Below, piece after piece: positions 1 to 64,000 of a stretch of DNA of 64,000 nt. Each line of letters starts with the position of its first letter. Within the stretch, counting starts at the first letter, position 1. The DNA is from Phormidesmis sp. (GTDB lineage Bacteria; Cyanobacteriota; Cyanobacteriia; Leptolyngbyales; Leptolyngbyaceae), in NCBI GenBank assembly GCA_965248535.1, contig CBDFJR010000005.1:2387867-2451866 (forward strand), in the 5' to 3' direction. The notes beneath the pieces were generated by a model. The model saw nothing but the letters and a program-made list of their open reading frames with translations. It was not told the origin of the DNA and ran no database searches. A program made the translations under genes and the position numbers.

Positions 1-1461
1 ACTGTTTTTAGCGCGCAAGACTTTGCTGAAATTACCAAACGGTTTCTCGATCGCAATTTGACCTTTGCTGAATTGTTGCAGGTGAGGTCTGCGATCGTCG
101 ATCTCTATGTGCGTCGGGGCTATGTGACCTCTGCGGCAGTGCTGCCCCCTCAAAGGCTCACCGATGGCACAGTCAAAATCCAGGTAATTGAAGGATCGCT
201 CGAAAGCATTAACGTTGCGGGCACACGTCGCCTTAACCCCAACTACATTCGCAGTCGTCTCAATCTCGCCGCCTCAAAACCTTTGAATGTCGAGCGGCTG
301 CTCGAAGGACTTCAGCTTCTGCAACTCGACCCTTTGGTCAAGACGATTTCTGCCGATTTACAAACCGGAACTCAACCCGGCACCAGCGTGCTGCAAGTGA
401 TGGTCACAGAAGCAAACACGTTGAGCATTACGCCGTCGATCGATAACAGTCGATCGCCCAGTGTTGGCTCGCTTCGGCGACAGATCGAAGTTGCTCAAGC
501 CAATCTACTGGGCATCGGCGACGGGCTGCGAGTCAGCTATACCAACACCGATGGCAGCAACGGCATAGATACCAGCTACACGGTGCCGATTAATCCCCAC
601 AATGGCACGGTGCGTCTTGCCTACAGCAACACTCATAGCACGGTGATTGAGAAGCCGTTTGATGTGCTCGATATTCAGGCAAAATCTCGCTACTACGAAT
701 TCACCTACCGCCAGCCGATCGTGCAACACCCCGCGAGTGAACTAGCCGTAGGGTTGACTTTTTCACGCCAAGAAAGCCAAACCGAACTCGGCATTGACCA
801 CATTGGCCCCTTTCCTCTTTCTCCCGGAGCCGATGATCAAGGGCGCACCCGGATTTCTGCTCTGCGCTTTTTTCAAGAATGGGTCAACCGCACCGATCGC
901 CAAGTGATTGCCGCCCGATCGCAGTTCAGCACTGGTTTAGGACTTTTTGACGCAACGAGCAACGCCAATGCGCCAGACAGTCATTTTTTCACTTGGCGCG
1001 GGCAAGCCCAATGGACTCGACTTTTAGCCCGCGACACCTTGTTCTTAATTCGCGGTGAGGTGCAATTAGCCGATCGCTCCTTGGTGCCGTTAGAACAGTT
1101 TGGCATCGGCGGACAAGAGACTGTGCGAGGCTATCGCCAAGATGCCTTGTTGACTGACAGCGGACTGTTGTTTTCGACCGAGTTTCGGCTGCCAATTTTA
1201 AGAACGGCAAGAACGGCTCACGGAACTGGAGTATTGCAGCTTACGCCCTTTATTGACATTGGCTCAGGCTGGAATCGAGGTGGCAACAATCCTGACTCCA
1301 AAACACTCGTCGGTGCCGGACTCGGACTGCTGTGGAGACAGGGCGATAACTTTTCGGCACGCCTCGATTTTGGGTTTCCGCTGATCTCGATCGAGGGCAA
1401 TAAAAGCACGCTTCAAGAAAACGGTATCTACTTCTCGATTAAATACAGCCCATCCTTTTAA
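1..1461 (+). CDS. ShlB/FhaC/HecB (TpsB/Omp85-like) outer-membrane secretion protein, 5' end outside window
   Basis: POTRA-like segments (YVRRGYVTS, IQVIEG), VRGY motif, C-terminal aromatic residue typical of beta-barrels. Confidence 0.85.
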   Translation, partial: TVFSAQDFAEITKRFLDRNLTFAELLQVRSAIVDLYVRRGYVTSAAVLPPQRLTDGTVKIQVIEGSLESINVAGTRRLNPNYIRSRLNLAASKPLNVERLLEGLQLLQLDPLVKTISADLQTGTQPGTSVLQVMVTEANTLSITPSIDNSRSPSVGSLRRQIEVAQANLLGIGDGLRVSYTNTDGSNGIDTSYTVPINPHNGTVRLAYSNTHSTVIEKPFDVLDIQAKSRYYEFTYRQPIVQHPASELAVGLTFSRQESQTELGIDHIGPFPLSPGADDQGRTRISALRFFQEWVNRTDRQVIAARSQFSTGLGLFDATSNANAPDSHFFTWRGQAQWTRLLARDTLFLIRGEVQLADRSLVPLEQFGIGGQETVRGYRQDALLTDSGLLFSTEFRLPILRTARTAHGTGVLQLTPFIDIGSGWNRGGNNPDSKTLVGAGLGLLWRQGDNFSARLDFGFPLISIEGNKSTLQENGIYFSIKYSPSF

Positions 1462-1475
1462 ATTAATTTGTTTCT

Positions 1476-1791
1476 GAAAACCTAGTCCTTGAGTTGGAGG
1501 CAGAGGTTGATCATTTCCCCACATCATATAGCTGTATCTGTACTAAACACCAAAGTCTGCAAGTCTGACATGGTTTGTAGTTTGGCATCTGACAGAGACT
1601 GAATCGCATTAGCGAGTTGCCTTAATCAATTTAATAACGACTTAGGAGAATTCTATGACTCGTGCTCACACTCCTAGCATTCCCCCGGTGATTGAAGCTG
1701 ATGAAGCTGAATATCGCGATAGCGGTGTTCCTAGCACGATCGCTATTTTTGGACATCCGCTACATCCACTGTTGGTGACCTTTCCGATCGC
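1476..1791 (+). pseudogene. Partial duplicate: 3' tail of DUF2993 gene plus 5' 45 codons of DUF2231 gene
   Basis: 1476-1528 resembles 2556-2607; ORF 1655 is identical in protein to ORF 2723 through LLVTFPIA, then diverges. Confidence 0.85.
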
Positions 1792-1876
1792 TGATCTTCT
1801 CTACCGTCCTATAGAGTTTCTGGGTTTGGTTTGTGCTTTACATTAACGCCACAGACGATCAATAAGGACGTTAAGA

Positions 1877-2608
1877 ATGTCAGATTTGGGCGAACAAGCG
1901 CTAAACAAAGTTGCAGAACTAGGCATCTCTAGCCAGCTAGATGAGGTCAAAAACCTAGAGGTCGAAATTGAAACTGACCCGCTTAAACTCATCACAGGGG
2001 CCGTAGATTCTGTCTCTATCAAGGCTGAAGGACTCGTGATGCAGCACGACCTGCGGATTGAAGAGATGGAGATGCACACCGGGCACGTAGCCCTCAACCC
2101 GATGAGTGTGGCTTTTGGCAAAATTGAGTTAACTCGACCGACCCACGCTGCGACTCACGTGGTTCTCACTGAGGCAGATATTAACCGCGCCTTCAACTCA
2201 GACTTTATCAGGAGCAAGCTGCAAGATCTGAAGGTGCACGTCAATGGTGAACTAGCGATCGTAGACACCCACGCGATCGAGTTTGGTCTGCCGGGCGATG
2301 GCAAGATTTTTTTGAGCACTGAGGTGATGCTGCAAGCCACTCAAGAGAAGAAGCGGGTAGCGTTCACGACGGTTCCCAAAGTTGGGCAAGGGGGGCAGCA
2401 AGTGCTTTTAGAAGACGTGCAGTATGTCGAAGGTCAAGATCTTTCACCTGAACTGACCGAAGCCTTGCTCACTCAAGCACAAGACCTTTTGAATCTCAGG
2501 AACTTTGAGCTAGAGGGCATGGCTTTAAAGCTCAAAAAGCTAGACGTGCAAACTGGAAAACTAGTCCTTGAGTCAGAGGCAGAGGTTGACCATTTCCCCT
2601 CATCATAA
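1877..2608 (+). CDS. DUF2993/LmeA-like phospholipid-binding protein
   Basis: EQALNKVAE...LTEADINRAFNS pattern typical of cyanobacterial DUF2993. Confidence 0.7.
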   Translation: MSDLGEQALNKVAELGISSQLDEVKNLEVEIETDPLKLITGAVDSVSIKAEGLVMQHDLRIEEMEMHTGHVALNPMSVAFGKIELTRPTHAATHVVLTEADINRAFNSDFIRSKLQDLKVHVNGELAIVDTHAIEFGLPGDGKIFLSTEVMLQATQEKKRVAFTTVPKVGQGGQQVLLEDVQYVEGQDLSPELTEALLTQAQDLLNLRNFELEGMALKLKKLDVQTGKLVLESEAEVDHFPSS

Positions 2609-2722
2609 AGTCGTTTCTGCCCAGAGAGTTAAGCCTGCTGTGGCTATGATTCGCCTTTCCCTGTCTGGTGAGAGTCTCGCAGGCTGCCCAACTCGATTTA
2701 ATAACCAATTAGGAGAACTCTA

Positions 2723-3313
2723 ATGACTCGTGCTCACACTCCCAGCATTCCCCCCGTGATCGAAGCTGACGAAGCTGAATATCGCGATAGTGGCGTTCCT
2801 AGCACGATCGCTATTTTTGGGCATCCTTTACATCCGCTGTTAGTGACCTTCCCGATCGCGTTCCTAACAGGTGCATTGGGCACCGACGTGGGCTACTGGC
2901 TTACGGGAGATTCTTTTTGGGCCAGAGCCTCTTTTTGGCTGATTGGAGTGGGCATCGCGTCGGGTTTGGTGGCAGCGGCGGCTGGCATGAGCGACTTTGT
3001 GAGAATCGATCGCGTCCGTGAACACAGCGCAGGCTGGGCGCACATGGTCGGCAACGTTGCTGCACTGGCGCTTTCGGCGGCAAACTTCTGGCTGAGATGG
3101 AATCGTCAAACCGATGCAATTTTGCCAATAGGACTCATCCTCTCTCTTATTGTGGCGACTCTGTTAGCCATTACCGGATGGTATGGTGCAGAACTTATCT
3201 ATCGTCACAAGGTTGCAGTCATTGGCTATGGCCCTAACAATAGACCGCAGCTGATATCGAGAGCATTGAAGATTTATTGCTCTCAGCGTTGGTGGTCGAA
3301 TTTTATTTCATAG
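2723..3313 (+). CDS. DUF2231 membrane protein
   Basis: GHPLHPLLVTFPIA motif, four hydrophobic helices, GWYGAELIYRH; AGGAG RBS upstream. Confidence 0.8.
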   Translation: MTRAHTPSIPPVIEADEAEYRDSGVPSTIAIFGHPLHPLLVTFPIAFLTGALGTDVGYWLTGDSFWARASFWLIGVGIASGLVAAAAGMSDFVRIDRVREHSAGWAHMVGNVAALALSAANFWLRWNRQTDAILPIGLILSLIVATLLAITGWYGAELIYRHKVAVIGYGPNNRPQLISRALKIYCSQRWWSNFIS

Positions 3314-3368
3314 ACCATTAGTAATTAGAACTTCACTCTTTTGGACTATGGGCCAGTTCCGTCATTTG

Positions 3369-3396
3369 AAAGAGGCGTAATGGCCTCTTTTTTTTT
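3369..3396 (+). terminator. Intrinsic terminator
   Basis: aaagaggc-gtaatg-gcctcttt stem followed by T run. Confidence 0.65.
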
Positions 3397-3432
3397 ATTG
3401 TTGTGAATAGCAATTTATTCTAAAGAACTACT

Positions 3433-3789
3433 ATGAACCTTGATTCAAAACCGGGTGATAACAGTGGCGAGATCAATCAGCCGATGACGGCTGAAGAGGT
3501 TGACCCCAAACAAAAGCAGGAGCAACAGGCTGAGTTAGATAAAGAATATTTAGCCAGCAACCCTGGCGATCGCATTGACGAGTCAAAATCTCTTGAAGAA
3601 AAAGCGCAGCAAGTGGCTGTTGACACAACCGACATCACGGGAGACCACATCACTGTTCCGACTTATTTTGTGGTTGACTTGCCCGATGGTGAAAAGAAAC
3701 CGTTGCACCACGTTAAAGATGCTGAAGAAATCTCAGACGTGATTCGTCAAGCCAGAATTAATGAAGATGGCGAACAAGTTTGGCGATAG
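3433..3789 (+). CDS. Acidic hypothetical protein
   Basis: 118-aa ORF followed by a terminator. Confidence 0.7.
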   Translation: MNLDSKPGDNSGEINQPMTAEEVDPKQKQEQQAELDKEYLASNPGDRIDESKSLEEKAQQVAVDTTDITGDHITVPTYFVVDLPDGEKKPLHHVKDAEEISDVIRQARINEDGEQVWR

Positions 3790-3813
3790 ATCTAGCTTTG
3801 ACATCGTTGCGAT

Positions 3814-3845
3814 AAGCCCCAAACCCTCAAGGTTGGGGTTTTTTA
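3814..3845 (+). terminator. Intrinsic terminator
   Basis: gccccaaacc/ggttggggtt stem plus T run. Confidence 0.6.
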
Positions 3846-4063
3846 TTAGTTTAGAAGCACGGGGCTGCCGAGCCTACAGCCTGTGTAAAGCGCCAACGCG
3901 ATTTGGGGCACAATTCTTTGATCAATCTAAAAATATTAGCGATCGTATCCCTTGATAGAGACACATCGATAGCAGTTCAAGCACGATCACTATATTCTTA
4001 AAGAGAGACTGCTTTGAGAAGAAATGTAAAGCATTTCTAATCTTCAACCCGCTATATAAAAAT

Positions 4064-4735
4064 ATGTTTCAGGTGTTTCCCTTTAAAACTGATTTTTTTG
4101 ATCCAGACATTCCTCTACTCAAGCGTAAACAATCAGCCTTTGCGATCGAAGATTTGCCGGGGCTGTGGCGGCTGCACTGGCAGATAGGGCAGGTCACCAT
4201 CTTCTCGACCTTTTATACACCGATTGATCAAGCTTGTCTTCTGTGGGGTGTCATTTCATTCGTTATTTTTATGACGGCTCAGTTTGCCCCGATCGATTGG
4301 GCAACACAAGCGTTTTTTTGGTCGGGTCTGACTCTGCTGGGCACAGGCGCAATGGTCAAGCTCTCAGACAGATGGACGGCGATCGAGCCGCTCAACCATG
4401 TCATTTTTGCCTGGATAGTTCTCATGTTGGCGGGTTTAGTGCTGACTGATTTGAGTGTCTTTTTGGGTTGGGGTTCGATGTTGATGCACCTACCCCTGCT
4501 GTGGCTTGCGCTCAACGCGTTTGGCTATCTCTACACGGGCCTCAAGATGCGATCGCGGGCATTTTTGCTGATCTGCGTGGTGCATCTGCTGGCGATCATG
4601 ACCCTTGATTATGTGGGCGTTTGGCAGTTTCTCGAAACGGGAGTCGTCATTGGTCTAAGCTCTGTGCTCTTGGCCGAGCTTCAGTGGGATTCGAGCGGAG
4701 TTTGTGCGACTCATCGATTTGAAGAAAGTCCCTAG
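4064..4735 (+). CDS. Hypothetical multi-pass membrane protein
   Basis: About six hydrophobic segments. Confidence 0.7.
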   Translation: MFQVFPFKTDFFDPDIPLLKRKQSAFAIEDLPGLWRLHWQIGQVTIFSTFYTPIDQACLLWGVISFVIFMTAQFAPIDWATQAFFWSGLTLLGTGAMVKLSDRWTAIEPLNHVIFAWIVLMLAGLVLTDLSVFLGWGSMLMHLPLLWLALNAFGYLYTGLKMRSRAFLLICVVHLLAIMTLDYVGVWQFLETGVVIGLSSVLLAELQWDSSGVCATHRFEESP

Positions 4736-4816
4736 GTTGAGATCTTTTGGTCTCGAATCTAATCGCTGATCCTGTCTTTTTGAATCTTTCTTAGGTTAGA
4801 TGCTTGATCTCAGAAC

Positions 4817-4832
4817 TGTAGCTTATACTACA
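4817..4832 (+). promoter_or_regulatory. NtcA box overlapping a -10 element
   Basis: TGTA-GCTTATAC-TACA matches TGTA-N8-TACA; TATACT lies at 4824-4829. Confidence 0.65.
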
Positions 4833-4868
4833 GAAACTTAGGTTAATCATCCAGTGCGGGTGACTCAA

Positions 4869-5246
4869 ATGCGATTTTCTTATTGGGGCAAACGCGATGA
4901 ATGGATGTCTCCCACGATCGAGGTAACCGAACGTGAGATTCAAAGTGGATCTTATAGAATGCCTGAGAGATGTCACACTTTAGCTGAGGTTCAGGTTTTC
5001 CAGGCTCCCCAGCACTTAGAAGGTCAGAATAGACTTTGTTCTCAGCGAGACGATTTTAAGATTGAGCCAAAGCAGCTTCGCAAAAGACTGCCCGTTTACT
5101 CAACCGTCTCGCAGCAACTCAAACGCATCCACAGCGCTAATATATATCGCAGTCTAGAGCGTCGGATGCAGGCGGCCAAAGACCGAGAAGATGATCAGCT
5201 TCTTCAGGTTTTAGAGTCTGAGTTGAGAGAAACCGTTTTGCGATAG
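4869..5246 (+). CDS. DUF4278-like protein with PirA-like C-terminal helix
   Basis: N-terminal MRFSYWG..IEVTE..GSYR; C-terminal HSANIYRSLERRMQAAK...LLQVLESE. Confidence 0.55.
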   Translation: MRFSYWGKRDEWMSPTIEVTEREIQSGSYRMPERCHTLAEVQVFQAPQHLEGQNRLCSQRDDFKIEPKQLRKRLPVYSTVSQQLKRIHSANIYRSLERRMQAAKDREDDQLLQVLESELRETVLR

Positions 5247-5329
5247 CGCGATCGTTTTGTAGGTGAAGGTTATGGGTGGCACTGAGTGAGAGCTTAGTCC
5301 ACCCTTTATTTTGCCGCTTTTTTTGAGAC

Positions 5330-6649
5330 TTAGCCGCCGCTTCGACCCGTCACTGACAGCCCCTCGACGATCAGCGAAGGCGTGTGACAGGAGCCGTTCC
5401 AATCTCCATCGCCGCCGAGTTCGACGAGGTTTTTGAGAGCGTTGTAAACACTGCCTGCCACCATCGTGTCTTTGACCCTGCCGACAATTTCACCCTTTTG
5501 AACTCGATAGCCCAAATCAACGTTGATCGAAAATTCGCCAGAGATGCCTGCCCCGCCGCCCAGCATTTGATCTAAAACTAGGCCGTCTTCTAAGGTCGAG
5601 ATCATATCTGAAAATGATTTTTTACCCGGCTCGATCAGCAGATTGAATAAGCCAGGGTTAGGATAACTGCCCAAACCGGGGCGAAATCCGTTGCCCGTCG
5701 TGCCACTGCCCAGCAGGTTTCCGGTGGTGCGATCGGCATAAAACAATTGCAAAATGCCGCGATCGATGAACGTGATCGGTCGAGTCGGCGTGCCCTCATC
5801 GTCAAAGGGGCAGCTAAAGGGGCCGGCTTCTGGCTGTTGGCTAATCGTGATCGCTTCAGACATCACAGGTTGATTTAAGCGATCACTCCAGGGCGATGCC
5901 CCCTCGATCACCTGTTTGCCGTTGAGGGCTGACTGCACCGTTCCCCACAGCATATCCGCAGCTTTGGACGTGAAGAGAATCGGAACTCGCCCGATCGGGG
6001 CACCCACATTTTCTTTAGCCCACTCTAAGCGCTGCATGATCAAGTGAGCAACGATCGCTGGATCTAAGCGATCGCGCAAGGTCTGCCCATCGCTGACATT
6101 GAGAAAGTCGTCTCCTCGCACCCACTCCACTTCTAGATAGCCGCTGAGAGTGGTGTCTGTGTAGCCGCAGTCTAGCCCGTTAGACGTGATCAAGCGGGTT
6201 GTTTCTGATTCACACTCCCAGCCGCCCGCACAGAGCACTTCGGGATAGCGATCGCGCACTAGCTCAATCGCCTGTCTGCCCCATTCCACCAGCGTTTCGA
6301 CCGAGACGGCCGTTCCCACGTTGGGATAGATCAGCTGAGAAGCCGGAGCTAGCTCGATCGCTTCGGGTTCATTGAGTTGGCTGAGAGCAATGGCGCGATC
6401 GACCAAGGTTTGCGCCTCAACGGGGCCGTAGGCCACCGCCAACCCTGGGCAGCCGTTTTTCCACAGCCGCAGCGCCGTGCCTTCTGAGTCGGCGCTTTCG
6501 AGTTGCTTGAGCCGATTGGCCTCAAAATAAACCGGGCGAGAGAGCGATCGTGATTGAAAGACTTCTGCTGCTTGCGCCCCCGATCGGGCAGCGAGTTCCA
6601 GCAATTGTTCTGATAGCATATCCTGCAAGTCGAGAGAACCTGTTCCCAC
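5330..6649 (-). CDS. TldD/PmbA family protein (PmbA-like); ATG at 6619 possible
   Basis: PFDDEG, TGNG and SGEFS motifs. Confidence 0.85.
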   Translation of the reverse strand: MGTGSLDLQDMLSEQLLELAARSGAQAAEVFQSRSLSRPVYFEANRLKQLESADSEGTALRLWKNGCPGLAVAYGPVEAQTLVDRAIALSQLNEPEAIELAPASQLIYPNVGTAVSVETLVEWGRQAIELVRDRYPEVLCAGGWECESETTRLITSNGLDCGYTDTTLSGYLEVEWVRGDDFLNVSDGQTLRDRLDPAIVAHLIMQRLEWAKENVGAPIGRVPILFTSKAADMLWGTVQSALNGKQVIEGASPWSDRLNQPVMSEAITISQQPEAGPFSCPFDDEGTPTRPITFIDRGILQLFYADRTTGNLLGSGTTGNGFRPGLGSYPNPGLFNLLIEPGKKSFSDMISTLEDGLVLDQMLGGGAGISGEFSINVDLGYRVQKGEIVGRVKDTMVAGSVYNALKNLVELGGDGDWNGSCHTPSLIVEGLSVTGRSGG

Positions 6650-6656
6650 TGTTAGC

Positions 6657-7517
6657 CTACGCTAATTTGACCTCCTGCAATAGCCAGAATCCGGCAAAGG
6701 CTTCGACTTGGGGGTCGGTTTGAATCGCCAAAAAGTGCACTTGATTAGCGTGCTGTTTTGCGGCTTCAAATTGTCTTGCTTCTGGCTGAGTTTTAGCGTC
6801 AAGGCTGGTGAGAATCCAGCGATCGCTGACTCCGGTTTCGAGCAGCAGCCGCGTTGGGGAATCAGGGTCGAATTTGATTGCTGCCATTTCTAACCCCGAC
6901 ATCCAGGCGGCCATGGGCACAGCGCGAGGCGAATAGATAATCAACCCCGGAATTGGCGTGTCAGGAGCCAGCCCTGCCATCTTGAGCGGGAACGATTCAC
7001 CAAAGTCGATCGCCCACTCGCTCATGTCATCAAAGGCGCTGGTTTCTAGGGTGGCAAAGATCCATTTCTGCCCAATCAGGGCATCGGGCAACGGCTCGGC
7101 CGGAGTCGTTGGAAACGTCACCGAAGGACTTTTAGACGGCTGAAACCCTGGATGAGCGGGGTAAACCGTCTCCATGCGATCGCGCACCCACTGACTGAGG
7201 GCAAACGTCCGCCGACTCAGTTGCGCGGGCACGTTTAGCCCATCGCAGGCCGTCACGATCATGTTATTCATCGCTTGGCGAAAAAAGCGAATCTTATCAG
7301 GCGGATGAGGAGCACGGGCAATGGCTTCTGAGATCGCGCTTTTTAACCAACCGGAATTGACCTGCGTGCTCGAACAATATTCGGCATAGCGAAACAGCGA
7401 GTCTGGCTCAACATCAATCCGAGTCGGACTTTCGCAGATCAAAACTTCCCAGACTTTTTTATTGTTTTCATCCACGATCGGGCGTGAATAGTAATCAAGT
7501 TCCCAAATAGTTGTCAT
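6657..7517 (-). CDS. Tab2/Atab2 family RNA-binding protein
   Basis: WELDYYSRP..KKVWE, VNSGWL and SRRTFAL motifs. Confidence 0.85.
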   Translation of the reverse strand: MTTIWELDYYSRPIVDENNKKVWEVLICESPTRIDVEPDSLFRYAEYCSSTQVNSGWLKSAISEAIARAPHPPDKIRFFRQAMNNMIVTACDGLNVPAQLSRRTFALSQWVRDRMETVYPAHPGFQPSKSPSVTFPTTPAEPLPDALIGQKWIFATLETSAFDDMSEWAIDFGESFPLKMAGLAPDTPIPGLIIYSPRAVPMAAWMSGLEMAAIKFDPDSPTRLLLETGVSDRWILTSLDAKTQPEARQFEAAKQHANQVHFLAIQTDPQVEAFAGFWLLQEVKLA

Positions 7518-7546
7518 GTTAGAGCATCAAAGGGCATCAGCGAATA

Positions 7547-8458
7547 TCAGTCTCCCAGCAGGTTTTTTCTAGCTCGTTCTTGACGCGAGTCTGCTTCATC
7601 CATTACCTGAGCCATATTCTCAGTCATTTCACCAGGGTGATTTTCTAGAATCTTGGTTGAGAGAGAAATTCTGCCTCTGCCCTCATCGAGTTCGACAATC
7701 ATGGCTTTGATCACTTGCCCGACTTGCAGCAGCGCAGGCAGCGACGCGATGTAGTTTTTGCTGATCTGATTGATGTGCAGCAAACCCGTCGTGCTCTCAA
7801 ATTCCACAAAGGCACCAAAAGGCTTGAGGCTGACCACTTTGCCCTCGACCAGTTGCCCCACTTCTAGCCGACTAAAGCTAGCGCTCTTGGCGGCGAGACG
7901 ATTGGACAGGACTAGTTTATTGCGATCGCGATCCATTTCTAAAAACGTCGCGGTCAGAGTTTGACCTTTGAGGGCTTCGAGATCTTCGCGCTCGACGAGG
8001 TGCGATCGGGGAATAAACCCCCGCAAGCCCTGCACATCGACGGTTACGCCGCCTTTGTTTGTGCCTGTCACCCGCACTTGCAGACTTTGCTTACTGTCTT
8101 GCACGTCGGCCAGCCGATCCCAGATTTTTTTGATCTCTAGTTGACGCAGCGAGAGGGTGACTTGTCCGTTTTCATCTTGTTCACGAATAATCAGAAAATC
8201 TCGCTCTTCTTCCTGATCGGGCAGCACCGCCGAGATATCGCTGATCTGGCGCACGCTGGCTTCTTCGATCGCTAAAAAGGCCGGAGACTTGCCCCCAATG
8301 TCGATCAGCGCCCCTCCGCTCTCATAGCTAAACACCTTTCCCCGAACGATTTGCCCCTTGGCAAACTGGTAGTCGTGTTGCTCTAGTGCTTTTGCAAAGT
8401 CATCCATTGAGAAGGATGCTTCTGATCGAGACTGGGTTGATTTTTGATTCATGATCAC
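7547..8458 (-). CDS. S1 RNA-binding domain protein (30S ribosomal S1 homolog B-like)
   Basis: Three S1 domains (DIGGKS, GLRGFIPRSHL, GLLHINQIS). Confidence 0.85.
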   Translation of the reverse strand: MIMNQKSTQSRSEASFSMDDFAKALEQHDYQFAKGQIVRGKVFSYESGGALIDIGGKSPAFLAIEEASVRQISDISAVLPDQEEERDFLIIREQDENGQVTLSLRQLEIKKIWDRLADVQDSKQSLQVRVTGTNKGGVTVDVQGLRGFIPRSHLVEREDLEALKGQTLTATFLEMDRDRNKLVLSNRLAAKSASFSRLEVGQLVEGKVVSLKPFGAFVEFESTTGLLHINQISKNYIASLPALLQVGQVIKAMIVELDEGRGRISLSTKILENHPGEMTENMAQVMDEADSRQERARKNLLGD

Positions 8459-8508
8459 TGAGTGACACCCTCACGGTTGCGGGGGTTATTTTAAAGACTA
8501 TTTCTAGT

Positions 8509-9258
8509 TTAGCCTGGGAGCGAGGTACCGAGAGGTTTAAAAAGTGCTTTCACCTGGTTCCAAGCGTCGGCGGCCGCATCGGGACTGTAGTCTGATCGGC
8601 GATCGCAAAAGAAACCGTGCCCTGCGGGATAGCGAAAAATCCGGTGAGCAATATGCTGTTGCTGGAGTTCGGCTTCGATCTGATCAATTTGCTCGATCGG
8701 AATTAACGGATCTTGAGTGCCAAAAAAACCGTAGAGAGTGCCCTTGATCTCTCCAGTGCGGCTAATGGTCGGGGTGCCGCCACCGGGAGTCATCGTGGCA
8801 ATTCCGGCCCCATAGAATGACGCAGTGGCTTTAATCTCTGGCAGCGTTGCCGCCAAATAAGCGACGTGACCGCCAAAACAGAAGCCGATCGCGCCGATCG
8901 CCTCCTTTTTCACTGACGAAAGGGATTTTAGGTAGGCGATCGTGGCCCGCAGATCACTCAATAATTCGTCAGCTTTGGTTTGTTCTTTGTGGAGTCGTCC
9001 GAGTTTTGTTTCGGCTTCACTGTAACCGACTTCAAAATTGGGAGCCGATCGCTGAAAAATTGCGGGCGCGATCGCCACATAGCCTTCTCGTGCCAGCCGC
9101 TCGGTCACATCACGAATGTGAGCATTTACGCCAAAGATCTCTTGAATCACCACGATCGCGGGGTGGGGTTCGCCCCCGATCGGCTCTGCTAAATAAGCCT
9201 TGATAGGCAATTCTCCGTTTAAAACGGTTACGTTTGTCGTTCTAATGTCGATCGCCAT
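8509..9258 (-). CDS. Dienelactone hydrolase family protein
   Basis: QEIFGVN, GFCFGG and HGF catalytic motifs. Confidence 0.9.
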   Translation of the reverse strand: MAIDIRTTNVTVLNGELPIKAYLAEPIGGEPHPAIVVIQEIFGVNAHIRDVTERLAREGYVAIAPAIFQRSAPNFEVGYSEAETKLGRLHKEQTKADELLSDLRATIAYLKSLSSVKKEAIGAIGFCFGGHVAYLAATLPEIKATASFYGAGIATMTPGGGTPTISRTGEIKGTLYGFFGTQDPLIPIEQIDQIEAELQQQHIAHRIFRYPAGHGFFCDRRSDYSPDAAADAWNQVKALFKPLGTSLPG

Positions 9259-9427
9259 GCTTAAAATGGTACGAGTATTGACAGTTCTACGCTAAAAGTC
9301 CTGATGGCGCTTTTGATTTCACTCTATAAGGTGGAGTTTCCAGTTACTGTCTTTTTTTGTAAACGGATTCCGGTGGTAGGATTACTTAATTTGAATCTAG
9401 TATGTGAGCAAGTCTTGAGGCGCTGGC

Positions 9428-10414
9428 ATGGTGCAATTTCATATTCAGCCAGATAGCGATATCCCGGCATCGACGCAACTTTATAATCAGATTTTGTTTG
9501 CGATCGCGTCGCGGCAGTTTTCGCCGGGGCACCGTTTGCCCAGCACTCGCCAATTAGCGATGCAAACCGGGCTGCACCGCAACACCATCAGCAAGGTCTA
9601 TCGACAGCTAGAAGAAGCCGGAGTCGTCGATGCTCAAGCCGGGTCAGGCATCTATGTGCGCGATCAAGCCCACGATGCAACCACCAGCGTTAAGTCGCCT
9701 TTGCTTGACCAAAACCCCCAGGCTCACAAAATTATTCAGACCAGCTTAGATGATCTGCTCAAGCAAGGGTCTTCGCTCGGTCAGGCACGAGAGTTATTTT
9801 TAGCCGAAATCGATTGGCGGCTGCGCTGTAGCGCTCAAGTGCTGATTACGGCTCCGCAGCACGACATTGCCAACGGGGAGATTTTGCTGCGCGAGTTAGA
9901 GCGAGCGCTCAACATTCCCATGCAGTTGGTGCCTTTAGAAGAACTTAGCCGGGTGCTCGATCAGACGCGATCAAGCACCGTCGTCACCAGTCGCTATTTC
10001 ATCGCTCAGGCCGAAGCGATCGCGACTCCCCGATCGGCGCGGGTGATTCCGGTAGACATTTACGATTTTGAAAAAGAAATCAAAATGGTGCGATCGCTCC
10101 CTAAAGGCACCTGTCTAGGCATTGTCAGCCTAAGCTCAGGAACGGTTGGGGTGGCTGAGGTGATCATTCACAGCTTGCGGGGCGATGACCTGCTGGTGAT
10201 GACCGCCCAGTTAAGCGATAAATACAAAATGAATGCGATGGTGCGAAGTGCTCAAACCATCTTTAGTTTCGACGACGCAAGCACTGCGGTGGTCAAAGCA
10301 ACGATCTCGGCGGCGAGAGAAGACATCATTCGTCCGCCTCAGTTGATCTGCTGTGAAAACTTTATCGTCAGCAAGTCAGTCAGTCTGCTCAAGCGCGAGT
10401 TAGGTCTAGATTAA
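9428..10414 (+). CDS. plmA: GntR-family regulator PlmA
   Basis: MVQFHIQPDSDIPAS..LPSTRQLAMQTGLHRNTISKVYRQLE; about 328 aa, cyanobacterial PlmA subfamily. Confidence 0.8.
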   Translation: MVQFHIQPDSDIPASTQLYNQILFAIASRQFSPGHRLPSTRQLAMQTGLHRNTISKVYRQLEEAGVVDAQAGSGIYVRDQAHDATTSVKSPLLDQNPQAHKIIQTSLDDLLKQGSSLGQARELFLAEIDWRLRCSAQVLITAPQHDIANGEILLRELERALNIPMQLVPLEELSRVLDQTRSSTVVTSRYFIAQAEAIATPRSARVIPVDIYDFEKEIKMVRSLPKGTCLGIVSLSSGTVGVAEVIIHSLRGDDLLVMTAQLSDKYKMNAMVRSAQTIFSFDDASTAVVKATISAAREDIIRPPQLICCENFIVSKSVSLLKRELGLD

Positions 10415-10705
10415 TAGACCTCCTGCATGACTAGGATCTAGAGATAAGCTGCTCTGCGATCGCGCTACGTTGAGTTCTGCTTCAGCCCCCTTCTATTCTC
10501 TCTTTGCTTCGACGATCCCTGGGAAGAGGATGTCCAAAAACAATAGGATTCACTGGGTTTCCCAACTATTTCTTTTTCAATAAATCAGCCCTGCCCCAGA
10601 ATTGGAGATTTAGGGGACTAAAGCCGACCGCAACACGGTGACAAAGCTTTATACACCGTGGCTCCTAAGGGGGAGGGCGAGACGTTGTACTTTGATCACA
10701 CGTTC

Positions 10706-11272
10706 CTAAGTAGGAGTGACCGTAGGCTCGCTGTCAGACACAGCCGGGTTGAGCGCTAACCCGACGCGGGAGATGCCCGTAAACAGAATGCTTGCTCCGA
10801 CTAGAGTGCCCAGCAGCCAAGGCGCATCGAAGGGGAACTGGAACCAGATCATCGCGCCTAGCAATAGCGTAATGATGCCATTGCCCAACACCCAAGTCCA
10901 ATTCTGCTGTGGGCGTAGTCGGAAGGCCAAAATTAGCTCAAACACGCCTTCACTCAGCAAGAAGCTGCCCAGCAAAATCGTCAGCGTTAAAACGCCCGAT
11001 AGCGGTGCCACAAACAGCATGATCCCCGTGCCGATATAGAGAATGCTTAACACCAGCTTCCAGGCAAAGCCACCTTCTTGACGGGTTTGAAAGGCATAGC
11101 CAAACTTGGCAAATCCGGCAGAGAGAATGATTAGAGCGATCCACGTCTCAGTGACGATCGTCGAAACCCCCGGCAAAAAGATGCCAGCTAACCCTAAAAC
11201 GATTAAGAGAATTCCAATCCAGAGCGACGAGTTTCTGGCTGGTTTGATTTCAGGTGGGACATTGGTAGTCAT
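10706..11272 (-). CDS. HdeD/DUF308 acid-resistance membrane protein
   Basis: Six TM helices with repeated G-rich pattern. Confidence 0.75.
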   Translation of the reverse strand: MTTNVPPEIKPARNSSLWIGILLIVLGLAGIFLPGVSTIVTETWIALIILSAGFAKFGYAFQTRQEGGFAWKLVLSILYIGTGIMLFVAPLSGVLTLTILLGSFLLSEGVFELILAFRLRPQQNWTWVLGNGIITLLLGAMIWFQFPFDAPWLLGTLVGASILFTGISRVGLALNPAVSDSEPTVTPT

Positions 11273-11393
11273 ATAAGAGTTTTCCTATACCTGGTTGAAT
11301 TGCACACTCAGAATAGAAAACTTCTCGGTCTTTAGGTAGCGTCTTAAGACAGAACTGCGATCGCGACGCATCAGACTTTAGCTAGAGACCGCC

Positions 11394-12215
<822 letters not shown>

Positions 12216-12218
12216 AAT

Positions 12219-13103
12219 CTAACGAGTCTTATAACGATTAGAAGTAACGAGACGAGACGCAATGTTAACGAATAGAACGATGCCAACGAGAATCACAGAT
12301 GCGCTCCACGCCAGCTTATTTTGCTCGGCATAGGCAGAACTCGCATAGTTATAAATCATGACGGATAGAGACGCGGTTGGGCTAGTCAAACCCTCAAACC
12401 AATTCTGGCTAAACAGCGCGGTGAATAGTAATGGAGCCGTTTCACCCGCCGCCCGTGCAACCGCCAGCAGAACGCCTGTAGTAATGCCGGGTAACGCGGT
12501 CGCGATCGTAACCCGAAACACCGTCTGAAATCGACTTGCCCCCAGCGCCGATGACGCAAGCCTCAAGGAAGTGGGCACTAACTTTAAGGCTTCTTCGGTC
12601 GCTAAAACGACGATCGGCAGCATGATCACCGCCAAGGCAAAGCCACCTGCTAAGGCCGAAAACCCTTTAAACGTCAGCACGATGACCGCGTAGGCAAACA
12701 CTCCCACCACGATCGAGGGCACCCCACTTAACACGGTGACCACAAAACGAATCACCTGAGCGATCGCTTTGCCTTGACTAAATTCTGCGAGATAAATGGC
12801 CGTTAAGATGCCCACCGGGATGCTAATCAAAGAGGCGATGCCGACCATAATCACGGTGCCAACGATCGCGTTTGCAAATCCGTTCGGTACGCCCTCCATG
12901 CCAACCGGGGCAGGGAGATTGGTCAACACTTCCCATTTCAAATTAGGCACGCCCTGACGCAAAATTTCAATCAAAATTGCCAACAGCGGCAGCAGCGCCA
13001 GCCCTGAAAATAGAGCGGCGATCGTCGTCATTCCATAATTAAAAGCGGCTCGTGCCGGAGCCAAGGGGCGACAAAGTTCTTGAGCGATCGCGTCTTGTTT
13101 CAT
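12219..13103 (-). CDS. pstA: Phosphate ABC transporter permease
   Basis: VPSIVVGVF and ARAAGETAPL motifs. Confidence 0.95.
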   Translation of the reverse strand: MKQDAIAQELCRPLAPARAAFNYGMTTIAALFSGLALLPLLAILIEILRQGVPNLKWEVLTNLPAPVGMEGVPNGFANAIVGTVIMVGIASLISIPVGILTAIYLAEFSQGKAIAQVIRFVVTVLSGVPSIVVGVFAYAVIVLTFKGFSALAGGFALAVIMLPIVVLATEEALKLVPTSLRLASSALGASRFQTVFRVTIATALPGITTGVLLAVARAAGETAPLLFTALFSQNWFEGLTSPTASLSVMIYNYASSAYAEQNKLAWSASVILVGIVLFVNIASRLVTSNRYKTR

Positions 13104-14089
13104 GATTGACCACCCGCGTTGAGAAACTTGACCATAACGATCGCAATCATATTCACGATCAGCGTTAACGCAAACAGAATCAAAGCTAGATACATTAACG
13201 CACCGATGTGCAGTCCATCACTCGCTTCAGCGAATTGATTAGCCAACAGAGCCGGAATGGTATTACCAGGGTTTAATAACGATGTGCTGATCTGATCAGA
13301 GTTGCCAATCACCATCGTGACGGCCATCGTCTCACCTAATGCTCTGCCTAACCCCAACATAGCGGCTCCTAAAATACCAGAGATTGCCGACGGCAACAGC
13401 ACTCTAAACGTAGTCTCCCACGGAGTCGCGCCTAAAGAAGCCGAAGCGCTGCGAAGTTCTTTAGGAATCGCAATTAACACGTCGCGGCTAATGGCGGCGA
13501 TCGTGGGCAAAATCATAATCGCTAAAATAATTCCTGCGATCAACAAACTCGGCCCCGCAGGCTCAGAATTAAAAATAGGAATCCAGCTAAAGTGCTGAAA
13601 TAACCCTTGTTGAATCGGCTGGAGGAATGGGATCAGCACAAAAATTCCCCACAAGCCGACAATCACACTGGGAATCGCGGCAATGAGTTCGACAATGAAC
13701 GCGATCGGGGATCGTAACCACGGCGGCAAAAAGCTTTCACTCGTGACGATCGCCACCGCCAACCCGATCGGCAGGGCAATCAGTAGCGCGATCGCAGAAC
13801 TCACTAACGTGCCATAGATATAGGGCAGTGCGCCAAAAGCGAGGGCATTAATATCCCAGTTTTGAGTTGTCAAAAAGCCTAGACCAAACCGCTCGATCGC
13901 GGGTCGAGCTTGCCCAAAAATCACCCAACTCATCCAGCCTAAAACAATCACGACCGACACCGACACCGCTTGAACCAGCCAGGTAAACCCCTGATCAATC
14001 AAAGAGTGGTTGCCTTCTTGACCCGTGAGATCAGTTCCTGGGAGGTCTCGACCGACAGATTTATGGGCAGGCTCAGGGGATGCGGTCAT
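13100..14089 (-). CDS. pstC: Phosphate ABC transporter permease
   Basis: ELIAAIPSV and GRALGETMAV motifs. Confidence 0.95.
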   Translation of the reverse strand: MTASPEPAHKSVGRDLPGTDLTGQEGNHSLIDQGFTWLVQAVSVSVVIVLGWMSWVIFGQARPAIERFGLGFLTTQNWDINALAFGALPYIYGTLVSSAIALLIALPIGLAVAIVTSESFLPPWLRSPIAFIVELIAAIPSVIVGLWGIFVLIPFLQPIQQGLFQHFSWIPIFNSEPAGPSLLIAGIILAIMILPTIAAISRDVLIAIPKELRSASASLGATPWETTFRVLLPSAISGILGAAMLGLGRALGETMAVTMVIGNSDQISTSLLNPGNTIPALLANQFAEASDGLHIGALMYLALILFALTLIVNMIAIVMVKFLNAGGQS

Positions 14090-14127
14090 GAGTTTATCTG
14101 ACTCTGATGGGTGAATGGGCTAGACCC

Positions 14128-14160
14128 ACGTAGGGGCATGGCAACGCCACACCCCTACGT
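14128..14160. repeat. REP-like palindrome GTAGGGGC...CCCCTAC
   Basis: acgtaggggcatggcaacgccacacccctacgt between porin and pstC. Confidence 0.7.
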
Positions 14161-14221
14161 AAATCTTTGACCTAATTGTCTTGACGATCGACAAGAGTTC
14201 TTGAGACCACAAAGTGGTTCT

Positions 14222-16015
14222 TTAGAACACGAAGGTTGTGCGAATGGTGCCAATATACTCAGTGGCGTTGCTGCTGTTGTGTTCTGGGTTCAAGATCACG
14301 AGCAGACCCGGTGTGATCGAGATGTTGTCATTGAGGCGATAGCGATAAAAGCCCTCGACATGGAGAGAGGTATCGAGATCGCGACGACGCGCTTGGTTGA
14401 CGAGGGGGTTTCTGACTCCATAGTCGCTGCCCGACGTTTTAGGAGGCATTCCGACAACGATGCCTGCCAGGTTGCCTTCTTTTAAGAAATCAGGGAACGC
14501 CAAGGTCACGGCCCAGTTCCAGATGTTGGCAATGTCGCCTTTGTTGATAATCGGGTTAGCAGGGATGTTGCCTCCTGTCTTTAAGGCTTCGGCGCGGGTG
14601 TAGCCACCCCATGCCGAGATAATCATGCCAGGGTTGAGCCGGAAGCTTCCTTCTAGCCCAAACGCATTGGTTTTCGTCGGCGTGATGTTAACAGCGTTGT
14701 TAAAGGGGCTGTCAGCAAACGCGCTGCCAGTGCCGCCTGAGATGCCAACGCCGTTGCGGTAATAGCCGTTCACATAGGTGAAACCGAGACTCAGTGCAGG
14801 TGTGGGCTGAAACACCAGTTGACCTAGGGCAGCATAGTTGCCGTTAAACAAGCCGTTGCCGTCAACTGGGTTGCTAGCAATTGCAGTCGGCACCAGGTAA
14901 CCCAAAGACAGACTAAATTTACTGCCGAGGGTATATTCTGAACCGAACTTGTGGTTGAGAACCAATCCAGTACCCGTGGCGGCGCGGTAGATGGGGTTAA
15001 ATCGACCAAAGCGCGAAATCGAACCGTTGGCGCTAGATTCGGTCGGACTCAGCGTAGGCACGATGTCGTTATATTCCAGACCATCGTTGGTGCCCGTGCC
15101 GATATAGACGGTTGTCAAATCTCCCAGCGGGAAGCGATATTCTAACCGTGAGAGTTCGACGGAGTTGCCGTTATCGCCATCAAAGCCTAGCCGGGTCATG
15201 TTAGTGCCCGTGGTGGCAGTGTTAAACGCGACGGTGTTTCTGGCTTGTAGTCGAGTTCTCAAGCGGTCTTTGCCTGAGAAACTGGTGTCAAGGTTGAGTC
15301 GAACCCGATCGCTAAAGATCGTGTTTTCGCGCACACTGCGACCGTTAGGAAGAAACGTGTTGCGCTGCGCTTCTCTCTGAGCAGGCGTGAGGGCTGGGTT
15401 ATCGACTTGACGCTGTTGGTCAGAGGTGAGGGCCCGATCGTCCCCAATGGCACCACTGACAGCAAAGATAATCTCGCCGTTGAGCTTGGTCGTTGTTGAA
15501 AATTGCTGCTTTTCTAAAGTAGTGGTGCGCGCTTCGAGGGCATCTACTTGACCGCGCAGGGTTGCCAACTCAGCCGCAAATTCTTCTTGTAGCTTTTGCA
15601 GAGTCGCTAAGTCTTCTTTTTTGACCAAATCAGCCGTTGATGCCGCGATTAACTCGTTGACGCGATCGAGACACGCATTCAACCCGGCCGCAAACTCAAA
15701 GCGAGACAGGGCCCGATTGCCGCGATAGGTTTTATCGGGGTAGCCTGCAATGCAGCCATAGCGCTCGACTAAAGATTGTAGTGCCTGAAAAGCCCAGTCA
15801 GTGGGTCTGACATCTGAGAGTTGGGACACTGAGGTGACTTGACCCAAAATCACAGCAGGATTTGCGGGCAAAGTCTCGATCGAGGCAACTGAGGGGGCCT
15901 CTTGTTTCAAAGCGGGGTTAACTGTTGTCTGCGCTGAGGCACAGGCCGCAACTAATGCGGACGCACCCAAAAGCATTGGGGTAACTAGCAGTGATCTCCA
16001 AATCGTTAGAGACAT
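14222..16015 (-). CDS. SLH-domain cyanobacterial porin (SomA/OprB type)
   Basis: QVTSVSQLSDVRPTDWAFQALQSLVERYGC SLH domain, FSTTTKL, RTTFVF C-terminus. Confidence 0.92.
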   Translation of the reverse strand: MSLTIWRSLLVTPMLLGASALVAACASAQTTVNPALKQEAPSVASIETLPANPAVILGQVTSVSQLSDVRPTDWAFQALQSLVERYGCIAGYPDKTYRGNRALSRFEFAAGLNACLDRVNELIAASTADLVKKEDLATLQKLQEEFAAELATLRGQVDALEARTTTLEKQQFSTTTKLNGEIIFAVSGAIGDDRALTSDQQRQVDNPALTPAQREAQRNTFLPNGRSVRENTIFSDRVRLNLDTSFSGKDRLRTRLQARNTVAFNTATTGTNMTRLGFDGDNGNSVELSRLEYRFPLGDLTTVYIGTGTNDGLEYNDIVPTLSPTESSANGSISRFGRFNPIYRAATGTGLVLNHKFGSEYTLGSKFSLSLGYLVPTAIASNPVDGNGLFNGNYAALGQLVFQPTPALSLGFTYVNGYYRNGVGISGGTGSAFADSPFNNAVNITPTKTNAFGLEGSFRLNPGMIISAWGGYTRAEALKTGGNIPANPIINKGDIANIWNWAVTLAFPDFLKEGNLAGIVVGMPPKTSGSDYGVRNPLVNQARRRDLDTSLHVEGFYRYRLNDNISITPGLLVILNPEHNSSNATEYIGTIRTTFVF

Positions 16016-16084
16016 TTCAACTCCTCACATTTTAAAAGACTGAGAACCGATGGATGACGGACTACGATCGTCCCTGATTGAGTT

Positions 16085-16114
16085 TTAGGGACGATTTAGA
16101 TAAATCGCCCCTAA
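16085..16114. other. Intercistronic stem-loop after pstS
   Basis: ttagggacgattta/taaatcgcccctaa imperfect inverted repeat. Confidence 0.55.
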
Positions 16115-16126
16115 GAGTATAAATGA

Positions 16127-17164
16127 CTAGGGCCTAACTTCGCTCTTGACCGTTTGCAAAGCGCGGGCTGCCGTTTCAGTAGGAATGCTCGTGTATTGAA
16201 GGCTGTTGTTGAGCTTTTGACCGTCGGTTAGCACCCACTCAATCCATTTCTTCATGGCTGCTGCTTTATCCGGATCATATTGCTTATAAACCATCATCCA
16301 GGTTAGCCCGGTGATGGGGTAGCCAGCTTTGGGATCGCCTTCAAACACGCGAAAGTTGGCAGGAAATGTAACGGTCGAGAGGGCTTCGTTAGCTGACTCA
16401 ACCGAGGGCATCATGAATTCGCCCTTTTGGTTTTGCACTTGAGCGATCGACAGGTTGTTTTGTTTGGCGTAAGCATATTCAACATAGCCAACACTGTTAG
16501 CGGTGCGCGACACCTGAGCCGCAACGCCTGCATTGCCCTTGCCTTTGATGGGGTTGGTCGTCCATTTAGGAGCCGTGCCAAACCCGACTCTGCCCTTAAA
16601 GTAGGGGCTAACCGTGCTCAAGTGATTGGTGAAAATAAAGGTGGTGCCGCTGCCATCGGCCCGGACAACGCTCTTGATTTCGGTGTTGGGTAGATTGACA
16701 CCCGGATTGTCTTTGACAATTTTAGGATCGTTCCACCGAGTGATTTTTCCGGCAAAAATTTCGGGCAGAGCGGTGCGAGATAGTTTGAGTCCAGAAACGC
16801 CCGGAAGGTTATAGACCACGGCAACTGCGCCGCCTGCGGTGGGCACCAAAATCACCCCTTTTCCGACTTTCTTGATGTCGTCATCGGTCATGGCCGCGTC
16901 ACTGCCGCCAAAATCGACTACGCCTGCAATGACTTGTTTGATGCCGCCACCGCTGCCGATCGCTTGATAGTTGACCTTGATGTCAGGATTTTTGCTCTGA
17001 AATTCAGCAATATAGCGCTCATAAAGGGGAGCCGGGAAGGTGGCTCCGGCACCGTTGAGCGTGACGGCTTGCGCGATCGCCGTGAGGATCGGCCCAAAGG
17101 CGATTGCTGCGGTGACAACTGAGGTTGTTAAGGTTCGACGAAAAGCAACTGTTGAAAAAGCCAT
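16127..17164 (-). CDS. pstS: Phosphate-binding periplasmic protein
   Basis: GAGATFP, GSGGG and RADGSGTT motifs; signal peptide from ATG 17164. Confidence 0.95.
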   Translation of the reverse strand: MAFSTVAFRRTLTTSVVTAAIAFGPILTAIAQAVTLNGAGATFPAPLYERYIAEFQSKNPDIKVNYQAIGSGGGIKQVIAGVVDFGGSDAAMTDDDIKKVGKGVILVPTAGGAVAVVYNLPGVSGLKLSRTALPEIFAGKITRWNDPKIVKDNPGVNLPNTEIKSVVRADGSGTTFIFTNHLSTVSPYFKGRVGFGTAPKWTTNPIKGKGNAGVAAQVSRTANSVGYVEYAYAKQNNLSIAQVQNQKGEFMMPSVESANEALSTVTFPANFRVFEGDPKAGYPITGLTWMMVYKQYDPDKAAAMKKWIEWVLTDGQKLNNSLQYTSIPTETAARALQTVKSEVRP

Positions 17165-17273
17165 TGTGCGGTCCTCAAGCAAAGACTGATTAGAAATTGA
17201 GTGATCAATCAAACAATCTCTGACAACCCTACAATTGAAGTGGTTAAGCACAAACAAACGGACGAATAAATAA

Positions 17274-17303
17274 TTGTTAATTTTGGGTAAAGTTCAGTTT
17301 AAG
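17274..17303 (-). promoter_or_regulatory. Pho box (SphR/PhoB site)
   Basis: Minus strand CTTAAACT-gaa-CTTTACCC-aaa-ATTAACAA: three 8-mers at 11-bp period upstream of pstS. Confidence 0.8.
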
Positions 17304-17757
17304 GCGAACTTTAATTTGGGGTTGTCTCAGTGTTTCGGCTTAAAAAGTCTGCGCTCAATCATCACAGGTGACATTCTTAGGTACAATCTCTCTGAGGGAT
17401 GATTATCTGAGACTAAGAACCTAGAAACTTTTGAAATCAAAGATTTAGAGCCGTTTAGAGAACTTGAGACAAATCCTAGATTGTTGCCGTTGAGAATTGA
17501 ACTAGCGGCGATCGCTTCGTGATTGATGCAGTCATTTTTGTTGACTATCGTATGATTGAATGCTGAATTTGCAGACCTTGGCTGATGAGCAAATCTAGGT
17601 TGATGCGGGATTTAGATCTCATCAACTTTAAGGTTCAAAACCGCTTGAATCTAGCGCGATTTGTTGTTTAAACTACTGATGAAACCCGTTTTGTTTTGCA
17701 CGATCGCTGTGCCGAAGTGATTTTAGATTTCAGCCCCCCTTATTCTCAACAACCGTC

Positions 17758-18876
17758 ATGCAGAGCGAATTCGGAAAACTTCCGTCCATTCCCCAATTTT
17801 CTTTCTTCAACAATTTGCCTGCTCCGGTAAAAGCCCTAGTGAGACCGATGTTGTTTGCTTCAGTGGGGCTTCATGCGCTGTTCTTGTTTGTGCCCCTTCC
17901 GGGCGAACATCAGCCACCAAAACCTGCTCCAGAAAAGACGGTTAAAGTCACTCAGCTACCGCCTGCCAGCAAATCAAAGTCCAATGTTCCAGCGTTGCCC
18001 AAAGTCGCGATCGCGCCTCCAAAACCTGTGATCCCGGCGGCTCGCCCCAATGCGATCACGATTCCTGCGCTGATCAAGCCCATCCCGGTTGCTCAACCCA
18101 CCCCCGCAGCAGCCGCCCCTCCAAAACCGACTCCGGCAGCGACACCCGGCAGTGACGCTCCACCAGCGACGGCTGCCGCTAACAACCCGTTTGCCGATTT
18201 TCCGCACTATGCCAACGCTACGCCGGGTTCTTTTGGGTCACTGTCGGCCGGGTTAGACCCTTCAAGTTTTCAGACTAGCGATCCCTTAGCGACTGTGGAA
18301 GGGTTCTTCACCAAAGAACTCCCTAAAAAGCAGTTTGAAATGGGGACTCCGACCAATCTGGGCAGCGTTAAAGTGATTTCAGTCACTAAGGGTGGCGTGA
18401 CAAAATATCTGCACCTGCTGGCCCGCGACGGCAAGGGAACGGTCTTTTTGCTGCTAGACACTCCGATCGATATCAACTCGCTCCCCAAAGACACCAAAAT
18501 TGCCACGGAGCCACCTGAAAAGCTAGAGCTAACGCAAAGCTTTACCGATCTTGCCGAGCAGGTCAACTTTGTCACCAACAACCCTGACACAGAATTGAGC
18601 GACCCGACTAGTTTTATTTCAGCGCCGGGCATTGAGTTTGACCAGGGCAAAGCAACCGAAATCGGAGCAGGCGCGACGGTTCAGCTAGCGCAATTAGATG
18701 CCATGGTGCAGACAAAATTAGCTAGCATTGGGTTTACGGTGAGCGCAGCGGCCCCTTATGGCGGCGGCAGTGTTTACCAGATCACTAAAAATTCCTACAC
18801 GCGCTATCTGGCGATCGCGCCGACTAAAGATGGCGGTGGCTGGGTCTATGTTTTTGAGAAGGCTCCTAGTCGGTAG
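17758..18876 (+). CDS. Membrane-anchored Pro/Ala-rich hypothetical protein
   Basis: SVGLHAL TonB-like anchor, Pro-rich linker, two loosely similar C-terminal modules. Confidence 0.65.
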   Translation: MQSEFGKLPSIPQFSFFNNLPAPVKALVRPMLFASVGLHALFLFVPLPGEHQPPKPAPEKTVKVTQLPPASKSKSNVPALPKVAIAPPKPVIPAARPNAITIPALIKPIPVAQPTPAAAAPPKPTPAATPGSDAPPATAAANNPFADFPHYANATPGSFGSLSAGLDPSSFQTSDPLATVEGFFTKELPKKQFEMGTPTNLGSVKVISVTKGGVTKYLHLLARDGKGTVFLLLDTPIDINSLPKDTKIATEPPEKLELTQSFTDLAEQVNFVTNNPDTELSDPTSFISAPGIEFDQGKATEIGAGATVQLAQLDAMVQTKLASIGFTVSAAAPYGGGSVYQITKNSYTRYLAIAPTKDGGGWVYVFEKAPSR

Positions 18877-18884
18877 AGGTTGCC

Positions 18885-19424
18885 ATGAGTGAACAACTAG
18901 AGATCATTGAATTGGGACATCCGATATTGCGTCAGATTGCCCAGCCGATTTTGGACGTTGGGGATCACGTCCTGCAAACGCTGATTGATGATTTATTGTT
19001 GACCGTCAAACAGGCGAATGGGGTCGGCATTGCGGCCCCGCAGGTTGCCCGATCATGGCAGTTGATGATTATCGCCTCTCGCCCAAACCCTCGTTACCCG
19101 ACTGCGCCAGAGATGGAGCCGATGGCGATTTTAAACCCGCGAATTTTGTCCCACTCTACGGAGACCGCGATCGGGTGGGAAGGCTGTCTGAGCGTTCCGG
19201 GGCTGCGGGGTCAAGTGCCGAGATATCGGGCCGTAGAGATCGAATACCTCGATCGCCAAGGCAGGTTGCAAAAAATGGAGATGACCGATTTCGTTGCCCG
19301 CATTTTTCAGCACGAGTTTGATCATTTGAAGGGGATGGTGTTTCTCGATCGGGTCGAGACCCTTGAAGCGATCGCAACCGAACAGGACTATCAGCGACAA
19401 CTAGCAGCCTCAGCGAAAGAATAA
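18885..19424 (+). CDS. def: Peptide deformylase
   Basis: GVGIAAPQV, EGCLS and QHEFDHL motifs. Confidence 0.95.
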   Translation: MSEQLEIIELGHPILRQIAQPILDVGDHVLQTLIDDLLLTVKQANGVGIAAPQVARSWQLMIIASRPNPRYPTAPEMEPMAILNPRILSHSTETAIGWEGCLSVPGLRGQVPRYRAVEIEYLDRQGRLQKMEMTDFVARIFQHEFDHLKGMVFLDRVETLEAIATEQDYQRQLAASAKE

Positions 19425-19781
19425 ATAGCGCGCTCCAATGCCAAATAGAAAAACACCGTAGAGTTTTTTCATTATCTCACTGCTGATAAAGGGTTGATTA
19501 GCAAACAGCGCTCCGAACAAATTGCCGACCAATAAACCTAGCGCGATCAAGACCGCATCTCGAATGTTGAGATTGCCATTGCGCTGATAGACAATCGCGC
19601 CGAGGATTCCGATCGGAAGAATTTGAGCCGCCAGTGACGTTCCGGTGGCAAATTTTTGATCCATTCCCATTAACAGCACCATTGCCGGAACCATGATCGC
19701 GCCGCCCCCAATGCCAAACATTCCGCCTGCAATGCCCGCCACCAACCCAATCACCAATAGCTGAATGATCTCAGTAGACAT
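19410..19781 (-). CDS. TauE/SafE family half-size membrane protein
   Basis: GMFGIGGGAIMVP and ATGTSL motifs. Confidence 0.8.
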   Translation of the reverse strand: MSTEIIQLLVIGLVAGIAGGMFGIGGGAIMVPAMVLLMGMDQKFATGTSLAAQILPIGILGAIVYQRNGNLNIRDAVLIALGLLVGNLFGALFANQPFISSEIMKKLYGVFLFGIGARYLFFR

Positions 19782-20145
19782 CTGATAAGCCCCCTTTAGC
19801 CGTGTTTGTAGAAGACTTTATCCTAGAGCAACTCTTCTCAAAAAAGCGTCACCAAAGCTAGATTATTTGATCTGGCGATAGAGCCATTAGCCGATCGTGC
19901 AATTATTCTATTTCTCGGCAGACGAGATGGGCCAAAACCTGAGCCTTGCTGAGTTCGTTGACCAGTCGCTGCGCTTGATGCTTGTAGAGTGGATAGTCTA
20001 AACCACCTAACCCACAGACCAAAAAAGTAGTTGAGTCTAAGCTTAAGTCCGTTTTGTTAGAGGGTATTGCTGGATTCATGAATAGACGATTGAGGGAATG
20101 GACTTCTCCAGATCTGCGACTTCTTCAGATCCCCGACTTCTTCAA

Positions 20146-20367
20146 CTCGACTTTAGCCATTTACGAGTTTGCTGGGTTACAGCAGCATCAGGGTTTCATG
20201 GAATGACCAGGGATTAAAACCGGACTACCCATTTGAGGCACTCCGGTTTAATTCTAAATTCCCGCCCTGTAAGGGTTTCGGGATTTTGCTTCCAAATTGC
20301 TCTGATCCGCACTGCGATCGCCGTTCAAGGCAGTGAACTCCATAACTCTCAAATGGCTAAAGTCGAG
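20146..20367. mobile_element. 222-bp MITE with TIRs and TTCAA target duplication
   Basis: CTCGACTTTAGCCATTT / AAATGGCTAAAGTCGAG ends; TTCAA at 20141-20145 and 20368-20372. Confidence 0.8.
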
Positions 20368-20392
20368 TTCAAGAAGTCGGGGATCTTCGCCT

Positions 20393-23300
20393 CTAGCGAT
20401 AGAGCCAGACTCTCAGCAGCGACAGTAATTGATCGGTGTCTACGGGTTTTGTGATGTAGTCTGATGCGCCCGCTTCAATACATTTTTCTCGATCGCCCTG
20501 CATGGCTTTTGCCGTTAGCGAAATGATTGGCAGAGCGCGAAACCGATCTTGCGATCGGATGGCGCGAGTTGCTTCATAGCCGTCCATTTCTGGCATCATC
20601 ACGTCCATTAAAACAATGTTGACATCCACATTCTCTTCTAGGGTCGCGATGCCATCTCTGCCGTTTTCAGCAAACACGACCTGCATTTGATAGCGCTCCA
20701 ATAAGCTAGTGATCGCAAAAATGTTTCGCACATCATCATCAACGATGAGAACTTTTTTGCCCGTCAAAACCGAATCTGTTTGCCGTAAGTCTTCTAAAAT
20801 TTGACGCTTAGGCTGCGGTAAATTAGCTTGGACTCGATGCAAAAATAACGCGGTTTCGTCGAGTAATCGTTCTGGCGATCGCACATCTTTAACAATGATC
20901 GTTTCGGCTAGTCGCTTCAGTTGAGTTTCTTCTTGACGAGTCAACTCTTTGCCTGTGTAAACCACGATCGGGGGTTTGGCCCGACCCGACTGCTGCCGAA
21001 TCTGCTCCATTAGCTCAAAGCCATTCATATCGGGGAGGCCCAAGTCTAGAACAATGCAGTCAAAGTGGTTTGATTGCAGAGCCTCTAGCGCTTCTGCTCC
21101 TGAGTAGACAGCCATACTTTCAACATCACCGCTGCCAATCAATTCAATAATGCTTTGCGCTTGCACGGCATCATCTTCGATTACTAACAGGCGTTTAATC
21201 GGACGATCAACAAAACTCTTAATTTCAGATAACGCTGCCGTTAGCGACTCTGATGAAATTGGCTTTTGCAAATAATCCATCGCGCCAAGCTGGAAGCCTC
21301 GCTGCAAGCGATCGTCACTGGAAATAATGTGAATGGGAATGTGACGAATATCGGGATCATGTTTGACGCGATCGAGCACCGTCCAGCCATCCATATCGGG
21401 GAGATGAATGTCAAGCAAAATGGCATCGGGCACAAACCGCCGCGCCAGATTGAGACCCGAACCGCCCCGCAGCGCCACCAAAACTTTAAAGCCCTGCTGT
21501 CTCGACAGATCGAGCAAAATCCGAGCAAAGTTAATGTCATCTTCGATAATTAGCAAGACGCGATTTTCGTCTTGCTGATCTGAGCGATCGCCGGGTCGAA
21601 TAATGTCACGATCGTCAGCAACTTCGTTAATCGATAGGGTGGCCGTCACTGGCTCTGGCGCAGGCATTAATGGGTCAATCTGCACGGACACTTCAGGACG
21701 GCTGATCGCTTTGACGGGTGCTTGATAGGTTTGGGGCAGATAAAGCGAAAACGTGCTGCCCTCTCCGGGGTGGCTGACCAAATTGATCACGCCGCCCAAA
21801 AGATGAGCTAATTCACGGCTGATAGACAGCCCTAGCCCGGTTCCTCCATATTTGCGGCTGGTAGTGCCATCGGCTTGCTGAAACGCCTCAAAAATCACCT
21901 GCTGATGCTCGATCGGAACGCCAATGCCCGTGTCGGTGACTGAGAACGCGATCGTCGGATTTTCGGGCGATGTGTTGTCTAAGTCCATCTCTGCGGGATG
22001 AATGCGAAGCACGATGCTTCCCTGAGCCGTAAATTTAAAGGCATTGGACAGTAGATTTTTGAGAATTTGTTGCAGACGTTTGGCATCGGTCAGAATGATC
22101 TGAGGCAGGTGATCATCAAGCTCGATCGCAAAGCTGAGTCCTTTTGCTTGAGCAACCTGCTGAAATGTGCCCCTCAAGAAGCTTTTGATATCAGCAAAGG
22201 ATAGCCGTTCAGGGTCGATCGACAAAGTACCCGATTCGATTTTTGCCAGATCTAGAATGTCGTTAATCAATTCCAGTAGGTCTCTGCCCGCCGAATGAAT
22301 GGTGCGGCTATATTCCACTTGTTTAGTGCTCAGATTGCCTTCAGCGTTATCTTTCAGCAATTGGGCCAAAATCAACAAACTGTTTAACGGCGTTCGCAAC
22401 TCGTGAGACATATTCGCTAAGAATTCTGATTTATATCTCGACGACAGCGATAATTGCGCGGCCTTCTCTTCTAGCGCTTGTCTCGCTTCTTCAATCTCTT
22501 GATTTTTGTGTTCAACCTCTTGTTTCTGAGCTTCGAGCAATTCTGCTTTTTCTTCTAACTCTTCGTTTAACTGCTGCAATTCTTCGTTTGACTGCTGCAA
22601 TTCTTCTTGCTGTTGCTGCAATCGTATCTCTGACGCTTGCAGAATTTTTGCTTGTCCTTCCAGCTGCTGATTGCTTTCTTGTAGCTCTTCTTGTTGGGCT
22701 TGCAGTTCTTCGGCCAGGGTTTGGGTTTCTTCTAAAAGCTGCTGCGTTCGCATATCAGCCGTGATGGTGTTGAGGGCCACCCCGATCGTGGCACTCACTT
22801 CCTCTAAAAAGGTTAAATGAGCGTTGGTGAAGCGCTGCAATGATGCAAGCTCGATCACAGCGACTATCTGCTTTTCAAACATCACAGGCAACATAATCAC
22901 GCTGCTTGGAGACGTACTTCCTAACGCTGAATGGATATGAAAATAATCGCTGGAAACATCGTTTAGATGAATAGTGCGCTTCTCTAGAGCACACTGTCCG
23001 ATTAATCCTTCGCCTAACGCGATCGAGTCAGACTGCGAAGCACTGCCTGCATAATTTCCCAAACGCCGCAATCGAGGTTGACCACTGGAGGAATCTAGCC
23101 CATAAAATGCGCCCTGCTGGGCATTGACGATCGTGGTCAAACTTGACAGCAGGGCGGTTGAGATCGCTGTTAGCCTGCGTTGACCTTGCAGCATTTGGCT
23201 CACTTCTGCCAGACTCGTTTTGAGCCAGGTTTGCGTCTCATTTTTTTGAGTGCTTTCGCGCAGGCCAATGATCATGTGATTGATGGTGCGCGATAACACT

Positions 23301-24031
23301 CCGACTTCATCTTGCCGTTCGGTGGCGGGCAAACTCACTGATAAGTCACCCTGACCAATTTTTTCGGCGACGCTAGACACGTCATCAAGAGGTTTAGAGA
23401 TGTGTCGGTTAAGCAAAATTCCCAATAGGGCAAGCAGCGTTAGCGAGAGGGCACCGCCATAGGTGATGCTGGCGATCGTGTCATGGACGGCCGCTTCAGC
23501 CGCCCCGGCACGCTGACGAAGCAAGCTTCGCTCTTCAGACTCCATCTGCCCGATGATGCGGCGAATATCATCCATCAACTGTTTGCCCCGATCGCTGCGA
23601 ATGGTGACCAGCGCTACCTCAAGTCCTTTTGTTTGCCGCAGGCTGATCGTTTCTTTTAGCTCAGACAGCTTATCTCTAATTAAAGGTTCTAGCGTCTCAA
23701 GATTGCGCTGCTGACCGGGGTTATCTACGATTAGCTGCCGCACATCTTTGATCTTCTGAGCTAGCTTGGCGATCGCAGATTGATAAGGGTCAAGATAGCG
23801 AGATTCGCCCGTGAGAATGTAGCCTCGTTGCCCTGTTTCGGCATCTTTTGTGATGGAGAGAACCTCTTCTAACTCACTCAACACTTGGTAAGTGTGCGTC
23901 TCTTGACGGGCGCTCTCGGCTAGCTGATGAGTGCCGCGATAAGCAATAAACCCAACGATCGAAAAGACCACTAAGCCGAGGGCAAACCCTGATCCGATTT
24001 TGGTGCCAATTTTTAAACGGTTCAGCATCAA
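20393..24031 (-). CDS. Hybrid histidine kinase (CHASE3-HAMP-GAF-HisKA-HATPase-3xREC)
   Basis: [14 protein letters not shown]3 motif, [11 protein letters not shown]-box, GGTGLGL, three receiver domains. Confidence 0.92.
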
Positions 24032-24262
24032 GTTGCCCTACCTGTGGCGTTCTGTTGATTTAAGGATAGCGGAGTTTAAAGAGAAAGCAGTGAGTTGTTT
24101 GGGGTGAATTGTCTAGGTAGAGCGATCGTGCTTCCAAATCACAAATCCTAGGCGTAAACATCCCCATTGCTGTAGATTTATGCCGTTAAAAATATAAGTA
24201 TTTCTTTGAGTAGCCTTCAGAAATTGGTATCTTTTTTGACAAAGGATAAGGCGCAAATCTCT

Positions 24263-24378
24263 CTATAGGATGAGAGATTTGGATAGCCGCGAACTGCATA
24301 ATGCGACTAAAAGCCCCTGAAAACTATAGGATGAGAGATTTGGATAGCCGCGAACTGCATAATGCGACTAAAAGCCCC
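24263..24378 (+). repeat. Perfect 55-bp direct duplication (61-bp period)
   Basis: ctataggatgagag...gactaaaagcccc at 24263-24317 and 24324-24378. Confidence 0.9.
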
Positions 24379-24404
24379 CATTTTAGCAAGCACGGTAAAC
24401 GCTG

Positions 24405-24824
24405 ATGAACTACTGGTCTTTACACTCTAAGGCGCTACCCCGAATTTTGGTGGTGGATGATGTTGCTGATAACTCCGATCTGCTGCAAGCTCTTTTAGAA
24501 GGTGAAGGCTACCAGGTTGAGATTGCCGATAGCGGAAGGGATGCGATCGCTCAAGTTCACCTGTCTCCTCCCGATCTGGTGCTGCTAGATGTGATGATGC
24601 CAGAGATGAATGGTTTTGAGGTGACTCAACAGCTTCGGCAACACCACGATCGTTCAACGCTGCCGATTTTTTTAGTCACGGGTCACGATCAGATTCAGCT
24701 ATCAACTTTAAAGATGGTCGAAGTCAATGGGCTGATTCGCAAACCAATCGATTTTGAAGATGTGCTGACGAAAGTAAAGTCGGTGCTGCCTGCACATAAC
24801 CCTAACTATACCTTCTGCGATTGA
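24405..24824 (+). CDS. Single-domain response regulator
   Basis: ILVVDD, LLDVMMP and KP motifs. Confidence 0.9.
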   Translation: MNYWSLHSKALPRILVVDDVADNSDLLQALLEGEGYQVEIADSGRDAIAQVHLSPPDLVLLDVMMPEMNGFEVTQQLRQHHDRSTLPIFLVTGHDQIQLSTLKMVEVNGLIRKPIDFEDVLTKVKSVLPAHNPNYTFCD

Positions 24825-24984
24825 AGTGTTTGAGGTCTCTAAGAGCCTCTAAAACGACGGGCCGTTCTTCTGGATTCAGCTTGTTGAGAAGGTCTTGCAC
24901 CCAGTCTTCTCGCTGAATGTCAAGATAGATTTGCTGACTGTTTTCTGAGAGCATCCTTGTCTTAGATTGAGGAGTTGACATCAT
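24802..24984 (-). CDS. Small hypothetical protein
   Basis: ORF from MMSTPQ with helical character; weak support. Confidence 0.35.
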   Translation of the reverse strand: MMSTPQSKTRMLSENSQQIYLDIQREDWVQDLLNKLNPEERPVVLEALRDLKHFNRRRYS

Positions 24985-25148
24985 GGCAGACTTAGACACT
25001 CTTAGAACGTATGAGGATGCAGACTCCTGAAGTATAAAGAAAGAATTAAAACTTATCAATACGTTTTAAAAATTATCTCGATCGCTGACTACGATTGCGG
25101 CAACTGGCAAAATCTGTCACAGTGGTTGCCCACCTCATTCCTGTCTCA

Positions 25149-26321
25149 ATGGCAAAGCTCCGCGAAATTCATCTGCCGACAACTCTGCGCGATCACCTAG
25201 TGAGAGGGCATCCCTGGGTCTATCGCACTCACATTGCCAACGATCTGCATCTACCGTCAGGAAGCTGGGTCAAACTGCGCTGCGGCGGCTGGACAGGCTA
25301 TGGACTGTGGGATGACCAAGGCGCGATCGCGGTTCGCATTTTCTGCGATCGTGATCTGCCGACTCCTCCCTGGTTTCGCCAACAGATTCAAGCTGCGTGG
25401 GATCTGCGATCGTCGCTCCGAGATCAAGGCTGCACCGCCTATCGATGGCTGTTTGGCGAAGGGGACGGGTTACCAGGGTTGACCGTCGATCTATATGGCG
25501 ATTTTGCCGTCGTGCAGACCTATATGCCAGGCGCAGAAGAACTTTTAGATTGGCTCGTTAAATCTCTGACTGCGATCAAACCCCTTGAGGGCATTTCTCT
25601 GCGAATCCAGCCGGGCGATCGGGCTGAGGGTGACAGCAAAACTCAACTGCTGTGGGGCAATCCCGCTCCTTTAGAATTTGTTGTGCAAGAACACGGCTTG
25701 AAATTTGCGGTAAACCTACACACCGGGCAAAAAACCGGATTGTTTCTTGATCACCGAGACAATCGGCGATTTGTGGAGGGGTTGAGTGGCGATCGCGACG
25801 TGCTGAACTGTTTCTCCTACACGGGAGCTTTTTCGCTCTATGCGCTGCGGGGCAATGCCCGTCACGTCACGAGTGTAGACATCGGCAAAGGGCTAGCAGC
25901 ATCGGCAGATAAGAATATTGCTCTCAATCAACTTGATGCAACTCGACACCAGTTTATCACCCAAGATTGCTTTGAATTGTTAGATGGTTATGCTCAAGAA
26001 AAGCGCACCTTTGATCTGATCATTCTCGACCCGCCCAGCTTTGCCAAGAGCAAGCAAAACCGCTATGCCGCCATCCGTGGCTACACAAAATTAAATGCTT
26101 TGGCGATGCGATGTTTGGCTCCCAATGGGCTATTGGTGTCGGCAAGCTGCACGAGTCAAGTCAGTCCAGAGGCGTTTAAGGAAATGCTGGCGGCCGCAGG
26201 TGCTTCAGCCGGGCGACGAGTTCAAATGATTCATGAAGCGGGACACGCGATCGACCATCCTGTTCCGGCACAGTTTCCAGAAGGGCGCTATCTCAAGTTT
26301 GTCGTCGGACGGGTTCGATGA
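25149..26321 (+). CDS. RlmI/RlmK-like SAM-dependent rRNA methyltransferase
   Basis: GHPWVY PUA segment, GEGDGLPGL, GQKTGLFLD and LDPPSF motifs. Confidence 0.9.
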   Translation: MAKLREIHLPTTLRDHLVRGHPWVYRTHIANDLHLPSGSWVKLRCGGWTGYGLWDDQGAIAVRIFCDRDLPTPPWFRQQIQAAWDLRSSLRDQGCTAYRWLFGEGDGLPGLTVDLYGDFAVVQTYMPGAEELLDWLVKSLTAIKPLEGISLRIQPGDRAEGDSKTQLLWGNPAPLEFVVQEHGLKFAVNLHTGQKTGLFLDHRDNRRFVEGLSGDRDVLNCFSYTGAFSLYALRGNARHVTSVDIGKGLAASADKNIALNQLDATRHQFITQDCFELLDGYAQEKRTFDLIILDPPSFAKSKQNRYAAIRGYTKLNALAMRCLAPNGLLVSASCTSQVSPEAFKEMLAAAGASAGRRVQMIHEAGHAIDHPVPAQFPEGRYLKFVVGRVR

Positions 26322-26465
26322 TTGGTGCAGCATGGGCTACACTAACCTCTTACAGACCTGATTAGTTGGAGAATGTTGGTCGAGTTAGCAGAATTCTTAT
26401 CGTTGATTCGCTTGCGATCGCAACGGGTGACAAAACAGGCATGAATGTCTACGATTCCAACTGCT

Positions 26466-26846
26466 TTATCGATTATAGGGTTGTTCAGTTACAAGCCCTG
26501 GAACAACTCGATAATGCTTGACATTAAACGTACAGAGTTTAGCACCGCGACCCACTGCACAAGCAGCGATCAACGCATCAAGCAGTCCTATATTATTTGA
26601 CAAGTGGTAAGTTGTGAAATCTGATAAAGCACGGGCACAATCAACTTCAGTCGCCCAAATGACAGGAAGCGGAGCAATAAGCTTAAGGGTATCGCGAACT
26701 TGTTGCCTGTTTTGAGAATTCTGAATTAGCTCCATCATGACAAAACCAGGCACACTAGAAAGCTCTAGCAGATTGCTAAACCAATCAATTGCAGGCTGAT
26801 GTCCACGTTGAATGTCGATCAGGACATCTGTGTCCAACAAGTACAT
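26466..26846 (-). CDS. vapC: VapC PIN-domain toxin
   Basis: YLLDTDVLID and DALIAA..TFNVKHY motifs. Confidence 0.85.
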   Translation of the reverse strand: MYLLDTDVLIDIQRGHQPAIDWFSNLLELSSVPGFVMMELIQNSQNRQQVRDTLKLIAPLPVIWATEVDCARALSDFTTYHLSNNIGLLDALIAACAVGRGAKLCTFNVKHYRVVPGLVTEQPYNR

Positions 26847-26850
26847 ATTT

Positions 26851-27111
26851 CTAACCACGTTTCCGTGTTTCAGCCTCATTTCGTAGCTTCCGAGCGTGGG
26901 CTTGACTATCAGTGATGTCAGGTCGTGAATTGATCACTCCTTCACGCTGCCAATAGGCAACTAACTCCGCGCCTGTTTGAGGCAAATTTTCTGATGCTTG
27001 TCTTGTCGCAAGAACTCTCAGAACATACTCATTCAAAGGTAGATTTAGCTGAGAAGCTTCTGTATAAAGTTCATGCTCTAGTTCGGGTGGCAAGTCGAGA
27101 TTGAGAGTCAT
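26851..27111 (-). CDS. Putative antitoxin paired with VapC
   Basis: RHH-like N-terminus (LNLDLPPELE); immediately upstream of the PIN gene. Confidence 0.7.
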   Translation of the reverse strand: MTLNLDLPPELEHELYTEASQLNLPLNEYVLRVLATRQASENLPQTGAELVAYWQREGVINSRPDITDSQAHARKLRNEAETRKRG

Positions 27112-27449
27112 TTCACGCTCCTAATTTGGTTTTGCTTTTGCAACGATCGTAACTTGAGTAGTCAAAATATGGGCATCTTTACAAAGTCAGCTAAACGGTC
27201 GCTATTACGCAAGCACCCATCAGACATAGATATAGTGGACTTTTGAATCGGGCCTTGTCTCTTCAACCGTCCTTTAGTCCGACTGCCAGCCCATAGGTTC
27301 CCTGAACCGGAAACATTCGCCTCAGCATTTCTCGTGCTTTGATTGCTGCACTCAACTTTTGATGCGATCGCCCCAACTTCTCCAGCCCGTCTTCGTCGCC
27401 AACCCGCTCACCCAACTATCATGGAGAGGCCGCCATCTTCTCAACGCTC

Positions 27450-29946
27450 ATGCACGCTGCTGAAAACGAAACGTCTCCCGATAATCATCGTCTGCGATGT
27501 CCCGAATTGCTTGCCCCTGCGGGTCATTGGGATTGCGCCAAAGCCGCGATCGAGAACGGTGCTGATGCGATTTATTTTGGCTTAGAGCGATTTAACGCCC
27601 GAATGCGGGCGCAAAACTTCACTGAAGCTGATTTGCCGCAGTTAATGGAATTTTTGCATCGGCGCGGCGTGAAAGGCTATGTCACCCTCAACACGCTGAT
27701 CTTTCCAGCAGAGTTGGCGGAGGCAGAACATTATCTCCGCACAATTATTTCGGCGGGAGTGGATGCGGCGATCGTGCAAGATGTTGGCATTTGTCGGCTG
27801 ATTCGTCACTTATCGCCCGATTTTCCGATTCATGCCTCGACTCAGATGACGGTTACGAGTGCGGCCGGGGTGGAATTTGCTCAAGCGATCGGGTGTCAGT
27901 TAGTGGTACTGGCTCGTGAATGTTCGATTAAAGAAATTGACAAAATTCAGCAGCAGATTGCGGAGAGAAATATCTCACTGCCGCTAGAAGTGTTTGTGCA
28001 TGGGGCGCTGTGTGTCGCCTATTCAGGACAGTGTTTGACGAGTGAATCGCTGGGCGGACGCTCTGCCAATCGCGGCGAGTGCGCGCAAGCGTGTCGGATG
28101 CCTTACGAATTAATTTCAGACGGTGAAGTGATTGATTTAGGCCATCAAGATAATCGCAAATATCTGTTGAGTCCTCAAGATTTAGCGGGGTTAGACGTGT
28201 TGCCAGAACTCGTTAAAACCGGAGTCAGCAGCCTCAAGATCGAAGGGCGGCTAAAATCGCCAGAATATGTGGCAACTGTGACGCGAGTTTATCGAGAAGC
28301 CCTCGATCGCATCATGTCAGATTTAGAATCTCTCGATCCTGGAGAAGATCGGTATCGATTGGAGATGGCATTCTCGCGAGGGCTTCACACGGGCTGGTTT
28401 GAGGGCATCAACAATCAAGAATTAGTTCACGCTCGATTTGGCAAAAAGCGCGGCGTTTATCTGGGCGAAGTCACCCAGATCCGGAACGAGCAGATCACAG
28501 TGCGACTGCAAGCGCCGCTCAAGCCAGGAGACGGCGTAGTGTTTGATAGTGGGCATCCCGAAGCGTCAGAAGAAGGCGGACGGATTTATACGATCGAGCA
28601 TCACGGACAAGATGCAATTCTCGCATTTGGACGCGGCGCGCTGAATTTTCACCGCATTCATCTCGGCGATCGTGTATGGAAAACCAGCGACCCAGACCTC
28701 GATCGTCAAATCAGACAGACCTATGCAGGCGACACGCCCCAGTTTCAGCGGCCGATTGATCTTGAGATTCATGGCAATGTCGGACAGACTCTCGTGGTGA
28801 TTGCCCGCGATCGCATCGGTCATGTCGTGCAAGTTGAATCTGAGATGCCATTGGTAGAGGCACACAATAAACCATTGACGAGCGATCGCTTACGCGAACA
28901 ATTAGGGACGACTCGGCAACACTCCCTTTTGTCTAGGAGAGTTGACTAATCATCTGAATGGATCGGCAATGCTGCCTGTAAGCGAATTAAATCGCATTCG
29001 TCGAGAGTTTGTCACGCAGCTAGAAACGCTGCGGGCAATGCCAAAACGCTGGCAAATTAATTCAAATGCAACGCTTTTAGAATTGCTGCCTAACATTCCT
29101 TCGCGATCGGTGTCGGCTCCCAATCTCCTCGTCTTAGTTCGTAGTTTGGGTCAGCTTCGAGCCGCGTTAGAAACCGATATTCAGACGCTCTATTGCGAGT
29201 TTGAAGATCCGCGTGCCTATAAACAAGCGGTGCAGCTAGTAAGACAGCACGAAGGCAAAGCGATTTGGGTCGCGCCGCCTCGCATCACAAAACCGGGAGA
29301 GAAGTGGATCTTGCAGCAGGTACGAGACTCTCAAGCCGATGGCTATCTGGTACGAAATTATGATCAGCTTGAGGCGTTTCAGTCAGTGCGCTGTGTCGGA
29401 GATTTTTCACTCAACGTTGCCAACGCTTTGACCGCCGATTACTTAATTCAGACGTTTGGGTTAGAGCGAGTCACCGCGTCTTATGACCTAAATATTTCAC
29501 AACTGCAAGACTTATTAACCAGCGGTTCGCCCGATTGGTATGAGGTGACGATCCATCAACATATGCCGATGTTTCACATGGAGCATTGCGTGTTTTGCGC
29601 CTTTATGTCTGACGGAACCGACTACACCAACTGCGGGCGACCCTGCGAAGATCATGAGGTGAAGCTGCGCGATCGCGTTGGCACCGAGCATATTCTCACC
29701 GCCGATGCGGGTTGTCGCAACACGGTGTTTAACGGCAAAGCTCAAACGGGCGCAGAATATTTGCAAACGCTGGCGAAACTGGGTGTAAATCACTTTAGGA
29801 TTGAGTTTGTGAATGAATCTGATCAGCAAGTTAAACACACGATCGAGTGCTATCAAAAGCTCTTAAAAGGAGAAATCAACGGCTCTCAACTCTGGCGATC
29901 GTTAAACCTGCAAAATCAGCTAGGGGTCACCCGCGGCACTTTTTAA
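27450..29946 (+). pseudogene. U32 peptidase family/DUF3656 (RlhA-like) gene split by a +1 frameshift near 28905
   Basis: ELLAPAG, HASTQ, CVAYSGQC, NRGECAQACR and LKIEGR motifs; removing one G at 28905-28907 gives QLGRLGNTPFCLGELTNHL and fuses both ORFs. Confidence 0.8.
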
Positions 29947-30051
29947 GATCGAGTGTTGCTGGGCCCATTGCCCCGCAGATCGACGAAACTGAGAATGATC
30001 TGCCCTAAGAGTGAGCACTTCTCTACCTTTTGCTGAGTAGACTATTCGCTG

Positions 30052-30888
30052 ATGAACATCATCTCACCCACCCCTAACCTAGAGGATATCGAGATTCAGT
30101 TGCTCTTAGACGGCATTTATCGCTATTATGGTCACGATTTTCGCAACTATGCTGCCGACTCGCTCAAGCGACGCATTCACCGTTTTTTGAACGTAGAGGG
30201 GTTCTCAACCATTTCGGCGTTGCAGGCGCAGGTTTTGCACGATCGGGCTTGTCTCAAGCGGTTCTTAATCAGCCTCACGGTCAACGTGACGGCAATGTTT
30301 CGAGATCCCAGCTTTTTTCTCGCCTTTAGAACTCTGGTGGTGCCGCTCTTGCGAACTTATCCCTTCATTCGCATTTGGCACGCAGGTTGCTCGACCGGAC
30401 AAGAGGTTTATTCAATGGCGATCGTGCTGCAAGAAGAAGGGCTTTATCATCGCTGTCGCATCTACGCGACTGACACCAACGAGAGTGTTTTACAAAAAGC
30501 AACGCAAGGCATTTTTTCTCTAGAGTTAATGCAAGAATACACACAATTTTATTTGAAAGCAGGTGGTAAACAAAGTTTCTCAGAATACTATACGGCCGCC
30601 TATAATAGCGCCATCTTTCGCGCATCTCTAAGAGAAAATATTATTTTTTCTCAACACAATTTGGCGACTGATTCATCGTTTAATGAATTCAACGTGATTA
30701 TTTGCCGCAACGTGTTGATCTATTTCAATCATCTCCTGCAAGACCATGTTTGCAGTCTGTTTCACAATAGCTTGTGTCCCTTTGGCATTCTGGGTTTAGG
30801 GCGACAAGAGTCTCTCAAATTTACCGCTTATGAAAAGCAATATGAAGAAATTGCTGCGGGTGAAAAGCTTTACCGTCGATCGAGCTAA
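30052..30888 (+). CDS. cheR: CheR-type protein-glutamate O-methyltransferase
   Basis: FRDP, RIWHAGCSTGQEVYS and CRNVLIYF motifs. Confidence 0.9.
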   Translation: MNIISPTPNLEDIEIQLLLDGIYRYYGHDFRNYAADSLKRRIHRFLNVEGFSTISALQAQVLHDRACLKRFLISLTVNVTAMFRDPSFFLAFRTLVVPLLRTYPFIRIWHAGCSTGQEVYSMAIVLQEEGLYHRCRIYATDTNESVLQKATQGIFSLELMQEYTQFYLKAGGKQSFSEYYTAAYNSAIFRASLRENIIFSQHNLATDSSFNEFNVIICRNVLIYFNHLLQDHVCSLFHNSLCPFGILGLGRQESLKFTAYEKQYEEIAAGEKLYRRSS

Positions 30889-30951
30889 GTCGATTCCCTA
30901 TTCCTGCTTTCCGTGCGATCAGTTCACAGTTCCTTTCCCTTAGAAAAGCCT

Positions 30952-32574
30952 ATGCAGCCCGACCCAAAAGTAAATATTCTGCTGGTAGACGATCAGCCAG
31001 AAAACTTGCTAGCTCTTGAGGCAGTCTTGGCTAACTTGGGCAATTTGGTAAGAGCTAACTCTGGGCAAGAAGCACTAAGGCATGTGCTGAGTCAAGACTT
31101 TGCTGTGATTTTGATGGATGTGCAAATGCCGGGAATGGATGGCTTTGAAACGGCTACACTGATTCGCAATCGCCCGCGATCGCGCCACGTTCCTATTATT
31201 TTTCTCACGGCTTTTAGCGCTAGCGATCAGTTGATGTTTAAAGGCTATGCGCTGGGAGCCGTTGATTATTTATTTAAACCCATTGACTCTAGCATTCTAA
31301 TTTCTAAAGTCACTGTATTCGTTGATCTGTTTAAAAAGACCGAAGCGATGCAGCGACAGTCCGCCCAGCTTGTGGCCATGAATGAAGAACTGCGCCAGAG
31401 CGAAGAACGGTTTCGATCGCTGAGTGCTTGCTCTCCGGTGGGCATTTTTGTAGTGGACTCGGTGGGGCGCTGCACCTATGCCAATCCTCAGTTTCAGGCG
31501 ATCTGCGGGTTGACCGAAGCTCAGAGTTTAGCATCAGGGTGGTTTTCCTCGGTTTGCACTGAAGATCAAGAATCGGCGATCGCTCAGTGGCACGCCTATG
31601 TGAGGGAGGGTAGCCACTATTCTGAAGAGATGCGATTCTACACGAGCGCCGATGATGCGCCGCGCTGGATGCATGTGCGGTCTAGCCCCATGCTGTCAAC
31701 TCAAGGCGAACTTTTGGGCTATGTGGGCACGATCGAAGACATCACTGAGCGCAAACAAGCCGAAGCCACCCGCGCCGAAATGGTGCGTGAACAGATCGCC
31801 CGACAGGAAGCGGAAGCCGCTAGCTTGATGAAAGACGAGTTTTTGTCCGTGCTTTCTCACGAGTTGAGAACGCCCCTTAACTCTATGCTGGGCTGGGCGC
31901 GATTGCTGCGATCGAAGAAAATGGATGAGACCAGCGTCGCCCGCGCTTTAGCAACGATCGAGCGCAATGCCGAAGCCCAAGCGCGATTGATCGAAGACAT
32001 TTTAGATATGTCTAAAATCATTCGGGGCAAGCTTGAGATTAATTATTGTGCGGTGAATCTGATTCACGTTGTTGAGATCGCGATCGATTCGGTGCGTCCG
32101 CAGGCTGATCTGAAGTCTATTCAGCTAATCGCCTCGATCGATCCAACCGTGAGCAAAGTCTGGGGTGACCCGATGCGGTTGCAGCAGGTGCTGCTCAATC
32201 TGCTCACCAATGCCATCAAATTTACGCCCAATAACGGCACGGTTGAGGTGAAGCTAGCCAAACGACCGAATGAAGAATTTCTTCAGCTTCAGGTCATTGA
32301 CACGGGCATTGGCATTCGTCCTGACTTTTTGCCTAGAGTCTTCGATCGGTTTCGGCAAGCCGACAGCAGCACGACGCGATCGTTTGGGGGGTTGGGGCTA
32401 GGGTTAGCGATCGTGCGTCACCTCGTCGAACTGACTCAAGGCACCATTTATGCAGAAAGCCCTGGCGAAGGCAAAGGTTCCACCTTCACCATCATCTTGC
32501 CTCTATGGCAGGGCACCGATCCGCTGCTTAATCGCTCTCTGTCAGAAGATTTAGAAGGCGCAAATATTAAATGA
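30952..32574 (+). CDS. Hybrid REC-PAS-histidine kinase
   Basis: N-terminal REC, PAS domain (EDITERK), [15 protein letters not shown]. Confidence 0.9.
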   Translation: MQPDPKVNILLVDDQPENLLALEAVLANLGNLVRANSGQEALRHVLSQDFAVILMDVQMPGMDGFETATLIRNRPRSRHVPIIFLTAFSASDQLMFKGYALGAVDYLFKPIDSSILISKVTVFVDLFKKTEAMQRQSAQLVAMNEELRQSEERFRSLSACSPVGIFVVDSVGRCTYANPQFQAICGLTEAQSLASGWFSSVCTEDQESAIAQWHAYVREGSHYSEEMRFYTSADDAPRWMHVRSSPMLSTQGELLGYVGTIEDITERKQAEATRAEMVREQIARQEAEAASLMKDEFLSVLSHELRTPLNSMLGWARLLRSKKMDETSVARALATIERNAEAQARLIEDILDMSKIIRGKLEINYCAVNLIHVVEIAIDSVRPQADLKSIQLIASIDPTVSKVWGDPMRLQQVLLNLLTNAIKFTPNNGTVEVKLAKRPNEEFLQLQVIDTGIGIRPDFLPRVFDRFRQADSSTTRSFGGLGLGLAIVRHLVELTQGTIYAESPGEGKGSTFTIILPLWQGTDPLLNRSLSEDLEGANIK

Positions 32575-32948
32575 AGCGCGTTTTGATTATTGACAACGAG
32601 CCTCATATTCGAGAAGTGACAAAAATTTGCTTGGAGACGATCGCTAACTGGGATGTGATCACGGCAAGTTCTGGAAGAGAAGGAATTGCTAAAGCTCAAA
32701 CTGAACAGCCAGACGCGATTTTGCTGGATGTGATGATGCCCGAAATGGACGGCTTAACGACGTTTGCCACCCTTCAAGCTGACGCGGCAACCCAGTTGAT
32801 TCCAGTGATTTTGTTGACGGCTAAGATGCAGACAGGAGATCAGCGCCGCTATCGTCAATTGGGAATTAGGGCTACGATCGCTAAACCCTTTGAGCCGCTG
32901 AATCTGGCCCAGCAGATCGCCGCCGCGCTGAATTGGAACCTAAGCTAA
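32571..32948 (+). CDS. Single-domain response regulator
   Basis: [11 protein letters not shown] and KPF motifs. Confidence 0.9.
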   Translation: MKRVLIIDNEPHIREVTKICLETIANWDVITASSGREGIAKAQTEQPDAILLDVMMPEMDGLTTFATLQADAATQLIPVILLTAKMQTGDQRRYRQLGIRATIAKPFEPLNLAQQIAAALNWNLS

Positions 32949-32967
32949 CCGCCATTGCAACAGACCG

Positions 32968-34824
32968 TTAGGCGCGATAGGGCTGGGCTTGAAGTTCAAA
33001 TAACTCGGCATAGAGACCCTGATGCCGCATTAGATCTGGGTGGGTGCCGCTTTCTACAATGCGTCCTTGATCCATCACATAAATGCGATCGGCCATTTTC
33101 ACCGTCGATAAGCGGTGGCTGATCAAAATCGCCGATCGCCCTTTAATCAACTGTCTAAAATTCTCATAGACCACCTCCTCAGCTTTGGCATCTAGGGCAC
33201 TGGTCGGTTCGTCGAGCACGACCAGTTGCGAATTGCGTAGAAACGCCCGCGCCAGCGCAATTTTTTGCCACTGTCCTCCACTCAATTCTTCCCCTTGGTG
33301 AAACGATCGCCCTAGCCAAGTCTCGTAGCCATCGGGCAGGGTTTGAATCACCGCATCGGCACCAGAGGCTTTAGCGGCTAACTGAACCTGCGGATCTTGA
33401 GGTGGCAACTCCACATTTCCTAGCCAAATATTGGTGTGGGCAGTGAGGTCATAGCGCACATAGTCCTGAAAGACGACACTGACCTGGCGACGCAAATCGG
33501 CGATTTGGAAGTTGCGGACATCGATTCCATCCCAGGTAATCTGTCCGGCGGTCGGTTCATATAAGCGGCAGAGTAGCTTGATCAGCGTCGTTTTGCCGGA
33601 GCCGTTTTCGCCGACGAGTGCCACCACTTCTCCGGGGCGAATGACTAAATCAATGCCTTGCACTGCCTGCCGTTGGCTGTGAGCATATTGAAAATCAACT
33701 TGATGAAACACAATACCCTGCTGCATGGGTTGCGGCACGGGCCGGGGCTGAACCGGATCAGGAAGCTTGGTTTCTAGATCGAAAAACTCATTGAGGTTGC
33801 ACAGATACAGATAGTTTTCGTGCATACTAGACAGCCCGCCGAGTAAGGCTTGCAGCGAGCCTTTACCGCGCTGTAGAGCTTGATGATACAACACGAGATC
33901 ACCCAGTTTTAGCGCGCCATTGACTGCTTGTAGAATAATGAAGCTGTAGAGTGCCAGCATCAATATCGCCCCGATCGCTTGGACACCGATGTAGACTAAA
34001 GCCTGTTGCCGATCGATCGCGAGTTTTTCTCGATGCAACTGTTTTTGCAATCGCAAGACCCATTCGGTAAAGTAGGGCCCCAAATTGAATAAGCGCAGTT
34101 CTTTGGCAAAGCCTGCCGAGGCGACAATGCTTCCTAAATAGCTGATTTGTCGGTGCATTTGGGTGCTGCGGCGCTCCCATTCATAGCCGATTTTGCCGTA
34201 TTTAAACTGGGCAAGGAGGGTGGGCAGCGTGGTTAAAACCAAGGCCGGTAGCGTCACCCAGTGAATCGTGACGAGTAGCCCGATCATGGTGATCAGCGAT
34301 AGCCCATTTTGCACCAAGGCGGTGGCGGTATACATCACATGGGTGGGGCGTTGCACCTCCCGCTGGGCGCGTTGCAGAATATTGTAGTATTCTGTGTTTT
34401 CGTAGCATTCAATATCGACGGCGATCGCTTTGGCATAGAAGCGTGCCTGCATATATTCGGTGAGTTTGAGTCCTTGCGCTTGGGTCACCCAGTTGTCGAA
34501 GGAAGAGCACAAGAGGTTTAACAGTAAGCACCCCCCCGCCAGTCCGAAGAGTATGGCCAGTTGGGGCATGATGGTGGCCCGATGTGCTGCATCCATGTCT
34601 GTTTTGATGCTGATGGTGAGCACATCGACGACCCATTTGTTCACATAGAGGCTGGCGAGGGAGAGTCCGCTTTGAAGCAGCAGTAAACTCACATGGATGA
34701 CTGTCCATTTAGGACTGCTCTGCCAGACCAATTTTAGGGCAGACAGCGATCGTATGCTGTGGCTTATTTGGCGAGAGAATTGTTTTAGACTACGAATAAA
34801 CCAACGATTCACGGGCTTAATCAC
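32968..34824 (-). CDS. ABC exporter (TMD+NBD), probable peptide exporter
   Basis: GENGSGKTT, LSGGQWQKIALAR and DEPTS motifs; AKELRLF; N-terminal TMD; no C39 peptidase domain seen. Confidence 0.9.
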   Translation of the reverse strand: MIKPVNRWFIRSLKQFSRQISHSIRSLSALKLVWQSSPKWTVIHVSLLLLQSGLSLASLYVNKWVVDVLTISIKTDMDAAHRATIMPQLAILFGLAGGCLLLNLLCSSFDNWVTQAQGLKLTEYMQARFYAKAIAVDIECYENTEYYNILQRAQREVQRPTHVMYTATALVQNGLSLITMIGLLVTIHWVTLPALVLTTLPTLLAQFKYGKIGYEWERRSTQMHRQISYLGSIVASAGFAKELRLFNLGPYFTEWVLRLQKQLHREKLAIDRQQALVYIGVQAIGAILMLALYSFIILQAVNGALKLGDLVLYHQALQRGKGSLQALLGGLSSMHENYLYLCNLNEFFDLETKLPDPVQPRPVPQPMQQGIVFHQVDFQYAHSQRQAVQGIDLVIRPGEVVALVGENGSGKTTLIKLLCRLYEPTAGQITWDGIDVRNFQIADLRRQVSVVFQDYVRYDLTAHTNIWLGNVELPPQDPQVQLAAKASGADAVIQTLPDGYETWLGRSFHQGEELSGGQWQKIALARAFLRNSQLVVLDEPTSALDAKAEEVVYENFRQLIKGRSAILISHRLSTVKMADRIYVMDQGRIVESGTHPDLMRHQGLYAELFELQAQPYRA

Positions 34825-34874
34825 TCACAATATCTGACGAGACTAAAAGAATGGTCGCAATAGACGCTCGATGT

Positions 34875-35849
34875 TCACGACGCAGAGAGTGACAAAGCAG
34901 AGTCTATGGGGAATAGTGTGGAAGCATGGGGCGGTTCGAGCAGCGATCGCAACCCTTGATCGAGCGACCAGCGGGGGCGAAAATTCAACGTCGATCGCGC
35001 TAGAACAATGTTGGCTTGGGAGTGTTGAATATCGCCAGGGCGACGGGCTGCAAATCGAATCGGACTCATTTCACCGGGATGGTTAGCGCGCAGGCATTCC
35101 AGCAATTGCAGCAGTGAAATCGCTACACCCGTGCCAATATTGCAAACTAAAGAGGTGCCAGCAGCGCGATCGATTTCCAACGCTTGCACAAATGCTTGGG
35201 CCACATCTTTTACGTAGATAAAATCGCGGGTTTGTGAGCCATCGCCGTAAATCGTAATCGGTAACCCCTGACTCAGCGCCTGAGAAAATCGCGAAATCAC
35301 CCCAGAATAAGCCGAATTTGGCGCTTGACGCGGGCCAAAAACATTAAAGAGCCGCAGACCGACAAAGGCAAATCCGAGCCGATCGGCATACAAGCTGGCG
35401 TAGTGCTCACTGGTTAGTTTTTGTAAGCCATAGGGTGAAATCGGTGTGGTTAAATTGTCTTCTGCGATCAGCCTTGTGGATAAGTTTCCATAAACTGCCG
35501 CTGAACTTGTAAACACCAGCTTAGGAATCGACAGCGCTTGACACAAGCTGATCACCGCGATCGTGGCTGATAGATTATTGTGATGGGTGTGAATCGGATC
35601 TGACCAAGATTCACCGACAGATGGCGTTGCAGCTAGATGGGCTATGCCATCGACTGGACTCAAAAAATCTTCTGGTTGGCAATGCTGAATCTCTTTTTGG
35701 AGCACCGACAATGAGGGATGCCGGGGCAAATGCTTTAGCGTTCCTGTGCGTAAATTGTCCACAACGGTGACACAGTGCCCTTGGGCTAATAGCGCTTCGG
35801 TTAAGTGGGAACCAATAAATCCGGCTCCTCCAGTGACGATGATGTGCAT
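34875..35849 (-). CDS. NAD-dependent NDP-sugar epimerase/dehydratase
   Basis: TGGAGFIGSHL, YGLQK (YxxxK), FNVFGPRQ and GDGSQTRDF motifs. Confidence 0.92.
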   Translation of the reverse strand: MHIIVTGGAGFIGSHLTEALLAQGHCVTVVDNLRTGTLKHLPRHPSLSVLQKEIQHCQPEDFLSPVDGIAHLAATPSVGESWSDPIHTHHNNLSATIAVISLCQALSIPKLVFTSSAAVYGNLSTRLIAEDNLTTPISPYGLQKLTSEHYASLYADRLGFAFVGLRLFNVFGPRQAPNSAYSGVISRFSQALSQGLPITIYGDGSQTRDFIYVKDVAQAFVQALEIDRAAGTSLVCNIGTGVAISLLQLLECLRANHPGEMSPIRFAARRPGDIQHSQANIVLARSTLNFRPRWSLDQGLRSLLEPPHASTLFPIDSALSLSAS

Positions 35850-35867
35850 TTGGCTCTGTTCCAGTGC

Positions 35868-36926
35868 TTAAACGGTGAGGGATAGCAGCGAGTTTTGGGA
35901 AGATAGGATCTGATGACTGAGAGATGCCAAGTCATCGGTGATGAGTGTGCAAAGCTGATCTAATTGCTGTAGATCATCAGGACGAGAGAGCAACCGGATC
36001 GGGATAGTTTGCGCGATCGCTGCCAATTCCTGTAGCTCCTGCTGCTGCTGGAGGGGCATGAGAATATCTCGCCCGTAGCTGTGCACTAAAAGATGCTGGA
36101 GGGAGGCGATCGCCGAGAGAGGTTGAACGATCGCGCTGTCACGAGAGGCTTCTCGCGGTTGCAGCACATAAATCGCCGCTAAAGGTAGAGAATGCTCGAC
36201 AAACCGTTGAGGTAAGCGATCGTGCTCTGGCTGCAACTCAAAAAAGCATTTATCTAAGCGGCTAAACACCCGCGTGAGCGGTGCAATCGGAACCGTCAGC
36301 GCCTGGAGTGAAGGCTGCCACAGTCGCAGTGCTGGGTAGCCCGGTTGCACCCAAATCTGATCCTTGATGCTGTGCAGAGCGGCAATATCATCGGTCAGGG
36401 CCGCATATCCGCGCATCGCTAAAGCGGCGGCGGTGGTCGATTTGCCTGCACCAGATGCTCCGATTAGCGCGATCGCTTGTCCCTGAATTTTGACGACGCT
36501 GGCGTGTAAACAGAGTGTTCCTCGCAGCCGCAGCACATGCCCCAGCACGCCACCGAGCAGCATTGAAACGGCATCCTGAAACAGGTGTTCTGCTGACCAA
36601 AAGCCCCAAACTCGATCGCCTGTCGGATGAATCACAAATTCCAGAACGTCATCGTGCTCGACCGATCGCAGCCGCCAATAGGTGCCCTCTGCGGTCTCGG
36701 TTTGCCAGAGACAAAAGCCTGCCTGCTGTTCATCTGCTGTTGTTACTTGCCAAAACCGATGCTCTAGCAGGGGATGATCTAGCGTGGGTGCGCCAACAAA
36801 TTCTACTGTCACCGTTGACGTTTTAGACGGCAGTGAATGGGTGGGTGTTAAACCGGGGAGGAATCGATTGGAGACTAGGCTCAAACCATAGACGGTATAG
36901 CAAGAATTGTCCTCTAGATTCTGCAT
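35868..36926 (-). CDS. HPr-kinase-like serine kinase (lasso-cluster type)
   Basis: LHAS, GASGAGKST P-loop and LTDD motifs; likely start ATG 36926. Confidence 0.85.
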   Translation of the reverse strand: MQNLEDNSCYTVYGLSLVSNRFLPGLTPTHSLPSKTSTVTVEFVGAPTLDHPLLEHRFWQVTTADEQQAGFCLWQTETAEGTYWRLRSVEHDDVLEFVIHPTGDRVWGFWSAEHLFQDAVSMLLGGVLGHVLRLRGTLCLHASVVKIQGQAIALIGASGAGKSTTAAALAMRGYAALTDDIAALHSIKDQIWVQPGYPALRLWQPSLQALTVPIAPLTRVFSRLDKCFFELQPEHDRLPQRFVEHSLPLAAIYVLQPREASRDSAIVQPLSAIASLQHLLVHSYGRDILMPLQQQQELQELAAIAQTIPIRLLSRPDDLQQLDQLCTLITDDLASLSHQILSSQNSLLSLTV

Positions 36927-37050
36927 TGGCAATTCAACAGTAGATAAACATAAAATCGGCAGTTTGCTGCAACATAGGTGAGCGATCGTTTCAGGCGATC
37001 GCTCACCTATTCTCAAACTTGGCTCAATCTATAATCAAGCTCGACTAAGC

Positions 37051-37227
37051 TCACGTCGTCGAGGGGAAGGTGGTATTTGTGGTACTGTTAGTAGTCCCGA
37101 CCGTAGGACTCATACCTGTCGTCATGGGACTACCACTGCCCCCGCCGCTTTGGGTCAGTCCAGCGATCGTGCCATGGGCCTCGAACACTGGTGATTCGTA
37201 GTCTTTTTGATGATCATTCATAGTCAT
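37051..37227 (-). CDS. RiPP precursor peptide with lasso-type leader (58 aa)
   Basis: MTMNDHQKDYESPVFEAHGTIAGLTQ|SGGGSGSPMTTGMSPTVGTTNSTTNTTFPSTT; YxxP..G..T(-2) leader; AAGGAG RBS; not in the ORF track. Confidence 0.88.
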   Translation of the reverse strand: MTMNDHQKDYESPVFEAHGTIAGLTQSGGGSGSPMTTGMSPTVGTTNSTTNTTFPSTT

Positions 37228-37339
37228 GAACTCCTTTGTTGGGTAAATAGTGTGAGCAGATGCACCCTGAAACTTTTAGCTGAGAACAAATGAAGCGGTT
37301 CTTTCCCATAACATTAGGATGTGGGTCAAGTGACTGATC

Positions 37340-38542
37340 TCAGGCGGTTAAACTCAATGATTTATCGGCATGGCCGCGCTGTTTGATTTGACAAAGCCGA
37401 TCGCAGGCGTTGAGAAAAAGCTGCTTAAATCGCGATTCATCAAACTGATCGACCATCAGTTGGCGGGCTTGTGCGAGATGGTCGCGTCGCGCTTCGGGTG
37501 GTTGGTTTACCACTTGCACGATCGCTGCTGCCAATGCTTCTGGATTCTCCGGCGGCGCTAAGGTGCAGACCTCCGGCACAAACGTACCATGATAGGCTTT
37601 TAAATCGACACTAATCACCTCACACTCACAGGCGATCGCTTCAATCAACGTCGAGGGAAAGGCATCGGTGTAGGGATAGCTGATCACCACATCCGACAGG
37701 TTATAAATAGTTGGCATCCAGAGATGGGGAAAGTAAGGTAAAAATCGGAGGCGATCGGTGAGTTGGTATTCCTCGGCTCGCGCTTCAATTCGATTTCTCA
37801 TCTCTTGTTGTTCTTTCTGAGGGGCGCGCCCCATCACCAAAAAAACCATTGCTGTAGGTTTTGTTAGCTGGGGATAGGCTAACTGATAGGCATGAAAGAT
37901 ATCATCATGTTTGTAGAGCGCTGCCCAACCACGTGGCGACATAATCACCGTAGTCTCTTCGGGGAGCCGCAACACATCGCGTTTCCACTGTGCCACATTG
38001 CGGGTAGTGCCCCGGCAAAATAGCTGGGTTTTGGTGCCGATCGGAATCAGTTCAACCCGACCATCAGCAGGCATCAAGGCTTGCGCTGGCTCCAGTAGCT
38101 GCGGGGTTTCCACAATCAAGGTATCTGTATTTGCAAGCACAAATTCTGCTAACTCGCTCTGTTCCCTATTGATCTGATTTAGGAGCATATAATTCAGAAA
38201 CCCCCAAGCGGATACAACGAGCGGTCGCACCCCCGCTAAGACACAACTGCGAGCGTGCCAATTGATCGCATTGACATGCACCACATCGGGCTGGAACTCG
38301 TCGAACAATGCTCGAATGCGCGGTGCCATGTCGATCGCCATCTGATGGTCATCAAAGGTGCCACCGGGATTATCATCGTTTTCTAAGTGCCACTGACTCG
38401 GAACATAGCGGTAATTTGCGGGGGGATTGCCTTCATAAAAATCTGCATCGCCCAGCAGACAGACGTGATGCCCAGCCTCAATGAGCCAACGCAGGGGACG
38501 CTCTGCCGCAGTGCCCCCACAGGAAACAACTAGAATTCGCAT
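37340..38542 (-). CDS. GT4-like (GT-B) glycosyltransferase
   Basis: PDVVHV, SPRG and DAFPSTLIEAIAC motifs. Confidence 0.85.
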   Translation of the reverse strand: MRILVVSCGGTAAERPLRWLIEAGHHVCLLGDADFYEGNPPANYRYVPSQWHLENDDNPGGTFDDHQMAIDMAPRIRALFDEFQPDVVHVNAINWHARSCVLAGVRPLVVSAWGFLNYMLLNQINREQSELAEFVLANTDTLIVETPQLLEPAQALMPADGRVELIPIGTKTQLFCRGTTRNVAQWKRDVLRLPEETTVIMSPRGWAALYKHDDIFHAYQLAYPQLTKPTAMVFLVMGRAPQKEQQEMRNRIEARAEEYQLTDRLRFLPYFPHLWMPTIYNLSDVVISYPYTDAFPSTLIEAIACECEVISVDLKAYHGTFVPEVCTLAPPENPEALAAAIVQVVNQPPEARRDHLAQARQLMVDQFDESRFKQLFLNACDRLCQIKQRGHADKSLSLTA

Positions 38543-38594
38543 GGGATTAGTCCTGACTATAAATCTCACTAGCGCGGATAGAGTTCACGCCTGC

Positions 38595-38918
38595 TTAAAT
38601 ACTGTTGTCTTCAGTGCTGTGGAGTTCGACAACGCCCGCTTCTAGCCATTGGGTGACTAAGCTCATCAAGTCTGCCTGTAGGCGCTCTGGCTCTACTGCA
38701 TACTCTTCTAACAATGTTTTGTAGGCAGATTCGATCGAGGCTGCTTGAGTGAGCGCAGAGAGCATCTGGGTCGCGATCGTGTTTTGGCTAAAGTAAACTT
38801 CAGTGGTCATATTCAACAATGCCGATTCGCCCGACATATCTTGTATCAAAACCTGGGGAGACAAGACTATTTTTTGAGCGGATGAGATTTGCGGTGCCAG
38901 GGAATCAGTACTCAACAT
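38595..38918 (-). CDS. PqqD-family RiPP recognition element (lasso B1)
   Basis: GESALLN..YFSQN..EYAVEPERLQADL..LEAGVV pattern. Confidence 0.88.
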   Translation of the reverse strand: MLSTDSLAPQISSAQKIVLSPQVLIQDMSGESALLNMTTEVYFSQNTIATQMLSALTQAASIESAYKTLLEEYAVEPERLQADLMSLVTQWLEAGVVELHSTEDNSI

Positions 38919-39270
38919 AATGTAGTCAACGAAGTCGATAGTGATCTATATCTAAGCTCTTCAGGGAGTTTAACAGTCATCCGACAGTGAGGTTCTAAGG
39001 TTTACGGAAATTAGTTATTTCTCTATGAAGTTTAAAGTCTTATCTTCTGTTTGAGCGATTTCTGGTCTTGTGAGGTATACATGAACACTGCGGTTCTGTT
39101 GCACAAACATGGCTACTTAGGTTACGCCGCAGGGATAATCGGGGTTTCCTAAGAGCTTATATGAACGTATCTAAAACATTTGGCCCTTGCTTTTTAAAGA
39201 TAGACAATGTGATTGTGACAGATGATCGAGTTGTCTCAGGCAATGGAGGTGAAAATTTGTGAGTGTTCAG

Positions 39271-39753
39271 TTACGAGAGTGATTTAGAAAAGGCGCTAAA
39301 CTGTTGATGGACATCAGGGCGATCGTTCAACACTAGCTCCTCATACTCGATCCAGGCGTGGGCACAAAATGTTCCGTGTTCTCGCTGCACCCCAATTCGC
39401 ACAGTTGTTTTGACCCCCTGACAGCGGAGCAAAAACCAGAGCACCAGCGATCGTTTTAAGCAGTTACCCCAAATGCTCGATCGGGCGGCTAGATTCACGA
39501 TTTGAGCGATGTGCTGCAACTGAGATAACTCGGTTGGCGGTCTAATAGGGCATCGTGCCGTCAGCCAATCGAGCCAGCATTGCGTCTGCTGCAACCCTCT
39601 GAGAGATAAACAGCACGACACGATCGGCAACAACAAAAAGGCTTGCAAAAAGAGCGTGCGATCGCATGGAGGAAGCGCCATCCAGAGGTGTCCTTTACGA
39701 AAAAGTCGCTGCATGGGAATCATGACAAAGAGGTTGCTGAAACGATCAAACAT
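39271..39753 (-). CDS. Lasso B2 transglutaminase-like leader peptidase
   Basis: NCLKRSLVLW..IGV..AHAWIE..LND with Cys/His catalytic residues. Confidence 0.92.
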   Translation of the reverse strand: MFDRFSNLFVMIPMQRLFRKGHLWMALPPCDRTLFLQAFLLLPIVSCCLSLRGLQQTQCWLDWLTARCPIRPPTELSQLQHIAQIVNLAARSSIWGNCLKRSLVLWFLLRCQGVKTTVRIGVQREHGTFCAHAWIEYEELVLNDRPDVHQQFSAFSKSLS

Positions 39754-39860
39754 TGACTTGTTTATTGTACAATATTTTGCGTAAATATCCGGATCGATTC
39801 AGCGATCTGAAGTAATACAGATCACTACCTTAACAGTTGCTCTTTCAGGGTTTCAATTTG

Positions 39861-41072
39861 ATGGATCTTTCTTCTTTGACTCAAGGCTGTAGTGCTGAAG
39901 CTAATTTCTTGCTTGCCTGTGTCCGGCTCTATTGCAGACCCTCAGGCGCAGCAGAGATGAGATTGAATCTCGATGCTGTGAATTGGTCAAAACTGATCGA
40001 AATCGCCCACTTCAACAGCGTCATCCCGATTTTGCACAACAGTTTGAACGCGATCGCATCTCCCCATGTTCCCCCCGATATACTCACTGATCTTTCTGAA
40101 GCAACTCGTGCAAACAGCCACCTCAATCTGCTGCGTGCTAAAGAACTGCTCTGCCTGGTAGCGTGCCTAAAAAAACAAGGTATTGATGTCATTCCTTTTA
40201 AAGGACTGGTCTTAGCAGAAGTTGCTCATGGCAATTTAGCGATGCGGCAATTTGGCGATTTGGATTTGTTAGTTCGTGATCAAGATTTTTGGCAAGCAAA
40301 GGCTGCTTTAATGGCTCAGGGATATTGCACCGAAACAACCGCGATCGAAGAAGCGATCGGCTTTCGGCGCTACTGTCAAATTTCTTTGTCTAACTCAGCC
40401 CGATCGAGCAGTTTAGATCTGCACTGGGGCATTCCACCCCGGCGATTTTGGCATCGCGATCGCACCCCCACTCTTTGGCAAAATTTGCAGACCCGATCGC
40501 TAGCAGGACAGACCATTCAAACCTTTTCGATCGAGGTGATGTTAGTCATCCAAGCTATTAATGCGGTCAAAGAACCCCAGCGGCGGCCGGCTCTAAAACA
40601 GGTTTGTGATTTAGCAAAACTGATTCACGCTTACCCAACCTTAGATTGGGAGCGAGTCTGGGAGATAGCAGGTGAACTCCGGGTTCAGACACTGTTGCTG
40701 ATTAGTCTCAGTCTGGTACATCAACTCCTACAAGTGTCTCTTCCTAAAGAGATTCAAGCTGAAATTGCCAAAAATAAACGCATAGAAGCGATCGCCCGCC
40801 GAGTCAATCAACAAGTTGTTGCCAAAATCGATACGCCATCTGAGAGTTGTGACCGATGGTGGTCAGAATATTGGTATCAGCTTAAAACCCTCGATCGAGG
40901 CTGGCATGGGGGAGTGATGATCTTACAAGAGTTGGGCATCAGGCTGATCGAGATTGGCAGGCGGATGACTCCTAATGAGCACGATTTACAGATGGTATCT
41001 CTGCCCGCTTCTCTGCATTTTGTCTACTACTTTTTGCGCGTTTTGAGAGTGGCGAGTAAATATCTCTCTTAG
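39861..41072 (+). CDS. Nucleotidyltransferase family protein (NTP_transf_5 type)
   Basis: PFKG..R.FGDLDLLV..LDLHW pattern, as found in lasso clusters. Confidence 0.85.
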   Translation: MDLSSLTQGCSAEANFLLACVRLYCRPSGAAEMRLNLDAVNWSKLIEIAHFNSVIPILHNSLNAIASPHVPPDILTDLSEATRANSHLNLLRAKELLCLVACLKKQGIDVIPFKGLVLAEVAHGNLAMRQFGDLDLLVRDQDFWQAKAALMAQGYCTETTAIEEAIGFRRYCQISLSNSARSSSLDLHWGIPPRRFWHRDRTPTLWQNLQTRSLAGQTIQTFSIEVMLVIQAINAVKEPQRRPALKQVCDLAKLIHAYPTLDWERVWEIAGELRVQTLLLISLSLVHQLLQVSLPKEIQAEIAKNKRIEAIARRVNQQVVAKIDTPSESCDRWWSEYWYQLKTLDRGWHGGVMILQELGIRLIEIGRRMTPNEHDLQMVSLPASLHFVYYFLRVLRVASKYLS

Positions 41073-41249
41073 CTTCCTACGGGCTTTTTTGGCACAATCA
41101 GGGGCTGTGTCGCCCATTATGAATACAGGAAAAAAGTTCAGCATTTGGACATCCTGCTCTTGACGACTATTGAGATTGAGTAGACTTTACGATCGTGCCA
41201 TTCCCAATGTACTAATCTGGAGATCACAACGTCCTTATCTGTTCGGCTC

Positions 41250-42569
41250 ATGACTGTCTCAAAACCCGCTTCAAATTCCGTTGGTGACCTCTCGCTGGCT
41301 GCGTTGGCGCAAAAAACTCAGACGGCTGCTCGTCATTTAGCCACGCAACCCACCGAGGTGAAAAATCGGGCGATCGCTGCCATCGCTGATGCTCTAGAAG
41401 CCAACAGTGCCGAAATTCTCGCTGCCAATGCCGCAGACTGTGAAGCAGCCAAACTAGCGGGAATCGCCCCCGCTCTCTATGCGCGACTGAAGCTTGACGA
41501 AGCGAAATTGAAGGGAGCGATCGCTGGGGTGCGTGATGTGGGCAAGTTGGCAGACCCGATCGGGGTCATTCAACTCGATCGCGAATTGGATGAAGGGCTG
41601 ATTCTCAAGCGAGTCACTTGCCCGTTAGGGGTGCTAGGCGTGATTTTTGAGGCGCGACCCGATGCCGTGATGCAGATTTCGAGTTTGGCGATTAAGTCAG
41701 GAAACGGCGTGATTCTCAAAGGTGGCAAAGAGGCGATTCAGTCTTGCGAAGCTTTGGTGACAGCGATTCATCAAGGGTTAGCGCAAACAGAAATTGATCC
41801 ATCAGTGGTGCAACTTTTAACTACGCGAGAAGAAACGCTAGAGTTATTAAAACTCGATCACTTTGTGGATTTAATTATTCCGAGAGGATCAAATTCATTT
41901 GTGCAATTTGTGCAAAATAATACGAAAATTCCGGTGTTAGGACACGCTGAAGGAATTTGTCATCTATATGTCGATCGCACTGCTGACATTCAGAAAGCAA
42001 TCAAAATCACAATAGATTCTAAAACTCAATATCCGGCTGCTTGCAACGCGATCGAGACTCTGATTGTGCATCAAGCGATCGCGTCAGAGTTTTTGCTAGA
42101 AGCGGTCTCTGCACTGCAAGCTAAGAATGTGGAATTACGGGGAGATGAACGCGCTCGTGAAATTCTCAATATCGCTGCTGTGACAGACTTGGATTGGGTG
42201 ACTGAATACAGCGACTTGATTTTAGCGATTAAAATTGTGGATTCTTTAGAAGGCGCGATCGCCCATATCAATACCTATGGGTCACGACATACAGAAGCGA
42301 TCGTGACTGAAGATTCAACATCGGCTCAAACCTTTCTAGCTCAAGTCGATGCGGCGGGGGTCTACCACAACTGTTCGACTCGTTTTGCAGATGGGTTTCG
42401 CTATGGCTTTGGCGCAGAAGTGGGCATCAGCACCCAAAAAATGCCCCCTCGCGGCCCCGTCGGCTTAGAAGGACTCGTCACCTACAAATATCAGCTAGTG
42501 GGCAACGGGCATATTGCTGCAACCTATACGGGAAGTCATGCTAAACCCTTCACTCATCGGGATTTATAG
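41250..42569 (+). CDS. proA: Gamma-glutamyl phosphate reductase
   Basis: [27 protein letters not shown] and RGPVGL motifs. Confidence 0.95.
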
Positions 42570-42577
42570 GTCGCTAA

Positions 42578-43375
42578 ATGTTTGATAACATCTGCAAATT
42601 TCTTGCCGAAACCTTCTCGGCTGATTTCGCCACTTGGCTGCTGGGCGAACCTATTGAGCTAACTGAACTCAGCCCGTCAGAACTCTCACTCGAACCGATC
42701 CGCGCCGACGCGCTAATTTTGCTGCAATCTGACGAAGTGGTTTTGCATTTAGAGTTTCAGTCGCAGCCTAAAGCTGATATCCCGTTTCGGATGGTAGATT
42801 ATCGGCTGAGAGTCCATCGTCGCTTTCCCAAAAAGCAGATGCGCCAAGCCGTGATTTATCTACAGTTCACTAAGTCTGATCTCGTGCAGCAAAGCGCGTT
42901 TACCTTGGAAAAAACTCGCCATGAGTTTGAGGTGATCCGACTCTGGGAGCAGCCAACGAGTGCCTTTCTGCAATCTCCAGGCTTGCTTCCTTTTGCAGTT
43001 TTAAGTCAGGCAAGCAATCGGACTCAAACGCTCCGGCATGTAGCTCAAATCATTGATCAAATGCCTGACCCACGGGCACAAAGTAATGTTTTGGCATCGA
43101 CCTTTGTTCTGGCTGGTTTAGTATTGGAATCAGAGGTCGTTCAGCAAGTGTTGCGGAGAGACATTATGCAAGAGTCAGTCACTTATCAGCTTATTAAGTC
43201 AGAGGGTCGGGAAGAGGGTCGGGAAGAGGGTCGGGAAGAGGCGAGACAAGAGACTTTGCGACAGATTGTTGCGAATCTGTCGAGAGAAGGAATGTCTTCT
43301 GATGCGATCGCTCGAATTACGGGCTTGACGATCGAGCAACTTCAGCAGATTCAAACGGCGATCGACCCATCATAA
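42578..43375 (+). CDS. Rpn/PD-(D/E)XK nuclease-family protein
   Basis: IRADALI..LHLEFQ, MQESVTYQ and EGREEGREE tail. Confidence 0.8.
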   Translation: MFDNICKFLAETFSADFATWLLGEPIELTELSPSELSLEPIRADALILLQSDEVVLHLEFQSQPKADIPFRMVDYRLRVHRRFPKKQMRQAVIYLQFTKSDLVQQSAFTLEKTRHEFEVIRLWEQPTSAFLQSPGLLPFAVLSQASNRTQTLRHVAQIIDQMPDPRAQSNVLASTFVLAGLVLESEVVQQVLRRDIMQESVTYQLIKSEGREEGREEGREEARQETLRQIVANLSREGMSSDAIARITGLTIEQLQQIQTAIDPS

Positions 43376-43621
43376 GTCTCACTCTATTTTCTGTAGGGGC
43401 TGTTCGAAGCCCGATCGCTTTGACGACAAATAAATCATCCCTCTCTGGATGTAAGAATTTGTAATAAAAACGCTCATCAAATCAGATTAACGTAACAAAG
43501 GATGCGGATATTACCGATTTTGAGCTTTGGATTGAAGAGTCTTGCGCTTCAAATCCAGAGATTCGATTGACCTTTGAGGCTTGACGCGCCAGCAAACTAC
43601 TTTAGTGTTGGGAAGTTTAGA

Positions 43622-44338
43622 ATGAGCAGTAATTTAGCAACGAAACTCCGCGAGGGCACCAAGAAAGCGCACACAATGGCGGAGAACACAGGGTTTATCT
43701 CCTGTTTCTTGAAGGGCACGGTGGAAAAAAACTCTTATCGCAAGCTGGTCGCAAATCTTTACTTCGTCTATTCGGCGATGGAAGAAGAGATGCACAATCA
43801 CCGTGAGCATCCTGTTCTGGGCAAACTCTACTTCCCAGAGCTAGATCGCAAAGCCAGCCTAGAGCAAGACCTTGCCTACTATTTTGGCGCAAACTGGAAG
43901 ACAGAAGCTGCCCCCTCTGAAGCGACCAAACTCTATGTTCAGCGCATTCACGACATTGGTCAGACTCAGCCAGAGTTGCTGATCGCTCACCTCTACACTC
44001 GCTATATGGGCGATCTGTCGGGCGGACAAATTCTGAGAAAGATTGCACAAAACGCAATGAACTTGTCTGATGAAGATGGGCTAGCGTTCTATGCGTTTCA
44101 GCAGATTCCTGACGAGAAAGCTTTTAAGCAAACCTATCGTCAAACGCTGAATGAGGTTGCCGTTGACGAAACCATGGACGATCGCATTGTCGAAGAAGCT
44201 AACGACGCGTTTGGGCTAAACATGAAAATGTTCCAAGAGCTAGAAGGGAATTTGATTAAAGCGATCGGGGTGCAGTTATTCAATCTGCTAACTCGCAAAC
44301 GCACTCGTGGCACGACTGAATTAGCAACGGCTGAATAG
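43622..44338 (+). CDS. ho1: Heme oxygenase (biliverdin-producing)
   Basis: LREGTKKAHTMAEN and YTRYMGDLSGGQIL motifs. Confidence 0.9.
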   Translation: MSSNLATKLREGTKKAHTMAENTGFISCFLKGTVEKNSYRKLVANLYFVYSAMEEEMHNHREHPVLGKLYFPELDRKASLEQDLAYYFGANWKTEAAPSEATKLYVQRIHDIGQTQPELLIAHLYTRYMGDLSGGQILRKIAQNAMNLSDEDGLAFYAFQQIPDEKAFKQTYRQTLNEVAVDETMDDRIVEEANDAFGLNMKMFQELEGNLIKAIGVQLFNLLTRKRTRGTTELATAE

Positions 44339-44439
44339 CAATTTCTCAACGCCTCGCGTTATTTTGAATCCTGGTGGTTGGGTGGTTTTTGATTAGAAAA
44401 TCATCCAATCGCCAGGATTCTAGTTTGAAAGGAGACTCT

Positions 44440-45492
44440 ATGGCTGCAAAGATTCCAGTTACGGTGATCACGGGCTTTTTAGGGAGCGGCAAGACGACGC
44501 TGATCCGCAATTTGCTGCAAAATAATCAGGGCAGACGCATCGCTGTTTTGGTCAATGAGTTTGGCGAATTGGGGATTGATGGAGACTTGTTGAAGTCATG
44601 CGAAGTTTGCCCAGACGGAGAAACACCGACCCAATCTAACATTGTCGAACTGACCAACGGCTGCCTGTGTTGCACTGTTCAAGAAGAATTTTTGCCCACG
44701 ATGCTAGAACTTCTCAAGCGCAGAGATAGCCTTGATTGCATCTTGATTGAGACTTCTGGGCTGGCGTTGCCTAAACCGTTGATTAAGGCGTTTCGCTGGC
44801 ATGAGATTCGCAACGCGGCGACGGTGGATGGGGTGATCACGATCGTAGACTGTGAAGCCGTCTCGTCGGGCACATTGGCCAGCGATTTGCAGGCGGTCGA
44901 GGCCCAAAGGCAAGCTGATCCTAATCTTGATCACGAGACACCGCTGCAAGAACTCTTTGAAGATCAGTTAGCCTGTGCGGATCTGGTGATTCTCAACAAG
45001 ACAGATTTGGTGGATGAGGCTATTCAAGCTCAGGTCAAAGAATTGGTGCAGCGCGAATTGCCTAGAGCGGTGAAAATTGTCTCAAACGGTCGCAGTCAAG
45101 CGATCGACTCTAATCTATTGCTGGGCTTTAATGCGGCGGTTGAAGATGACTTAGAGTCCCGCCCTAGCCATCACGATTTTGAAGAAGACCACGACCACGA
45201 TGATCAAATCGTCTCGACCCACGTTGTGCTAGATCGGGCCTTTGACCCCGCGCAGTTAAAAGCGCAGCTAGAAAAGCTGGTGCAACAGCAAGAAATCTAT
45301 CGAGTTAAGGGATTTGTTGCAGTTCCTAATAAAGCAATGCGGCTGGTCATGCAGGGAGTCGGATCGCGATTTGAACAGTTTTACGATCGTCCCTGGCAAG
45401 CTGACGAAGCGAGACAAACTCGGCTGGTGTTTATCGGTCGAGATCTGAGCCATGCGGCGATCGAGTCTCAGTTGGTGGCGTTACCCGGCTAA
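44440..45492 (+). CDS. cobW: Cobalamin biosynthesis GTPase CobW
   Basis: KIPVTVITGFLGSGKTT, GCLCCTV, ETSGLALPKPL and His/Asp-rich loop. Confidence 0.92.
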   Translation: MAAKIPVTVITGFLGSGKTTLIRNLLQNNQGRRIAVLVNEFGELGIDGDLLKSCEVCPDGETPTQSNIVELTNGCLCCTVQEEFLPTMLELLKRRDSLDCILIETSGLALPKPLIKAFRWHEIRNAATVDGVITIVDCEAVSSGTLASDLQAVEAQRQADPNLDHETPLQELFEDQLACADLVILNKTDLVDEAIQAQVKELVQRELPRAVKIVSNGRSQAIDSNLLLGFNAAVEDDLESRPSHHDFEEDHDHDDQIVSTHVVLDRAFDPAQLKAQLEKLVQQQEIYRVKGFVAVPNKAMRLVMQGVGSRFEQFYDRPWQADEARQTRLVFIGRDLSHAAIESQLVALPG

Positions 45493-45545
45493 AAGGGATT
45501 GCCCTTGGTTTTGAAGGGGCTGAGGGCACTCTCAAGTTCAAGTGA

Positions 45546-45863
45546 TTAGACTGTCTCACCACACTCGTCAACGAGGTAGCACAGTGATCGAAATCTCAGC
45601 CCAACCAGTTGGTCATAGAGCGGGTTGAGCTTGCACATCGGCGGAATGTGGGCGACTTTTTGACCGAAAAAATTGATATCGCGCTCAAACGGACATTGAG
45701 CCGGAATCGCTTTGCAGATTAGGTGAGCCAGCTTGCGATCGTGGATTTCAATCTCGTCTAACCACTGACGGATGGGAGCGAGTAAGTTAAAACGCGGCTG
45801 ACGAGCGCGATGAGAATTCAGAGGGGAGAGCGTTGTTGAAAATGTCAATTCTGGATTAGACAT
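45546..45863 (-). CDS. Mo-dependent nitrogenase C-terminal-like domain protein
   Basis: IPAQCPFER..HIPPMCKLNPLY..LRFRSL motif. Confidence 0.8.
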   Translation of the reverse strand: MSNPELTFSTTLSPLNSHRARQPRFNLLAPIRQWLDEIEIHDRKLAHLICKAIPAQCPFERDINFFGQKVAHIPPMCKLNPLYDQLVGLRFRSLCYLVDECGETV

Positions 45864-46339
45864 AAAATCACCTTTGTTGTCTAGTTAAGTCAATCTTTTC
45901 TAAGTAAATGTGTTGAGAGAGGCGTGATTGGCGATTGACTGATGTCTCACTAACAAGATACATACAGGAATCTAGGTTTCCGTAAAGATAAGAATAGGAT
46001 TTAAAACCCTCGATTAAACTTTAGTAAACCGCGCAAAATTAGAACGCTCAGAACGTCCTCTAGACAATGGATGTAGGCTTTCCAATTTCAATCAAAAATT
46101 AGTTAAACTCGTCCTTATTTCTATTAATAAGGGCTATTAGTAAAACTCAACAGTGTCCAAAAGGGTAGTTATTCTCTGGGATCAGTCATAACCTATCTCT
46201 TGCGATATTTACCTTTCGACATATCCCTAAAAAGCTGCGAACGATGGGCTTAAATTTGTGATTTTAGCTACGATTTGCTGTGTTTTTAATCACAAATTAT
46301 CGGCAACTTGATTCAGTTTTTCGTTTGATTAAATCTGGT

Positions 46340-47896
46340 TTATAAGCCCAAATCAACCGCGATGCGATGGGCACAAGCAAACCCAGAAAACGCTACTGCA
46401 TTTAAGCCCTGACCTGGAAATGTGCTGTCACCCACACAATAAAGATGAGCGATCGCGGTGCGGTTAAAGGGCATGGTCAACAGTCCGGGCAGTTTGCGAG
46501 CGGGGATCGGGCCATAGGTGCCGTTGTCGCGACCCAAAAATCGGCGATGGGTTCTAGGGGTGCCGACTTCTTGATAGTCTAAATGTTGGCTCAGGTTAGG
46601 AAAGATGGTTTCTAAGCGATCGATGACGCGATCGGCTGCTGCTTCTTTTTTGGCTTCATAGTCGCTGGGCGAGAGGTTTTGCCAGTTTTCTATCCAGCTT
46701 GGGGTGAAGGTGTGAATGATCTGATACCCGGCTGGCGCAAGAGTGGGATCAAGTAATGTCGGAATCGAGACAAAAATAGTTCCCTGCTCGGCTTCCATTG
46801 TGTCCCAGTTTTCTAGCAAAATATGATGGCATTCTGTCCCGATCGGAAGGGCTTCTGATTTCACACCCAAATGCAGACTCAAAAAACTGGGAGACTGTTG
46901 ATAGCGCTGTTGCCACTTCTTTTCAGTCTTGGGCATTTTGGACGCAGGCACGAGTTTCTCAAAGGTATCCCAGCGAGTGGCGTTGGAGATAATTCGCTTG
47001 GCTCGATAGGTTTTGCCCGACGCGAGGGTGACTCCTACGGCGCGCCCGTTTTCGATCAAAATCTCGGTGACTCTGGCTTTATATTGAATCCGACCTCCAG
47101 CGTTTTCTAGTCCTTCTACGAGCTTTTGAGCGATTTGACCTACGCCCCCTTTGGGATAGTTGATGCCGCCATAGTGACGATCGCTAAACACCATTCCGGC
47201 GTTGATCATCGGAGTCTTATCTGCCGGAACCACCGACCAGCAATAGCACTCCATGTCAATAAACTTCAGCAATTTGGGATCACGGATGTAGCGACGCGCA
47301 ATATCGCCCACGTTTTGAGGCAAATATTTGACCAATCCCAGACAAGCGAGAGGATGCTGAAAAAATACTCGCGTCAGATAGCCTAACTCTTCTAAAGAGA
47401 GCAAATCCATGACGTTGAGGCAGTTAAACACCTGCCAACACTGACCATAAAACTGTCGAATCCCTTTTTCTTCGTGGGGAAACTGCGCGATCAGTTCCTG
47501 TAAAAATTTCTCATAGTCTTTGTGGACTTTGAGATCTAACCCGTCTGGCAAGTGATAGTGAATCTGCACCGGGTCAGGGATGGTTTCGAGGCTCATGTTG
47601 ACGGCAGCTAAAGCGCGGGTCAGCAGATTAGTGGTGCCCTGTTTGCCAAACCCAAAAATCATGGATGCACCGACATCAAAGCGATAGCCAGCCCCGTCTT
47701 CAGAAACCCGCTCAAAATAGCCCGAACTGCCTCCGGGGATCACATAGCTTTCTAACACTAAGACGCTGGCTCCCTTGGCGACAAGCTGGGTGGCGGTCAC
47801 TAACCCACCAATGCCAGAGCCGATGACGATCGCGTCATAGTCTGAGGGATATTGGTAGCCATGAGATGTCTGAGAAGCTGTTGAAACAGAAGCCAT
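46340..47896 (-). CDS. crtH: Carotenoid isomerase
   Basis: GSGIGG FAD motif, [16 protein letters not shown] and [17 protein letters not shown]. Confidence 0.9.
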
Positions 47897-48132
47897 GAAC
47901 CCTAATCTGAATGACGCTGTTCTCAGTGTATCGGAGTTGAGTACAGGCTATAGCTAGGATCTCAGATGGGACAGTTTCTTGGGCTGCTTTTAGATTTGGG
48001 GAACTAAACAAAAGTGAGTCGTTCTTGGACTCAGTGCCTCCTGATTGCTGATAAACAGGCAATTAGGAAGAGGGATCACACCCTTGGGCCTCCGTAGAAT
48101 GTTTGTTGTAATATGCCTTTCCTAGTCTGGGA

Positions 48133-49089
48133 TTGACTATGAGACAGTTTCATCTGATCCGGCTGTCGGTTGTATTGGGCAACATTTTAGCGATCGTGGG
48201 TGGCTCTCTCGCATTGAGTCAAGCATCAGTGAGACAATCACTCACCGCCTTTAAGAAGCCGCAAAACGCTCAAGCTCAGAGTGTTGGGCAGGCTGCCACA
48301 GATATAACGGGCGAATTGCTCAACCAAGGGCAGCAGCGCACTTATTATCTGCATACGCCAACTCATTTGACCGAGCCAATGCCTCTGGTGGTGGCGCTGC
48401 ACGGTTCAGGAATGCAGGGGAAAGAAATGGCCGAGAAAACGGCGTTGAGTCAACTGGCCGATCGGCAAGGCTTTGTGGTGGTCTACCCCGACGGACTCAA
48501 GCAGAAGTGGAATGTCTCCGGTCAAGCCCCAGAAGACAATGTGGCGTTTGTTCATGCGTTGATTAACCATGTGCAGCAAATTCGCTCGATCGACCCGCAA
48601 CGCATCTATGTGGTAGGTCTTTCAAATGGCGGCATCTTAGCTCAGAAACTCGCTTGCGAAGCCCCGGATCAGATTGCGGCGATCGCCACGGTTGCGGCCT
48701 CGTTGCCCCTTCAGTTTTCGTCACACTGCCAGACGCAGAAGCCTGTTTCTCTGCTGATGATCAATGGCACAGCCGATTCAGTGGTGCCGTGGCAGGGAGG
48801 TGCATCGCCGACCGTTAAGGTGGGACGCAATCTTTCGATTCCTCCAATCCCGATCGTGGTTAATTTTTGGCAGCAGCACAATGCTTGCCCCACTGCGCCC
48901 AAAGTTGAGCAGCCTTCTGATTTGGTAGAAATCACTGATTATCAGCCCTGCCAGGCGGCTTCAGAGGTCATGTTTGTGGCTCTCAAGGGGGCAGGACACG
49001 TTTGGACAGGGGGCGGATATGGGCAGTCAGCCTATGGCGACACGACTCAGAGAGTGTGGCAATTTTTTCAACGTCACGCCTTGGGTTAA
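48133..49089 (+). CDS. LpqC/PHB-depolymerase-family esterase
   Basis: ALHG, GLSNGG nucleophile, GTAD and GHVW motifs; N-terminal signal. Confidence 0.8.
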   Translation: MTMRQFHLIRLSVVLGNILAIVGGSLALSQASVRQSLTAFKKPQNAQAQSVGQAATDITGELLNQGQQRTYYLHTPTHLTEPMPLVVALHGSGMQGKEMAEKTALSQLADRQGFVVVYPDGLKQKWNVSGQAPEDNVAFVHALINHVQQIRSIDPQRIYVVGLSNGGILAQKLACEAPDQIAAIATVAASLPLQFSSHCQTQKPVSLLMINGTADSVVPWQGGASPTVKVGRNLSIPPIPIVVNFWQQHNACPTAPKVEQPSDLVEITDYQPCQAASEVMFVALKGAGHVWTGGGYGQSAYGDTTQRVWQFFQRHALG

Positions 49090-49279
49090 AGCTCAGGACT
49101 GTCGGTTGCCTGATGCCGTAAGGGATGTGGCGCTTTAGAGCGATGATTTGAGCCACTTATTTCGGAGAACAGAATTTTTAGTCTCTTCTATCCTATATAA
49201 GACTACTATCTGGACTCACTAAGAGTCTACTATGAGAACTATGAGATAACAGATATCGCGTCCTTGATATCGGCCGTCT

Positions 49280-49690
49280 AGACTCATGAGACGATAGGTA
49301 AAGTGTGTGTAAGGGCATGGCACGCCGTGCCCCTTGTCTACGCCAGTGACCGATGGAATTTAATCTACGATCGTGCTTTATCTCATAAAGCCTAAATGAG
49401 ACTAACATCTAGACTCATAAATAGTCCAGCCTAAGACTCATGAGACGATAGGTAAGGTGTCCTTGTGTAAGGGCATGGCACGCCGTGCCCCTTGTCTATG
49501 CCAGTGACCGATGGAATTTAATCTACGATCGTGCTTTATCTCATAAAGCCTAAATGAGACTAGGCATCTAGACTCACAAATAGTCCAGTCTAAGACTTAT
49601 GAGACGATAGGTAAAGTGTCCCTGTGTAAGGGCATGGCACGCCGTGCCCCTTGTCTATGCCAGTGACTGATGGAATTTAATCTACGATCG
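49280..49690 (+). repeat. About 2.6 tandem copies of a ~158-bp unit containing a REP-like hairpin
   Basis: Units start at about 49280, 49434 and 49593; each contains aagggcatggcacgccgtgcccctt. Confidence 0.9.
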
Positions 49691-49739
49691 CCGCTCAGAT
49701 TTAAGACTGAGAGCCTCAGGGAATCCCACTTTAGCAATC

Positions 49740-49781
49740 AAAAAAATGGGGCAGAAACGTTTAGAATTCGTCTCTGCCCAC
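49740..49781 (-). terminator. Intrinsic terminator after rpoZ
   Basis: Minus strand gggcagagacg..cgtttctgccc followed by T run. Confidence 0.65.
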
Positions 49782-49801
49782 AAGCGATTAGAACGGATTG
49801 T

Positions 49802-50047
49802 CTACTCGCCGATAATTTCTGGCTGAGTTAGCTCATCAGACATCTCAACGATCGCCCGCATCACAGGCTTCATCATGGGATCGTCGCCACTATCAAAATC
49901 CTCAAAACGCCGCCGTTTAGCCCGATTTGCGACCTGAACCGTAATGCGATAACGGTTAGACGCTGCTGAAATCAGTTCGTCTGCTCGACGCATCAACTGA
50001 GTCGTGTCAAACGTGGGACGCTTGTGGACAGAGCCAGACTTTGCCAT
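49802..50047 (-). CDS. rpoZ: RNA polymerase omega subunit
   Basis: [31 protein letters not shown]. Confidence 0.92.
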
Positions 50048-50226
50048 AGAGATTGCCTTTGGTGAAGAGTTTGGAGAAAACGAGAGCGACCAGTTTCTAT
50101 ATGCCCGTCAGACGATATAGTTTTATCCAGGGATCATAAAGATTTGGAAATCTTTTCCCAAAATGGTAGATTCTCAAGAAACCTATTCTATTAATAGCTT
50201 AGACCTGACCCCGATCGCACGCTTTC

Positions 50227-50946
50227 ATGCAAACAATCGCTTCTTCCTCTCGATTGAATGACTCTCAAGCTCATCAGCCCTCCTTGAGACTGCTCGCCCT
50301 CGGCGATAGCCTGATCTATGGCTTTGGCGACCCGATCGGGGGCGGTTGGGTTGAGCGGCTGCGGCGGCAGTGGATGACCCCTGGCGGCGCTAATCACGCC
50401 CTTTATAACCTGGGAGTGCGCGGGGATGGGGTGCGGCAGGTGGCGAGACGACTAGAAGATGAGTTTCGGCATCGCGGCGAGTTGCGAAATCGAGTCCCTG
50501 ACCTGATCATTCTCTCGGTGGGGACTAATGATTCTCCTAGACTGGCTCGACTTGATGGCAGAAATTTTACTGAGTTTGAAACCTTTCAGACAGAAATTGC
50601 TGATTTGCTCGATCGTGCTCGTCGTCTCTGCCCTGTCTTGTTTGTGGGTGCTGTGCCCGTAGATGAGACCAAAATGCCCTTTTTAGACTGTCTCTACTAC
50701 AATCACGCTGACCAGCACCGCTATAAAGAAGCGACGCGGATGGCTTGCGACGATCGCCAAATTCCCTATCTTGATCTGTTTGATCTGTGGATGTCACGGG
50801 GCATCGCTTGGTGCCAAACTCAGCTAACTGAGGATGGGCTGCACCCAAATGTGTTGGGCTATCAGACGCTGCTGCAAGACATTTTAGACTGGGACGCTCT
50901 TCAACAGTGGATTGGTGTCACGGACTTGATTACAACCCATGCCTAA
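50227..50946 (+). CDS. GDSL/SGNH lipase
   Basis: GDSL, GTND and DGLHPN motifs. Confidence 0.9.
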   Translation: MQTIASSSRLNDSQAHQPSLRLLALGDSLIYGFGDPIGGGWVERLRRQWMTPGGANHALYNLGVRGDGVRQVARRLEDEFRHRGELRNRVPDLIILSVGTNDSPRLARLDGRNFTEFETFQTEIADLLDRARRLCPVLFVGAVPVDETKMPFLDCLYYNHADQHRYKEATRMACDDRQIPYLDLFDLWMSRGIAWCQTQLTEDGLHPNVLGYQTLLQDILDWDALQQWIGVTDLITTHA

Positions 50947-51514
50947 ACTGATTGTCGCTACCGGAAACCCTGGCAAACTGCACGAAATGCAGGACTATCT
51001 GACCGATCCGATTTGGGAGTTGACGCTTAAACCAGAGGCGCTAGACATTGAAGAAACGGGAACGACTTTTCTCGAAAATGCAGGTTTGAAAGCGTCACAG
51101 GTGGCCCAGGCGTTGGGTCAGTGGTCGATCGCTGATGATTCGGGTTTAGAAGTCGTCGCTCTAGATGGGGCACCCGGACTGTTTTCGGCTCGATATGGCA
51201 AAACTGACGACGATCGGATCTCTCGATTATTGCGGGAGTTGGGCAATAGTCTTGATCGTCGCGCTCAGTTTGTGTGCGCGATCGCGCTAGCTCGACCGGA
51301 TGGCACGATCGTGCTGCAAACCCAGGGCATTTGTCCCGGTGAGATTCTCACGGCTCCTCGTGGGTCGGGTGGGTTTGGCTACGATCCGATTTTTTATGTC
51401 CCAGCGCAGGGGATGACTTTTGCAGAAATGTCAGCCGATATCAAGCACGAAATTAGCCATCGCGGACGGGCTTTTGCGGATCTGCTGCCCCGGTTAAAAG
51501 CGCTTGAATTCTAG
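50939..51514 (+). CDS. rdgB: Non-canonical purine NTP pyrophosphatase
   Basis: ATGNPGK, ADDSGL, GFGYDP and SHRG motifs. Confidence 0.92.
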   Translation: MPKLIVATGNPGKLHEMQDYLTDPIWELTLKPEALDIEETGTTFLENAGLKASQVAQALGQWSIADDSGLEVVALDGAPGLFSARYGKTDDDRISRLLRELGNSLDRRAQFVCAIALARPDGTIVLQTQGICPGEILTAPRGSGGFGYDPIFYVPAQGMTFAEMSADIKHEISHRGRAFADLLPRLKALEF

Positions 51515-51987
51515 GATTTATCTTGGGAAATCATCCCGATCGTTCCTTTAACGGCTCGCAGGTAATCAGCAGGAGTCAGCAAAATTTGCGTTCCGCGCAC
51601 GCCCGCAGAAATCGATATGACATCAAAGATTTCGATCAATTCATCGACAAAAACCGGATAGTCTTTTTTGCAGGCTAAAGCCGTGACACCGCCGCGAATG
51701 TAGCCTGTGAGCGTCTGCACTTCTTTGAGAGGGACTGTTTCGACTTTACGATCGCCCGACGCTTGGGCCAGTGCCTTAAGATCTAGCTGAGTGTTTCCCG
51801 GAATCACGGCTAACAAAATGCCTGTGCGATCGCCTCGCACCACGAGGGTTTTAAACACTTGTTCGGGCGGCAGCCCGATTTTGGCCGCGACGGTTTCGGC
51901 CGCTAAATCATCAGGGTCAACGTCATAGTCACGCAACTCATAGGCAATGCCCAGATTGTCTAAAACCCGCACAGCATTCGTTTTCAC
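51511..51987 (-). CDS. ybaK: Cys-tRNA(Pro) deacylase
   Basis: KTNA, VFKTL, TGYIRGG and SAGVRG motifs. Confidence 0.9.
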   Translation of the reverse strand: MKTNAVRVLDNLGIAYELRDYDVDPDDLAAETVAAKIGLPPEQVFKTLVVRGDRTGILLAVIPGNTQLDLKALAQASGDRKVETVPLKEVQTLTGYIRGGVTALACKKDYPVFVDELIEIFDVISISAGVRGTQILLTPADYLRAVKGTIGMISQDKS

Positions 51988-52500
51988 TGCGTCTCTAAAC
52001 TCGGTAGATAAGGCAAATCAGTTACCCCTAAATCGTATCCTAACTGGTTTAGCAAGCGTGGTTATCTGACCGCGATGATGAGTTTGATGATTAAAGAAAT
52101 GCGTCACCAGCAGCCAACCAGGTCGAACTCGTGCGATCGGGCTAGTGATTCCCGTGTAGGTGAAGGGATGACTGAGCCACTCAACAGACAGGGTATCGCA
52201 CCACTTTATGATCTGTTGATCCGTGAGTTCTCGTTCTCGACGAAGTTCATCAAAGTTTGGATAAAGTTCTTGATCTAGCTTGGCGAGAAAAGGCTGCTCA
52301 AGAAAGCGTCCGAGCCAGATACGATCGCCGACCAAAATATGGTTTAACGTGGCGTGAATCGATTTGAAGAATGCACCTAAATCCTCTCTACGCTTGTCAT
52401 CTGGGATTTTAGAACAGGTGGCGTAGAGTTTTTGATTCATCCACTGATTGTAGTCTGCCATCGTTTTGCAGTAGGTTAGATTGTCCATGATGTCTCTCAT
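51984..52500 (-). CDS. DinB family protein, +1 frameshift near 52056
   Basis: YNQWMN, SIHATLNH and HFFNHQTHHRGQ motifs; removing one base restores TLLNQLGYDLGVTDLP ending at a TGA that overlaps the ybaK GTG. Confidence 0.8.
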
Positions 52501-53378
52501 CAGCGTTGAGTTTTGAGAACGCTCGATCGTTTGCCAGTGTAAACAGAGATTAATACGATCGCTAACACTAAAAACATATCAGATGAAAGCGTTTCTGAAA
52601 GCAAAGCACTAGATGAAAAAATCGTAACAAACGGTTGAAGTAATTGAAGTTGACCAATTTTTGCGATTCCCCCTAGCTCTAAGCCGCGATACCAGGCGAA
52701 GAATGCAAGCAGCATACTAATAATACTTACATAAATAAATCCCACCCATGCAGAAATTACATTATGTTGAATATTGATGTGAACCGAAAAACAAAATAGC
52801 GGAATTGAAATCGGCAATGATAAGACTAAGGCATAGCAAATAACTCGCCAGCTTCCAAGTTCTTTAGCTAATCTTGCGCCTTCGGCATAGCCCAACGCAG
52901 CGCTGATTACAGCACCCAGCAACGCAATATCAGCAACGTGAAGTATTCCACCACCACCAGCTATAGAATAGATCACGATCGCTGTACTGCCCACGGCCGC
53001 AGAGAGCCAAAATTTAATGGATGGCTTCTCTTTTGCTAAGATGACCGCGAATAATGCTGTGAATAACGGTATGAGACCTGTGACGATCGCGCCGTGAGAG
53101 GCCGGAACAATATTCATGGCATAGGCGCTTAAAAGCGGGAATCCAAACACAACGCCTAATGCTACGATGATTAGTCTTTGAGCTTGTCGGATCGTTGGCA
53201 GATTGCTTTTTGTAATCCTAAGTAAAAACAATCCTAAGATTCCTGCAATTACAGAACGACCAACTCCAACGGCAACAACACCAAATAACGGAATGGCTGC
53301 TTTTGTTGCGGGCAAGGTTAAACCAAAGCCAATGATTCCCAGTAAGCCCCAACTATAGGCTTTGACTTCGTGATTCAT
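52500..53378 (-). CDS. EamA/DMT family transporter
   Basis: Ten TM helices, GFGLTLPAT and GQLQLLQPF motifs. Confidence 0.88.
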   Translation of the reverse strand: MNHEVKAYSWGLLGIIGFGLTLPATKAAIPLFGVVAVGVGRSVIAGILGLFLLRITKSNLPTIRQAQRLIIVALGVVFGFPLLSAYAMNIVPASHGAIVTGLIPLFTALFAVILAKEKPSIKFWLSAAVGSTAIVIYSIAGGGGILHVADIALLGAVISAALGYAEGARLAKELGSWRVICYALVLSLPISIPLFCFSVHINIQHNVISAWVGFIYVSIISMLLAFFAWYRGLELGGIAKIGQLQLLQPFVTIFSSSALLSETLSSDMFLVLAIVLISVYTGKRSSVLKTQR

Positions 53379-53578
53379 TTGACTGGATAGTATCGTTGAT
53401 CGAGCCAAGCGCGCACTTCGGCTTCAGAGTTGAGCCTGCCAGCCGTCTGATTAAGCGGGTCATAGATTTGATAATAAGAGTGACCTCCCCGATCGCGCTT
53501 TTCTATAATTTTCGGTTCCAAACGGTTTGCAAATAGATTCGTGAACTGATTCCAAATCTGTCTTAGCTGCATTCGCAA
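53375..53578 (-). CDS. Small conserved cyanobacterial hypothetical protein
   Basis: YDP....SEAEVRAWLDQRYY; ATGA overlap with EamA gene. Confidence 0.65.
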   Translation of the reverse strand: MRMQLRQIWNQFTNLFANRLEPKIIEKRDRGGHSYYQIYDPLNQTAGRLNSEAEVRAWLDQRYYPVK

Positions 53579-53785
53579 CGCTCCTTGATGAGTGATTCAT
53601 CAGAGTTGCAGAGTTAATCATTGATCTGATTTAATGGTGCGGGATTTCTCTTCAACAAAACAGATGCAGTTGCGCTAAATTGTGATGGTTACAGTTTTGT
53701 TTTTTGCAACTGTTATGGTCGCGATCGGGCTGAACTGTATCTCTCGTTCCCTAAAATCAGGCTTTTGAGTCGTTGAGGAATCGCG

Positions 53786-55246
53786 ATGATCAATCCACCC
53801 TTCGATTTGTCTCAACACCTTTATGAACAGGTTGCCGATCGCATTCGCACGTTGATGCTCGAAAAAACCCTGCAACCCGGCGATCGTCTGCCTTCGGTTC
53901 GCAAGCTGCACGAACAATTTTCGGTCAGCATCTCGACTGTTTTAGAAGCCTATCGGCTGTTAGAAGACCAAGGGTTAATTGCTGCGCGTCCGCAGTCGGG
54001 CTACTTTGTCAAAGCTCATTTGCTTATTCCTGACGAGCCGAAACAATCTGCTTTGCCTAAACCTAGTTTTCCGGTTGAAGTCTCCCTGGCTTATCGAGTT
54101 GGAGTCACCATGCGCGACCCGACCAAAGTCAAACTAGGTGCAGCCGTTCCCGGTTTGGATCTGTTGCCGATCGCTGCCCTCAATCGCTTAATGAGTCAAG
54201 TGATCCGCACACATTCTGACATCGTGCACTCTTACTCGATCGCCAAGGGATGTGAATCGCTGCATCACGAAGTTGCTAAACGCTTAATTGATGCAGGTTG
54301 CTCGATCAATCCCAATCAAATTGTGATCACAAACGGCACAACTGAAGCCGTCTATCTGTCTCTGAGAGCCGTCACAAAGCCGGGCGATATTGTGGCGATC
54401 GAGTCTCCCTGCTACTATGGCATTCTCGAAGCGCTAGAGGCACTTCACCTCAAAGCTTTAGAACTGCCCACCCATCCTCAAACAGGCATCTCGCTGGGTC
54501 ATTTAGAAACGGCTCTTGAAAATCGCCAGGTTAGCGCCTGTGTGCTGGTTTCTAACTTTAGCAACCCCTTAGGAAGCTGTATGAGTGATGTCAACAAACA
54601 GCGCTTAGTTGCCTTGTTAAATCGCTATGACATTCCCCTAATTGAAGACGATGTATATGGAGAGTTGCACTTTGAAGGAACGCGCCCCAAAGCAATCAAA
54701 GCTTTTGACACAGAGGGACGGGTTCTCTACTGTTCATCGGTTAGCAAAACTCTTTCGCCCGGTTTGCGCGTTGGTTGGTCAGTGCCCGGACGCTATCAGA
54801 TTAAAATCGAGCAACTCAAAATGGCGATGAATTGGATGACCTCGATCGCGTCTCAACTCACAGTTGCTGCTTTTTTGGGTAATAGAGGCTACGATCGCCA
54901 TCTGCGACAACTTCGCCGCGCCTACCAATCTCAAATTGTTCGCATGACTCAAGCTATTTGTGAACATTTTCCTGCCGAAACTAAGGTCACTCGACCCAGT
55001 GGCGGCTATATTCTCTGGTTAGAGTTGCCCAACGAGTTTGAAGCGATGGCGCTCTATGAAGAAGCTTTAGAGCATCAGATTAGCGTTGCGCCTGGTGTGA
55101 TGTTTTCGCCGTCTGGCAATTATAAAAACTGCTTACGCCTTAATTGTGGGCTGCCGTGGACATCAGACCTCGATCGGGCGATGCAAACCTTGGGCTATTT
55201 AACCAACCGCCAGTTGATGAACGCTAAAAACCCGGAATCCCGATAA
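53786..55246 (+). CDS. MocR-family regulator (GntR HTH plus PLP aminotransferase domain)
   Basis: LPSVRKL HTH, IEDDVYGEL and SKTLSPGLRVGW; divergent from EamA operon. Confidence 0.92.
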   Translation: MINPPFDLSQHLYEQVADRIRTLMLEKTLQPGDRLPSVRKLHEQFSVSISTVLEAYRLLEDQGLIAARPQSGYFVKAHLLIPDEPKQSALPKPSFPVEVSLAYRVGVTMRDPTKVKLGAAVPGLDLLPIAALNRLMSQVIRTHSDIVHSYSIAKGCESLHHEVAKRLIDAGCSINPNQIVITNGTTEAVYLSLRAVTKPGDIVAIESPCYYGILEALEALHLKALELPTHPQTGISLGHLETALENRQVSACVLVSNFSNPLGSCMSDVNKQRLVALLNRYDIPLIEDDVYGELHFEGTRPKAIKAFDTEGRVLYCSSVSKTLSPGLRVGWSVPGRYQIKIEQLKMAMNWMTSIASQLTVAAFLGNRGYDRHLRQLRRAYQSQIVRMTQAICEHFPAETKVTRPSGGYILWLELPNEFEAMALYEEALEHQISVAPGVMFSPSGNYKNCLRLNCGLPWTSDLDRAMQTLGYLTNRQLMNAKNPESR

Positions 55247-55249
55247 GGG

Positions 55250-55283
55250 CATAGCAGCCGTGCCCTGGATTGTTAGACCTCAT
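55250..55283 (-). other. Truncated attC (R'' end only)
   Basis: Minus strand ATGAGGTCTAAC is complementary to the cassette start GTTAGACCTCAT at 56148-56137. Confidence 0.7.
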
Positions 55284-55290
55284 CGCGATT

Positions 55291-55503
55291 CTAAAACTCT
55301 TCAACAGTTAACTCAACATCACTTGCAATCTGCCGTAGTAGTCTGGAAGAAATATCTCGACCTTTGTGAAATGGAACAGTTGTTCCTCGACCATCCTCGT
55401 GACGAAACTGCTTGTGCGACCCTTTCTGTCGGACTTCTACAAATCCAAGATTTTCCAATATACGAATAATCTCTTGAGGCTTTAAGACTGGAATAGCACT
55501 CAT
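55291..55503 (-). CDS. hicA: HicA mRNA interferase toxin
   Basis: GFVEVRQKGSHKQFRH..TTVPFH motif. Confidence 0.92.
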   Translation of the reverse strand: MSAIPVLKPQEIIRILENLGFVEVRQKGSHKQFRHEDGRGTTVPFHKGRDISSRLLRQIASDVELTVEEF

Positions 55504-55506
55504 AGT

Positions 55507-55716
55507 CTACGCGATCACAATTTGCTGAGTGCCAACAAATTCTGTATCGAAAGCTGGATTCTCATCTTCCAAAAGCATTTCGATTACCTCACGGAGGTTC
55601 GCTTGCAGTTCATCTAGAGTTTCCCCTTGAGAATGCGCTCCAGGAAAACCTGGGACATACCCTACATATAGGGATGTGTCAAAGTCTTTCTCAACAACAG
55701 CGGTAAACGTTTTCAT
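55507..55716 (-). CDS. hicB: HicB antitoxin (short form)
   Basis: VPGFPGAHSQGETLDELQANLREVI motif. Confidence 0.9.
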   Translation of the reverse strand: MKTFTAVVEKDFDTSLYVGYVPGFPGAHSQGETLDELQANLREVIEMLLEDENPAFDTEFVGTQQIVIA

Positions 55717-55820
55717 AAAATTAACCTCAGGCAGGCTTACTCTTCAGACGGAATGAGCTTGCCCAATCTTAGCATTTTCGGCTGAGAGAATCTGAAAATG
55801 GTTACACGTAATTGCAAGGC

Positions 55821-56120
55821 TTACTTCATCAGCAATGAGGGAAGTTTTTGTTGGATGTTATTAATGATGTAGTCTGCAAAGCTTGAACTGAATTTCGGGT
55901 TTCCACTTTTCATCTGGTGACCTGCATTACCTGTACCTCTCTCATATCAATAGTGAACATGATCACTATCTGGATCAGACTCGCTTGTCAGCGCAATTAG
56001 AAAACCGAACACAAGACCAGATGCTGCATCAACGTTAAACTTGACTTGATAACCTGGCAGCTCAGAATATGTATTCCATGTGCGAGGACAAACTTTATCC
56101 CACGCCATCAAACTTCTCAT
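55821..56120 (-). pseudogene. Cassette ORF with internal TGA (55947-55949)
   Basis: MRSLMAWDKVCPRTW...HY*YERG...LMK*; starts 28 nt after the attC R' site. Confidence 0.5.
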
Positions 56121-56141
56121 TTCACTGGAATTAACAATGAG

Positions 56142-56225
56142 GTCTAACGTTGCCCATCACCCGCCGCAGATCACCTCTGTATCATAACCGATCAATTTCC
56201 GGCGTTTGCATGAGCGTTGTTAGCC
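56142..56225 (-). other. attC site (84 bp)
   Basis: Minus strand GGCTAAC ... GTTAGAC with imperfect internal inverted repeat. Confidence 0.8.
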
Positions 56226-56251
56226 TGCATCTACACCGATAAAGAGGACGG

Positions 56252-56446
56252 TTATGATTGTTCTTTAAGCGTCAATATATCGTCCAATGCATCAATTAGT
56301 TCCCTATACTCCTCAATAGAGGATCGAAGATCATAATCGTGTCTAGGATCATCAGCGCCATACGTTTCAAGATAATTTTCAACCTGCTGTAGTCGGTCAT
56401 AGAAATAGGTGATGACTATATCGATAACCTCACAATCAATTGCCAT
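56252..56446 (-). CDS. Small acidic hypothetical cassette protein
   Basis: 64-aa ORF overlapping the upstream ORF end and ending before attC. Confidence 0.55.
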   Translation of the reverse strand: MAIDCEVIDIVITYFYDRLQQVENYLETYGADDPRHDYDLRSSIEEYRELIDALDDILTLKEQS

Positions 56447-57379
56447 TTTCTAACGTCTTTAGTTGAGGTGTGAGATCGATCAATAAGCTCTCCTCTTTCC
56501 ACAAAGGAGATGTCCAATAAAAATCAGTAGATAATTTTAATTTTTGGGAATTAATCGCATGGGCAATCACCTCTACAAGCCACTGCCATCCTTGCATGAC
56601 ATCAGAGGAGTTTAAGAGACGAGCTAGATAAGCATTAACGTAAGGATTATTTGGGCTAATTAGAGGAGAAAGCTCACTAAAGGGGAATTTCAAGTTGTTT
56701 TGAGTGAGGAGTTGAAGAACTTCAAAGACTTGAGTGGTAGCACGTCCTCCACACATCGCAATCATTCGCTGCCCACCACGAGCTTCTAGGCATGTACTCA
56801 GCAAATATCCGCGCAACCCATCGTCAGATTCCTGCCATATCGCCTCAATCAATGTACTAAAGAAAGACTCACTTTGTGATCTCTTCAAGTAAGTGCTCAG
56901 TTGCAAGGTGAGAAATTTCATCATCACTGTTGCTCTCCAGTGTTAGCAAAGTTGCTAATGGTAATTTCAGGTACTCTGGCTGGGCTGATTTCAGAATTGC
57001 TTGCTGCACAACAGTGGCATGATCTTGGAAGAGGCGATCGCACAAGAATTGATGAATAGTACTATCAGTACTGAAGCTTGTTTGGATCAGATATTGGCAT
57101 GCTGTAGCACGAACAAATGGATCAGAATCATCCTGAGCATAAACACGCAGGATTAACTGTTCACCCAGTCCAGCCAAAATCACGAGCAACTGACGGCGCA
57201 CACCAGGTTCTAGGCTGTTTTCAAGACTCTCGATCAAGGTAGAAGTACCTTGTTTTCCAAGCCAAGGTGCCGAGTGCCCACGCCGCCCAAATTCGCTCGC
57301 TCCCATCATCAGACTGTAGAAGTTGGCGTTGTGTGTTCATATCAAGTTGAGAAACTTCTCTGTAGCTTTGATAGGGCAT
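56436..57379 (-). pseudogene. HEAT-repeat-like cassette gene(s), frameshifted
   Basis: MPYQ..ERIWAAWALG (ATG 57379) shifts near 57262 into LGKQG..DPFVRATAC; ORF 56436-56927 may be a further shifted continuation. Confidence 0.55.
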
Positions 57380-57464
57380 GGCAGACTTCTTCCCAGAACA
57401 TTTCGGCGAACTGGCTAAATATAAGACACAAGTTTTAGCGTAGGAGATGAGGACTGACTGAGCA

Positions 57465-57550
57465 GGCTAACATTCCTATTGAGCGGCTCAAAGTCACGCT
57501 AAACTTTTATACGAAAATCTCAAAAGTCCGCTCCAACATGGTTGTTAGAC
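57465..57550 (-). other. attC site (86 bp)
   Basis: Minus strand GTCTAAC (contains the upstream ORF's TAA) ... GTTAGCC. Confidence 0.82.
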
Positions 57551-58404
57551 CGTGGCAAGCACAGTGTCCTGATTTGGCAATATGCCAGACATCACGATAG
57601 CGTGACATCCCTGGTCACTATCTACCACCCCCCTTGTCTTTGTTATATCCATAAATTCTGCGGCGAGTTTGTCTGAGCTAATTTCTTTTGGCAAGGTAGC
57701 CGAATTGGAGAAGTTGTCTCCCTGATAATACAAATGATGGTCAAAATTTGCCTCCTTATGAACTTCTCCATCATGAATATGAATCGTAGGGAAAAAGAGT
57801 GTATTAGGTGAACGAGTGATAAATTCAAATGCCATTGGATGTGGTTTATTCAAGCGAGAAGGTAAGCTCGACCAGCGATCGGCATAAGGATTATCCTCGG
57901 TCGCTGGCATATATTGCTGTTGATTGCGAGTGGATACCTTCAACTTAAATATTCGTCAGCAAAACCATAATCTTTATATTTGGGTAAACGATCCCAAACT
58001 TGCTTTGATAACTTGAATTGAGGGTCTAAACGATCAAAGTCATTTAGGGTAGGGATGAAACTCGCATTGTAATCGCCTACTTCATAGACTTTCAGCGGTT
58101 CCGAAGCAGAACGTCCACGTTCTCCTGAAAATGACCTTGATAGCTCAGGCATCAGTTCAGGAAAGCCAGTTAACATATCATCGAAAAAATTCGGATAACT
58201 ATCCAAAGCTATGAAACGAACGGCTACATCTTCATCATGAGAACCAACAGGCAACGGCAGGATCATCGCCATATCCTGGTCTGCTTCATACGCCATGCTA
58301 TAGACTAAAAACTGCTTTGATTCAGCAGAACGTCTCGCAAAGATCTTTGTTCCTTCTACCAATGAAACTGAAGCAGAGAAAATACACATAATTGCAAAAA
58401 CCAA
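57545..58404 (-). pseudogene. Single cassette gene split by a frameshift near 57955
   Basis: MCIFS..AMILPLP..YGFA reads on into IFKLKV..HPMAFEF..FFPTIHIHDG if the frame is corrected. Confidence 0.65.
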
Positions 58405-58440
58405 ATATTTATAAATTATGTCTTAACAGATAAATCAGTG

Positions 58441-58529
58441 GTCTAACGACCCCGTTCACCCGCCGCTATTAACCTCTCGGACTCAACGAAGCAACTCAAT
58501 ACGGTCGGTGTGCAACGGGATTGTTAGCT
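58441..58529 (-). other. attC site (89 bp)
   Basis: Minus strand AGCTAAC-aatcccgttgcac...gtgaacggggtc-GTTAGAC. Confidence 0.85.
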
Positions 58530-58625
58530 GTTAATCGCCCTCCAACTAAGTCTCAAGAATCATCTTGACCCACTTCTCTCGGAAATTTCTTAGCCTTCTC
58601 AGAGCGTTTCGCTGAAAAGATTTGA

Positions 58626-59035
58626 TTACCAAAGCCGCACGACCCTAGTTTGAGCCAGAATATCACCGAATCGAGTGTGTTGTGATCTGAAAATCCATAT
58701 CCAGTCAAAAACACTCAAAATTTGGGTGAGATTACGAATGGCAGATCTGAATAGCGAGCAAGGTCTACCAGATTCTTTCTCCACTACCGCAATTTTGTAG
58801 AGACGCTTTCCTAAACTTTGTCCTTGAGGCAGACCATCGGCTAGAAGATAATAAAGCACGAAAAGGATTAACCCCTTTGGCAGCAAGAGTAACAGAACTG
58901 CAACAAGACCATCTATAGATTGAGCACCTAGCCTAGCCCAAGGCGAGGCGAGATTTGGGTTTACAAAATCGAAACCACACTCACACAATTGATTTTATCG
59001 AGATTTGCCAAGCGGCATTTCGGACACCTCTTCAC
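58626..59035 (-). CDS. Zinc-ribbon plus RDD-family protein, frameshift near 58990
   Basis: GTG 59035 KRCPKC shifts into CECG; ASPWARLGAQSID, GQSLGK and GDILAQT RDD motifs. Confidence 0.7.
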
Positions 59036-59104
59036 TAATCCTTCCTCTCCTAATTACCAAAGCTCATACGATCTGATTGCCTTTGGAAACCTAAATGTGT
59101 TGAC

Positions 59105-59295
59105 AGCTAACTTAGACTGATCTGGTCTATCTAACCTCACTGATTTGGGTGATTATGCTGAAACTTCTCGGTCTAACCCTTCCAATCAGGAGATTAGGCT
59201 GAAAGTTTTCTGTCTAACTTATCAAATTCGGGATTAGAGCAGACAGAGATCTGTATAACGTCCTGCAATTAGGGAATTAGCAGAATCTGGCTTGC
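59105..59295 (-). repeat. Array-head R site plus ~41-bp degenerate tandem repeats (putative attI region)
   Basis: GTTAGCT at 59111-59105; plus-strand units (c/a)taac...atta...gc.ga at about 59131, 59173, 59214 and 59255. Confidence 0.5.
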
Positions 59296-59586
59296 ACTCA
59301 CATAATATCTCTTCAAGAAATTAACAGCATAGTTTCAAGAAATCTTCATGATGAGTGGAGTCATTCTTACCCTAGCTGTCTAATGAATCCGTACCTCTAG
59401 GAACCGATCGCGCCTCCCTTCTCCAAAAAACGATCGCGCCCTCTCTCAAAAACTCAGCATTCCAAAAAACAAAAAACTCTTGTACAATACACCGCAGTGA
59501 TGGAGTTGTGCCCCGAAGCCTGATCTACCAAATCAGACTCCGAGGTCTTCCATCCCTAGTTAACAACACTAACTCAGGAGGCGTTC

Positions 59587-59706
59587 ATGATTGTACACCG
59601 TCAGCTTTGCTATGGGATCTTGAAAGGCTGGAATCAAGATCCTGCATACAGGTTTCACCCCAACCCAATGTCTGAGAGATCCGTGTTTTTGTCCTCTTTG
59701 AATTAA
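59587..59706 (+). CDS. Putative 39-aa leader ORF
   Basis: AGGAGG RBS; MIVHRQLCYGILKGWNQDPAYRFHPNPMSERSVFLSSLN; stop lies in a hairpin loop. Confidence 0.4.
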   Translation: MIVHRQLCYGILKGWNQDPAYRFHPNPMSERSVFLSSLN

Positions 59707-59722
59707 TCGAGAGGACAAAAAC

Positions 59723-60094
59723 ATGGCAGTTAGGACGATCGTGCCTAGCTCGATTTCGTTTACGGTTGAGTTGCGATGCTCAATCGAAAAACGTTATCGG
59801 GTGAGTGTGGTTTTGGATTTACAAGAGCGTTATCTCTTTGTGCCGTCTGGCATTCTCGTGAATGTTAGCGACAGCATTGAAGAGTTTGTCTCAGAACTGA
59901 GTGAGATTGCGTCTAATCAACTGGCATTTCTGAAATGGGATGGCACCAGTGATTTGACCACAGAGTATCAAGTTGTTCGAGTGTTGCCTGGTTATCAGGT
60001 TGAACGTTCTTTAGTGAAGTTCAACATTGTTCTGGGTAGTGGTTCATTAATTCAAGTAGAGGAGTTGCACAACAAAACGACGATTCAACTATAG
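59723..60094 (+). CDS. Hypothetical protein
   Basis: 123-aa ORF with GAGG RBS and downstream stem-loop. Confidence 0.55.
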   Translation: MAVRTIVPSSISFTVELRCSIEKRYRVSVVLDLQERYLFVPSGILVNVSDSIEEFVSELSEIASNQLAFLKWDGTSDLTTEYQVVRVLPGYQVERSLVKFNIVLGSGSLIQVEELHNKTTIQL

Positions 60095-60164
60095 GACGTT
60101 GGGGTTAGGGAGTCGTCAATATCCCCTTTTGGAAAGGCTCCCTAACTACTGTGCAAGTAACCGA

Positions 60165-61535
60165 TTACCAGTCTGCTGCAAACGCGATCAATTTCAAATG
60201 ATCAGGGTTTGCAAGCAACTCCTTGGCTAACAAATATCCTGTGATTGTCCAGGTTTGATATTTGCGCGCCTCTTTGCCGATTAAACGACCGTCAGGGCCG
60301 TCATAATATTCGGGCCAATGATCTTGCATTAAGCGGCGTTCGGCAACGGCGATCGCGTGATGTGCCAATTCGCCGCGCTCCATTTTTTTGGCGGCGGCGG
60401 TCAACATCCACAGCAAAACGGGCCAGCTTCCGCCATTGTGGTAAGACCAAGGGCGATTTTTAGGATCGGCCCCGGTGACGATTCTCCAATCGCTGTCTTC
60501 TAGCGCTGGGTAGCACAGCTTCATGGGCATGTGCCCCACGAGATCATCCCACCGTAGCTCAATTAAGTTCAAAATCTTGTGAGACTGCTGTTCGTCGGTT
60601 AGTGAGGCGATTACTGCCATCAAGTTACCTAGAGAAAAGAAGCGACAATCTAGCTGTGACGGCCCTAAATTGCCCGCTAAATAGCCTCCTGCTTCGGGCA
60701 ACCAATTGGCTAATCGATAAAACGGAATCGAGTCTGAATAGATGTTGAACTGGTTGAGCGCTTCTTCTCCATATTCCTCGACCTGAAAGCGGTAAATCAC
60801 ATTTAAGCGATCGGGGTCTAACCAATAATGTTCTCGAATCTGTTTGGTTAGCGGCGGCAGGCGATTTTGCACCGCTCGAATCATAAATTGATTGGTCTCG
60901 TTGGGAATCAGCATCTCAAGACTGGCCTTGAGTGCTGCAAAAAACAGTGACTGAATATCGAGGGGATGCCCATAAAGCCCCATGCGGCGATCGATCATAC
61001 TGGCCGCATCGGGAACTAGCACCATCGGATACATATCAAATCGGGTGACTAGGCAGAGTTCTAAAACCAGCCGAATGCCTTCTTGAAAGTCGTCTCGCTC
61101 AATCAGGTCGGTGTCTTGAGTGGAGATCGCATAAGCCCGCAACAAAATCACCCACCACAAACAGGCATCAGCCGGGGCAACTCGCCCGATCGCATGGTCG
61201 CCAAAGTCAGCCTTTAAATATTCTTGCCCATTAAAAGACTGAATTTTGAAACTAGCGGGCATCAGACCACGACTGGGTTTTGAGCAGTCTAGCTGCCCTG
61301 TTTTGGGCTGCAAGGTCAAGGTCGCTTCTAAAAAGTTGCGAACAATTTCTGATCGACCTTTGATCAAAAAAAGCAGGGCTGACGAGACAAAATCTCGAAT
61401 AAAGCACTGATCATAATTTAAGGCAGCAATTTCTGGATCGAGGGCCGCGATCGTGCCGATCGGTTGCCCACGAAAATAAATGATCGATTTTTCAAGAGCG
61501 CTCCATGCCTGTTCTTCAAGTGATTGACTACCCAA
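60165..61535 (-). CDS. Alkaline/neutral invertase (GH100)
   Basis: LNYDQCFIRDF, GLMPASFK, MIDRRMG, YHNGGSWP and WPEYYDG motifs. Confidence 0.93.
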   Translation of the reverse strand: MGSQSLEEQAWSALEKSIIYFRGQPIGTIAALDPEIAALNYDQCFIRDFVSSALLFLIKGRSEIVRNFLEATLTLQPKTGQLDCSKPSRGLMPASFKIQSFNGQEYLKADFGDHAIGRVAPADACLWWVILLRAYAISTQDTDLIERDDFQEGIRLVLELCLVTRFDMYPMVLVPDAASMIDRRMGLYGHPLDIQSLFFAALKASLEMLIPNETNQFMIRAVQNRLPPLTKQIREHYWLDPDRLNVIYRFQVEEYGEEALNQFNIYSDSIPFYRLANWLPEAGGYLAGNLGPSQLDCRFFSLGNLMAVIASLTDEQQSHKILNLIELRWDDLVGHMPMKLCYPALEDSDWRIVTGADPKNRPWSYHNGGSWPVLLWMLTAAAKKMERGELAHHAIAVAERRLMQDHWPEYYDGPDGRLIGKEARKYQTWTITGYLLAKELLANPDHLKLIAFAADW

Positions 61536-61893
61536 CTCTCGACCCTCTCTGGTGATTGGTGCGGCTTACCAAAGGTCTATGTTAAAGCAATCACATCTAA
61601 ACCACTAGCGACTTCTAGAGAATCTCATGACTGTGAGGATAGGTTAAAGACCTGTGCCATTTCTGACCGTTTAGGCGGGCTGAGAGGGAGGCGAGATGGC
61701 AGATTAAGTTTGTGCATCCGATCGAGGGTTCAGCACGTACCTAAGATAGACGTGTCTAAAGCAACAGGCAAGAATGTTTAAAACTCTTTCCGCAAAGCGA
61801 TAGATTGATTCCTGGCTTATTAGTGTCAAAATGGGGTCTGAATGATGATTTAAATTTTCATTGTAATATGCCTGCGAAAGCTTTATATGCCTC

Positions 61894-62478
61894 ATGCCTG
61901 AGCCATCTGACTACCCAGAACAGCCTACCAATCAGACAGATGCAGATCTCTATCTGGCGCTGAGAGAGGGGCAAGCGACTGCTCTCGGCACGCTTTACGA
62001 TCGTCACGCTAAGTTAGTTTATGGGCTAGCCCTGCAAACCCTTAGCAATGCTCAAGAGGCAGAAGATTTGACGCAAGATATCTTTCTCAACCTTGCCAGA
62101 TCAACCTCTTATGACCCACGGCGAGGCTCTCTGAGGACATTTTTGGGCATCTTAACCCGATCGCGTGCCATTGACCGCATCCGATCGCGAAGCACTGCTC
62201 TGTCTTATCTAGAGCGATTTAAATCAGACCGCATCTCAGAAACTTCGTCGCAGTCTCCCTTTGACCATGCGTTTCAACGTGAACAGTCTCAGGCGGTTAA
62301 AACAGCCCTGGCTCAGTTATCAGAGAGTGAACAGCAGCTATTGCAACTGGCCTACTACGAAGGTCTGAGCCAGTCAGAGATTGCAGGGCGGCTAAACATT
62401 CCGTTGGGCACGGTCAAAACGAGAACTCGGCGGAGTCTGCTCAAGTTGCGCCAGACCCTTACCGACTACAGTGGATAA
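61894..62478 (+). CDS. ECF sigma-70 factor (SigK-like)
   Basis: AEDLTQDIF and YYEGLSQSEIA..PLGTVKTR motifs. Confidence 0.9.
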   Translation: MPEPSDYPEQPTNQTDADLYLALREGQATALGTLYDRHAKLVYGLALQTLSNAQEAEDLTQDIFLNLARSTSYDPRRGSLRTFLGILTRSRAIDRIRSRSTALSYLERFKSDRISETSSQSPFDHAFQREQSQAVKTALAQLSESEQQLLQLAYYEGLSQSEIAGRLNIPLGTVKTRTRRSLLKLRQTLTDYSG

Positions 62479-62480
62479 TC

Positions 62481-63278
62481 ATGTCTATGCTTTGGTCGAT
62501 GTCTTCAGAACACTTACAGCTACTGATTGCGGGCTATGTCTTGGGAGACCTTGACCCTGATGAGGCAGCAGAATTTGAGCAGCTTTTGCAAGAACACCCT
62601 ACGATCGCCGATGAGGTGACCCAACTGCAAGCTGCACTAGAACTGTCGTATGGTCTGCCCGATCTAGACCCTCCCTCCCATTTGCGTTCAGCTATTCTCA
62701 ATGCTCAGGTTGACCAGATTCAACCCATTCGTCAAACGGAGGCTATAGATATAGCTCCGGCTCCCGATCGGGCGATTAAAACGCTTCGCAGAAGTCCGGT
62801 TTTCTGGAGTAGAGCGCTAAATCTGGCGGCGGCGGCTCTGATTGTGGTGCTAGGCGTGAATAACTATCGGCTACGACAAACGCTGCAAGCCTCCCAGACC
62901 GAGACTCAGCGATTGACTGCCCTCAACTATTCTTTAAAGAGCACAGAACCGACCAATCCAGCGTCTGCCACGGTTGTCATCAATCCCAACAGTTTAGAAG
63001 CGGTCTTGACTGTCAAAGACTTGCCCCCGTTGCCGCCTGGCAAAGTCTATGTGCTGTGGACACTGCTAAAGCAAGATGCGCCTTATACCACTGACTCAAA
63101 AGGGGCTATTTTGACTCAAGCCTTTAATGTCGATGCTCAGGGAAGGGTGGCTCAACCGATCGTGGTGCCGATCGCGTTTCGATCACAAGCGCTGGTTTCA
63201 AAAGTTGCGGTGACGATCGAAGATGCGGCCGCGCCTCAAAAGCACCAGGGAACGCCGATCTTAGTCAACAGTCTTTGA
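62481..63278 (+). CDS. RskA-type anti-sigma factor
   Basis: AGYVLGDL, single TM, LPPLPPGKVYVLW; adjacent to the ECF gene. Confidence 0.85.
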   Translation: MSMLWSMSSEHLQLLIAGYVLGDLDPDEAAEFEQLLQEHPTIADEVTQLQAALELSYGLPDLDPPSHLRSAILNAQVDQIQPIRQTEAIDIAPAPDRAIKTLRRSPVFWSRALNLAAAALIVVLGVNNYRLRQTLQASQTETQRLTALNYSLKSTEPTNPASATVVINPNSLEAVLTVKDLPPLPPGKVYVLWTLLKQDAPYTTDSKGAILTQAFNVDAQGRVAQPIVVPIAFRSQALVSKVAVTIEDAAAPQKHQGTPILVNSL

Positions 63279-63802
63279 ATATCGACCATAAAACGCTGAC
63301 GTGAACTTGAATCGGGCGATCGCGATCTGATCTAGAGCATGGTTGATAGGATGGAAATTTTGATCTAACGTCCGACTGAGTGGCGATCATCTTAATTCAA
63401 GAATGCAAGACTAAACGGAATTAGAAATACTAGAAGACTCCTAAAATACAACGCTCTGGCTCTGAAATAAATAAACTTTGGATAATAAAAGCGTTGCGGC
63501 TGGAGTAATGGATTATTTGTTTTTGATTCGTCTATCTGCCGCAGAAATGCTGTGCAAAAATAGCTGACTGAGCGATCGGCTTTCACCTCTCAGCCTGATT
63601 TTTTTAATCCTGGAATTCTGACTCAGCAAAAGGTTCAAGATTTAATCACACTAGTTTTCATCTATTCTAATGAGATCCCTTCAACGTCAGTGCTTAAAGC
63701 TTTGATGAGAGAGACATAAACTAAGTACTTCAAAGTATCTTTGAATACGTCTAAGGGCATTTTAGACAAAGAAATGTAGTTCCCTCCCTTGCATAACTCG
63801 TT

Positions 63803-64000
63803 ATGAAACGCAGCAACCAGCCAAAGGATTCAGCGGACGGTCATTGACTATCAGGGCATCCTTCATCGCATCACCAATCGAATTCGCCAATCGCTGGAAC
63901 TGCAAGAAATTCTAGACACAACGACTGAAGAAACCCGTGGGTTTCTGGGAACTGATCGCGTTAAGATTTATCGCTTTCACTCAGATGGGAGTGGTGAAGT
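63803..64000 (+). CDS. GAF-domain sensor (cyanobacteriochrome-like), 5' part; apparent frameshift after ATG 63803
   Basis: ITNRIRQSLELQEIL..LGTDRVKIYRFHSDGSGE lies in a frame offset by one base from ATG 63803. Confidence 0.7.

Follow-up and report, generated by a model that had tools for sequence, protein, structure and literature searches.

A cyclase-less, lasso-related RiPP cluster in Phormidesmis sp.: a candidate pathway for a linear phospho-glycopeptide

Composition of the gene cluster

Positions 32968–41072 of the window (the whole 64-kb stretch of DNA that was analysed) hold eight uninterrupted ORFs (Table 1). The flanking ORFs are of the response regulator/hybrid kinase and proA-like types, in agreement with the predicted position between a two-component operon and proA. 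Families were assigned from Pfam and NCBIfam profile scores relative to the cut-off of each model; the eight contiguous genes of the original prediction were all recovered with matches of the expected kinds, some of them below cut-off.

Table 1. Features of the cluster, in window coordinates
Feature	Position	Strand	Remarks
ABC exporter, MsbA-like, 618 aa	32968..34824	-	permease + ATPase, without peptidase domain; Pfam ABC_tran 9e-34, ABC_membrane
NAD-dependent NDP-sugar epimerase, GalE-like, 324 aa	34875..35849	-	Pfam Epimerase 2.1e-55
HprK-like peptide kinase, longest ORF 382 aa	35868..37016	-	Hpr_kinase_C 4.9e-07, HprK_rel_A 2.4e-10 (NCBIfam)
Precursor peptide, 58 aa	37051..37227	-	lasso-type leader + 32-aa Ser/Thr-rich core
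GT4-family (GT-B) glycosyltransferase, ORF 409 aa	37340..38569	-	Pfam Glycos_transf_1 1.8e-16, Glyco_trans_4_4
PqqD-like RRE (B1), 107 aa	38595..38918	-	Pfam PqqD 3.4e-10
352-bp PqqD-B2 gap	38919..39270		without convincing ORF
B2 leader peptidase, lasso-type, transglutaminase-like Cys protease, 160 aa	39271..39753	-	NF033537, Transglut_core3 2.2e-21
Nucleotidyltransferase (NTase), PsmN/LppN-type (NTP_transf_5), 411 aa	39837..41072	+	PF14907 3.4e-52; divergent from B2

The B2 protein is of the lasso type: it reaches 80.4 bits on NF033537 (lasso_biosyn_B2; cut-off 33), and its Cys98, His132 and Asp144 are invariant in the B2 alignment. The PqqD-like protein scores 40.5 bits on the Pfam PqqD model, above the cut-off, and 36.9 and 35.7 bits on the NCBIfam lasso PqqD models, both under their cut-offs. 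The epimerase remains under the cut-off of the galE model TIGR01179 (188.6 bits, cut-off 262). The Hpr_kinase_C match of the kinase is weak (29.9 bits, below the Pfam gathering score of 33.3); in this protein no column with 90% conservation or more among 58 lasso-type kinases is altered, H171, D210 and the K192-containing GxGKST loop being among those retained. The nucleotidyltransferase translation shows a GDLDLL metal-binding-like motif. The true starts of two genes probably lie inside the longest ORF: the kinase may start at M31 (position 36926, 352 aa), because it aligns there with its orthologues, and the GT4 at M10, which would give the 400 aa of the database copy P0002.

In canonical relatives the gene order is PqqD-B2-cyclase-precursor-HprK-ABC. 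The GT4 gene of the window sits between PqqD and the precursor, where the related lasso clusters have the cyclase. The gap between PqqD and B2 probably marks a past rearrangement, and the PqqD...ABC operon may have its promoter there; a promoter scan gave nothing above chance.

Precursor peptide

The precursor probably starts at its second ATG (M3), giving 56 aa, because the database copy P0001 has this length and an AAGGAG stands 9 nt upstream of this codon. Its leader ends in ...DYESPVFEAHGTIAGLTQ. As in lasso systems with a discrete RRE, it carries YxxP and a Thr at -2, and from YESPVF to GLTQ it can be aligned to 45 leaders of the canonical type; these 45 precursors and the 20 precursors of the orthologous clusters described below have YxxPxF, HG and Thr at -2 in common with it. 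On the NF033528 (lasso_cyano) model the leader obtains 17.2 bits, under the cut-off of 33. The core that follows ...GLTQ, SGGGSGSPMTTGMSPTVGTTNSTTNTTFPSTT, opens with SGGGSGSPMTT... and ends in Thr; Ser and Thr make up 17 of its 32 residues, and Asp or Glu none, so that the acceptor-free core of the original prediction stands. The Asp/Glu acceptor of lasso peptides at core position 7-9 is also missing in the allele of a second strain. A search of the whole genome for a second lasso-type leader ORF returned none, leaving this precursor as the only one.

Absence of a lasso cyclase

The Asn-synthase-like macrolactam cyclase (C protein) that characterizes lasso clusters is absent from the window, as had been predicted: a whole-genome profile search with PF00733 (Asn_synthase) gave five matches, none of them inside the window, and no cyclase remnant was detectable when 15 cyanobacterial lasso cyclases were compared with the 64 kb by tblastn (best E 0.30). 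Another contig carries two Asn-synthase paralogues, separated by 400 kb. On the lasso-cyclase model NF033535 they reach 53 and 115 bits, far below its cut-off of 525, and both score higher with the generic asparagine synthase model; one is split into two overlapping ORFs. No B1, B2, precursor or other RiPP genes were found beside them. In a relative, the paralogue pair flanks a PLP-dependent decarboxylase, and across the genus its presence does not follow that of the cluster. Elsewhere in the genome there is no further B1, B2, HprK or NTase gene; each occurs once (for PqqD, one of the cluster's type). The genome-wide check for a cognate cyclase or a canonical precursor outside the locus thus came back empty.

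Orthologous clusters in other cyanobacteria

Among loci found through B2, the cyclase is mostly kept, being full-length in 52 of 97 distinct loci. A different picture emerges for the true orthologues, identified via GT4, HprK, PqqD and epimerase (48-64% identity). In a phylum-wide sample of 400 other genomes, 5 have a GT4 orthologue; in one cyanobacterial family, 19 of 301 genomes (11 of 68 genera) do. The orthologues share ~50% identity and always follow a PqqD gene and precede precursor genes. Group A is the name used here for clusters without cyclase in which PqqD directly precedes an orthologous GT4 and the precursor(s) and HprK orthologue come next. Of 22 GT4 loci examined, 10 are full clusters with a common gene set, but all comparative counts are inflated by kinship because these 10 clusters are 84-88% identical in GT4. 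They come from seven genera, all in a cyanobacterial family other than the host's, and have the order PqqD-GT4-precursor(s)-HprK-GT2-(epimerase)-B2-ABC-NTase. No Asn-synthase-like ORF was found within ±10 kb in any of the 10.

The predicted link between cyclase absence and acceptor-free cores is borne out in group A. Its 20 precursors, present in one to four copies per cluster and with hypervariable C-termini, have a common leader, ...YSEPELKAHGKISGLTQ, and a core start, xVGGSGGFxTT; Asp or Glu is found in core positions 1-16, which include the ring positions, in 0 of 20 and is absent altogether from 11 of 20. In the precursors of B2-centred, mostly cyclase-bearing loci, by contrast, the first Asp/Glu stands at or before position 12 in 45 of 45. 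Among the Ser residues, Ser5 alone is present in every one of the 21 cores (20 from group A and that of the window).

The window has the PqqD-GT4-precursor-HprK arrangement of group A in matching order and strand, likewise without cyclase, and its proteins are 63-64% (epimerase), 49-54% (PqqD), ~50% (GT4), 48% (kinase) and 49-53% (ABC) identical to those of group A. The kinase tree joins the window kinase and the 10 of group A in a single clade (SH-aLRT 99), which is nested in a 96-supported clade with kinases of cyclase-bearing cyanobacterial lasso clusters. The window differs from group A in several respects: it has one precursor rather than one to four and no GT2, its core start shares only the GG-S-G and TT parts of the group A motif, and B2 and NTase are relocated, B2 being upstream rather than downstream of the epimerase. 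Its B2 shares 42-50% identity with that of cyclase-bearing clusters and only 23-26% with that of group A, in which the third catalytic residue varies (D, N, K or H); the NTase is 28-33% identical to those of canonical and group A clusters alike. Since the core differs, GT2 is absent, and B2 is both dissimilar and upstream, the window cluster is, by sequence comparison, a divergent, chimeric relative of group A.

A sister architecture, group B, has the order PqqD-GT4-Thr-rich precursor-TPR-GT2-GT2-GT4 and lacks kinase, peptidase and exporter. Decay is frequent in the family: of the full clusters, L160 has its ABC gene split and its epimerase reduced to a stump, as is the epimerase of L157; L165 and L159 retain PqqD-GT4 alone (L159 with a degenerate leader), and in L172, L175 and L176 the GT4 is split or interrupted by stops.

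Strain variation and distribution near the host

In contigs of the second strain (run X2), the seven enzyme/transporter genes differ at 15 sites, of which 11 are synonymous and 4 non-synonymous (dN/dS ~0.11; binomial p = 7e-5 against a neutral expectation of 76% non-synonymous); the ABC exporter gene contributes four synonymous and no non-synonymous differences. The precursor has three differences, all of them non-synonymous and confined to the core's variable part; none introduces Asp/Glu. The purifying selection on the enzymes speaks against decay. None of the seven other species of the genus was found to have the cluster (kinase in 0 of 7; GT4 only as paralogues at ≤28% identity), and DNA-level matches in 30 genomes of the family are confined to the flanking genes.

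A possible pathway and alternative explanations

The favoured reading, to which a probability of roughly two in three is assigned, is that of a functional RiPP operon that descends from a lasso pathway with phosphorylation, of the paeninodin/pseudomycoidin-like kind, and would have lost the macrolactam cyclase, gained sugar chemistry and now make a linear phospho-glycopeptide. As part of this whole reading, and with the same confidence, B2 would stem from a cyclase-bearing lasso lineage, whereas PqqD, GT4, kinase, epimerase and ABC would be those of group A. By homology, the genes could act in the following manner. The PqqD-like RRE would bind the 56-58-aa precursor via the YxxPxF leader motif. 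The HprK-like kinase may then (poly)phosphorylate a Ser on the still-linear peptide; HprK-like kinases act on linear precursors, ahead of leader removal (PMC9266682). The site may be core Ser5, the one invariant Ser of the cores, which is only a guess because the core ends in Thr, and Thr at its site is not accepted by LppK (PMC13381572); paeninodin-type kinases use a C-terminal Ser (PMC9266682). The PsmN-like nucleotidyltransferase would put a hexose on the phosphate, a reaction for which PsmN is required (PMC6993621), and GT4, supplied by the epimerase, may glycosylate the phosphosugar or the Thr/Ser-rich tract. B2, with its Cys98/His132/Asp144 triad, presumably cleaves after ...GLTQ, and the MsbA-like ABC pump would export the linear, un-lassoed phospho-glycopeptide.

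It is improbable that the locus is instead a dead remnant, that is, a phosphorylated-lasso cluster that recently lost its cyclase, acquired unrelated sugar genes and makes no product, its acceptor-free core being due to drift. Loss of the cyclase is not rare: of the 97 distinct B2-centred loci, 14 with 5 kb or more of sequence on either side lack a cyclase, and five have only a short cyclase ORF (e.g., L116, L118 and L120, one acidobacterial lineage). The absence from congeners, the rearrangements of the window (the 352-bp gap, the moved B2 and NTase) and the visible decay of several group A relatives point in the same direction. Against this stand the intact state of all eight ORFs, the excess of synonymous changes in the enzyme genes, the retained catalytic residues of B2 and kinase, the placement of GT4 and epimerase within the operon, 18-112 bp from the adjoining genes, and a cyclase-less gene set with an acceptor-free core motif kept in 10 clusters of seven genera. 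The predicted repurposing into a pathway for a linear, modified Ser/Thr peptide draws its support from these clusters and from the selection on the enzymes.

A role of the same enzymology in making a glycosylated/phosphorylated primer or anchor for sheath or exopolysaccharide, with the leader removed or not, is equally doubtful. The cores are Thr/Ser-rich and mucin-like, the family has at least two glycosyltransferases and an epimerase, group B manages without kinase, peptidase and exporter, and the authors of the work on related peptides of Bacillota report co-location with capsule loci and speculate on biofilm (PMC13381572, in the part of the text available). However, the window and group A alike have kept a leader peptidase and a dedicated ABC exporter, genes for a polysaccharide polymerase, flippase or chain-length control are absent from the cluster, and several precursor copies with hypervariable C-termini are typical of secreted RiPPs. 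Least probable is cyclization in trans, in which an orphan Asn-synthase-like protein encoded elsewhere in the genome closes a ring via an unusual acceptor. Both paralogue ORF translations lack the initial Met-Cys of glutamine-dependent enzymes and one partly matches the cyanobacterial lasso-cyclase model (the 115 bits given above), but the core offers no carboxylate side chain for adenylation, and their generic profile scores, the broken ORF, the remote position without adjoining RiPP genes, the decarboxylase neighbourhood and the independent distribution in the genus all count against them.

Relation to known systems

The closest known system is that of the linear polyphosphorylated peptides (LPPs) of Bacillota (Popov et al., Nat Commun 2026, May; PMC13381572): expression of cyclase-less RRE + HprK + NTase + ABC clusters yielded linear polyphosphorylated peptides, which their authors term linear analogues of phosphorylated lasso peptides. 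The novelty implied by the original prediction was therefore too high. Like those clusters, the window combines a stand-alone RRE with a kinase of the HprK-like type, an NTP transferase (PF14907) and an ABC protein resembling MsbA, without cyclase; LPP leaders likewise carry YxxPx[L/V/F], their N-terminal region is conserved and the C-terminus variable, and sugar genes are often around. LPPs are further marked by a polyphosphorylated Ser close to the N-terminus of their linear core; in this respect the invariant Ser5 of the 21 cores is no more than suggestive. According to the available part of the same source, LPPs are confined to Bacillota, whereas the host of the window is cyanobacterial, and they use a SpI-like (SipW-type) peptidase, LppS, where the window uses B2; among the eight cluster proteins, no signal-peptidase family match was found with Pfam or NCBIfam. 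Of the LPP leader consensus described there, YxxPxVLxHQxIxFETxxS, the window has only YxxPx[F], the rest being that of cyanobacterial lasso leaders (HG.I..LTQ). Neither the core motif GGSGGFxTT nor the leader tail HG..GLTQ (Thr at -2) matches the LPP consensus, both being lasso-like, and GT4 (in the family also GT2 and epimerase) is fixed in the operon, between RRE and precursor. Because its kinase clade nests among cyanobacterial lasso kinases, sequence evidence suggests that the cyanobacterial family arose independently of LPPs. Group A and the window represent a conserved, hitherto undescribed family whose products are probably linear peptides decorated with sugar and phosphate.

Paeninodin/pseudomycoidin-type clusters share B1, B2, HprK kinase, PsmN-type NTase and ABC exporter with the window; as far as they are described in the available parts of PMC9266682 and PMC6993621, their phosphosite is a C-terminal Ser, and they possess both a cyclase and an Asp/Glu acceptor; the window has none of the three. 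Glycocins and other glycosylated RiPPs are also ribosomal peptides glycosylated as linear precursors, but the glycocin enzymes are GT2-type S/O-glycosyltransferases acting on Cys, Ser or Thr of helical bacteriocins; in the available part of PMC11912497 no RRE, B2 or kinase accompanies them, whereas the window pairs GT4 with a discrete RRE. A mirror case, compared by the description in PMC6993621 only, is Stanieria cyanosphaera PCC 7437, whose cyanobacterial lasso-type cluster likewise has a PsmK-like kinase and a recognisable glycosyltransferase; there, it is the B proteins that are missing, whereas a cyclase is encoded.

Gene content and precursor

The eight-gene cluster predicted at 32968-41072 was borne out: window translation yields eight ORFs, all uninterrupted, with Pfam/NCBIfam assignments as tabulated. 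B2, the leader peptidase, clearly passes the NCBIfam B2 model (80.4 bits, cut-off 33) and retains Cys98, His132 and Asp144 in the alignment. The kinase matches its Pfam model weakly (29.9 bits, short of the cut-off). Among 58 aligned lasso-type kinases, however, it has kept every column with 90% or more conservation, H171, the GxGKST loop and D210 among them. The sugar genes lie within the operon, because the spacers from PqqD to the ABC exporter measure just 18-112 bp, counted on the longest ORFs. GC content is flat (0.48-0.52 over 30-44 kb), base composition giving no signal of a foreign island, and scans for promoters and terminators gave fewer hits than shuffled sequence did. PDB sequence searches returned a single match for GT4 (6kih_A, 'Tll1590 protein', 4e-18), which we take to be sucrose-phosphate synthase, P-loop-level matches and nothing else for the kinase, and zero matches for the nucleotidyltransferase (NTase). 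Past proA lies a 265-aa ORF (42578-43375) with close paralogues in other parts of the genome, such as a 249-aa ORF with a near-identical start on another contig, C2 (1341011-1341760); the cluster thus seems to be flanked by a repeated and possibly mobile gene family.

Features of the window cluster in transcription order from B2, followed by the divergent NTase; identities are to the orthologous cyclase-less clusters (group A, see below)
Feature	Position	Strand	Assignment	Identity to group A
B2 peptidase (first in transcription order)	39753-39271	minus	Pfam/NCBIfam	23-26%
Gap, 352 bp	between B2 and PqqD-like RRE			
PqqD-like RRE (B1)	38918-38595	minus	Pfam/NCBIfam	49-54%
GT4 glycosyltransferase	38569-37340	minus	Pfam/NCBIfam	50%
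Precursor, 58 aa	37227-37051	minus		
HprK-like kinase	37016-35868	minus	Pfam/NCBIfam	48%
NDP-sugar epimerase	35849-34875	minus	Pfam/NCBIfam	63-64%
MsbA-like ABC exporter	34824-32968	minus	Pfam/NCBIfam	49-53%
NTP_transf_5 nucleotidyltransferase (divergent from B2)	39837-41072	plus		

The precursor has a lasso-type leader, DYESPVFEAHGTIAGLTQ, in which YxxPxF is the RRE-binding motif and Thr stands at -2; against the NCBIfam model of cyanobacterial lasso precursors it scores a sub-threshold 17.2 bits. As originally predicted, the core is free of acceptors: its 32 residues, SGGGSGSPMTTGMSPTVGTTNSTTNTTFPSTT, include 17 Ser/Thr and no Asp/Glu, and the C-terminal residue is not Ser. The predicted absence of a cyclase from the window likewise held, PF00733 matching five places in the 5.03-Mb genome but none in the window, and tblastn with 15 cyanobacterial lasso cyclases giving a best E of 0.30 over the 64 kb. 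Because the two defining features, cyclase and acceptor, were both sought and are both lacking, this is not a lasso cluster.

A cognate cyclase or a canonical precursor elsewhere in the genome would undercut the prediction, and neither was found. The genome holds two Asn-synthase-like paralogues, both on C2 (1349684-1351519 and 944890-946597) and without an N-terminal Cys start; one is 611 aa long, the other split into overlapping ORFs of 453 and 129 aa. Both score highest on the generic asparagine synthase model and reach 53 and 115 bits on the cyanobacterial lasso-cyclase model (cut-off 525), and the genes around them are unrelated. In a relative of the same family (G294, L147:7257-13251) the pair lies 3 kb apart, flanking a PLP-dependent decarboxylase; across the genus the paralogues are patchy, and their distribution does not track the cluster. 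They are not lasso-associated. A motif scan of all small ORFs found exactly one lasso-type leader, that in the window, and phmmer found one each of the kinase, PqqD of the cluster type, B2 and the NTase in the genome. A word-based search of 5.8 billion proteins with the precursor returned only itself, the group A precursors being too divergent or uncalled as genes.

Relatives centred on B2

In a phylum-wide sample of 400 other genomes, 17 have B2, and 19 loci were fetched from these; 80 further loci came from a genome-contig scan with a B2 alignment, and the combined sets comprise 97 distinct loci. A full-length Asn-synthase-like ORF is present in 52 of these, counting L073, whose 'cyclase' is an NTase-like ORF matching only part of two cyclases. 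Five loci have a short cyclase ORF alone, 14 have none despite at least 5 kb on each side, and 26 have none but lie on short contigs. These loci typically read PqqD-B2-cyclase-precursor(s)-HprK-ABC(-NTase). Asp/Glu is present in each of the 45 precursors with a leader; counted from a guessed cleavage site that may be a few residues out, the first such residue never lies beyond core position 12, and in 31 precursors it falls at 7-9. Within the genus the cluster is confined to one species, being absent from all seven others, and 30 genomes of its family gave DNA-level matches to the flanking genes only. Judged from the B2 loci alone, the window cluster thus looked like a singleton beside many decayed clusters.

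In one acidobacterial lineage (L085, L087, L092, L093, L096, L112 and L115 versus L116, L118 and L120), sister genomes carry the full PqqD-B2-cyclase-precursor-HprK-NTase set, a truncated cyclase stump or bare PqqD-B2, which is a decay series for lasso clusters. Cyanobacterial B2::NTP_transf_5 fusions of 558-579 aa (L088:9983-11722, L090:10001-11677, L125:2217-3902, L145:1539-3260) adjoin an ABC exporter, in L088 and L090 also an HprK-like kinase, and have no cyclase inside the fetched DNA; L090 retains a lasso-like precursor whose core has Asp at positions 7 and 9. L073 (10001-15334) and L072/L029 combine a B2-NTase pair with a gene for a Nif11-like 75-aa peptide and an ABC exporter, without cyclase; the L073 NTase ORF (537 aa) matches part of two lasso cyclases (about 1e-33), which points to a domain that is shared or fused. 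In L035 (15193-17285), a cyclase-bearing cluster from a different cyanobacterial class, a GT4 lies directly 3' of HprK; it is 24% identical to the window GT4, and both have an unusual TD(A/G)xPxT..EA in place of the first Glu of EX7E.

A cyclase-less cyanobacterial family

A protein search with GT4 brought up homologues with identities of 84%, 59% and about 50%, the last under the names Nostoc, Cylindrospermum, Anabaena, Leptolyngbya and Pannus. Scanning close-relative contigs with GT4 alone, which requires near-identical 8-mers, gave nothing, and a two-sequence GT alignment recovered two distant GTs from metagenome contigs, neither with RiPP neighbours. GT4 orthologues are present in 5 of the 400 genomes of the phylum sample and in 19 of 301 genomes (11 of 68 genera) of one cyanobacterial family. 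Twenty-two GT4-centred loci were fetched, among them ten full clusters from seven genera (group A: L155-158, L160-164, L166), with the order PqqD-GT4-precursor(1-4 copies)-HprK-GT2-(epimerase)-B2-ABC-NTase on one strand. The 20 precursors encoded there have a common leader, MSQSEN.KKNYSEPELKAHGKISGLTQ (22-26 bits against lasso_cyano), and cores that start with xVGGSGGFxTT and continue in variable Thr/Pro-rich tails. The expected co-occurrence of cyclase absence with Asp/Glu-free cores was found here: none of the ten clusters, which are close kin and represent few independent observations, has an Asn-synthase-like ORF within ±10 kb, and none of the 20 precursors has Asp/Glu in core positions 1-16, 11 being wholly free of both. 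An unrelated insertion of GT4 and epimerase into the window cluster was considered and rejected, as both keep the same positions in the orthologous clusters.

The window B2 is 42-50% identical to B2 of cyclase-bearing clusters, the window NTase is equidistant from group A and cyclase-bearing clusters (28-33%), and the group A GT2 is missing. The window cluster is therefore a divergent, chimeric member of this family, in which the PqqD-GT4-precursor-kinase-epimerase-ABC block is joined to an upstream B2 of canonical lasso lineage. In two group A genomes B2 is confined to the group A cluster; two others hold additional ordinary lasso clusters. The third catalytic residue of B2 varies in group A, and decay is frequent in the family (a split ABC gene, epimerase stumps, PqqD-GT4-only remnants, GT4 pseudogenes).

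In a quick-mode IQ-TREE analysis of 58 kinases, the window kinase and the ten from group A fall into a single clade (SH-aLRT 99), nested in a group with support 96 that also contains kinases of cyclase-bearing cyanobacterial clusters and sits amid kinases from cyclase-bearing clusters of other phyla. The simplest reading of this tree, which is unrooted so that the direction of change is inferred, is that the cyclase-less family arose once, from among the lasso-associated kinases.

Whether the window cluster itself is decaying can be judged from strain variation. Logan contigs of four public runs contain the stretch; one is essentially identical, two (X3, X4) hold small near-identical fragments only, and one (X2) represents a variant strain, covered by its contigs from 34586 to 41229 with all differences listed. 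Across the seven genes for enzymes and transporter, 11 of 15 differences are synonymous and 4 non-synonymous (dN/dS about 0.11; binomial p = 7e-5 with 76% of sites non-synonymous, or 2e-4 if one unlisted ABC-region difference is taken as non-synonymous). The precursor differs at three positions, all non-synonymous (P41T, V43F, N47H) and all in the variable part of the core, none creating an acceptor; three differences in 177 nt compare with 0.37 expected (Poisson p = 0.006). Constrained enzymes with a fast-changing core are the usual RiPP signature, and the pattern is unlike that of a dead locus.

Relation to known systems and proposed mechanism

The idea of a lasso module repurposed without its cyclase is right in substance; it is less unprecedented than the original prediction assumed, since linear polyphosphorylated peptides (LPPs) were described in May 2026 (PMC13381572). 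The window cluster would work like an LPP cluster; it falls outside the LPPs by its leader peptidase (B2 versus SpI-like), leader consensus and phylum, LPPs being confined to Bacillota according to that paper. Literature searches turned up no paper on the cyanobacterial family, and the term 'Linear polyphosphorylated' in this one paper only; its supplementary cluster lists, obtained through the SpI peptidase, are unlikely to contain clusters of B2 type. A 2019 study (PMC6993621) merely remarks on a Stanieria cluster that has cyclase, kinase and glycosyltransferase, without B genes. According to the RRE-Finder paper, peptidase and cyclase are missing for about half of the lasso-type discrete RREs (roughly 8,000 in all), and RRE-glycosyltransferase fusions are mentioned there. 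The window cluster opens onto a conserved, so far undescribed cyanobacterial family.

HprK-type kinases phosphorylate the linear precursor ahead of leader removal, polyphosphorylation being possible (PMC9266682), and hexose on phosphate requires PsmN-type NTases (PMC6993621). When RRE, kinase, peptidase, ABC and NTase of the Bacillota LPP system were expressed, the product was a linear core, freed of its leader and bearing 1-4 phosphates on Ser3 (PMC13381572). By analogy with these phosphorylated-lasso and LPP systems, we propose that the window cluster could act in the following manner: The RRE would bind the leader, and the kinase would phosphorylate a Ser, at a weak guess Ser5, the only Ser invariant across all 21 cores (window and group A). 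The NTase may then put a sugar on the phosphate, and GT4, fed by the epimerase, may extend the phosphosugar and/or glycosylate the Thr/Ser tract. B2 would cleave after GLTQ, and the ABC pump would export the product. A complex prediction for GT4 and PqqD scored 0.12 against a mark of 0.32, which is evidence neither way. Serine-rich repeat adhesins of Gram-positive cocci are O-glycosylated by GT4-type enzymes and would be a precedent for GT4 acting on a Ser/Thr-rich polypeptide.

If the product is confirmed, lasso machinery would have become a maker of linear phosphorylated peptides at least twice, with the leader peptidase swapped in Bacillota, and with B2 kept and a glycosyltransferase in the cyclase slot in cyanobacteria. 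The latter would then be a defined and fairly widespread family (GT4 orthologues in 19/301 sampled genomes of one cyanobacterial family), offering a testable pairing of RRE and GT-B enzyme and, in the conserved GGSGGFxTT motif, a candidate modification site. Lasso rules that demand B2 plus cyclase presumably miss such clusters; in genome mining, B1/B2 clusters without cyclase should not be dropped as broken lasso clusters before core and orthologues have been checked.

A sister architecture without kinase

Seven loci (group B: L167-L171, L173, L174; for example L167:9033-16465) have the order PqqD-GT4-Thr-rich precursor with a YxxPEL leader, their GT4 being about 41-43% identical to that of the window. 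The precursor is conserved (45-50 aa), with a leader ...KKTYTTPELTLRG and a Thr-rich core ending ...TTTA. Downstream lies a 750-aa TPR-GT2 fusion, in at least L167, L168 and L173, where the contig extends, followed in contigs long enough (L167, L170) by a GT2 and a 756-aa GT4. Kinase, B2/peptidase, ABC exporter and NTase are all absent from these loci; group B is a candidate RRE-guided glycopeptide pathway. Because PqqD-GT4-precursor is the conserved core here too, a direct partnership of RRE and GT4 is supported. Tentatively, at odds of about one in three, the triad may define a new cyanobacterial class of RRE-guided, O-glycosylated, Thr/Ser-rich 'mucin-like' peptides, derived from lasso machinery independently of the Bacillota LPPs and comprising two branches: group A and the window cluster would have added kinase, NTase, B2 and exporter to make secreted linear phospho-glycopeptides, and group B would use glycosyltransferases alone. 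If so, the discrete PqqD would be the first demonstrated case of a stand-alone RRE that serves a GT-B glycosyltransferase.

Adjoining group B (L170:13304-14021 and L167:603-854) are several small ORFs with double-glycine-type leaders (...ATVSGG) and Thr-rich cores, one of which contains 11 consecutive Thr; these peptides may be further glycosylation substrates.

Follow-up and report, generated by a model that had tools for sequence, protein, structure and literature searches.

What is made by a gene cluster that carries the leader recognition and leader cleavage genes of lasso peptide biosynthesis, when the core of its precursor offers no acidic residue on which a ring could be closed? The question is raised by a short open reading frame (ORF) on the minus strand of the window, which is the whole 64-kb stretch of cyanobacterial DNA that was analysed here. 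An earlier note on this DNA had singled out the ORF as a lasso-like precursor with a core rich in Ser and Thr. We have examined its reading frame, the genes around it and its relatives in other cyanobacteria.

The precursor reading frame

37051-37227, minus strand: precursor peptide gene; leader, residues 1-26; core, residues 27-58; translation MTMNDHQKDYESPVFEAHGTIAGLTQSGGGSGSPMTTGMSPTVGTTNSTTNTTFPSTT

The ORF is predicted by a gene caller, and its leader matches the pattern Y..P.[LF]...G.....T with Thr25 at position -2. This pattern has a single match in the six-frame translation of the 64-kb window, and mononucleotide shuffles of the window gave a mean of 0.05 matches, with at least one match in 10 of 200. 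Taken by itself the motif is only mildly unusual (p ~0.05); it is context and conservation, not the motif, that lift the ORF far above chance. When the profile of the precursor family was searched against the window, it matched this ORF alone (E 6e-23, with the runner-up at E 1.8). The lasso-type leader with Thr at -2 that the earlier note had described is confirmed, and a B1-type RiPP recognition element (RRE) and a B2-type peptidase are found in the same operon. The core is 32 residues long and contains 17 Ser/Thr, five TT pairs and no Asp or Glu, so that our recount agrees with the acid-free, TT-repeating core reported before. An AAGGAG ribosome binding site is also present as described, but its spacing speaks against the 58-residue peptide: its end lies 3 nt from the first ATG and 9 nt from the second (37221), which makes the second ATG and a 56-aa product likelier, and the entry for this precursor in the protein collection is the 56-aa form. 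No site resembling a sigma-70 promoter was picked up when the minus strand upstream of the precursor was scanned for promoters.

The frame itself had been placed under a caveat, namely that one added base would shift it and put Asp at core positions 10-11. We reproduced the shifted reading, HDDRYESYGRDY-stop, which is open for 12 codons. Were an assembly indel to mask the true frame, the core would be 20 aa long and end in the HDDRYESYGRDY reading. Split genes elsewhere, an Asn-synthase homologue on contig C2 and a pair of overlapping U32 peptidase ORFs, hint at indels. The frame was checked on assembled contigs of public sequencing runs, and those of runs X1, X2 and X3, which come from two studies and span the site, hold zero indels in the ORF. 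The X1 contig is identical to the window and may be its source sample; X2 carries the same organism label and belongs to the same study but is another sample; X3 has another organism label and study, with coverage of 37110-37435. A further run, X4 (share of words 0.18), had no contig over the stretch. Homologues moreover align in the present frame through the core, including its G-S-G and T-T motifs, and even the shifted frame has its Asp at 10-11, not at 7-9. On the strength of the contigs and the homologues we reject the caveat and give a masking indel next to no weight.

Over 581 aligned bases, X2 differs from the window solely at 37089, 37101 and 37107. All three differences are nonsynonymous (N47H, V43F and P41T, residues worked out by hand) and all fall within the tail of the precursor core, which looks like diversifying variation in a precursor core.

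Two split genes deserve a separate description. The overlapping plus-strand ORFs 27450-28949 and 28942-29946 both match Peptidase_U32 and parts of DUF3656, the domain within which the first stops and the second starts. They are either a single long U32 peptidase gene with a frameshift or a natural pair. On contig C2 of the same genome (G000:C2:944908-945952; L004, L005), an Asn-synthase homologue is spread over two adjacent frames of 464 and 148 aa, which suggests a frameshift or an assembly indel. This homologue has no lasso B genes nearby, since the sole B1 and B2 of the genome are in the window.

The gene cluster and its missing cyclase

The precursor belongs to a nine-gene cluster at 32968-41072. 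Along the minus strand, from upstream to downstream, the order is B2, B1, GT4, precursor, kinase, epimerase and ABC exporter, with the PF14907 gene divergent.

39837-41072, plus strand (divergent): PF14907 nucleotidyltransferase of the PsmN/LppN type; Pfam NTP_transf_5, 178 bits over the full model
39271-39753, minus strand: B2, lasso-type transglutaminase-fold cysteine peptidase; Pfam Transglut_core3, 76 bits
38595-38918, minus strand: B1, PqqD-like RiPP recognition element; Pfam PqqD, 40.5 bits, above cut-off
37340-38569, minus strand: GT4-family (GT-B) glycosyltransferase; Pfam Glycos_transf_1 and Glyco_trans_4 families
36974-37010, minus strand: hairpin with a perfect 15-bp stem and a 7-nt loop, made of GCGATCGC-type palindromes
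35868-36926, minus strand: HprK-like kinase; Pfam Hpr_kinase_C, 29.9 bits, below cut-off; NCBIfam HprK_rel_A, weak
34875-35849, minus strand: GalE-like NAD-dependent sugar epimerase/dehydratase; Pfam Epimerase, 188 bits
32968-34824, minus strand: MsbA/HepA-like ABC exporter with transmembrane domain and ATPase

The B2 assignment is supported by NCBIfam lasso_biosyn_B2 (80.4 bits against a cut-off of 33) and by invariant Cys, His and Asp columns in the B2 alignment, which we take to be the catalytic triad. B1 reaches 36-37 bits with the NCBIfam lasso PqqD chaperone models, below their cut-offs. Each is unique: in a genome that is 99.76% complete, the sole Transglut_core3 match is the cluster B2 and the sole PqqD match is the cluster B1. 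A complex of B1 with the precursor, predicted from a 10-row B1 alignment and a 17-row precursor alignment, scored 0.56 against 0.01 for the best control; runs agree in at least 96% of contacts, and the pLDDT of the partner is at least 54. Of 157 solved complexes, 116 attain the mark set for this score, as do 2 of 215 mismatched pairs, and among those that pass, scores of 0.60 or less are found in just 18 of the 157 solved complexes and in both passing mismatches. This amounts to weak support, but the score may reflect likeness, because RRE-leader complexes have already been solved, and we leave it out of the evidence.

As for the remaining genes, the closest solved structure to the GT4 enzyme is 6kih (E 4e-18), and its best NCBIfam matches, all below cut-offs, are enzymes of the exopolysaccharide (EPS) type; a conserved Met10 suggests that its start is at 38542. 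The kinase has an intact P-loop (GASGAGKST), and its start is more probably ATG 36926, favoured by the orthologue alignment, than TTG 37016 of the ORF listing. The best NCBIfam match of the epimerase is galE (188.6 bits, below cut-off), and those of the exporter, again below cut-offs, are MsbA and HepA, the latter an exporter of heterocyst polysaccharide. In the exporter of the cluster no peptidase domain was found. Nor did any ORF of the cluster match a signal-peptidase family in Pfam or NCBIfam, B2 being there instead.

The hairpin sits in the 124-nt spacer between precursor and kinase. A 101-nt stretch around it has a minimum free energy of -40.4 kcal/mol (z -6.1), and 0 of 200 shuffles were equally stable. 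It has no U-tract and is absent from the output of a terminator scan, and is likely to act as an attenuator or mRNA stabiliser.

The cluster is bordered by ProA (41250-42569) on one side and by two-component genes on the other. Just past ProA lies a plus-strand gene for an Rpn-family recombination-promoting nuclease/putative transposase (42578-43375; TIGR01784, 118 bits). Neither ProA nor the Rpn-like gene is conserved beside orthologous clusters, and both were therefore left out of the cluster.

What the cluster does not appear to contain is a lasso cyclase. Among the 24 largest ORFs scanned across 20393-51514 there was no match to Asn_synthase (PF00733). The nearest PF00733 match of the genome is a weak one 1.37 Mb off on contig C5, and the rest are on contig C2. 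Between B2 and B1, the gap at 38919-39270 (352 nt) has no open frame and, by tblastn, no cyclase remnant. When the window and eight orthologous loci were searched by tblastn with seven lasso cyclases, no remnant was found; the search gave merely two 30-aa chance matches (E 0.66 and 0.92), outside the clusters. Likewise, no Asn-synthase gene was found in the 14-21 kb around each orthologous cluster, and the PF00733 matches of the three genomes with kinase orthologues (G365, G193 and G229) are all away from their clusters.

Relatives with and without a cyclase

Those three genomes, out of 400 other cyanobacterial genomes, hold kinase orthologues of near full length and 47-55% identity, so that a kinase orthologue (at least 47% identity) occurs in 4 of 401 genomes of the class, our own included. 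GT4 orthologues, 48-52% identical, are found in at least five named Nostocaceae records, in 2 of 61 genomes of the window's family (own included) and in 0 of 4 genomes of the same genus. The distribution of the cluster is patchy. Fifty-one other loci among the GT4 matches listed are generic GT4 genes of 21-28% identity, and an Anaerolineae locus (L074) was rejected as a relative, having two GT4 genes of 35-36% identity and none of the other cluster genes.

The orthologous loci have the order B1, GT4, one to three precursors, kinase, GT2, (epimerase), B2, ABC exporter, PF14907. All 8 loci that are long enough carry B2, and orthologues of the PF14907 gene are present in every locus extending to it. 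The epimerases are 64-68% and the ABC exporters 51-53% identical to those of the window. GT2 is found in 8/8 other loci and is lacking from the window cluster; some relatives carry a second GT4 besides it, and a Nostoc linckia cluster (L072:13389-15282) has two tandem GT2 genes where the others have one. Two Nostocaceae clusters retain no more than a remnant of the epimerase, 29-35 aa long (L059, 7959-8627; L071, ~14216-14320), for which reason the enzyme seems dispensable; in L059 this remnant is fused to the B2 reading frame, at its 5' end.

In 17 of 17 precursors from nine loci, the leader residues Y10, P13, H18, G19, I21, G23, L24 and T25 are invariant, as are G30, S31, G32, T36 and T37 of the core (core positions G4, S5, G6, T10 and T11); examples are MSNNNKQTYCSPQLVEHGTIAGLTHQVVGSGGISTTAAPTTAPTTSGPILPL (L057) and MSQSENAKKNYSEPELKAHGKISGLTQQVGGSGGFGTTTRPGPPITGLP (P0008). 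None of the 17, all from cyclase-less loci, has Asp or Glu within the first 12 core residues. The family had to be found by profile, since a search of the protein collection with the single sequence gave the window's own ORF alone; a profile search of the 5.8-billion-protein collection yielded 25 precursor clusters, none with a Pfam domain, and every named homologue is a 'hypothetical protein' of Nostoc or Desmonostoc. The tBLASTn search for orthologous precursors proposed in the earlier note did less well. Homologues do exist, as the profile shows, but across 61 related genomes the 58-aa query, which is too short for a strong tblastn result, gave nothing better than E 0.005 beyond its own genome, and one of its weak matches (L011, E 0.066) is the precursor of a cyclase-bearing cluster.

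Within this family the window peptide is the most divergent member and has the longest tail. By our reading of the alignment its tail also appears to be the richest in Ser/Thr, those of its relatives being shorter and less Ser/Thr-rich. The C-terminal residue is Thr in the window and L, D, P, F, E or others in homologues. The cores of L057:10791-10949 and P0023, both of the G365 type, differ by one A-P-T-T unit (TTAAPTTAPTTSG against TTAAPTTSG), which suggests that the Thr-rich tail varies in repeat number. In one of the 25 clusters, P0006 from Desmonostoc, core position 9 is Asp instead of the Gly, Ser, Ala or Phe of the others; the same genome has a normal copy, P0012.

Could the product nevertheless be a true lasso peptide, its ring closed by a cyclase encoded elsewhere or by way of a non-canonical acceptor? 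The Asn-synthase homologues on contig C2 and the Asp9 of that one family member could be cited for this, but the window core is free of any Asp or Glu, no cyclase was found near any of the nine loci, and the B2 and PqqD genes of the genome are single and both located here, so that there is no second lasso system to lend a cyclase. We regard this reading as highly improbable. The claim of the earlier note that no macrolactam can form holds, given the zero acidic acceptors in the core, and is reinforced by the failure to find a cyclase gene in nine loci. Of the features of a lasso system, the YxxP leader with Thr at -2 is present, and so are B1 and B2. Two others that define the class were looked for and not found, a cyclase in the cluster and an Asp/Glu acceptor at core positions 7-9, and on this ground the product is not a lasso peptide.

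Seven related kinase loci (L060-L066), whose kinases are 34-40% identical, provide the counterpart. All seven have an ORF of 570-633 aa that passes Pfam Asn_synthase, and their nine precursors, called by motif and position, have Asp at core positions 7-10 in 9/9 cases, as in MLNNESGTKKSYQSPKLTLYGDICELTQNSSVGSGLDNGCPTFTNRSIITGTTPPCPT with Asp9; six of the nine have it at 7-9 if cleavage is assumed to follow the residue after the conserved Thr. Judged by these called precursors, cyclase presence and core Asp co-vary, with Asp at core positions 7-10 in 9/9 precursors with a cyclase and no Asp or Glu among the first 12 core residues in any of the 17 without. The seven loci resemble the window cluster in their T-Q type junction and similar leaders, and several have B1, B2, the ABC exporter and PF14907; they differ from it in having the cyclase and the core Asp and in lacking the GT4 orthologue. 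One of them (L065:7061-9137) has three candidate precursors that all end in Ser, which fits a C-terminal phosphorylation site of the paeninodin type.

In a quick IQ-TREE analysis of 19 kinase rows, the nine cyclase-less rows stand on one side of a branch with an SH-aLRT support of 98. The root was set by midpoint only, and seven Nostocaceae rows are near-copies of one another. The tree is compatible with a single loss of the cyclase.

Loss of the cyclase might have left a decaying lasso cluster in which the ORF is a functionless relic. The missing cyclase itself, the patchy distribution, the epimerase fragments of two relatives and the nearby transposase-like Rpn gene are what one would expect of such decay. 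They are outweighed by the state of the other genes. In both of the cyanobacterial families represented, each of the seven core genes is intact wherever the locus extends to it, the catalytic columns of B2 and of the kinase are kept, and precursors have been duplicated (from one copy up to two or three per cluster) with leader and core motif invariant. Among 25 Nostocaceae pairs of kinase, ABC, GT4, B1 and PF14907 genes, 22 have dN/dS of 0.07-0.34; the remaining three were unusable, one kinase pair being saturated, which we take to be a technical fault, and dS not being computable for two PF14907 pairs. The Nostocaceae cluster genes are under purifying selection, and a relic is improbable.

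A proposed linear decorated peptide

The reading that we consider likely is that the ORF encodes the precursor of a linear, lasso-derived RiPP that is processed by B1 and B2 and has no macrolactam, with phosphorylation and glycosylation as the modifications that its neighbouring genes would provide. The product of the cluster is probably a linear, decorated peptide belonging to a type so far unstudied. In the proposed pathway, B1 would bind the YxxP leader and the HprK-like kinase would phosphorylate a core Ser. The best candidate, chosen from conservation alone, is the invariant Ser5 of G-S-G; it is preferred, and a paeninodin-type site set aside, because a C-terminal Ser is not conserved. 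The PF14907 enzyme would put a hexose on the Ser phosphate in the manner of PsmN, and the GT4 enzyme, supplied by the GalE-like epimerase, would extend this glycan or O-glycosylate the invariant Thr10-Thr11, in the window copy perhaps also further Thr/Ser along the tail. B2 would cleave after Gln26, which leaves Thr at -2, and the ABC pump would export the product, the macrolactam step being absent.

There is published precedent for single steps. In Bacillota, LppK phosphorylates core Ser3 of linear polyphosphorylated peptides (LPPs), from which the leader is removed preferentially when they are phosphorylated (Popov et al., Nat Commun 2026, PMC13381572); PsmK phosphorylates Ser, and the hexose on that phosphate needs PsmN (PMC6993621). 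Several points count against our proposal: the characterised HprK-like kinases of lasso clusters target a C-terminal Ser, which is absent here, and neither the kinase nor B1 reaches the curated cut-off of the model nearest to it. The Asp9 of P0006 and the patchy distribution of the cluster also weigh against it. LppN, moreover, was inactive in the published heterologous system (PMC13381572). The earlier suggestion of a scaffold for O-modification at many sites gains from the adjoining kinase, GT4, sugar epimerase and PsmN-type nucleotidyltransferase, but 'multi-site' is a guess, as conservation in the family is confined to five positions of the core, and by our reading relatives have shorter tails with a lower share of Ser/Thr. 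Since the window cluster lacks GT2 and has an atypical tail, extrapolating to it from its relatives is uncertain.

On our best reading of what is published, the closest analogue is the LPP family. The LPP leader consensus, YxxPxVLxHQxIxFETxxS (PMC13381572), is like the window leader of the Tyr-type YxxP, and the Y, P, H, I and T positions are common to both. The window and its orthologous loci also have an LPP-like gene set, with a stand-alone RRE, an HprK-like kinase, PF14907, an MsbA-like exporter and no cyclase, and both products are predicted to be linear. The differences from the LPPs, as these are described in PMC13381572, are several. The LPP leader peptidase is a signal peptidase I of the archaeal type (LppS), whereas the window cluster has a lasso B2 cysteine peptidase. 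The window family has GT4, usually GT2, and the epimerase as fixed cluster members. Its cores are short and Gly/Ser/Thr/Pro-rich, a type unlike that of LPP cores. Finally, LPPs are restricted to Bacillota according to that paper, and the window family is cyanobacterial; when the available supplements of PMC13381572 were searched by word for cyanobacteria, the sole entry was one RRE labelled 'lasso'.

Two further systems share parts of the picture. Paeninodin and pseudomycoidin (PMC6993621) have, like the window, B1, B2, an HprK-like kinase, a PsmN-type transferase, an ABC exporter and [Y/W]xxP leader recognition, but they also have a macrolactam synthetase, an Asp acceptor and a phosphorylated C-terminal Ser, none of which the window has. 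The davasins (PMC11912497) have in common with our proposal a glycosyltransferase that decorates a lasso-pathway peptide; theirs, IgtG, iteratively modifies a Ser and acts on the mature cyclised lasso peptide. As RRE-Finder is reported (PMC7470986), about half of the proteins that match its lasso RRE model are without peptidase and cyclase and are viewed as possible false positives. Among full texts available without subscription, our searches turned up no account of a B1/B2 cluster without a cyclase in cyanobacteria.

The genes for sugars admit another use of the peptide, as primer or anchor for a long phosphoglycan, a proteoglycan-like conjugate that the MsbA/HepA-like pump would export for sheath or exopolysaccharide. 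The nearest models of the exporter (MsbA and HepA) and of GT4 (EPS-type enzymes) point this way, albeit all below cut-offs, as do the GT2 and sometimes second GT4 added in relatives and the co-location of LPPs with capsule loci reported in PMC13381572. The cluster is compact, though, with no polymerase, flippase or chain-length genes seen within it; its flanks are ProA and signalling genes; and a leader peptidase together with hypervariable tails is typical of secreted RiPPs. We therefore think a phosphoglycan anchor rather unlikely, and hold to a linear decorated peptide.

If this is correct, lasso leader recognition and cleavage by B1/B2 can persist after the class-defining reaction has been lost, and the B1/B2 machinery would then serve a linear phospho- or glycopeptide. 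We assume that genome-mining rules which demand a cyclase would probably miss such clusters. The family would add another way of arriving at 'linear analogues of phosphorylated lasso peptides', a second one that seems distinct from the Bacillota LPPs of 2026, although an unrooted kinase tree does not prove their independence. It would also be a compact system for the function of PF14907 enzymes (PsmN/LppN), which sit here with dedicated GT4/GT2 and sugar-epimerase genes, and its assets are the invariant G-S-G...T-T core, one to three precursors per cluster and carriers among culture-collection Nostoc. More tentatively, and with somewhat less than even confidence, we suggest that these clusters may form a separate cyanobacterial RiPP class, derived from lasso clusters by loss of the cyclase and arisen apart from the Bacillota LPPs. 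Its products would be mucin-like linear peptides processed by B1/B2, with a phosphodiester-linked glycan on an invariant Ser (assembled in turn by kinase, PsmN-type transferase and GT4/GT2) and O-glycosylated Thr clusters. If true, this would be a bacterial, ribosomally templated phosphoglycopeptide, and no member would be more heavily decorated than the window copy, in which 17 of 32 residues are Ser/Thr.

Follow-up and report, generated by a model that had tools for sequence, protein, structure and literature searches.

The question raised by positions 55272-59111 of the window, the whole 64,000-nucleotide stretch of Phormidesmis sp. DNA analyzed here, is whether a run of co-oriented genes between two chromosomal genes is an integron cassette array and, if so, how it came to stand there with no integrase gene beside it. 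The flanking genes encode a MocR-type regulator (53786..55246, plus strand; Pfam PF00392, GntR HTH, and PF00155, aminotransferase domain) and an alkaline/neutral invertase (60165..61535, minus strand; PF12899 at 2e-214). An earlier note had read the region as an integrase-less array of four cassettes, that is, a CALIN, and had proposed folding of the sites, covariance models and a search for intI elsewhere in the genome as checks. Cury et al. 2016 (PMC4889954) define CALINs as attC clusters that lack an integron integrase, and the array falls under this definition because no integrase gene adjoins it. We consider it highly probable that 55272-59111 is a genuine integron cassette array on the minus strand, of the CALIN kind. 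This reading is supported by the match of the attC sites to a covariance model, the signature of circle integration, the recurrence of cassette 2 in a relative and the lack of intI beside the array; sites, structure, junction signature, platform boundary and integrases elsewhere are all direct observations.

The cassettes are separated by three co-oriented minus-strand sites, spaced 976 and 1323 bp apart: attC a (58440..58530; R'' AGCTAAC, R' GTTAGAC), attC b (57464..57551; R'' GTCTAAC, R' GTTAGCC) and attC c (56141..56228; R'' GGCTAAC, R' GTTAGAC). Box to box they measure 89, 86 and 84 bp, just as the 84-89 bp claimed for them, and these lengths lie within the range of about 57-141 bp for attC sites. 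The consensus RYYYAAC...GTTRRRY attributed to them does not hold, as no site matches it fully on either strand, each having one mismatch in one box. Used as a detector, the strict-box expression RYYYAAC..GTTRRRY missed all three sites and gave several chance matches; a crude genome-wide hairpin scan was also rejected, its 315 matches being too unspecific. Folding gave long imperfect hairpins for all three sites on both strands, site c included, with CTAAC and GTTAG paired in every fold and DNA fold z-scores of -2.7, -2.9 and -1.0 for the plus strand and -2.3, -2.3 and -1.7 for the minus strand. In an alignment of the three sites, 12 of 28 predicted pairs stay paired despite changes on both sides. 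A stop codon does lie within an R'' box, as had been noticed: the TAA of ORF 57545..57943 falls inside CTAAC of attC b.

A covariance model built from the three window sites (R1) was used to search the genome and matched 33 further places (the 37 rows returned also contain the 3 window sites and 1 reverse-strand duplicate). Six of these matches are located 1.4-7.9 kb from the genes of two integron integrases and run divergently from them, the textbook integron arrangement. A second model (R2) was then derived from 23 attC sites of the genome, none in the window and six beside intI. Trained outside the window, R2 recovers the window sites at 56-71 bits on the minus strand (attC a, 71 bits, E 3e-15; c, 65.7 bits, E 5e-14; b, 56.1 bits, E 1e-11), and the scores are strand-specific, with 22.4, 7.6 and 12.1 bits for a, c and b on the plus strand. 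No other site in the window was matched; the best score elsewhere in the 64 kb, with filters off, is 11.1 bits. Because R1 was used to gather the training sites of R2, the models partly depend on each other; what stands apart from them is the location of sites beside intI. In the L-box helix, pairing reaches 98% across the 23 sites and 7 of 10 pairs change on both sides; 82% of all cells are paired, versus 25-40% with slid partners. The R2 alignment models the bulges on the top-strand 5' arm (R''-L''), the arm expected for attC, and the sites thus combine R''/R' boxes, paired L boxes and one-arm bulges. In model attC sites the bulged bases are G and T, and the base identities in the window sites differ.

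Each cassette boundary lies at G|TT, and all four cassette starts are complementary to the R'' of their own downstream site at the positions originally reported. The start of cassette 1, GTTAGCTG(T) at 59111, pairs perfectly over 9 nt with (A)CAGCTAAC at 58530/58531; that of cassette 2, GTTAGACC at 58447, pairs over 8 nt with GGTCTAAC at 57551; that of cassette 3, GTTAGCCTGC at 57471, over 10 nt with GCAGGCTAAC at 56228; and that of cassette 4, GTTAGACCTCAT at 56148, over 12 nt with ATGAGGTCTAAC at 55283. By direct count, 19 variable positions outside the common GTTAG agree with the cassette's own R''. The chimeric pairing in all four cassettes makes the proposed signature of integration from circles a real one. 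We infer past insertion by IntI, in which the integrase would recombine a folded attC with attI at G|TT and the four cassettes would have entered successively, as circles. In the other arrays of the genome, start/R'' pairing of at least 8 nt was seen in no more than half of the consecutive site pairs (4 of 8); missed intermediate sites or the parsing of boxes may account for the four weaker pairs.

All ORFs of at least 57 aa assigned to cassettes lie on the minus strand, in line with the co-orientation described before. Cassette 1 (58447..59110) carries an RDD-family membrane protein gene (ORF 58626..58988; PF06271 at 1.4e-12). Cassette 2 (57471..58446) holds a function-unassigned gene, split here into 154 aa and 132 aa, whose protein had no Pfam, NCBIfam or PADLOC match; with the indels of the X1/X2 contigs applied it becomes a single 284-aa ORF. 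Cassette 3 (56148..57470) contains a HEAT-repeat protein (HEAT_2, PF13646) in overlapping fragments in different frames (57221..57379, 56869..57309 and 56436..56927) and an extra 64-aa ORF (56252..56446); in contigs of the X1 and X2 runs, indels fall at 56443, 56880 and 57266, the junctions of its ORFs. Cassette 4 (55272..56147) comprises a 57-aa ORF (55947..56120), a HicB-like antitoxin gene (55507..55716), a HicA toxin gene (55291..55503) and R'' (55283-55272). HicA was identified by PF07927 at 8e-20 (71 bits) and the HicB-like protein by PF15919 and PF21748 at about 5e-7 (~30 bits, slightly above the cut-offs); the two genes are adjacent, as in a HicAB type II toxin-antitoxin system.

To follow the cassettes beyond this genome, 30 relatives were compared. 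Cassette 2 recurs in another species, G003 (contig C113), at 93% identity over window 57468-58383, as one 265-aa ORF followed by its attC; there it stands alone with another neighbor, and the match ends 3 nt from the predicted boundary. Cassettes 1 and 3 were absent from the matches listed in these relatives. Together with G006, where the attI-like platform described below carries other cassettes, the lone cassette 2 provides the cassette-wise presence and absence on which the array reading had been staked. Two other candidate signs were rejected. Read-contig joints from 56168/56170 to 58499/58501, considered as excision products, contain ~30 foreign letters and belong to other attC sites; and the partial shares in X3/X4, considered as cassette-wise presence, reflect low depth of near-identical DNA, all four runs compared being contigs.

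The count of four cassettes stands, with three full attC sites; the fourth cassette ends in only an R'' and a short hairpin. This terminal attC (55216..55271, minus strand) is degenerate or truncated: after R'' comes the hairpin AATCC..GGGCA / TGCCC..GGATT, with no recognizable R', a weak fold (z -1.0 to -1.6) and an overlap with the MocR stop codon. Even with filters off and E values up to 10 allowed, R2 did not pick up a fourth attC, and hicAB homologues in G005, G012, G018 and G020 have no complete terminal attC beside them for comparison. Because the outer half of its attC is lost, the hicAB cassette is probably fixed and anchors the array end against the 3' end of the MocR gene. The last ~10 codons of MocR differ from those of its orthologues, and homology to the G002 and G006 orthologues stops at 55215.

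At the other end, the array is more than a bare attC cluster: an attI-like platform is kept at 59111-59240 (minus strand). It begins with the crossover G(59111)|TT and contains three direct GTCTAAC-type motifs within repeats 41 nt apart (59148-59229; 41-nt direct repeat D2). Homology to the sister species G004, G005 and G006 (78-81%) begins at 59112/59113, right after CAGCTAAC, so that in the four-genome alignment conservation starts at the predicted G|TT crossover, where a conserved platform joins variable cassette DNA, as expected of attI. Unrelated DNA and an attC scoring 58.3 bits follow the platform in G006. Within the genome analyzed here the window-type attI is unique, all other matches starting at query position 294 or later. 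It has no intI in any of the four genomes where it was found, so platforms of this kind seem able to last without the gene and do not look like recent fragments. On its far side lies a repeated 720-bp module (59405..60148, plus strand) that points away from the array, and homology of the invertase to its orthologues starts at window 60176.

Integrase genes were sought in the window and throughout the genome. PF00589 matched none of the 41 distinct window ORFs of at least 170 aa that were scanned, and TIGR02249 matched only on contig C2; in agreement with the note, no tyrosine recombinase was found in the window. Likewise, tblastn with both IntI proteins found no remnant beside the array (59000-60200, E up to 10) and one weak match in the whole window (4372-4482, E 0.037); the adjacent, divergent intI of a complete integron is thus lacking here. 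The genome search uncovered two intact integron integrases, both on contig C2, with open frames, 68% identity to each other and scores of 468 and 466 bits versus the TIGR02249 cut-off of 265. 'Integrase-less' is therefore true of the locus but not of the cell. In the survey of Cury et al. (PMC4889954), IntI is encoded elsewhere in the genome for about half of the reported CALINs. The two integrases would recognize the same attC family and could excise or reshuffle cassettes 1-3 in trans, and these cassettes may accordingly still be mobile. A decay route is shown by G006, where an intI pseudogene (just the N-terminal half, with 3 stops) lies between a copy of the flanking module and attC. As no remnant is left between attI and this module in the window, we only infer that intI was lost at the window platform rather than originally absent.

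A different origin would dispense with such a loss: the array could be a fragment of a complete integron moved by chromosomal rearrangement, for example by homologous recombination between module copies. Rearrangement is named as an origin of CALINs by Cury et al. 2016 (PMC4889954), the 17 module copies of this genome (G000), at 86-94% identity, are ample substrate for it, and MocR and the invertase are not neighbors in G002 or G006, being placed there on different contigs or separated by 315 kb. The uniqueness of the window-type attI in the genome and its intI-less state wherever it occurs speak against this origin, which we regard as unlikely. It is less probable still that the cassettes were inserted directly at a secondary genomic site (attG-type, GWT) in the MocR 3' end, without any attI. 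Integrases can place cassettes at GWT sites genome-wide (10.1101/2022.09.11.507474), and the MocR orthologues in G002 and G006 read CGCCAGTTAGCCAG exactly where homology ends at 55215; however, the junction there is not a clean attC-G|TT-target joint, the opposite array end meets a conserved platform at the canonical crossover, and the occurrence of that platform type with different cassettes in G006 is the behavior of an attI. Cyanobacterial genomes contain many short palindromic repeats, and the window sites are unusually alike, with sequences 80-94% identical to attC a and c in genomes of other cyanobacterial families, but a non-integron repeat family (REP/MITE-like) resembling attC is extremely improbable given the co-location of the sites with both intI genes on the expected strand, the chimeric start/R'' signature, the strand-specific model scores and the conserved platform joining variable cassettes at G|TT.

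An integron cassette array of the CALIN kind can be placed among known systems. It is an ordinary CALIN, a known kind of element: as in the description of that class (PMC4889954), at least two co-oriented attC sites occur with no intI nearby, the cassettes are mostly function-unassigned and IntI is encoded elsewhere. Unlike CALINs as described there, it keeps an attI-like platform conserved across species, is flanked by a multi-copy module and ends in a degenerate last attC. Attention may also be drawn to attG insertions and SALINs (10.1101/2022.09.11.507474), which it resembles as an integrase-less chromosomal cluster, one end of which falls at a GTT-containing sequence inside a host gene's 3' end, and from which it differs in that the other end is the conserved attI-like platform and no random GWT site. 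A closer neighbor is another integrase-less array of this genome, near 797.7 kb on C5, which shares the attC family and likewise has the 720-bp module on the attI side; its attI is of the type seen in integron 2 and its junction contains a 178-bp insert, whereas the window array has its own attI type and no insert. Sedentary chromosomal integrons of the Vibrio type have lineage-specific, sequence-conserved attC sites and toxin-antitoxin cassettes. Similarly, attC sites are alike within the lineage here and the window array has a toxin-antitoxin cassette (hicAB), but the arrays are short (at most 6 attC-model matches per locus searched), and many separate arrays occur in one genome, with intI beside only two.

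With its exact cassette boundaries and an attI that can be identified, the locus adds a clearly delimited cyanobacterial case to a class known mostly from automatic surveys. It is also an entry point to an unusual genome-wide layout with many intI-less platforms, a common module and only two integrases. The repeated module beside attI was an unexpected feature of the locus. Twelve of its 17 copies lie beside attC sites, and in five genomes of the genus it directly follows intI. We tentatively suggest that the genus may have a multi-platform integron, in which at least a dozen attI docking sites per genome hold short arrays and depend on one or two integrases acting in trans, while the module (promoter, leader and 123-aa protein) marks each platform and represents a new integron accessory function. 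No published account of such a layout or module was found in literature searches covering cyanobacterial integrons and CALINs and integrons in Phormidesmis. If this suggestion is true, the module could act in, for example, the control, stabilization or copying of platforms. Should integrases still act on the platforms in trans, the term 'CALIN' would in such genomes denote working satellite docking sites and not debris, and the 123-aa protein with its leader would be a candidate new integron component.

In composition, the array has a GC content of 42.9% versus 49.1% in the window. HIP1 sites are sparser, as had been claimed, with one in the 3840-bp array (0.26/kb) versus 0.92/kb in the window, but with ~3.5 expected the shortage (Poisson estimate ~0.14) is not significant by itself. 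A promoter scan of 58900-60250 detected no sigma-70-like promoter on the cassette strand, and Rfam returned no family in the window at the gathering threshold and, for 55000-60300, no match up to E 1.

Within the module, a TACAAT -10-like box (59483-59488) precedes a structured leader (about 59489-59722, ~240 nt; fold z -3.0), the last hairpin of which buries the ribosome-binding site of ORF123 (59723..60094); the module closes with a terminal hairpin, GTTAGGGAG..CTCCCTAAC, at 60104-60146. Two ideas about the leader were rejected. The variable loop of its hairpin does not match the attI repeats of the respective copy better than those of other copies (mean 10.9/17 versus 11.1), and a 39-aa frame (59587-59706) does not behave as a protein, with variable sites of 4/8/7 by codon position and 536 nonsynonymous versus 164 synonymous differences. 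The 123-aa protein itself belongs to no Pfam, NCBIfam or PADLOC family, and only 14 representative clusters were found at E up to 0.001; hits in the ESM Atlas were limited to unnamed or weak clusters. Its AlphaFold model (pLDDT 87.8) has no fold match, the best results being E 0.14 with Foldseek against the PDB, Z 4.7 in a wide VIA-align search and E 0.054 in a PDB profile search. ORF123 is probably under purifying selection, and its variable sites are distributed 31/16/79 over the three codon positions.

Read on the minus strand from position 59111 to 55272 of the window, the locus consists of four units, between which lie three palindromic sites of ~85 bp, attC a (58440-58530), attC b (57464-57551), and attC c (56141-56228); the ORFs assigned to the units all run on this same strand. 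The product of unit 1 is an RDD-family membrane protein. Unit 2 specifies a protein of unknown family, here in two pieces of 154 and 132 aa; in unit 3 a HEAT-repeat protein is spread over three fragments that overlap, accompanied by a 64-aa ORF; and unit 4 combines a 57-aa ORF with a HicB/HicA toxin-antitoxin pair. The complementarity that the earlier note described between each unit's start and the R'' box of its own downstream site is exact, reaching 9, 8, 10, and 12 nt in units 1-4, respectively. As all units share GTTAG, the information comes from the 19 positions beyond it, each of which matches the unit's own R'' box; such matching is the trace expected from the integration of circles at G|TT, as had been proposed. 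The single stop codon said to lie within an R'' was located at 57545-57547. GC content is 42.9% in the array vs. 49.1% in the window, a difference compatible with a foreign origin. HIP1 sites are indeed sparser in the array, with one site against about 3.5 expected, but this depletion is not significant alone. Overall, the observation of a four-cassette array was confirmed, and its reading as a CALIN (attC sites clustered without an integron integrase) is supported, with refinements at the attI end and at the far end.

Each of the three sites folds into a long imperfect hairpin with CTAAC and GTTAG paired at its base, in agreement with the predicted attC character, and 12 of 28 predicted pairs in their alignment survive changes on both sides. 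The genome comprises 5.03 Mb in 5 contigs, with the window on C5. The search for intI elsewhere, which the earlier note had suggested, revealed two integron integrases. Both are encoded on contig C2, score well beyond the TIGR02249 cut-off, and have open frames (mutual identity 68%); they belong to two complete integrons, designated 1 and 2. A covariance model built from the three window sites (R1) matched 33 further places in the genome; six of these lie on the divergent strand near an integrase gene, one at 2.2 kb (intI-1) and five at 1.4-7.9 kb (intI-2). A second model (R2) was built from 23 attC-like sites, all outside the window, in whose alignment pairing reaches 98% in the L-box helix, both sides change in 7 of 10 pairs, and 82% of cells are paired overall vs. 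25-40% with partners slid, the fitting of this alignment to the model itself favouring pairing. Run over the 64-kb window with filters off, R2 matched at the three sites only, with minus-strand scores of 71, 65.7, and 56.1 bits vs. plus-strand scores of 22.4, 7.6, and 12.1 bits. Because the R2 training set was collected with R1, the independent evidence lies in the position and strand of the matches relative to intI. Cury et al. 2016 (PMC4889954) report both cyanobacterial integrons and CALINs from genomes that encode IntI elsewhere, and the array is a further instance of the same kind. Separately, attC a and c (58443-58526 and 56144-56232) have 80-94% identical counterparts in many other cyanobacterial families (e.g., genomes G025, G029, and G030), a similarity that suggests either a sequence-conserved attC family with a wide distribution or cassettes exchanged recently.

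To compare the cassettes individually, 30 relatives were used. Among the matches listed, cassette 2 with its attC has a counterpart (93% identical) in G003 only; this match stops within 3 nt of where the boundary was predicted, and the DNA past the attC is unrelated. Cassettes 1 and 3 have no counterpart in the 30 relatives among the matches listed (42 more matches lie outside them), and the hicAB homologues of four other genera start at the cassette end and are not in an attC context. The cassette 2 gene of G003 is one 265-aa ORF. Two public runs include contigs of near-identical DNA, whose indels relative to the window, at 56443, 56880, 57266, and 57952, coincide exactly with the breaks of the window's cassette ORFs; applied in silico, these indels yield one 284-aa ORF in cassette 2 and two ORFs of 200 and 176 aa in cassette 3, so the broken frames may reflect either errors of assembly or mutations specific to the strain. 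The two runs, available as contigs only, gave no evidence of excision.

The stretch that directly adjoins the first cassette on its right (59112-59237) has counterparts of 78-81% identity in three sister species (G004, G005, and G006). In the four-genome alignment conservation begins at 59112/59113, right after CAGCTAAC, and leftward of that point every genome has DNA unrelated to the others; the G006 platform adjoins different DNA, with an attC of 58.3 bits. A conserved platform meeting variable cassettes at the predicted crossover is, as judged from this alignment, attI behaviour. The window platform carries three GTCTAAC-type motifs within 41-nt direct repeats, and comparable repeats, with another sequence, occur in the attI regions of both complete integrons. 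The window-type platform was found in four genomes, and intI adjoins it in none; between the window platform and the next feature no trace of intI was found. Another array of the genome (C5:792339-798694) has the integron-2 type of attI and likewise no intI. The direct repeats of the three attI types (window 59148-59229; upstream of intI-1 and intI-2 on C2) have a common GAAA(G/C)TTTC-like core with flanking motifs that differ among the types, the spacing in the window being 41 nt, and may represent binding sites for an integrase or a regulator. A ~180-bp sequence, with no difference seen, occupies the junction between attI and the first cassette in both complete integrons and in the C5:797k array (locus L009 3766-3943 = C2:1132765-1132942; C2 upstream of intI-1; C5 about 797.3k), and a related copy occurs at this junction in the G004 and G005 platforms (loci L034 and L033). 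It gives a weak attC-model match of 22 bits, and a group II intron domain (Rfam) lies near it at L009 4222-4291, minus strand.

At the far end, the R'' of cassette 4 (55283-55272) is followed only by a short hairpin, which overlaps the point where the gene of a MocR-type regulator has its stop codon; R2 detects no attC there. Homology to MocR orthologues stops at 55215; the orthologous sequence at this point is CGCCAGTTAGCCAG, and the final ten MocR codons are unlike those of the orthologues. The far-end element may be a truncated attC, or it may be an old secondary-site joint like those at attG sites described in 10.1101/2022.09.11.507474. Under either reading cassette 4 is without a complete 3' site and thus probably immobile. 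The C-terminal tail encoded at 55216-55246 reads MNAKNPESR vs. ARKMLNE in the orthologues; it is apparently encoded by DNA at the cassette-array end.

A 720-bp repeated module lies at 59405-60148 on the plus strand, directed away from the array, and is present in 17 genome copies of 86-94% identity. Copies were found in all seven same-genus genomes searched and, among the matches listed, in no other genus. The module comprises, in this order, a TACAAT box, a leader of about 240 nt whose stems are conserved and whose loops vary (fold z -3.0), a final leader hairpin containing the Shine-Dalgarno sequence, a 123-aa ORF (ORF123), and a terminal hairpin, GTTAGGGAG..CTCCCTAAC. Within the leader (59560-59578), conserved GTTA and TAAC enclose 8 nt that are different in nearly every copy. 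ORF123 is a real gene: its length is 123 aa in 14 of 17 copies (the others being one of 124 aa, one cut to 31 aa, and one without a start located by the search pattern), and its variable sites are distributed 31/16/79 over the codon positions. It has 414 homologues, those with a named source being 'hypothetical protein' of Phormidesmis; its structure model is confident (pLDDT 87.8), with no fold, family, or PDB match.

At least one attC-model match lies on the leader side, on the opposite strand, in 12 of 17 module copies, two of these matches being weak (22.8 and 26.9 bits), and five copies have none there; in G006 the count is 8 of 11. Most copies in this genome thus flank attC arrays at their attI side. 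In integron 2 the module begins 2 bp past the intI stop. The order of intI followed by the module also occurs in G001, G002, G003, and G006, making five genomes of the genus in which the module directly follows intI; integron 1 has no module copy nearby. On the simplest reading, the module would be part of the platform that one type of integron has in this genus, and platforms would have multiplied, most of them losing intI. Literature searches, judged by titles and abstracts, gave nothing on Phormidesmis integrons, multiple intI-less attI platforms, or the 720-bp module, and the repeated platform module is the part of the locus that merits further study. At G006:C13:404873-406145, between a split module copy and an attC at C13:409572, lies an intI pseudogene comprising the N-terminal half with three TAA stops, which resembles an intermediate on the way to losing the integrase.
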